64,000 nt of DNA from Sphyrna mokarran (lineage: Eukaryota), in assembly GCA_024679065.1 (NCBI GenBank), contig JAGIQG010000034.1, positions 1,674,001 through 1,738,000 of the forward strand, given 5' to 3'. The notes under the pieces are model-generated. The model ran no database searches, was not told the origin of the DNA, and saw nothing but the letters and a program-made list of their open reading frames with translations. A program made the translations under genes and the position numbers. Each line of letters begins with the position of its first letter. Position 1 is the stretch's first letter. This document shows positions 1-64,000 of this stretch, one piece after another.

Positions 1-212
1 GAATGGCGGGGCAGGCCCGAGGGGCTGGATGGCCCACTCCTGCTCCTATTTCTTATGTTCTTCTGTTCTTAGGACATCATTGCTGAAAGCCCCTTGCAAT
101 TTGTAGGGATGAGTTTCTGCTTTGTCCATTGGGAGCAAACATCAGTTAATATCTATAACCGACCCTTGACCTTGACGGCTAACCTCTGGCCTTTGTGTTC
201 CTCCGGGTTTAG

Positions 213-506
213 CTCATTATGTGGAGCCAGTGTTGACTATGCAGACCAAGCAGAAGGACCTGGTTGGCGGACAGCTTGTGACAGTGAATTGCTCCTCGTG
301 GGGTGGCTACCCAAAACCAATCATATACTGGACTACCGTGAGCCCCGCGAGTGAAAACCGGACAGTGGAGAATCACGTACGTTGCTCTGGAGAGGGACTG
401 TGCAACATCACCTCCATCCTCTGGATCCACACGACATCAAACTTTGCTACCTGCTCCGTATACAACCCCAAGCTCCAGGAGAATAAAACTGCCACGTTAT
501 CTTGGA
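213..506 (+). CDS. B7-family (CD276/ICOSL-like) IgC-domain exon; upstream IgV exon lies outside the window
   Basis: tttag|CT acceptor (AG 211-212) and A|gtaagt donor (507), phase 1-1, 294 nt. Translates AHYVEP...KDLVGGQLVTVNCSSWGGYPKPIIYW...GLCNITSIL...TCSVYNPKLQE, matching the B7 IgC pattern (A-x-Y-x-x-P, C-S-S-x-x-G-Y-P, C-x-V-x-N-P). Confidence 0.88.
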
Positions 507-1536
507 GTAAGTGAAATGAAAAATATGTCCTTCCCCTTAGGGGGAAAGAGGCAGCCATGTGGGAGTCCTTGACATGTTGCGATTCCCTTCCTCAGTTTGA
601 TCACTCTCACTGTCCTGAACTTCCGGTGACCAGAGTTATTTGAGGAACATCGGGGGGGGTGGGGGTATCTAATCCTGTATTTGATTGATTTCATGTAGAA
701 AGTTTGAATAGTGGTCAAATAGTGGTTCCTGGAGCATTTAGATCTTGATCTCTTCCTGCATTCCTCTGAAAGTTAGGCCCTTCCTGTGTCCAGGGACACA
801 CAGGTTGGTTGTAAACACTGTCCATTACTTTCCTTGCTGAGATCAATTAATATCAAACAATGTGGGAAGGTCTCAGGTGAGATTCCTGATCTGTATAGTG
901 CAGTATCACATCCCACAAAGGGACTTGTATTGTCTAAACACCAGATGGTCATAGAATCCCACAGTACAGAAGGAGGCCATTCAGCCCATCGAGTCTGCAC
1001 CGGCCGCAATCCCAACCAGACTTTTTTTCCCATGCGTTTACCCTCGCTAGTTCCCCGTGACACCTTGGTGCAATTTAGCCTGGTCAATCGAGGAGTCTTT
1101 GCAGTGTGGGAGGAAACCCTTGCAGACATGGGGAGAATGTGCAAGCTCCACACAGACAGTGACCCAGGAATCGAACCCGGGCGTAGTGAGGCAGCAGTGC
1201 TAACCGCTGTGACACTATGAAGTCTCTGAACTCCAAATCGTTATTCATTACATACAGCATTTGGAGACATTCTGATAACATGATATGTTACTGTTTTATT
1301 TATTTGGGATTCAGTAGCGTTGCCTGTGGAGTTTTAATCCATTGTACCTAGGCAGAGTAGTGAGCTATTCAGATTCTTGCTGCTCCTCGTTCTACGCAGT
1401 GAGGTCACGCTTGATGGATTGGTTGAACTTGTTGTGACTCAGTAAATTTGACACTATGGAAATAGTGAATGGAGCTAGAATACTTTCTCTTGTAGAGCAC
1501 TTGGGACCTGTGAACAGGGCAAACACCTGTATACCT

Positions 1537-2352
1537 CATAGAACATAGAACACTACAGCACAAACAGGCCCTTCGGCCCACAAGTTGTGCCGATCACATC
1601 TATACTTACCAGGCCATAGAACTATCTGTAACTCCCAAAACCATTAAATCCCATGTACTCATCCAGAAGTCTCTTAAAAGACCCCAGCGAGTTCGTCTCT
1701 ATCACCACTGACGGTTCCATTCACTCACCACTCTCTGAGTGAAAAACGTACTCCTAACATCTCCTCTGTACTTGACCCCCAGCACCTTAAACCTGTGTCC
1801 TCTTGTAGCGACCATTTCAGCCCTGGGAAATAGCCTCCAAGAATCCACCCTATCTATTCCTCTCAACGTCTTACAAACCTCTATCAGGTCACCTCTCAAC
1901 TTCGTCTCTCTAGGGAGAAGAGACCTAGCTCCCTCAACCTATTTTCATAAGGCATGCCCCCCAATCCAGGCAACATCCTTGTAAATCTCCTCTGCACCCT
2001 TTCAATAGCTTCCACATCTGGCGACCATAACTGCGCACAGTACTCCAAGTGGGATCTGACAAGGGTCTTATAAAGTTGCAGCGTTACCTCCCGACTCCTA
2101 AACTCAATCCCTCGATTAATGAAGGCCAGTACACCATATGCCTTCTTGACCACATCCTCCACCTGCGAGGCTGATTTAAGAGACCTATGGAACCGGACCC
2201 CAAGATCCTTCTGCTCCTCAACACAGCTAAGACTCCTGCTCTTGATATTATACTCCTTCATCCCATTGGTCCTGCCAAAATGGACCACCCCACATTTATC
2301 CGCGTTGAAGTCCATCTGTCACTTCTCCGCCCAGTCTTGTACCCTATGTATG
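1537..2352 (-). mobile_element. CR1 LINE 3' fragment (same subfamily as 41876)
   Basis: ORF2 C-terminal peptides ([19 protein letters not shown]), shared 3' UTR and CATAGAA tail. Confidence 0.9.
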
Positions 2353-2634
2353 CCTTCTCTTTATCCATTTAGATGGAAGTATAGTGAAATGAAGAATGAA
2401 CTTTTTTTGCATGTTTAACCATGCCTATATTGCTGCCCGTTTTGTTGCTTTCGACTAAATTCCAGTCCGCCATTTACTTATCACGGATACTTTAGCATAA
2501 AAGTAAATTTCTAATCACGAGAGTAAACCCCACTCTGCTCATCACTGCTACCTAAATCCAAAGAATAGGTAAGAAAATATATCAGCTCGTGCATTCCTAT
2601 TTAATATCTGACTGATATTTTTGTTTTTCGACAG

Positions 2635-2781
2635 ATTCGTCACAAAACTTTCAGACGGAGACCACTCTCGCTGTCAGCGACACACATCACAGGTGGATTA
2701 TTCCGATAGCCTTAGTTACACTAATCGCTGCCGTTACACTGGTAGTTTACATTTCAATGAAATTCAGGACTTTTCTGAATG
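2635..2781 (+). CDS. B7-family gene stalk/transmembrane exon
   Basis: ttttgtttttcgacag| acceptor and G|gtaagt donor, phase 1-1, in frame with the IgC exon: NSSQNFQTETTLAVSDTHHR-WIIPIALVTLIAAVTLVVYISM-KFRTFLN. Confidence 0.85.
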
Positions 2782-3019
2782 GTAAGTGACTTATCAACTT
2801 TAGTTTACTTAACAAACACTTAGTTACAAGATTAGGTGACCTTTTTGTGTGTGTGTGTTTGACAACCGTATACTGACTTTGAACCAGTTGTTTTTGGTGT
2901 GTGGGTGAATGGTGTCCATTCTGCACGTTATAAAGATCTTTTATCAAATTGTATCAAACATTATGAATAATGCAAATGTTCCAACATCCATCCCGCTGGT
3001 ATTCAGAGTAAAGGGAAGG

Positions 3020-4323
3020 TAACTACAAGGAGGATGTGGATGCTATTGAGAGGAGATTTACAAGGATGTTGCCTGGATTGGGAGGCAGGCCCTATGAAGA
3101 TAGGTTGAGGGAGCTGGGACTCTTCTCACTGGAGAGAAGAAGGATGAGAGGCGACCTGATAGAGGTTTATAAAATGTTGAGAGGAATAGATAGGGTGGAT
3201 TCTCAGAGGCTATTTCCCAGGGCTGAAATGGTCATAGAATATAGAACATAGAACATTACAGCACAGAACTGGCCCTTCGGCCTTCGATGTTGCGCCGACC
3301 AATATAAAAAGCAATGCCCCTCCAAACTAAACCATTCCCTTCTCTTCCATATACTTATCAGCTAACATCTTAAACGCCACCAAACTTGGCGCATCTACAA
3401 CCGCTGCAGGCAGGGCATTCCACTCCCTAACCATCCTCTGGGTAAAGAACCTGCCTCTGATATCCATCCTATAACTATCACCCCTTAATTTAAAGCTGTG
3501 TCCCCTCGTGCTAGCTTTCTCCATCCTAGGAAAAAGGCTATCACTGTCCACCCTATCTAAACTCTAATCATCTTATATGTTTCGATTAGGTCCCCTCTTA
3601 GCCGCCTCCTTTCTAACGAAAACAACCTCAAATACCTCAGCCTCTCTTCATAAGACCTGCCCTCCATACCAGGCAACATCCTGGTAAACCTCCTCTGTAC
3701 CCTCTTCAATGCCTCCACATCTTTCTTATAATGTGGGGACCAGAACTGCACACAATACTCCAAGTGCGGCCGCACTAGAGTTTGTACAGTTGCAACATGA
3801 CGTTGCGGCTCCGAAATTCAATCCCCCTACCAATAAAAGCTAAGACTCCATATGCCTTCTTAACAACCTTATCGACTTGACTACCTACTTTCAGGGATCT
3901 ATGCACAAATACACCAAGATCCCTCTGTTCATCAACACTATTAAGAATCCTACCATTAGCCGTATACTCTACACATTTATTATTCCTGCCAAAGTGCATT
4001 ACCTCACACTTTTCCACATTGGCTTTTATAAATCAAAGTATTGATTTATTGATCTCCTCACTACGAGAGGACACAGGTTTAAGGTGCTGGGGGGCAAATA
4101 CAGAGCAGATGTTAGAAGTAAGTTTTTCACTCAGAGGGTGGTGAGTGAATGGAAACGGCTGCTGTCGGTAGTGGTGGAGGTAAACTCGCTGGGGTCTTTT
4201 AAAAGACTTCTGGATGAGTACATGGAATTGGGAGTTACAGATAGTTCTATGGCCTGGTAGGTACTGACATGATCGGCACAACTTGTGGGTCGTAGGGCCT
4301 GTATGTGCTGTAGTGTTCTATGT
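3020..4323. mobile_element. CR1 (+) interrupted by a second CR1 subfamily copy (-, ~3233-4020)
   Basis: The host reads ...gctgaaatggtc and resumes ctacgagaggacacagg at ~4061. The insert has its own ORF2 end and tail in the opposite orientation. Confidence 0.85.
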
Positions 4324-4404
4324 AAAGTTACCTTTTGGTCATGTAGATGACCAAAGGGTTCTCTCCCCTTTGAACAGTGATGATTTAACCTGAGGATCAC
4401 CCCA

Positions 4405-4697
4405 TGTTAGAATGTAACCAGAAGAGCTTTGAATTGGATGTAACGTGACCAATGGTAACAATCTGTAAGGGTCAGCTGACCCAGTAAACCAATTACAGAG
4501 TGATATGATGGTCAGCTGACTCACTATCAATAAGAACCTGTTGGGAACTGTGGGAAGCTTGGAGTGGCCCAGGGCGAAGCCCCATGTTTGGAGTAATGAA
4601 GTTTCTTTATTAAACCCTTTCTTTGATTTATAAACTGAAGTAAATTTTGTTGTGTTTTTCAATTGTTTGCATTAGAAGAATTCCTTCTGAGGAAACA
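4405..4697 (+). mobile_element. Possible solo LTR
   Basis: TG...CA ends, two CCAAT boxes and ATTAAA; appears to interrupt another repeat. No clean TSD. Confidence 0.3.
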
Positions 4698-5161
4698 AGG
4701 CAGGGGGTAAGGTTGAGAAGTTAATGAGTAACCTCAGTCGGTAGGGGAATTGAACCCATGTTGGTGTTGTTCTGCATCATTAACCTGCTGTCCAGCCAAC
4801 AGAGCTAAGCAGTTGTCACCAGGTTGTTGCGGGGGGGTGGGGGGGGTGGTGGGGTGGGAAGAGGTGATGAGAGGTGGGAATGGCAATGTGAAGAATACTT
4901 TCTGAGCTTGTTGTTAGTGAAGGGGTTGAATTGCAGTGCACCCAATCCACATTCAGTACTATCCTGATGTTGACATGAGAGACTAAATGCAGAGTAACGT
5001 TCCAACTCATTAGCATTCCTTATGTGTGGAAGTGTAGGCTATTCTCATAGCTTCGTTACTACGCAGAGATGTCGCAACCCGTGGCATCTTGTTTTAAACC
5101 AATCCTTTAATGGTTTTGTGAAGGGGAGGTTGTGTTTTATGAACTTGCTGTAACTAAACCA

Positions 5162-6800
5162 GACCTTGGTAAGACCACATTTGGAATATTGTGTTCAGTT
5201 CTGGTCACCTCATTATAAGAAGGATGTGGAAGCATTAGAGAGAGTGCAGAGGAGATTTACCAGGATGCTGCCTGGTTTGGAGGGTAGGTTTTATGAGGAA
5301 AGGATAAGGGAGCTGGGGCTTTTCTCTTTAGAGCGGAGAAGGATGAGAGGTGACTTAATAGAGGTTTATAAGATGGTGAGGGGGATAGATAGAGTGGACA
5401 GGCAGAGACTATTTCCTCGGGTGGATGTAGCTGTTACGAGGGGGCATAACTATAAAGTTCATGGTGGGAGATGTAGGAGGAATGTCCGAGGTAGATTCTT
5501 TATTCAGAGAATGGTTGGGGCGTGGAATGCACTGCCTGCTGTGTAAAGTCGGACACTTTAGGAACTTCAAGCGGTTATTGGATAGGCACATGGAGCACAC
5601 CAGAATGATAGGGAGTGGGAAAGCTTGATCTAGAAATTGAACATAGCTCGGCACAGCATTGAGGGCCGAAGGGCCTGTACTGTGCTGTAACGTTCTAAGT
5701 TCTAACTTGATCAAGTTTTTCGAGAAAGTGACGAAGATGATTGATGAGGGTAGGGCAGTGGATGTTGTCTACATGGACTTCAGTAAGGTCTTTGACAAGG
5801 TCCCTCATGGCAGACTGGTGCAGAAGGTGAAGTTGTGTGGGATCAGAGGTGAGCTGGCAAGGTGGATACAAAACTGGCTCAGTCGTAGAAGACAGGGGGT
5901 AGCAGTGGAAGGATGTGTTTCTGAATGGAAGGCTGGGATAAGTGGTGTTCCTCAGGGATCAGTGCTGGGACCTTTGCTGTTTGTGATATATAGAAATGAT
6001 TTGGAGGAAAATGTAACTGGCTTGATTAGTAAGTTTGTGGGTGACACAACGGGTAGTTGAATTGTGGATTGCGATGAGGACTATCAGATACAGCAGGATA
6101 TAGATCGGTCGGAGACTTGGGCAGAGAGATGGCAGATGGAGTTTAATCTAGAAAAATGTCAGATACTGCATTTTGGAAAGTCTAATACAGATAGGAAAAT
6201 GTACAGTAAATGGCAGAACCCATTTCAGAAGTCATGTTGCAACTTTATAGAATCTTAGTTAGGCTGCACTTGGAATATAGTGTTCAATTCTGGTCACCAC
6301 ACTACCAGAAGGATGTGGAGGTTTTGGAGAGGGGACAGAAAAGATTTACCAGGATGTTGCCCTGGTATGGAGGGCATTAGCTACGAGGAGAGGTTGGAGA
6401 AACTGGGTTTGTTCTCACTGGAGTGACAGAGGTTGAGGGGAGACCTGGTGGAATTCTACAAGATTATGAGGAGCACGGACAGAGTGGATAGTCAGGAGCT
6501 TTTTCCCACGGCGGACGAGGGGGCAAAGGTTGAAGGTGTGAGTGGCAAGGATTAAAGGGGATGTATGAGGCAGATTCTTTACACAGGGGGTGGCGGGTAC
6601 CTGGAATTCTCTGCTGGGAGAGATAGTGGAAACAGATACGGTGATGAGTTTTAAGGAGTGTTTTGACAAATACATGTACAGGATGGGAATAGAAGGATAT
6701 GGTCCCCGGAAAGTTCAGGGTTTTAGTTCAGTCTGGAAGCATGGTCGGTGCAGGCTTGGAGGGCCGAAGGGCCTGTGCTATAATTTTCTTTCTTCTTTAA
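5162..6800 (+). mobile_element. Two adjacent CR1 LINE fragments
   Basis: ORFs 5166..5546 and 5659..6060 carry CR1 ORF2 motifs (DFSKVFD, GVPQGSVLGP), with frameshifts. Confidence 0.9.
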
Positions 6801-6935
6801 TAAATGGAGACCATTCAACCTGCTGATCTTCTGAAGGAACAATTCATCTCATGTCGCTCCTTCTCTTTTCCCAGCATCCCCCCACATTTCACTCATGCAA
6901 ATAACAGTCCAATTCTCTTCTGAATAGCTGAATTG

Positions 6936-7461
6936 AATCTGCTTCCACCACAAGTAGCATGTTCCAGATCCTAACCACTCGCTGTGTGAATCTGTCTCCA
7001 CCACACTCTCAGACAGTACATTCCAGATCCTAACCACTCACTGTGTGAATCTGTCTCCACCACACTCTCAGACAGTACATTCCAGATCCTAACGACTCGC
7101 TGTGTGAATCTGTCTCCACCACACTCTCAGACAGTACATTCCTGATCCTAACCACTCACTGTGTGAATCTGTGTCCACCACACTCTCAGACAGTACATTC
7201 CAGATCCTAACCACTCACTGTGTGAATCTGTCTCCACCACACTCTCAGACAGTACATTCCAGATCCTAACCACTCACTGTGTGAATCTGTCTCCACCACA
7301 CTCTCAGATAGTACATTCCTGATCCTAACCACTCACTGTGTGAATCTGTGTCCACCACACTCTCAGACAGTACATTCTAGATCCTAACCACTCACTGTGT
7401 GAATCTGTCTCCACCACACTCTCAGACAGTACATTCCAGATCCTAACCACTCGCTGTGTGA
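6936..7461. repeat. 59-bp minisatellite (~8.5 copies) derived from a CR1 3' end
   Basis: Unit ttccagatcctaaccactcactgtgtgaatctgtctccaccacactctcagacagtaca recurs at 6962, 7021, 7080 ... 7434. Confidence 0.92.
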
Positions 7462-8499
7462 AGAAGTTTTTCCTCATGTTGCTTCCTTTGCCAGTGATTT
7501 TAATTTGTGCCCACTTGTTATTAATTCCTGTGCCAATATGAACAGTTTCTCCCAATTGGTCCTATCCAGAAACCTCATGATCTTGAATATCTCTATCAAA
7601 AAATCTCTTCTTAGCCAATGTGAACAGCCCCAACTTCTCCAATCTATCCACATGTCAAGCCCCCCTTGTCTCTGGAACTGTTCTTGTGAATCTTTTCTGT
7701 ACCTTTTCTAACATTAAGTCTGGTGCCCATACCTGGACACGTTACTCCAATGGAGTTTGAAACTATCTGTGATACAGGGGTTTAATATAATTTGCTTGCT
7801 TTGGTACTCTATCACTCTCTGAATAAAGCCTAGGATACTCTCATAAGGTATTTCCTCATCTTACAGAATCAGGTTCTTGAGTTAGTAATAAACAAGAGTA
7901 TGTGAAATAATAATAAATTCAAAAATGTATAAAAGTTTACTGAAGAATCAAATGTGGTTTAAATGGTCAGTCGCAATGTTAAATTGCGGTTCTAGAGAAG
8001 AGATAAAACTATCTAGGGCAGCACATTGGGTTAGCACTGCTGCCTCGCAGCGTCAGGATCCCGGGTTCAATTCCCGGCTCGGGTCACTGTCTGTGCAGAG
8101 CCCGCGTGTTCTCTCCATGTCTGCGTGGGTTTCCTCCATGTGCTGAGTCTTCCTCCTAAAATGTGCGGGTTAGGTGGATTGACCATGATAAATTGGCCCT
8201 TGGTGGTCAGAGGGATTAGCAGGGTAAATGCGTGGGGTTACAGGGTTAGAGCCTGGGTGGGATTGTGGTTGGTACAGACTTGATGGGCCGAATAGCCTCC
8301 TACAGTAAGGATTTTATGATTTTATTTCTGGCGGAGAGTCCAGGTTTACCTTTCAATTGTTATGCTGAAAATATTTTAAGTGTAAATATGAAATATTAAA
8401 GCAACATTTATCTTAACCCCGGAGTGAATTAGTGACCTCCTGAAGCTAGTTGAGCAAATGAGGCTCTCTCTTCCAGTTTGTTCCTCGATGTTTGAAGAT

Positions 8500-9365
8500 G
8501 GGGGTGATTTTGTGGCCTCGTTTAACACCAGCGCAAATCCCGTAATGGCTGGAAACCATGAGGAGAATCCCAGAACGGGATTGGGCGATCCCAGGATGAG
8601 ATCTTCCCCATTCCTCGCTGGTGATGTCATCAGCGAATGATTACCATTCATTTAAATATATTTAAATATTCGCAACCCCAGCTTAACGCTGTATCCTTCC
8701 AAGAAAAATATGTTCCCACTTGCTGGACGTCACGCCCATGGGAATCACTCCCAAAAGCAGAGACCTTGCTGAGTGTGTCGAAGGCTCAGAGATCAGGGTA
8801 GCCTGTGGGTGCTCACAGACATGGCAGGACATTGGGGCCAAGGGGTGGGTGAGGTGGCGGAGAGGAGGGGTGAGAGGGTGGGGGTGGGCGGAGGGCATGG
8901 CGGTGGGGGTGGTGGGGGTGGAGGGGTTGAGAGTTGACTGGGTGGGGGTCAGTGGGTTTGGGGGCAGAGGGCACATGGGTGTGGGCGAAGGGGATGGGAG
9001 ATGGGAGGGAGTGTAGGGTGGAGGGGATGGGGGTCGGGGCGATGTGGGCAGAGGGGATGAGGGTGGGGGATGGAGGAGTGTGGACAGGAGGGTGAGGGTT
9101 GAGAGGTTGGGGTGGAGAGGGAGGGTGTTGGAGAGGTAGGGGTGGGGGCTGGAAGGGTGGGGGGTGTGGGTTGGAGGTGTGAGGGTGAGGGGTTGGAAGC
9201 GTGAGGGTGTGGGAGTTGGAGGGAAGGGGGTGGGAGTCAGGGGTGTGTGAGCGGAGGGGATGAGGGTGGGGGATGGAGGAGTGTGGGCGGGAGGGTGAGG
9301 GTTGGAGGGGTTGGGTATTGGAAGAGTCGGGGAGTGGAGTCATTTTCCCCTGAGAAAAATGGCCC
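8500..9365. mobile_element. Decayed MITE-like element containing a G-rich low-complexity expansion (~8840-9340)
   Basis: Ends GGGGTGATTTT ... AAAAATGGCCC resemble the GGGCNNNATTTT termini seen elsewhere in the window. Confidence 0.4.
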
Positions 9366-10036
9366 TTTCATCATTTAAGAAGATTGATAGAACTGTCAAT
9401 TTCTGACAAGTGATGGTTCGATTCGAAGGAAACCGCACTTACAAAATATTTCATAAACCTGCTTCTTAAGATGGAGATTGTAACAATTTCTAGCCCAGTG
9501 TAGTCTCCTTATCAGCCGTCACCTCATCTTCCTGTCATTTGAACTGCTGCAGATTTTTGGGCTCTTTCCTGATCGGTTAGTTCATATTGTTGTAAAAGGC
9601 TGTACTGGGAATGAACAATCTTAAGTATTGTTAACTCTTTACCCACTAACAAAAATGAATCCTTTAAACTCTTCCAGAAATATAGAACCCTTTATAACTG
9701 TTCCTCTGGCCTCACTCATCCCGAAACCATAAAACCCCACCCGATGGATCTTTCTGTTGTTTGCCCGCCCTCGATTCCCGTGGTAAAATTCCAGCCATGA
9801 CCTCACGTGAAGGGTTAGCCGCCTAGGACTAATGATGATTTCTCCATTGAGAGGATTTGTGAATTGCTGGAATTCTCCACACCAGAGGCCTGTATGTGCT
9901 GAGATAGTGAGGCTTTTCAAGGCAGAGATCAGACCTTAGGGCAGGAAGGGAATCAAGCAATTTGGAGATGGGGAAGTATTGGGTTTTTTTTCTTCATTTG
10001 TGGGACATGGGTGTCGCTGGCTGGCCAACATCTATT

Positions 10037-10205
10037 GTAAGAAGTCTCACAACACCAGGTTAAAGTCCAACAGGTTTATTTGATCGTAAACACCACGAGC
10101 TTTTGGAGTGCTGATTTCTACCAAATGAACCTGTTGGACTTTAACCTGGAGTTGTGAGATTTCTTACTGTGTTTACCCCAGTCCAACACCGGCATCTCTA
10201 CATCA
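10037..10205. mobile_element. Penelope-derived palindromic element (short)
   Basis: Inverted arms aagaagtctcacaacaccaggttaaagtccaacagg; flanking duplication caacat(c/t)tattg. Confidence 0.7.
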
Positions 10206-10979
10206 CAACATTTATTGCCCATCCCTAATTGCCCTGGAGAAGGTGAGGATGAGCCGCGTTCTTCAATCGTTGCAATCCATGTTCTGTGGGTCAATCCACT
10301 TTAGGAAGGGAATTCCAGGATTTTAACCCAGCGACTGCGAAGGAATATTTCCAAGTTCCATTTGGCCTAATAGAGGTGTATAAAATTACGAAGGGCAGAG
10401 ATAGGGTGCACAGCAGGAAACTTTTTCCTAGGTCGGAGGTGACAAACACAAGGGGTCACAGGTTCAAGGTGAGGGGGCCGAGGTTCAACCCAGATTCAGA
10501 GGGACGTATTTTCCACAGAGGATGATGGGGGCCTGGAATGCGCTGCCAAGCAGGGTGTTGAGGTGGACACGGTGGGATTGTTTAAGACTCACATGGACAG
10601 ACTGGGAATGGAGGGATACAAACGAATAGTCTAGTTGGAAGTGTGAGTGGGATAGGCTTGGAGGGGCTGAAGGGCCTGTTTCCTGTGCTGTTCTTTGTTG
10701 TAAGTCAGGACAGTGAGTGACTCGGAGGGAAACTTGCAGGTTCCCATCTATCTCCTGCCCCTCTCTTCCTAGGAGAAGGTGGTTGTGAATTTGGAAGGTG
10801 CTTTCTATGGATTTTTGGTGCATTGCTGCAGGGCATTTTATGGATGGTACACACTGCTGCTACTGAGTGAACATTGGGGGGAGTGGAAGTTTGCAGATGG
10901 GGTGCCAATCAAGCGGGGCCGCTTTATCGTGGATGGTATCAAGCTTCTTGAGTGTGCACACATCCAGGGGAGTATTCAA

Positions 10980-11586
10980 ACAAAGAACAGCACAGGAAAC
11001 AGGCCCTTTGGCCCTACAAACTCCCGCCGCCATTCTAACACTCAGTGAGTGCCTCAGCCTCATTCCCATCCTACTTCTACCTACAACTTTTGTCTAAGCC
11101 TCTTGGACCCTACAATAAAGGGGGTGCAAATTTAAAGAATTGTATGTATGCCAGATTAAGGGAGAACCAATTTAGGGACAATTTGTTAACACTCATCAGC
11201 CTAAAAGCACGTTTTTGGGGTGTGGGAGGAAACCGGAGAAAACCCACACAAGCACGGGGAGAATGTGGAAACTCCCACAGACACTGACCCAAGTCGGAGA
11301 TCCGACCCAAGGTCCCTGTATCTCTAAGTCAGGACGGTGAGTGGCTCGGAGGGAAACTTGCAGGTTCCCATCTATTTCCTGCCTTCTAGGAGGAAGTGGT
11401 CATGAATTTGGAAGGTGCTGTTTAAGTGATAGTCACTGAGCTGTCGTGTTGCCCGTCAGCTGGTCCAGTTTAAGCGTACACTAACGAAGTGAAGCACTAG
11501 GCAACTCTCGAAGCATCATCCAAGAGCAGCCCTCGCACGACCCATCGCGTGTGTGCCCCTTGTTGGCCAACAAGTCGGACCGAGGC
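10980..11586 (-). mobile_element. Leader-bearing SINE (degenerate B box), interrupted by ~95-bp local duplication
   Basis: Structured leader 11462-11581, decayed tRNA head, shared SINE core and CR1-type tail with TTCTTTG repeats. Confidence 0.8.
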
Positions 11587-11740
11587 CTCTCCTGACTTAT
11601 TGTCTTAAGAATTCAGGTTGATGATGTAGATCTATGGTAAAGCAGATACATGAGCTGTATCTCCTGCACTTAATCATGTTTTGACTGGATTGTCAGAGTG
11701 AACTGTGCTTCTGACCATTGTATGTGTTTGCTTATTTCAG

Positions 11741-11832
11741 AGCAAAGATGTTGCGTTCAGGATGGACAAGGTCACGTCGAAATTCTATTGACTGAAGGGC
11801 CGGAGACCAAGAACCTAAAGGAGAACGATTGA
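11741..11832 (+). CDS. Candidate terminal cytoplasmic exon of the B7-family gene
   Basis: tgtttgcttatttcag| acceptor in non-repeat sequence. Phase-1 frame reads EQRCCVQDGQGHVEILLTEGPETKNLKEND*. No homology support, frame and splice signal only. Confidence 0.4.
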
Positions 11833-12714
11833 AAGACGAGGGGGTGATGCCCTGGGCAAATAATCCTCTTTCTGTGTATCTTTCATCTGATAGGTTAGAC
11901 TGGATTTACTGTCAGTGGGGAAAGCAAGTGGTGAGAAGTGCTTTAAACTCCATAAAGTGTAAAAAAAAACCTCCATTGCCATCAACTGCGCGAGATATAT
12001 TCTTACTTTCTTCTGTTTCATGATGAACCTTGGGCAGGTTACGCGGGCAGCAGACCAAATTATTTTCTAACTAGTGAGATTGTGGAGGTACAGAGAAATG
12101 TCGAGGTTCATTGTCCAGATTAGCAGGTAGGTCCCATCCAGAGTTTAACAGTTTTACAGTTTATTTATTAGTGTCACAGGTAGGCTTACATTAACACTGC
12201 AATGAAATTACTGTGAAAATCCAGGGAGAATTCAGCACGGCCAATGCACCCAACGAGCTCGTCTTTTAGACTGTGGGAGGAAACCACAACAATGTTAATG
12301 GGACGAATCTCGAGCTCAGGGAGGTTAGAATCCAGAAGGGTACATATTCTGTTGTAGCTGCGGTTAGATTCCATTTAGAATATCGAGTTTAGTTCTGGGC
12401 ATCACTCCTCGGGGAAGGTATATTAGCTCTGGAGGGACAGGGTCCAGAAAAGGGAGGGAGGAGGGGAGTTACACAAAACACTGGGGTCCATGACCTGGGA
12501 AAGGGGCCTGGATTCACTTCCACCAATGTGTCAGATTCCTCAACTCCCCCCCACCTTGTTTATTTGGGTGAGGAGGGTTCCGTTTGGTGGACACACTTTC
12601 CTCAAACCTGGAACGTACAGCAAAGTCAAATGGCTGCCTCTTCGCCGGGTTCAGGTCCCTCCGGAGGGTCACAGTGCAAATTCGTCAGCACGGAAATAGA
12701 ATGGAAATATCGAG

Positions 12715-26235: not shown

Positions 26236-26403
26236 CCTGTTATTGGCATCTTCCAGCCCCGCCGCTGTCAACAGGGTTTCTGTAGTTTGCACCCTCCATC
26301 TGCCTTGGGAAACCTATGATTTGGTGGTGGTTGGGGGTGGGGGCAGTTGCTGCTAACAGGGCCAGAAGATCCAGTTGGTGGAGACAGCCGGAAAATCCTG
26401 CCC
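26236..26403. mobile_element. Short MITE remnant (putative Harbinger-type; related pieces ~9740-9795, 21890-22020, 32768-32885)
   Basis: Terminus ggaaaatcctgccc (GGGCAGGATTTT on -), shared between copies. Confidence 0.5.
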
Positions 26404-29400
26404 ATTTTCACATTGATAAACTTTCCCCAGGTTGATGCTTGAGGTAAACAACTGAGAAACAAGAAGAGAGTTAAAATGGGAGAATGGGGAAGTGGGGTGG
26501 GGAGAGAAACCAAAATGGAGGTTCTCTGTGACTGGGTCTGAGTGAGGAGGACAAATAGGAGGGTGATGCAGGGCAGGAGGCAACGTAGGAATGAAGAATT
26601 GATCTGGAGGAGAGACAAATGGTGATTACAAACAGCAGGAAGATTCCATCTGTTCTTCTGACAGTGGGGGTGGCACATAGCACAGTGATTAGCACTGCTG
26701 CTTCGCAGCTCCAGGGTCCTGGGTTCGATTCCCGGCTCGGGTCAGTGTCTGCGTGGGTTTCCTCTGGTTGCTCCGGTTTCCTCCCACAGTCCAGTCACAT
26801 TTCAGCCCTTTAGTTAGGCACTGTGCCAGACAAGTGGGTGCTATCACTATTACTGATTTTTATTCCAATTGTGCACACTGGAATATCAACAGACACAAAT
26901 ATATTATCGAGGATGGCACTGTGAGGCAGCAGTGCCAACCACTGTGCCAGTGGTGTTCTTATAGCCCATTGGATTAGTGCCTCTACCTCGAGTCCGAAGC
27001 TCTGGGTTCGAGTCCCACCCAGGACTTGATACCCAAGGGGATGTGTTCAAAACACATTGAAAATGACTCTAAATTCCTTCCAAACACACGCCAATGGCAG
27101 GTAGTGAGAGTGGGAGAGATTCCTGGTCAGACATGGAGTGGTACGTTTCAAGCTGTTGCATCAGGTGGCACAGTGGTTAGCACTGCTGCCTCACAGTGCC
27201 AGGGACCCCGGCTCAATTCCAGCCTTGGGTCACTGTCTGTATAGAATCTATATACATTCTCCCCATGTCTGCGCGGGTTTCCTCCGTGCGCTCTGGCTTC
27301 CTCCCAGAGTTTGGAAGACATGCAGGTTAGGTGGATTGGTCATGTGAAATTGCCCCTTAGTGTCCAAAGATCTCTAGGTTAGAGGGATTAGCAGCGTAAA
27401 TACATGGAAAAGGCCTGAGGTAAGATACTCTGTTGGAGAGTCAGTGCAGACTCAATGGACCAAATGACCTCCGTCTGCCCCTGTAGAGATTCTACAACCT
27501 GCCCCATGGAAACCAAGCCTGGCGAAAGACAGGTGGATAAGCTGTGCTAAACTGGCCTTTTATATCCCAAGATGTATACGTTTCAGGGAATTAGCACGGC
27601 CACAGCTAGAGTATTGTGTGCAGTTCTGGAATCCACACTATCAGAGGGATGGGGGAGGGTGCAGGGGAAGTTTACCAGGATGTTGTCTGGATTGGAGTGT
27701 TTGAGAGAGAGAGATTGGATAGACTGGGATTGTTTTCCTTGGAGCAGAGGGGACCGAGGAGGGACGTGACTGAGGTGTATAAAATTCTGAGGGGCATGGA
27801 GAGAGTAGACAAGGAGAAACTTTTCCCCTTGATGGAAGGATCAATGATAGGGATGCTTGGATAAGGCAAGGGGGCAGGAGGGTTAGAGGGAATGTGAGGA
27901 AAATCTTTATCAGCCAGATGGTGGGGGGAGTCGGGAACTCACTGCCTGGAAGGATGATGGAGGTGGAGACCCTCACAACATTTCAAGAAGTATTTAGGTA
28001 TGAACTTGCGATGCCAAAGCCAAGTGCTGAGAAATTGGATCAGAATAATTGGATGGTTCGTCTTTGACCAGCACAGACGCAATGGGCCAAAGCGCCTTTT
28101 TCTGTGCTGTAAGTCTCGATGACTCCAAACGCCAGCCTGCCTTGTCATATTCCTGTTGCAGGGTGACCATGTCTGAAATCCTTCAACCTTGGGGTTCTCC
28201 AGCCAATGCTCAAACTCTGGAACTCAGGCTGTCAAACTTGTGAACAGACAGACTGCATGGAGTGCCTAAGAATCTCCACATTCAGCAGGCTGAGTTCCCC
28301 AGTTAGACTTCTGTTAAAAGGCTCCATGCCAATTAGAAAATTAGTTAAGTTACTTTTAGAAAAGCTCAAAATTTTGCCTTTCCTTATTGGAGCTTTAAAA
28401 TAGGAGCAACTTACCTATTACCTACCAATCTCTCCCGTATCGCCTCTATCCCTGCAAACAGAGCAAGACCACTTTGGCAAGATGAGAAAGTTAGAAAGAA
28501 CCAAAGACCTCTTTCTCATTCGCACCGAATTCCCACTCTGCCCCTCAGGCTGAGTCAGGTATTGTTTTTAAAGAGTTACCTATCCGTACGTTACAGAGGG
28601 ATAAGGCTAATTCCTATCACTCCACCGCAAGCTGACCAGGAAAGTTAAAGTTTATTTATTAGCGTCACAAGTAGACTTACATTAACACTGCAATGAAGTT
28701 ACTGCGAACTTCCCCTAGTCACTAGAGTCTGGCACTGTTCGGGTCAATGCACCTAACCAGCATGTCTTTCAAACAGTGGGAGGAAATCGCAGCACTGGAG
28801 AAAACCCACACAGACACGGGGAGAATGTGCAGAGTGACCTAAGCAGGGAATCGAACCCGGGTCCCTGGCGCTGTGAGGCAGCAGTGCTAACCCACTGTGC
28901 CACCGTGCAGCATTACATGACAAGGCAGAGATTCTACATTCACCGGAATCACGGTTCCCTAATCTTTGCAGCTAGTTTACACAGTGGGACTCACCAGCAG
29001 TTCCCCATGGAATCCATGTCACCCTACACAAACCAATCACCCAGCTAGAAGGACAGGGGAAGCAGATACCTGGGAGTACCACCACCTGGAGCTTCCCCTA
29101 TAAGCCACTCAGCATCCTGACTTGGAAATTTATTGGCTGTTCCTTCACTGTCACTGAATCAAAATCCTGGAACTCTCTCCCGCACAGCACTCAGAGTCAA
29201 AGAGGCCTAATTTAGCTCCTGTACCTTAAGGGTCTTATTCATTTTTAGTTACATTAACCAAATGGGACTGAGTTATCATTCTTAAATATATTCAGGAACA
29301 ATTTTTTAACCAAAGTGTATTTTTAACAGGATATGTTTTAAACACGTTGTGTGGGTTCAGGGAGATTTTATATTTTTGGCGATATGCAAATATGTTTCTG

Positions 29401-30441
29401 CAGAAACGAGAGCAGGGAGAAGAAGTATTTCAGAACGCCAGCAGAACTGTGGCTAAGATCTGCAGCTGGCCTGTCCCCACGTGGAACCTTTACGCAGTGG
29501 GATAGACAGTTAAAAAACTTTGAATTTTGCTAAGACCCTATCGTGTGGTAACCAGCGCTCAGAATCCTGATCACTTTACAAAGAAAACAATTAAAACAGC
29601 TTTATCCAATTTGAAAAACATTCTGTTCTTTGCAAATAACTTAAGGACAATTAATATCAAAAATCAGGCAGAATAATTATTAAGTTACAACAAGGATTTG
29701 CATTCACATACAGAATACAATCGGTGGCGTTTAAGAGGTTAGTTGATAAGTATATGGATGAGAAGGGAATGGTTTAGTTAGGAGGGGCATTGCTTTTTAT
29801 TTTGGTCGGCACAACATCGAGGGCCGAAGGGCCTGTTCTGTGCTGTATTGTTCTATGTTCTATGTTAATACAATCAACAACCTTGTATAAAGTTATTTGA
29901 CCAGATGCTAGTTCACGCGCAGAGGAACGTCCTGGACTTTTCCAACAATAGGTTTTCCCGCCCTGACAATGTCAATTGCCTTGCCGGATTGTCTAGCCCC
30001 TCCCCCGACACGTGCTGACGGTGGCCCAGTGGGTTAGCACTGCCACCTCACAGCTCCAGGGACCCGGGTTCGATTCCCGGCTCGGGTCACTGTGTGGAGT
30101 CTGCACATTCTCCCTGTCTCTGTGTGGGTTTCCTCCGGGTGCTCTGGTTTCCTCCCACACTCAAAAGATGTACAGGGGTAAGTGTGCTAACCTGCCCCTT
30201 AGTGTCAGGGGGACTATCCAGGATAAATGCATGGGGTTATGGGAACAGGGGCTGGGTGGGATTGTGGTTGGTGCAGACTCGATGGGCTGAATGGACTCCT
30301 TCCATACTGTAGGGATTGGAATATTCCATCCATAGAGTTAGAGCAGCAGATATTTGGTGGGGGAGGGGTATTTTATCTCTGCAGAAAGGTTGGAGACTGG
30401 GGCTTTGCTGTAGAAGCCAGTGAGGTCCTGCTGATTATATC

Positions 30442-30446
<5 letters not shown>

Positions 30447-30486
<40 letters not shown>
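30447..30486. repeat. (TG)n microsatellite
   Basis: Pure TG run. Confidence 0.95.
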
Positions 30487-30579
30487 AGCGGGAGACAGAG
30501 CAGATTGTAAACCCTTCCGTAAAACACCATGGTGCAGAACTCACTTATTAACTACCAAGGATATAAAATACACAACTCA

Positions 30580-31378
30580 GAGAACATAGAGCAGCACAGT
30601 ACAGGCCCTTCTGCCCTCAAAGTTGTGCTGAGCTATGTCCAATCCCAAGATCGAGCTAACCCACTCCCTATCATTCTGATGTGCTCCATGTGCCTATCCA
30701 ATAACCGCTTGAAAGTTCCTAAAGTGTCCTACTCCACTATCACAGCAGGCAGTCTATCCCACACCCCGATCACTCTCTGAGTGAAGAATCTACCTCAGAC
30801 ATCCCTCCTATATCTCTCATCATGAACCTTATAGTTATGCCCCCTAGTAACAGCTACATCCACCCGAGGAAATAGTCTCTGAACATCCACTCTATCAATC
30901 CCCCTCATCATCTTATAAACTTCTATTGTCACCTCTCATCCTCCTCCGCTCCAAAGAGAAAAGCCCCCTCAACCTTTCCTCAAAAGACCTACAAATCCCA
31001 AGATTCACTCCCTGTATCCATTGGAGTTTGGAAGATTGAGAGGTGATCTTACGGAAATATTGAAAATCCTGAGGGGGCTGGACAGGATGGATGAGAAGAT
31101 GTTTCCTCTCGCTGAAGAACAAGGGGACACAGTTTGAAAATAAAGGGTCTCCCATTAAAGATGGAGGGGAGGAGAATTTTCCACTGAAGATTATACGCGT
31201 TTGGAAGTATGTTCCCCAGAGAGTGGGCCAATGAATATTTTCCAGATAGAGGCAGTTCGATTCTAGACTAAGGGAGTCAGTGGAGAGAGAGAGACAGTGG
31301 GGGAAAGAGATGGAAAGCACAACTGAGACCACAATCACTTCAGCAATGATCTTATTGAGGGGCTGAATGGCCTCCATC
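30580..31378. mobile_element. Two CR1 3' fragments in opposite orientation
   Basis: CR1 ORF2-end peptides and tails. Confidence 0.8.
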
Positions 31379-31414
31379 TGTGTGCGTGTCCAAAAGCAAT
31401 GACACTTTTATTTT

Positions 31415-32352
31415 TCAGAAAGATTTACTCACTTTGTCACTTCTACAGGATGTTGCTCCAGGGGAGCCAGTGAAGCAGTTGACCGGAGGCTGCTGTGACT
31501 GATCCTGGCATCCCGAAGATGTCCGTGACCGTGGAGCTCGAGCCTGCGAGGGGACGGTCACGGGTTGGGGCGGTTCTGCTGCTGCCTGGCCCTGGTGGCT
31601 GTCGGGCACTATGTCAGGTATCGGCTGGGGGGTTGGCGAGGCGGCGTCGGTCTCCTGAACGAGGATGTCGCGTGCCCGTCCCGTCGCACGCCCGTGGGGC
31701 TTCGCCTCCCCGCCCCCACCGATCTGAGGGAGGGCAGACTGGAGGAGACGCGAGACCATTTGGAAGCCCTCCCCCACACGATCCACAAGATCATCCAGCT
31801 GGCCTACCAGCCTCTCCAAGCTCGAGCAGATGTTGGAGTCCAAGGTCTGGATGGCGGCCGTCTGAGCTGCGATCAGAGCCTCAATAGTTGGCGGGGTGGG
31901 CTCCCGCTGCGGGGGCTTGGCCCTGGAGGTGGGCGCACTTTCCAGGCTCGCGGAGACCACATGCAACACCGCGGCAGAGGTGGACTCCTCCGCGCTGACA
32001 GACACGGCGCCCAGAACCTCAGGCGAGTCCTCGGAGAGCCGGTGACGTGCCTCCAGCGTTTTCCGTTTGATTGCCGGATCCTGGAAATCCGCGTCCCGGT
32101 GCCGCTCCGCAGGGCTGGGAGCGGACCAGGCCCTGCGGCGAGATGGCACCGGGATGGGCCCCACCGCCAGCAGCTGGCCCGGCTCCCTCTCGCTCTGCGT
32201 TCCGGCAGCCCTGTCCAGTTCGCCTCCTGCTGGCTCGCCGGTGGGAATCTCCGCGCCCCTGCCCCGGCGGGACGCGGCAGCCAACTGCACTTCCTCCGGT
32301 GGGCCATCCCCCTCCAAGCTGTCCTCTTCCCGAGGAGACGGCTCAGGCGGAC
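31415..32352 (-). CDS. Myb/SANT-like gene exon 3 (low-complexity region plus C-terminal coiled-coil-like segment)
   Basis: ctctttcttctccag| acceptor, phase 1, continues into the 300-aa ORF 31415..32317. TGA is immediately followed by AATAAA. Total CDS 240+160+938=1338 nt (445 aa). Confidence 0.82.
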
Positions 32353-32511
32353 CTGGAGAAGAAAGAGGGGCAAGAATCAGGTTTGCAAAGACGGGAAGGA
32401 ATTCCTACAGGGGAGGCTGAAAAGTTGCAGGCTTGACCGTACTGGAGGAGGTTTTGACGTTGACCGGAATCGCTTGCGGTGCACGGAGAGGTACGGCTGG
32501 AAAGCAGTCAC

Positions 32512-32671
32512 CATGCTTAGAGAAACCGCCAGCCTCGCCGTCTCCAATACTGATCCCTCTCGATGTCTCACTGATATCCATCGCTGACTGTTCCACGGGG
32601 GTGAGAGCTACAATATCCGTTGTCCCCCCACCCGTCCTGTTTCTCTCCCTCATATTGTGAGCTGCCTTCTC
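32512..32671 (-). CDS. Myb/SANT-like gene exon 2
   Basis: ttctgtttctgcag| acceptor, EKAAHNMRERNRTGGG...LTPVEQ (conserved TGGG motif of this family), G|gtgact donor, 160 nt, phase 0->1. Confidence 0.85.
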
Positions 32672-35600
32672 CTGCAGAAACAGAACAGAAGTCGATAAAT
32701 AATTCGCCACACTGGCCACTACCAAAATTTTAAGATTGATACAAACAATTAAAAGAAAAATATAGAGTGGGGATTTTATGGCTTTGGTCATCTGTAAAAT
32801 CCTGCCCAAGGTCAACAGACCTTTGCATTGTCCATCCCTCGCCCACTCCGATTCCCATCGTGGGTGAGGTGGCAAACTTCCAGCCGGAATATCACATAAT
32901 AAAAAGGATTGCATACTTATTAAAATTTTAGCAGACTAGTGACTTTTACAAGTCTCTTTAATTTACAGAATAGGAATGAAACTGATGGCATTAGCTGTGA
33001 GGAGAGGCTGGAGGTTCTCACTGGAATGATGGAGGTTGAGGGGAGCCCTGATAGAAGTCTACAGGATTATGAGGGGCACGGACAGAGTGGATAGTCAGAA
33101 GCTTTTTCCCAGGGTGGAAGAGTCAATTACGAGGGAGCAGAGGTTTAAGGGTGCGAGGGGGCAAAGTTTAAAAGGACGTGTGAGGCAAGTTTTGTTTTTA
33201 CATACTTTCTGGAGCTTGCTGCTGGGGGAGGTAGCAGAAGCAGATACGATACTGACTGTTAAGGGCTGCCTGGATAAATCCATGAATAGGATGGGAATAG
33301 AGGGATGTGGTCCCCAGAAGGGTAAGGGGTTTTAGTTCAGACAGGCAGCATGGTCGGTGCAGGCTTGGAGGGCTGAAGGGCCTGTTCCTGTGCTGGAATT
33401 TTCTTTTGTTCTTTGAAAGATTGACTGTACACAGTTTTGTGTTAAAGCTCACAGATGATATGTTGTCAAATCATTATGTCCCCAATCATTTACATCATAT
33501 TTTAGACTTTTACAAAGTAGGGATTTGAACTTAGTTTATTTGTAGAATCTTTTCCTGCCTTAATTCCATCGTACATTTACTTTGTTGTGGTTTTGGTTAG
33601 AAATCATTGCAATGGGAGGGATTCAAGAAGTTTCTAACAGGTTTGTATTTCTTCAACCTCTGAGGGAAGACACATGTTTGATTTGAGAGGTTTCTTACTG
33701 AGTTCCAGCAGGCTAGATATCTGAGTGTGAAAATTCCACATCAGCAAGCTGAGGGGGGAACGGAACAAGCCAAGAAGCAACAGGATTGTCACAAGTAGGC
33801 ATCGAAGACAGAGGGGAAGACAGAGGGAAGACAGAGGGCATCGAATAGAGAGGTATTTTTCTGAATGTAAGGCTATGCATTACATCCATTACATTGGATT
33901 AGCAATGTTCTGTAGGGATCACTTCTGGGATCTTTGTTTGGAGCATAAAGAAATGACTTGGGGGAAAATGTGGCTGACCCGATTAGTAAGTTCGCAGACA
34001 ACAAAAATTGGTGGAGTTGCAAATAATGAAGAGGATTGTCAGAGGATACAGCAAGATACAGGGTGGCATGGTTAGCACTGCTGCTTCACAGCTCCAGGGA
34101 CCTGGGATCGATTCCCAGCTCAGGTCACTGTCTGTTCGGATCACTGTTTGCACATTCTCCTCGTGTCTGTGTGGGTTTCCTCCAGGTACTCTGATTTCCT
34201 CCCGCAGTCCAAAGATGTGCGGGTTAAGGTGATTGGCCATGCTAAGAAATTGCCCCTTAGTATCCAGGATGTGTAGGTTAGAAGGATAAGGGGTAAGGCC
34301 TGGGTAGGATTGTGTTTGGTGCAGACTCGATGGGCTGAAGGACCTCTTTCTGCAATGTAGGGTTCTATGATCTATATAGATTGGTTGGAGATTTGGGCAG
34401 AGAAATGGCAGATGGAATAATGCATTTTGCAAGGTCCAATGCATGTAGGAATTATACAGTAAATGATAGAGCCCTTAGGAATACTGACAGGCAGACGGAT
34501 CTGGGTGAACATGTCCACTCAGCACTGAAAGTTGCAACGCAGCTGGATAAGGTAGTCGGGAAGGCATACGGCATGCTTGCCTTCATTGGCCAGGGCACTG
34601 AGTATAAACATTGGCAGGTCATGCTACAGAACCTTAGTTAGACCCCATTCAGAATATAGTGCTCAAATCTGGTTGCCACACTATCTGAAGGATGTAGAGA
34701 GGATACAGAAGAGGTTTACCAGAATATTGCCTGCTCTGGAGGATATGAGGTTCGATAAACTCGGTTTGTTCTCACTGGAACGACGGAGGTTGAGGGGGTG
34801 ATCTGATAGAGATTTACAAGATTATAAGGGGCAACGGACAGAGTGGATAATCAGATGCTCTTTCCTAGGGTAGAAAAGTCAAGTACTTGGAGACATAGGT
34901 TTAATGTGTGGAGGAAAGTTCAGAGATGTGCGAGGCAAGTTTTTCTTTTTACACAGAGTGTGGTGAAATGCACTGCCCAGGGAGGGAGTGGGAGCAGGTA
35001 CGATAGCAACATTTAAGGGATAACTAGACAAATACGTTAAAAGGACGGGAATGGAAGGATACAGACTCTGTAAGTGCATATCATTTTACTTTAGGCAGGA
35101 ATCATGATCAGCTTGGGCCTCGAGGGTCTGCTCCTGTGCTGTACTTTTCTTTATTCTTGTTCAGTTAAGGAGTCTGGAGGAGAGACACAGCTGATTACAG
35201 ATTTAAAATTTGTTTTTCCAGAGTTTTGAAAGGACTTGGTGGAAACATTTTACCCCCTGCATGGGGGTGAATCTGAGTGTTAAAGTCAGGAGTCAGGCAC
35301 CCCAGCTAGAAATTCAGAAAAAATTCTTTACACCGAAAGTGGGAGAAATGTGAAAGCCCTGCCGATAAAAAAAAACAGCGACACTCGGTTAAATTAATTC
35401 AGGGGATATCAGCATTACTGGCTGAAACAGCTCTGAGGATTACCCTTGAACTGAGTGGTTTACAGGGCCATTTCAGAGCGGTAATCACATTGCTGTAGGC
35501 AACTTTGAGCCAGTTTTACTAAAGGACACTAATCTCAAAGGTTTTATTTATTTTAAAATTTATTTATAAGTCACAAGTAAGGCTTACATTAACACTGCAA

Positions 35601-36389
35601 TGACGTTACTGTGAAATTCCCTTAGTTCGGCACCTGTTTGGGTCAATGCACCTAGAATATGGCAAGAAATTGGAGCACCCAGAGGACACCCATGCAGGGA
35701 GACTCAGACTCAGGGAGAATGTGCAAACTCCACACACAGATAGTGACCCAAGCTGGGAATTGAACCCGGGTCCCTATGAAGAAGCAGTGCTAATCACTGT
35801 GCCACCCTGCCGCCCCAGTGGGGATGGATGGATAGCAACCTGATGGAGCAAAGACACATTTCAATGAATAGGCTCGAGGGGCTGAATGGGTTTTCATGAA
35901 CGTAATTAGACTTTTCACTTCTAGATTTCACTGGATTCAAATTTCACTCGCTGCCGTGGTGGGATCCAAACCCAGCTTCCCAGAGCATCACCCTGGATCA
36001 CTGGATTTACTAGTCCACTGACAATACCACTGTGTCCCCACTTCCCCATAATCATCATTTGAGATCTGAGCGATAGATTTTTTTTGCTAGTCTCAAGGGG
36101 ATTGAGGGAGAGTGAGCAAATATAGCTCAGGCCTAATCTCACTCAACAACAGAACACGCTTGAGGGGCGCACATGTTCCTATATGGGTAAAAGACACGCA
36201 GTTAACGGGAAGCAGTTTGTTCAGGGGAGGTAGGGTTGTGTGATTGTGGTGGGGCAGGGGAACATGGGGATTTCAGATATGTTGCCTGTTGGGATTTATT
36301 GCCTACAGAGAATGTGTGCGTGTGCGCGTGCGTGCACACAGTGGGGGTGGGGGGAAATGGCTAGATTTATTGCCTGTTCTGTTGGAGGG

Positions 36390-37465
36390 GTATATTTCAC
36401 ACACACGGTGATATATTTATCTCATAGGAAGGTGTACTTATCCCACAGTGGGAGGGGGGGTTATGTATCTCCCACAGGGATATATTTCTCAGTCACGGGG
36501 TGTATTTCTGGAGGTATATTTCTCTCCCACACAGGGGGTATATTTCTGGGGTATACTGCTCCCGGGGGGTATATGTCTCCCACAAGGGGTATATTTCTTT
36601 CACACATGTATATTTTGGGGGTATATTTCTCATACAGGGATATATTTCTGGATGTATATCTCTCTCACACAGGGGGTATCATTCTCTCACGCAGGGACAT
36701 ATTTTTGGGGGTATATTTATGGAGTATATTTCTCTCACACAGGGGGTGTATTTATGGGGTATATTTTTTGGGTATTTTTCTCATACACGGGTATATTTCT
36801 GGGATATATCTCTAGGGTATTTTTCTGGATGTATATCTCTCACACAGGGGGTATATTTCTAGGGTATATTTCTCTCACACAGGGGGTATATTTCTGTGGT
36901 GCATATATTTGGGGGTATATATTTCTGGGGTATATTTTTGGGGTATATTGCTCTCACACGGGGGTATATTTCTAGGGGTATATATTTCTAGGGTATATTG
37001 CTCTCACACGGGGGTATATTTCTAGGGGTATATATTTCTAGGGTATATTTCTCTCACACAGGGGGTATATTTCTAGGGGTATATATTTCTAGGGTATATT
37101 TCTCTCACACAGGGGGTATATTTCTGAGGTGCATATATTTGGGGGTATATATTTCTGGGGTATATTTCTAGGGTATATTTCTCTCACACGGGGGTATATT
37201 TCTAGGGGTATATATTTCTAGGGTATATTGCTCTCACACGGGGGTATATTTCTAGGGGTATATATTTCTAGGGTATATTTCTCTCACACAGGGGGTATAT
37301 TTCTGAGGTGCATATATTTGGGGGTATATATTTCTGGGGTATATTTCTAGGGTATATTTCTCTCACACGGGGGTATATTTCTGGGGTATATTTCTAGGGT
37401 ATATTTCTGGGGTATATTTTTGGGGTATATTTCTCTCACACAGGGGGTATATTTCTGAGGTATAT
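36390..37465. repeat. GGGGTATATTTCT(CTCACACA)-type minisatellite in Myb gene intron 1
   Basis: Dozens of 13-21-bp subunits with higher-order blocks, ending ~35 bp from the exon 1 donor. Confidence 0.92.
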
Positions 37466-37500
37466 CCCCTCCCCTCCCCGGAGTGTAAGGCTGTACTCAC

Positions 37501-37740
37501 CCTGGCCGAGCGGCTCAGGTCATTGAACCTTTTCCGGCACTGGGCCCAGTTCCTGGGGGTGATGCTGAGGCGGCTCACCTCCTGGGCCACCTCCTGCCAG
37601 CCCCGCTTGGCCAGGCCGCTCTGAACCTTCTTGTTGCCGGGAGGGAAGAGCAGGGGGGCCCGGGCCCGCACCGCCGACACCAGCACCTCCAGGGAGGTGT
37701 CGGAAAACCTGCGGGCCACCCGGCCCCGCCTGCCGGCCAT
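37501..37740 (-). CDS. Harbinger-derived Myb/SANT-like protein (NAIF1/MYPOP-like) exon 1, DNA-binding domain
   Basis: ATG 37740, RFSDTSLEVLV...LLF...WQEVAQEV...RNWAQCRKRFNDL, the typical Myb_DNA-bind_5 signature. AGG|gtgagt donor, 240 nt, phase 0. Confidence 0.9.
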
Positions 37741-37916
37741 GGCTCACAATCCGGCGGGCGAGCGGGAGAACGGCGCGGCGGAGCCGGAAGATCCCCCCCC
37801 CGGGGCGGGACTGCCGCCGGAAATTGCGCGCGGAAGGTGGGCGGGCGGCCGCTCCGCCAATCAGCGGCCAGGACCGCGGGGGAAGACCGGAGTTAAAATC
37901 CAGACCCGAAGGCAGC
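37741..37916 (-). promoter_or_regulatory. CpG-island promoter of the Myb/SANT-like gene
   Basis: Very CpG-rich. GC box GGGGCGGGAC 37802-37811, GCCAATCAG (NF-Y-type) ~37856-37864 and CCGGAA ETS-type cores, all directly upstream of the ATG. Confidence 0.65.
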
Positions 37917-38632
37917 GCCGGAATTCCCGTCCCGCCGGCATTCCGGTCCGGCCGGAATTCCCGTCCCGCCGGCATTCCGGTCCCGCTGGAATTCCCGTCC
38001 CGCCGGCATTCCGGTCTTGCTGGAATTCTGCTCCCGTCGGCATTCCGGTCCCGCTGGAATTCCCGTCCCGCCGGCATTCCGGTCCCGCTGGAATTCTGCT
38101 CCCGCCGGCATTCCGGTCCCGCTGGAATTCCCGTCCCGCCGGCATTCCGGTCCCGCTGGAATTCCCGTCCCGCTGGAATTCTGCTCCCGTCGGCATTCCG
38201 GTCCCGCCAGCATTACCGTCCCGCTGGAATTCCGGTCCCACTGTATTCCTGTTCCGCCGGCATTCCAATCCCACCAGTGTTCCCATCCCTTTGGCATTCC
38301 GGTCCCGCTGGTATTCCCTCCTGCCAGTATTCCCACCCTGCTGGAATTCCACTCTCACCAGTATTCCCATCCTTCCCGCATTCTGATCCGGCGGACATCC
38401 CAGTCCTGCTTCCCACCATGCCGGTATTCCAGTCCCACTGGAATTCCCATCCCATCGGCATTCTGGCCCCACCGGTATTCCTGTCCCCCTGCCAGCAATA
38501 TAATTCCACCAGCATTCCCGTCTCACTGGTATTCCTGTCCTGCCAGCATTTCCACCCTGCCGCCATTCCCATCCCGTCCTCATTCTAGTCCTGTCCTGGT
38601 CCCGTCAGCATTCCCACCTCTTCGGCATTCCA
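37917..38632. repeat. CpG-rich 17/34-bp satellite
   Basis: Unit ccgccggcattccggtc-ccgctggaattcccgtc, increasingly degenerate rightwards. Confidence 0.92.
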
Positions 38633-38799
38633 ATGCCGACCTGTTTAAAATCACTCCCAGTCCCACTCTGTCCCAGGGGAAGGGTCTGGATCCAATGGCT
38701 TATACAAACACACAAGACATTTCTCACACTGAATCATTCCCATCCAGAATCCACCCGGACAATCAGCGCATTCTCCCGTTTTTCCAGTCCTGCACTCAC

Positions 38800-38949
38800 C
38801 TTTTCCCAGCTGCCAGGCACACCCAGCCAGTGCCAGCAGTGAAACTCCAGCAAGAAGCAGCAGACAGGGCCAGCAGGAGGGGGTGGAGGGGCAGAGTGGA
38901 CACTCAGAAATGCTGGTTGGAGATGGGGCAATGCTGGAGTCTTCCAGAT
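38800..38949 (-). CDS. Inhibitory VJ-IgV receptor exon 3 (hinge + transmembrane)
   Basis: tgtttgggtttcag| acceptor and AAAG|gtgagt donor, 150 nt, phase 1-1: DLEDSSIAPSPTSISECPLCPSTPS-CWPCLLLLAGVSLLALAGCAW-QLGK. Not in the supplied ORF track. Confidence 0.82.
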
Positions 38950-38983
38950 CTGAAACCCAAACACAATCCCATCAGTTACCCCT

Positions 38984-39262
38984 GTCCAGAGGGAGGGGGG
39001 TTCAGGACAATAACATCCCCCCACCCCCTCAGAGGGAGGGGGGTTCAGGACAATAACATCCCCCCACCCCCTCAGAGGGAGGGGGGTTCAGGACAATAAC
39101 ATCCCCCCACCCCCTCAGAGGGAGGGGGGTTCAGGACAATAACATCCCCCCACACCTCCAGAGGAAGGGGGATCAGGACAATAACACTGCCCCCCCCCCC
39201 CCGATTTCCCCCCCTCCCCAGAGAGAGGGGGGAATCAGGACAATAACACCCGCCCTCCCCGG
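38984..39262. repeat. 43-bp minisatellite (~6 copies)
   Basis: ttcaggacaataacatcccc recurs at 39001, 39044, 39087 and 39130. Confidence 0.92.
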
Positions 39263-39308
39263 GATATCCAGATTGCCTCCGTTACAAACTTGACCAAACT
39301 TCAATACA

Positions 39309-40063
39309 TATAGAACATAGAACATAGAACATTGCAGCGCAGAACAGGCCCTTCGGCCTTCGATGTTGCGCCGACCATTAGGAAAAAGCAATGACCCTCC
39401 AAACTAAACCATTCCCTTTTCATCCATAAACTTATCTACTAACCTCTTAAACGCCACCAAACTTGGCGCATCTACAACTGACGCAGGCAGGCATTCCATA
39501 CCCTTACCACCCTCTGGGTAAAGAACCTACCTCTGACATCTGTCCTAAAACCACCACCCCTTAATTTAAAGCTATGTCCCCTCGTGCTAGCTTTCTCCAT
39601 CCTAGGAAAAAGGCTATCACTGTCCACCCTATCTAAACCTCTAATCATCTTATATGTTTCAATAAGGTCTCCTCTTAGCCGCCTTCTTTCTAACGAAGAC
39701 AACCTCAAATCCCTCAGCCTCTCTTCATAAGACCTGCCCTCCATACCAGGCAACATCCTGGTAAACCTCCTCTGTACCCTCTCCAATGCCTCCACATCTT
39801 TCTTATAATGTGGGGACCAGAACTGCACACAATACTCCAAGTGCGGCCGCACTAGAGTTTTGTACAGTTGCAACATGACGTTGCGGCTCCGAAATTCAAT
39901 CCCCCTACCAATAAAAGCTAAGACTCCGTATGCCTTCTTAACAACCTTATCGACTTGACTGCCTACTTTCAAGGATCTATGCACATATACACCAAGATCC
40001 CTCTGTTCATCAACACTATTAAGAATCCTACCATTAGCCGTATACTCTACACATTTGTTATTC
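39309..40063 (-). mobile_element. Young CR1 3' fragment
   Basis: ORF 39472..40080 is the CR1 ORF2 C-terminus; (TAGAACA)n tail. Confidence 0.92.
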
Positions 40064-40544
40064 CATCTTCCATGTTCCATCTTCCTGGGAGAATGCCCCC
40101 TTTCCAGAGGGAACAGCGCACTAATGGGCTATATTTAGAGATGTTTTCTCCAATTCCCAGTTAGCCTCGGATGGGAGTAATTGTATCCTGCTCAGTACTG
40201 AGGGTAGTTTCAATAGTTTCTGCTCTAACTAGCTGACAGTGCAGTGAAACCGGGGCCAGATGTCCCAGTGTTTTAAATATTTAACCAGCCAATAACCATT
40301 GAAATCGATTCGACTCCAACCCAAACAGATACATTAATATCTCACAGTGAAAACACACCTTCTGGGTTCTATAAACCCCAATCCTGAACTGAAGCAAACT
40401 GTTAAACTCCCCGTCCCCGATCTGTCTTTGGCCTTTCTGGATTTGGTTTGTGTTTGATCCTGTCTCGAAGCTTCTACCCCTTCAAGGTTAAAGAGAGGAA
40501 ATGCTTGGACTTTGTCTCTGCGTCAGTGACATTTACAACTGGAC

Positions 40545-41300
40545 CCTAATCTTAACCTAACCATAATCTTCCTTATCCTGAGCAAGACCTGATTTTAACC
40601 TGACCATAACCTTCCTTAACCTGATCATAACATAACCTGAGCATAACCAGACCTTAACCTTCCTTAATCTGACCATAACATTAACTTAACCTGAGCATAA
40701 CCAGACCTTAACCTGACCATAATGTTAACTTAATTTGAGCATAACCAGACCTTAACCTGATCATTACCTTCCTTACCCTGAGCATAACCTGATTTTAACC
40801 AGACCATAATCTTCCTTAACCTGATCATAACCTTAACATAACTTCCCTTAACCTGATCATAATCTTCCTTAACCTGAGCATAACCAGACCATAACTTGGT
40901 GATAATCTTCCTTAACCTGAGCATAACTAAACTTTAACCTGACCATAAACTTCCTTAACCTGATCATAACTTTAACTTAACCTGAGCATAATCTTAACAT
41001 AACCTGAGCATAACCAGACCTTAACCTGAGCATAACCCTAATTTAACGTGAGCATAATCTAACTTAACCTGAGCATAACCTTCCTTAACCTGAGCATAAC
41101 CTTAACATAACCTGAGCATAACCTTAACTTAACCTGAGCATAACCTTAACTTGATCCGAGCAGAATCAGATTTTAATCTTCCTTAACCTGGCCATAACCT
41201 TAACTTAACCTGAGCACAACCAGGCCCCAATCTTTCTTAACCTGACCATAACCTGATCTTAATCATAACATGACTGTAACCTTAGTTTAACCTGCCTGTA
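40545..41300. repeat. Degenerate TAACCT-based tandem array
   Basis: Repeats such as taacctgagcataaccttaac throughout. Confidence 0.9.
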
Positions 41301-41875
41301 ACTGTATTTATTTAATACTTTTGGGGTGAGTCACAGCTGATTAAGGCTTTTTTTTGGAAGGTGTGTTATAGAAAACAGGCCAAGCAAGAAGTGAAATACT
41401 TTATAAACCCCATCAATAATGTGGAAATGATGGAGGGATTAATGAACAAAACCTGGTAACATTATGATGTGTGGATGTTAATATAAAATCACTTTATTCT
41501 GTAAATTGCATTTTGCAACATATTGTAATTATTCGCATATGGAAAACTTTATAATGTGTAATCTTTTATTATTGTTGATTTTACTTTTAATGATAGTCCA
41601 TAAGAATCTTATAATTGATCATTTATTGATTATATCGTTGAGGATGCCGTGGTATTGTCACTGGACTAGTTACCCAGAGAACCAGGGTAATGCTGTGGGG
41701 ACCTGGGTTCAAATCCCACCACAGCAGATAGAAATCAGGAATTAGATGTTTAATGGTGATTTGGTTCAGTAGGATGTCTGCTGTTACCCAGTCTGGCCTG
41801 GATGTGATTCTAAATGCGCAGCAATGTGGTGAACTATTAAATGCCTTCTGATCATGGCACAGTGGGTTAGCACTG

Positions 41876-43473
41876 GGTTGGATGTGTTAGAACTTTTAAA
41901 TGCTATCAAGATAGACAAGTCTCCGGGACCAGATGGGATGTACCCCAGGTTATTGTGGGAGGTGAGGGATGTCATTGCAGAGCCCCTGGCGATGATCTTT
42001 GCGTCGTCGATGGAGACGGGAGAGGTTCCAGAGGATTGGAGGATTGCGGATGTGGTCCCTATTTTCAAGAAAGGGAACAGGGATAGTCCTGGAAATTACC
42101 GACCGGTGAGTCTGACCTCAGTGGTTGGTAAGCTGATGGAGAGGCTTCTGAGGGACAAGATTTACGAGCATTTGGAGAAGTTTAGGTTGATTAGAAATAG
42201 TCAACATGGTTTTGTAAAAGGCAGGTCGTGCCTTACGAGCTTAATTGAGTTCTTCGAAAATGTGACTGAACACATTGACGAAGGAAGAGCAGTGGACGTG
42301 GTGTACATGGACTTCAGCAAGGCATTTGACAAGGTCCCACATGCAAGACTTCTTGAGAAGGTGAGAGGCCATGGGATCCAAGGGGCTTTGGCCTTGTGGA
42401 TCCAGAACTGGCTTGCCTGCAGAAGGCAGAGGGTGGTTGTGGATGGCTCTTTTTCTGCATGGAGGTCGGTCACCAGTGGAGTGCCCCAGGGATCTGTTCT
42501 AGGACCCTTGCTGTTTGTCATTTTCATAAATGACCTGGATGAGGAAGTGGAGGGATGGGTGAGTAAGTTCGCCGATGACACGAAGGTCGGTGGTGTTGTG
42601 GATGGTCTGGAGGGATGTCAGAAGTTGCAGCATGACATCGACAGGATGCAAGACTGGGCGGAGAAGTGGCAGATGGACTTCAACGCGGATAAATGTGTTG
42701 TGGTCCATTTTGGCAGATCCAACGGGATGAATGAGTACACTATCAAAGGTAGGAGTCTTAGCTGTGTGGAAGAGCAGAGGGATCTTGGGGTCCGGGTCCA
42801 TAAGACTCTCAAATCGGCCTCCCAGGTGGAGGATGTGGTTAAGAAAGCTTACGGTGTACTGGCCTTCATTCATCGAGGGATTGAGTTCAGGAGTCAGGAG
42901 GTAATGCTGCAGCTTTATAGGACCCTTGTCAGAGCACACTTGGAGTACTGTGCGCAGTTCTGGTCGCCTCACTATAGGAAGGACGTGGAAGCTATTGAAA
43001 GGGTGCAGAGGAGATTTACAAGGATGTTGCCTGGATTGGGAGGCATGCCTTATGAAGACAGGTTGAGGGAGCTGGGACTGTTCTCCCTGGAGAGACGAAG
43101 GTTGAGAGGCGACCTGATAGAGGTTTACAAGATGTTGAGAGGAATAGATAGGGTGGACTCTCAGAGACTATTTCCCAGGGCTGAAATGGTCGCGACGAGA
43201 GGGCACAGATTTAAGGTGCAGGGAAGCAAGTACAGAGGGGATGCTAGGGGAAAGTTTTTCACTCAGAGGGTGGTGAGTGAATGGAATCGGCTGCCGTCGG
43301 TGGTGGTCGAGGCGAACTCGCTGGGGTCTTTTAAAAGACTTCTGGATGAGTATATGGGATCCAATGGGATTGGGGGTTATAGATAGGTCTATGGCTGGGT
43401 AGGTTTTGATGTGTTCGGCACAACTTGTGGGCCGAAGGGCCTGTTTGTGCTGTAGTGTTCTATGTTCTATGTT
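41876..43473 (+). mobile_element. Young 5'-truncated CR1 LINE with uninterrupted RT ORF (41854-43386)
   Basis: RT motifs YRPVSL, QHGF, DFSKAFD, GVPQGSVLGP, FADD; (TTCTATG)n tail; CACTG target duplication (41871-41875 / 43474-43478) splitting a SINE head. Confidence 0.95.
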
Positions 43474-43584
43474 CACTGCTGCCTCACAGGATATAGCAGG
43501 ACTGTTTGAATATCGGGAGGACCAAATAGTAGTAGACTATCTTTTAGTTTCGTCTCGGGAATGTCTTAGTTTTTTTTAAATGTT

Positions 43585-44065
43585 TAATTAAGTCTTATTT
43601 GTTTCTGCAGGCAATTCGGTCCACCTTGTTGACCAACAAGGGGCATGCATGCGGCATGTCGTGCGAGAGCTGCTCTTGGAGGTTGCTTCAGGAGTGGCCT
43701 GGTGCTTCATGTCGTCAGTGTATGCTTAAACTGGACCATCGGATGGGCAACATGACAGCTCAGAGACTATCGCTGTTGCTGTGCTGACACATGGATTTGG
43801 GCCTGTGTCTGCGGGAGTTTGCGCGTTCTCCCCGTGGTTGCGTGGGTTTCCTCCGGGTGCTCCGGTTTCCTCCCACATCCCAAAAATGTGCTCTTAGGCT
43901 GATTGGGTAACAAATTGTCCCTATATTGGTCCCTATATGGGAATCTTCAACAATAGGCATAGCCTAAAGTCAAGGATATGTCATTAAGACGTTAGGACGG
44001 CGGCGTGGGCTTGTTGGGCTGAAGGGCCTGTTTCCCGTGCTGTGTTGCTCTTTGTTCTTTGTTTG
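43585..44065 (+). mobile_element. Leader-bearing SINE (B box deleted)
   Basis: Acceptor-like flank, leader 43618-43737, head ...catggatttgggcc, CR1-type tail. Confidence 0.8.
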
Positions 44066-44786
44066 CCAGGAACCCCAGTTTGATTCCAGCCTCAGGTCAC
44101 TGTCTGTGTGGAGTTTGTACATTCTCCCCGTGTCTGCGTGGGTTTCCTCCGGCTGCTCCGGTTTCCTCTCACAGTCCAAAGATGTACGGGTTAGGTAGAT
44201 TGGCCGTGCTAAAAATTGCCTCTTAGCTTCCCAAGATGTGCAGGTTAGGTGGATTGGGCATGGTAAAATTGTCCATTAGTGTCGCAAGATGTATAGGTTT
44301 ATAGATGGATTACATAGAACATAGAACATTACAGCACAGAACAGGCCCTTCGGCCTTCGATGTTGCGCCGACCAATATAAAAAGCAATGACCCTCCAAAC
44401 TAAACCATTCCCCTCTCTTCCATATACTTATCAACTAACCTCTTAAACGCCACCAAACTTGGCGCATCTACAACTGCTGCAGGCAGGGCATTCCACTCCC
44501 GAACCACCCTTTGGGTAAAGAATTACCATGGATTAGCCGTGGTAAATGCATGGGATTATAAGGATAAGGCAGAGGGGAAGATCTGGGTAAGATGCAGTTT
44601 CGGAGAGTCAGCGCAGACTCAATGGGCCGAACGGTCTCTCTCTGCAATGTAAGGATTCAGTGGTTCAAGGAAAATAGCAATGAGTGTGGTCTGGCAGCAA
44701 CACTCAGTGATACAGAATAGCACCTGCCTGCATCGTGATATTTCAATATTACTTACAGTAATTTATTATTTCCAGTGTGATTTGTG

Positions 44787-44821
44787 GGGGAAAAAAAGAA
44801 AGAAAAAAAGGGAGAAAAAGG

Positions 44822-44853
<32 letters not shown>

Positions 44854-45440
44854 AAAAAAACAAAAGAAAAAAAGAACAAAAAAAAAAAAAGAAAAAAGGA
44901 GAAAAAGAAAAGAAAAGGGGGGGAGGGGGAAGGGGAGGAAGGGGGGAAAGGTGGGAGGGGGAAGGGGGAGAAGGGGGGAAAAGGGGGGAGCGGGAAGGGG
45001 AGGAAGGGGGGAAAGGGGGGAGGGGGGAAGGGAGGAAGGGGGGAAAGGGGGGGAGGGGGGAAGGGGGAGGAAGGGGGGAAAGGGGGGGAGGGGGAAGGGG
45101 AGGAAGGGGGGAAAGGGGGGAGGGGGAAGGGAGGAAGGGGGAAGGGGGGGAGGGGGAAGGGAGGAAGGGGGGAACGGAAAGGGGGGAGGGGGAAGGGAGG
45201 AAGGGGGGAAAGGGGGGAGGGGACGGGGAGGAAGGGGGGAAAGGGGGGGAGGGGGAAGTGGGAGGAAGGGGGAGGAAAGGGGGGAGGGAAGGGGAGGAAG
45301 GGGGGAAAGGGGGGGAGGGGGAAGGGGAGGAAGGGGGGAAAGGGGGGGGAGGGGAAGGGGAGAAGGGGGGGAAAGGGGGGAGGGGGAAGGGAGGAAGGGG
45401 GGAAAGGGGGGAGGGGAGGGGGGAGAGGGTGGAGGGTATG
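44787..45440. repeat. Polypurine low-complexity tract
   Basis: ~130 nt A-rich followed by ~520 nt of almost pure G/A. Confidence 0.95.
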
Positions 45441-46759
45441 GAGGAGGGAGTATGGAGGAATGGGCTGGGGGACAGCAACAAGCACTGCTTTAATATCCTG
45501 CTTTAAATGTGTCACTCTGAAATGTCAGCCCAATTAAATTCTCAAATCTGTGAAGTGAAACTTTGAATCTTCCGGATCCTGTGTCAGACAGCAACAATAG
45601 GTTGCATTTATGTAGCACCTTTCAACAAATGCCCCAAGATGCTTCACGGGAGCGCTACCAAATAAAAACATCCTGTCACATTAGGCCACGTGAACAACAG
45701 ACGTGACCAAAGAGTTGGGTTTTAAGGAGTGTCTTACAGCAGGTGGGTACAATAAGAACTGTCACAACACCGGGATAAAGTCCAACAGGTTTATGCGGAG
45801 CTTTCGGAGCGTGGCTCCTTCATCAGTTGAGTGGCACATGAAACCCAAACAAGCCTGTTAAAGGAGGAGAAATAGAGGGGTGGAAGGATCGTTTGCACTG
45901 TCTACAGCCCACTGTCCATGGCTGTACAGTGACACACTGGTTAGCACTGCTGCCTCACAGTGTCAGGGACCCAGGTTCAATTCCAGCCTCGGGTCACTGT
46001 CTGTGAGGAGTTTGCACATTCTCCCCATGTCTGCGTGGGTTTCCTCTGGGTGCTCTGGCTCCCTCCCACGGTGCAAAAGACGTGCTGGGTAGGCTGCGTT
46101 GGCCGTGCTAAATTCACCCTCACGAACAGGTACTGGAGTGGGGCGACTAGGGGGATTTCACAGTAACTTCTTTGCTGTGTTAAAGTAAGCCTTACATGTG
46201 ACTTTAATAAATAAACTTTAATTTTTTTTAACTTTAGAGAGGCGGAGAGTGAGGAAGAGAGAGAATTTGAGAGATGGGAACTGAGATCGCTGAAGGCTGA
46301 CATTGGCTGAGCCACGTGAGGTGCTGTATTTTCCTCTTCGACTTGAGATTAAAATTGAACTGTGTTCACGGGGACAGGATGTACAAATCTCTAAACAAGA
46401 GTGAAGATAAACATGCCCCAATCCTGATAACCATCACTGTGGTTGCATCAAGCTCTGCATTAGAACCTTGGTACGCAAATACCAAGTGTCACTGTACATT
46501 GAGCTTCTATTTGTATTGGGGAAGGATGTATCAGGCAAAGTAGTTAGATTGTGCCGTTCCACCTGTCCCTCATGGAAAGATTGATGCAGAGAAAGACCTT
46601 TGAACCACAAGAAGATCAGGCAGTGGTCAGCAAGTCCTGGAGGCCCCGAGGGAAAAGGAGATGGCTTATCCCGAACGCTGTATTTTCCTTATTGAGATTA
46701 AAAATGAGTCGTTTTCGCAGGGACAGGATGTACAAACTTCTAAACTAGAGTGAAGATCT

Positions 46760-47097
46760 GGATAGCACAGTGGTTAGCACTGCTGCTTCACAGCTCCAGG
46801 GTCCTGGGTTCGATTCCCGGCTCGGGTCACTGTCTGTGTGGAGTTTGCACATTCTCCTCGTGTCTGCGTGGGTTTCCTCTGGGTGCTCTGGTTTCCTCCC
46901 ACAATCCAAAAATGTACGAGTTAGGCAGATTGACCCTGCTGGGAAATTGCTCCTTGGTGTCCAGGGATGTGTAGGTTAGAGGGATTAGTGGGTATAATAT
47001 GTAGGGATATGGGGGGTAGGGCCTGGGTGGGATTGTGTTCGGTGCAGACTCGATGGGCCGAAGGGCCTCTTTCTGCACTGTAGGATTCTATGATTTA
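46760..47097 (+). mobile_element. tRNA-derived HE1-like SINE, near full length
   Basis: Intact A and B boxes (ggttcgattccc) and CR1-type tail. Confidence 0.9.
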
Positions 47098-47749
47098 TGA
47101 TCCTATCGATGGTTCTCTGAGTGGACTGTCAATGTCGTCACCAGAACTTACAAACAAGCACCAAGACCTGGTTTGCCTGATGGTGGGAAGGGCACTCCCT
47201 GTCAGATCCTTCCTACACCCCCGGAGTCTCACCTCCTCTGCACCTCGAGCTGATTGTGTGGAGAAGACAGCGCTGTCCACTTCCTTGTGGAATGTGCTAT
47301 CTCAAATAGGAGGGGAATCAACTTAAACTATCCTAATTTCCCCACTCACCACCCCATTCTGTAAACGGAAATGTGTTTAAAAATCATGATTTCCTCCTTT
47401 ATATTTTCCCTGACCGTTAAATTTAGAATGTTCCAAACCCCTATCAAAAACTTACACAGAAAATCCGGGATAAGATCAAATAAAAAGGGGTTGGTTTATT
47501 CGGCTCTGTGGAAAGGGATCCCTTTTACACTCACACGATAAATGGTAGGTAAATGGAAAGGAAGAGGTTTCAGAGCACGATCACATTAATATACAAACTG
47601 GGGCTTTACCAGTGTCCAGAGCCTAGAATCAGAAATGTTCTGTCCAAGGATTGGTTGACTGGTTATAGAATGCTCTCTTTCCAGAGCGAGATTGCCACAG
47701 TGGGAGAAGGCACTTAGAGTGAGTTAGTTTGGAGGCACAAGCTCCAACA

Positions 47750-48107
47750 GTGCTTCACGTTGTTAGTGTACGCTTAAACTGGACGTGCAACACGACAGCT
47801 CAGTGACTATCTCTGTGCTGTGCAGATACATGGATTTGGGCCTGTGTCTGTGGGAGTTTGCGTGTTCTCCCCGTGCTTGCGTGGGTTTTCTCCGGGTGCT
47901 CTGGTTTCCTCCCACACCCCAAAGATGTGCTCTTAAGCTGACTGGTGTAACAAATTGTTCCTAAATTAGTTTCTCCTCAATCTGGTTTCCAATGTGGAAT
48001 GCTGTAAGTGTAGACAAGGGTCACGGGTGGAAGAGGGAACTCACAATGTTAAAATAGTGGCGTGGGCTCGTTGGGCCGAAGGGCCTGTTTCCTATGCTTT
48101 GTTCTTA
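47750..48107 (+). mobile_element. Leader-bearing SINE, 5'-truncated inside the leader
   Basis: Begins agtgcttcacgttgttagtgtacgcttaaactggac; same head and tail. Confidence 0.8.
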
Positions 48108-48352
48108 GTTTAGAAATCTCACAACACCAGCTTAAAGTCCAACAGGTTTTTATTTGTAGCAAATGCCACCAGCTTTCGGAACTGGCTGTTCTTTCATCAG
48201 GTGAGTGGGAGTTTAACCTAGCGTCGAGCGACTTCTTACTGTGTTTACCCCAGTCCAATGCTGGCATCTCCACATCAGTTGGCAGGTTTGATGAAGTCAC
48301 TAAGAGGTCTGACAACACCAATTTTAAATCCAACCGATTTATTTGATAGTAA

Positions 48353-48392
48353 ACTTGCAAGCTTTCGGCCTTTGTGCCTTCATCAGGCAAAT
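48353..48392 (-). ncRNA. Minimal type-I hammerhead ribozyme motif (Penelope-type)
   Basis: AUUUGC-CUGAUGA-A-GGC(ACAAAG)GCC-GAAA-GC-UU-GCAAGU: intact core, helix I and helix II pair, palindromic AAGCUU minimal helix III. Confidence 0.6.
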
Positions 48393-51246
48393 GAGGTGTC
48401 CTGGTCTGCACTGTAGGGTTCTATGATGTATGATGAAGGTCAGAGCTTTCTTTTAACACTGCTGCCAGCTTGATGATAGACAGCACAGGCTATTGCCTGA
48501 GTTTTGTTGGAAGTAACAGCCAGAGTTCAGTTCCACAGGATAAAATAACACCTCCGACTATCACTCCTTGATGTGGGACAAAGGAAGTGTATTCCCATGG
48601 CTGGAATCTTGAGCTTTTAAAGTGGAGTCAGGATTGTTTTTTTTTGGGAGAGAGACTTGTTTTGGGTTGCTAACCCAAAATGTTAGAATCGTTCGTGCTT
48701 AGGCCATCAGCTCCTGTGAGGTTCGGATCTGCAAACGTTGCCTTTGATCAAAGTTGACTGGTGTTGTAGTTGGAATGTTTAAGCTTGGGGCAGGATTGTT
48801 ACATTCCAGATGTTTGTTAACTTTAAAGGTAACATACCAACAGCTGGAGTGATCTTGTAGGCTCAACAAATGTCCATTTGAAAAGCACGAAGAAATGGCT
48901 TTATAAAGTGACCCAGCTAATGAACGTACAATTTTTTAAACCTGTCTCAACACAACAGTGCCTTTGCAAAGACAGTCTGGAGAGAGTTGAAGTGGTTTTG
49001 ATGTTTATCCATGATGTTGGACTTTAATAGAATCTACAGAAGGAGGCCATTCAGCCCACCAAGTATGCACCGAATCTCACCCCTAGGCCCTATCCCCAAA
49101 ACCCTATTTATTTGCCCTACTAATCCCCTAACCTTAAGGGGCAATTTAGCATGGCCAATCAAACCTAACCCGCACATTTTTGGATTGTGCGAGGAACCCA
49201 GAGGAAACCCATGCAGACGTGGGGAGAACGTGCAGACTCCACACAGACAGTGACCCGAGCCAGGAATCGAATCCAGGTACCCAACAGTGATCGAGAAAGC
49301 TCAGAGAAGCTCAAAAACAGAGATAAGAATTTGAAAAGTGAGGTTTGCTTAACTGGGGCCCAATGCAAGCTGGGAGATGATGAATCAGTGCGATTCCATG
49401 CCCGATAGAACGTGGGCAACAGATTTGGTTCTGTTGAACTTTATCCTAAAATTGTGGAATAATTTTCAAAAGCCTTTTGACCCGTGTGTGTCCACGCCAG
49501 CCCTTTGAGAGAGCTTAATCCGATTCTCCCACTCCTTTCCCAGAGCCCGGAATTACTGTTCCCCCTTCCAGTAAATTGGCCAATTCAGTTTCGAAGGTTC
49601 CTATCGAATCCGCTTCCACCGCAGTTCCACAGGGTATGTTCCGGATCACAAGTCACTTTGCAAGTAAGATTTCTTTCACAACTGCTGCTTTGGAAAGAAA
49701 GTTACTGCAAATAAAGCAAAGCTGATTCTGAATCTCTGAAGGTCAAGCTGAATTAGTCACAAGAGATCTATGTGTGCCGTAAATATTTGTGTAAATGTCA
49801 CATTTTCATAAGCTTTCTTTCGAACGAATGCTGTGTGATTGACATTTCCACAGGTAATGTTTGTAAGTGATTGCTTATTTAGGAGTAAAATAAAAACTAT
49901 CAGCACTGAAGAATTCAGGCTGATTCCCCTTGCCTGAGAAATCCTTGCTTTAATAATTTGAATAAACGAAAAACAAAACTTAGAAATATTTGAAGTATTA
50001 ACCATAGAATCCCTACAGTGCAGAAAGAGGCCCTTCGGCCCATCAGGTCTGCACCGACCACAATCCCAACTAGGCCCTACCCCCATATCTGTAGACATTT
50101 ACCCACTAATCCCTCTAACCTACATATATCAGGACACTAAGGGGCAATTTTACCACGGCCAATCAACCTAACCCGTGCATCTTTGGATCGTGGGAGGAAA
50201 CCTGAGCACCCGGAGGAAACCCACGCAGACACGAGGAGAATGTGCATAACTCCACACAGACACTGACCCGAGTCGGGAATCGAACTCAGGTCCTTGGAGT
50301 TGTGAAGCAGCAGTGCTAACCCACTGTGCTACCCTGCCACCCACCCTTGGGACACTGAGGGATAATTTCGCATCAGCAATCCGCCTAACCTGCACATCTC
50401 TGGAGTGTGGGAGGAAACTGGAGCACCCGGAAGAAACCCACGCAGATAATGTGCAGACTCCATCCAGACAGTGACCCAAAGCTGGAATCGAACCTGGGTC
50501 TTTGGTACTGTGAGGCAGTACTGCTAACCATCGTGTCACTGTGACTTACTGATATTCCAACTGAATAATGAATACCTGCAGGCTTATACTTTGGTTTAGA
50601 AATTTTGGACTTTGACCCTTGAACAATTTGGCTGAACTTTTACGAAAGTACACACAATATCTCAGCTCAGGTTACGTTTAGACATCATTTACTGAAAAAG
50701 ATCCACATTTTGTCTTCTCTTCCTAGCCTGAAACTTCTTTAACCCCTTTGCCTTCTAGCAGAGAGTGGAGTCACAAATTTAAAAATTTATTTTCTTCAAT
50801 GGAGTTAAATATGATGTTGTGAAGAAATGCCCCATAAACCAAGCAATGTCCACATCAGCATTAAGGATCACAACATCTGGATGCCCTCTCTCACGGTGGC
50901 ACAGTGGTTTAGCACTGCTGCCTCACAGCTCCAGGGACCTGGATTCGAATATTGGCTCGGGTCACTGTCTGTGTGGCGTTTGCACATTCTCCCCGTGTCT
51001 GTGTGGGTTTCCTCTGGGTGCTCTGGTGTACTCCCACAGTCCAAAGATGAATGGGTTAGGTTGATTCACCATGCTAAATTGCCCCTTAGTTTCAGGGGAT
51101 TAGCAGGGAGAATATGTGGGGTTACGGGAATAGGATGTGGTCAGTGCAGATTCGATGGACCTACTTCTGCCCTGGGGGGAATTCCATGATTAACGTGCAA
51201 ACATTAATTTTACAAAAAAGCCTGACAAGAACCTGGTGACAAGAAT

Positions 51247-51575
51247 ACAAAGAACAAAGAACAAAACAGCACAGGAAACAGGCCCTTCGGCCCAACGAGC
51301 CCGCGCCGCCACCTCGGTGTTCCCACTTCTACCCGCGATCCCTGTCTAAGTTGATAGATCTATGGATTAGAACCAAATTTGAGACAATTTAGGGAGAATT
51401 TGTTCTGCCAATTAGCCTAAGAGCACACCTTTGGGATATGGGAGGAAACCGGAGCACCCGGAGAAAACCCACGCAAGCACGGGGAGAATGTGCAAACTCC
51501 CACAGACACAGGCCCAAATCCATGTATCTGCACAGCACAGCGATAGTCACTGAGCTGTCGTGTTGCCCATCAAAT
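51247..51575 (-). mobile_element. Leader-family SINE, truncated before the leader
   Basis: Same B-box-less head, body and (AAAGAAC)n tail. Confidence 0.8.

Positions 51576-64000: not shown

Follow-up and report, generated by a model that had tools for sequence, protein, structure and literature searches.

The 64,000-nt stretch of Sphyrna mokarran DNA analyzed here (the window) holds several copies of a foldable sequence of about 120 nt ahead of a tRNA-derived repeat head, raising the question of which mobile element this sequence belongs to and whether its fold has a role. In an initial annotation, it was described as a structured RNA leader of a SINE family. The three complete copies reported there (43618-43737 on the plus strand, 63577-63697 and 11462-11581 on the minus strand) as well as the three truncated ones (near 52914-52968 and 57940-57981 on the minus strand and 47749-47788 on the plus strand) were recovered. 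The assignment to a SINE leader, however, has to be given up, as the element is virtually certain to belong to the 3′ UTR of a CR1 LINE, an autonomous retrotransposon, and the tRNA-like head behind it is a captured V-SINE head with a dead promoter.

The Element Is Part of a CR1 LINE

The element lies about 110 nt past the ORF2 stop codon of a CR1 LINE of about 4.75 kb, which has an esterase-type ORF1 and an ORF2 encoding endonuclease and reverse transcriptase (RT). The DNA upstream of the element corresponds to CR1 ORF2, in which endonuclease and RT domains were found (Pfam RVT_1 and Exo_endo_phos; PF03372, PF14529, PF00078), and the ORF2 C-terminus in loci L035 and L036 is the same as that at 43489..43509 of the window. 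ORF1, located upstream of ORF2, gave a weak GDSL-like esterase match in L192 (PF13472, E 1.2e-6, 29.6 bits, below the curated cut-off of 32.9), and for the damaged ORF1 of L036, 66% identical to that of L192, no Pfam esterase match was obtained. Among 20 loci fetched by the 5′ UTR, four are full-length, with both ORFs followed by the element at 4,121-4,134 nt past the 5′ UTR anchor, three carry the element at shorter spacing (internal deletions), and in 13 it was not matched by the strict pattern.

Upstream sequence is common to all 30 loci retrieved with the pattern for the 5′ part of the element, six of them being alike over the entire 1,500 nt examined. Moreover, 29 of 30 loci retrieved with the 3′ pattern extend upstream into a pyrimidine tract and CAG, and the window copies run into CR1 ORF2, contradicting the proposed start of the element at GGUCC. 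In 473 kb of unselected DNA (44 rows representing 39 copies after removal of five double counts, two pairs maybe being due to local duplication), the 5′ ends are scattered between +7 and -2685 relative to the head, without a fixed start. Judged by sequence comparison, the window copies are ordinary 5′-truncated LINE ends. Element-bearing copies show the frequent 5′ truncation, the 3′ hairpin and the short tandem repeat typical of CR1. Aligned with the free V-type SINEs of the window, they share the SINE-like V domain and LINE-type tail, but they have no 5′ end of their own and run into ORF2. A possible excess of truncations inside the hairpin was seen in the 473-kb sample, at numbers too small to call. 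Two pairs of loci about 45-50 kb apart, L304/L305 and L309/L310 (G000:C927:1.88-1.94 Mb), have identical 5′ ends, which suggests local segmental duplication.

In a midpoint-rooted tree of the last 450 nt of ORF2, covering 32 of 95 element bearers and 32 of 114 short-UTR copies from this genome, the 32 bearers sit on one side of a branch and the 32 short-UTR CR1s on the other, at a support of 100/99. The sampled bearers of the stem-loop thus form one ORF2 clade, for which a single acquisition is the simplest reading. The old C subfamilies are tied to ORF2 by nucleotide similarity alone, and no full-length C copy was recovered among the loci examined. In the 5′ UTR of subfamilies A, B and D, a TATA-like motif is found about 150-170 nt inside the LINE (L033:4100-4440; L192:5110-5510, minus strand; L253:880-1200), and the LINE may have two transcription start sites. 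Because the motif lies inside the element, a transcript started there would be unable to regenerate the LINE 5′ end. In L192, the first approximately 150 nt of the LINE are tandemly duplicated.

Table 1. Features of the CR1 LINE copies mapped in the window.
Feature	Position	Strand	Basis or remark
CR1 LINE copy, subfamily A, 5′-truncated, entire inserted unit	43489..44063	+	97.4% identity over 577 nt to full-length L162
End of CR1 ORF2, last six codons (G-Y-S-R-T-V) and TGA stop	43489..43509	+	Sequence
Putative 3′ splice-acceptor-like site (YTRAY-type motif, pyrimidine tract, CAG/G; CAG at 43608-43610)	43583..43611	+	Kept in all subfamily consensuses
Degenerate antisense CR1 3′ tail	43608..43641	+	25/36 identities to antisense tail, seeded comparison
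Structured element	43618..43737	+	Folding and subfamily comparison
Basal stem of the element	43618-43623 / 43732-43737	+	Predicted fold
Dispensable side hairpin	43624-43641	+	Predicted fold
Long irregular hairpin	43643-43725	+	Predicted fold
Decayed tRNA-derived V-SINE head (mutated A box; 18-nt deletion of the B-box region)	43745..43805	+	Alignment with free V-SINEs of the window
V domain	43806..43884	+	92-95% identity between LINE subfamilies
CR1-type 3′ tail (hairpin and short tandem repeat)	44007..44063	+	Sequence comparison
Subfamily B copy, 5′-truncated, with ORF2 end (stop 63788-63786)	63252..64000	-	93.8% identity with full-length L253 across 796 nt
Old (C2-type) copy truncated at stem-loop start	10977..11583	-	Interruption of about 100 nt behind the head
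Old (C2-type) copy truncated inside stem-loop	52528..52968	-	Mutated B-box region retained
Subfamily B copy truncated inside stem-loop	57620..57981	-	Sequence comparison
Copy truncated inside stem-loop	47749..48110	+	Sequence comparison
Subfamily B copy truncated just ahead of tRNA-derived head	51247..51575	-	Head-only copy at 51575

The subfamily B copy starting at 63252 extends 39 nt past the window (63252-64039). The main copy is nested: it adjoins the tail of a preceding short-UTR CR1 (42643-43474) and is followed immediately by a truncated free V-SINE and the end of an antisense CR1 (44064-44310 and 44312-44527). Self-comparison of the window also revealed three degenerate tandem-repeat arrays (36387-37465, 37916-38632 and 40546-41294).

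Abundance in the Genome and Search for Relatives

The 2.77-Gb genome is rich in CR1 and V-type SINE sequence. Exact patterns gave 2,036 matches for the 5′ part of the element, 22,195 for its 3′ part and 7,265 for a divergent subfamily escaping the latter pattern, with zero matches for the reversed-pattern controls. By exact patterns, the lineage comprises at least about 29,000 copies (22,195 + 7,265). A covariance model run over the 64-kb window did not find any distant relative beyond the six copies, screening by profile of loci totaling 0.44 and 1.28 Mb did not yield an older divergent family, and a metagenome scan gave 0 matches. A description of the element was not found in the literature searched; a repeat-database consensus may exist. 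RNA contigs, from which strand, ends and level are not readable, cover the element in four of four runs, a signal probably stemming mostly from passenger copies. Runs with a small share of words were left out of account in judging the range of the element.

Composite Organization of the 3′ UTR

Following the stop codon, the 3′ UTR starts with a spacer, which measures 103 nt in subfamily A, 81 nt in B and 19 nt in D, and continues with the acceptor-like site, the 120-nt element, the tRNA-derived head, the V domain, a variable segment and the CR1 tail. According to its alignment, the head was captured from a V-SINE and its Pol III promoter is dead, the A box being mutated and the B box mutated or deleted. 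Seven of 12 copies of the oldest class (C2) retain the B-box region in mutated form, as opposed to 0 of 143 from the younger subfamilies. ARAGORN did not predict any tRNA in the 64-kb window. From its likeness to the free tRNA-headed SINEs of the window, we take the segment behind the head to be a V domain and the captured unit a V-SINE. Between subfamilies with silent sites 61-79% identical, the V domain is 92-95% identical. In the LINE (window 43806-43884), it retains family-specific letters unlike those of free V-SINEs, and this speaks against gene conversion having kept it conserved. Spacer and post-V segment decay or are deleted, whereas the element block keeps both length and fold.

In the youngest subfamily D, with copies up to 99.6% alike, a poly-A tail replaces the short tandem repeat (L111-L130, G000:C1). 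Its members have also lost the side hairpin, and their ORF2 stop codon lies within the branch-like motif. Two D copies, L125/L126 (G000:C1:4143838 and 4144353), are arranged head to tail, the truncated one sitting directly on the poly-A of the other.

Regarding the origin of this arrangement, an ancestral CR1 could have lengthened its 3′ end through flanking DNA containing an inverted CR1 tail fragment and a tail-compatible V-SINE. The hairpin would have formed in the newly acquired flank and then come under selection. Such a read-through into an inverted tail and a downstream V-SINE is proposed because the first 35 nt of the element resemble an antisense CR1 tail. It seems that sequence moved from a SINE into an autonomous LINE.

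Predicted Fold of the Element

The best fold predicted is a long irregular hairpin on a base of 5-6 bp, accompanied by a dispensable side hairpin. Fold z-scores of the three complete copies are -7.55, -5.04 and -1.70. All of the 11 subfamily consensuses, built from rule-based classes of 155 distinct copies (193 full rows), independently fold into the long hairpin, albeit in differing register, and RNAalifold returned the same fold for 12 real representatives. The closing GGUCC/GGACC stem, already recognized in the initial annotation, is invariant in these 12 sequences. The side hairpin is degraded and then deleted in subfamily D. The combination of a three-way and a four-way junction is not borne out. 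The two hairpins distinguishing it have a pair probability of 0.00 in each of the 12 representatives, and a fold made to contain them is about 14-31 kcal/mol less stable than the free MFE. Their pairing holds in just 77 and 82% of cells and is lost in subfamily D. The A-U to G-C exchange cited as truly compensatory in favor of this junction is not one either: among 31 subfamily A copies, the 5′ G occurs in the window copy itself and nowhere else, and the 3′ C, present in 26, mostly faces an A, a mismatch in the four-way fold.

The oldest consensuses fold only weakly better than shuffles (z of -1.0 and -1.2), the central helix is missing from the fold of the B0 representative, and several pairs break in subfamily D. 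For one upper helix, two registers are possible, one of them showing the series G-G to U-A and A-U to G-C in D.

Probable Selection on the Fold

The fold is likely under selection. From C2 to D4, 34 changes have accumulated, yet 32 of 45 pairs are shared versus 4.3 expected from a null that places the real substitutions of the lineage at random matching positions (0/600 shuffles), and the MFE is -50.6 versus -30.4 in the null. By the same procedure, the other branches gave p values of 0.003 (C2 to B1) and 0.01 (C2 to A) and a count of 0/600 (A to D4). In 22 control comparisons of ORF2, at most 15 pairs were shared, as opposed to 33 and 41 for the element. This null is somewhat liberal, since with 60 shuffles each, three of the 22 controls reached p ≤ 0.05 on energy and six on shared pairs. 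The adjoining window of head plus V domain also retains its fold, with fewer changes. Five pairs of the element change on both sides, resulting in a covariation score of 0.175 that was reached by 0 of 500 shuffles; this significance is overstated because the structure was derived from the same, related sequences. Two of these five changes are doubtful, one being located in the side hairpin of D and the other in a single old copy. Pairs change stepwise via G-U, in the series U-A, U-G, C-G and C-G, U-G, U-A, and the graded subfamilies display such steps within an RNA fold likely under selection.

At the letter level, the element is 75% identical between A and D, compared to 78.5% for four-fold sites of ORF2 and 95% for the V domain. 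Between A and B, the values are 81.5% for the element and 62% for four-fold sites; as the element is more conserved in this comparison, its sequence is constrained there as well.

Proposed Role and Alternative Explanations

With a slight lean, we favor as best explanation overall that the 3′ UTR hairpin is a shape-recognized, protein-bound signal of a LINE lineage ending in a promoter-decayed V-SINE. Whether this signal would act in export, stability or localization of the LINE RNA is a matter of even chances. A protein would read the helix shape and the bulges of the hairpin in the LINE RNA rather than a catalytic core, and the bound hairpin would help full-length RNA to be exported, stabilized or localized for copying. 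Such a shape-reading partner is suggested by the retention of G-U-rich pairing in a sequence whose rate of change is close to that of silent ORF2 sites. There is precedent for a LINE stem-loop read by its shape in the I-factor localization signal, as far as described in the source cited (PMC13186709). With respect to the initial annotation, the notion of an uncharacterized functional RNA stands insofar as the element is uncatalogued in Rfam and its fold is kept beyond the matched null, but not as a SINE leader.

Alternatively, the fold might be a neutral relic, an inverted tail insertion having created the hairpin and template switching or biased RT mutation having preserved its pairing. This would agree with the antisense-tail likeness of the 5′ part of the element, with the loss of the side hairpin in the youngest active subfamily and with the thriving of sister CR1 lineages without the element (114 short-UTR copies). 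It is nevertheless distinctly improbable, as the G-U intermediates suit selection at the RNA level rather than palindrome repair and the block resists the decay of its flanks. Another alternative is a conformational switch, in which the partner of the 5′ strand would be either local sequence or the tail hairpin, some 400 nt further downstream, the latter pairing masking the RT recognition site until translation is done. The segment 43608..43641 is the strongest complement of its own tail along the LINE (duplex of -27.6 versus -18.6 kcal/mol for the next best), and long-range pairing is predicted in two older copies (P of 0.99 and 0.50). However, P does not exceed 0.01 in the other four sequences folded (A, B, D and C1), the tail variant of the two favorable copies was found in two of five C2-class tails and in no other class, and covariation between tail and 5′ segment was not seen, rendering a switch very unlikely. 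Even further from the data, and barely credible, is the SINE-leader idea, with the element as a self-cleaving ribozyme or captured ncRNA. In its favor, one could cite a stable fold spanning about 120 nt and the resemblance of one 7-nt loop to an HDV-type L3 loop, but this loop changes in subfamily D. Several LINE clades are described as carrying HDV-like ribozymes, although these sit at LINE 5′ ends and CR1 is absent from the six clades listed in the part of the source cited (PMC5786205). The processing ribozyme envisaged in the initial annotation would leave a fixed 5′ end, which is lacking among the copies, its cut would part the ORFs from the tail, and the Pol III boxes required of a SINE leader are dead. 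In line with this, Rfam gave 0 matches at gathering score in the 64-kb window and, at E ≤ 10, 0, 2 and 0 matches for the B, A and D copies, leaving no credible family match to the element. KCNQ1OT1_1 (E 0.17) and PreQ1 (E 1.1) were discarded as chance-level matches far under gathering. On inspection by eye, none of the readings of the consensuses as HDV-like, hammerhead, twister, tRNA-like, C/D-box or coding-exon sequence was upheld, in agreement with Rfam.

A further reading concerns the acceptor-like site, which might be real and regulated by the stem-loop, resulting in an unspliced coding and a spliced short RNA or in terminal-exon or 3′-end definition. In the short RNA, the 3′ UTR exon would be spliced to a donor in the 5′ UTR, and the hairpin would suppress splicing or serve in the export of the unspliced form. 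The branch-like motif, pyrimidine tract and CAG/G are kept in every subfamily even though the spacer shrinks to 19 nt. By ad hoc motif rules rather than a trained splice model, about five of the approximately 210 YAGs per LINE are acceptor-like, and among those outside coding sequence, no other has a branch-like motif and is found in A, B and D alike. In addition, subfamilies A and D share the position of a canonical 5′ UTR donor past the internal TATA motif (GTAAGT and GTGAGT, respectively), and used splice sites are reported for LINEs of human, mouse and zebrafish in the section cited (PMC3091869). Subfamily B, on the other hand, has just GTGTGC at the donor position, and the donor-acceptor junction gave 0 matches among genomic retrocopies. 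In the underlying search with four patterns, 85 and 91 copies without normal upstream sequence were found that do not show any recurrent donor and resemble ordinary truncations, with 30 of the 85 matches inspected in context. About 10 of the 91 matches to one pattern are antisense tails of other CR1s, and about 10 of the 85 share a short deletion of pyrimidine tract and CAG between two GTACTT repeats. Among the RNA contigs of four runs on L162:280-4800, none of the 15 joints listed out of 45 is the donor-acceptor joint, and one contig reads through the donor. Finally, the invariant CAGG could also be due to local or tail base pairing or to the antisense-tail origin. Regulated splicing is thus unlikely, albeit with some standing. 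The combination of splice acceptor and shape-read export hairpin into a retrovirus-like module, parting unspliced coding from short spliced non-coding RNA and with the captured V domain acting in cis after promoter loss, has to be considered rather unlikely. If true, it would offer a first direct handle on V-domain function.

Comparison With Known Systems

As far as they are described in the sources cited, canonical vertebrate CR1 LINEs (PMC13343379) and HER1 (table in PMC3747384) have the same esterase-type ORF1, endonuclease-RT ORF2 and 5′ truncation as the lineage found here, the same 3′ tail shared with V-SINEs and the high abundance reported for elasmobranchs. HER1 is a LINE of sharks and rays (PMC3747384). 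The 3′ UTR, however, comprises about 500-700 nt and is a composite of acceptor-like site, long hairpin and whole V-SINE body, whereas in sister CR1s of this genome the tail is reached within 65-136 nt of the aligned ORF2 segment. The usual view of the 3′ UTR in vertebrate CR1s is that of a short spacer plus an RT-recognized tail, and the present lineage carries a long composite one.

With V-SINEs such as HE1 of sharks and rays, the order of tRNA-derived head, V domain and CR1-type tail is shared according to the descriptions cited (PMC3747384, PMC6887750), but the unit is embedded in a LINE, lacks a working A or B box and has no 5′ end of its own. The apparent transfer from SINE to LINE is the reverse of the usual direction, as given in the part of PMC5786205 considered. 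A headless V-SINE is carried by another non-SINE element, MER6, but this is a DNA transposon. The reason for conservation of SINE conserved domains is called an open question in the sections cited (PMC6887750, PMC11481361); here, the V domain remains conserved after promoter loss and inside one autonomous element open to deletion testing.

Structured RNAs of about 100 nt at LINE 5′ ends define that end, whereas the element described here is located in the 3′ UTR and defines none, and, unlike the LINE 5′ ribozymes, it matches no ribozyme model. Retroviral constitutive transport elements are long, internally looped hairpins located toward the 3′ end of retroelement RNAs that also carry splice signals. 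The CR1 hairpin is similarly long and 3′-located, though its splice signal is putative and no Rfam match was found. The I-factor localization signal and the stem-loops bound by Egl-BicD, in the part of the source cited, are likewise bulged and, in the LINE case, tolerant of sequence and bulge position (PMC13186709). That signal lies in the coding sequence of a Drosophila element, so the analogy to the shape-read 3′ UTR hairpin proposed here would be functional, with no sequence homology expected.
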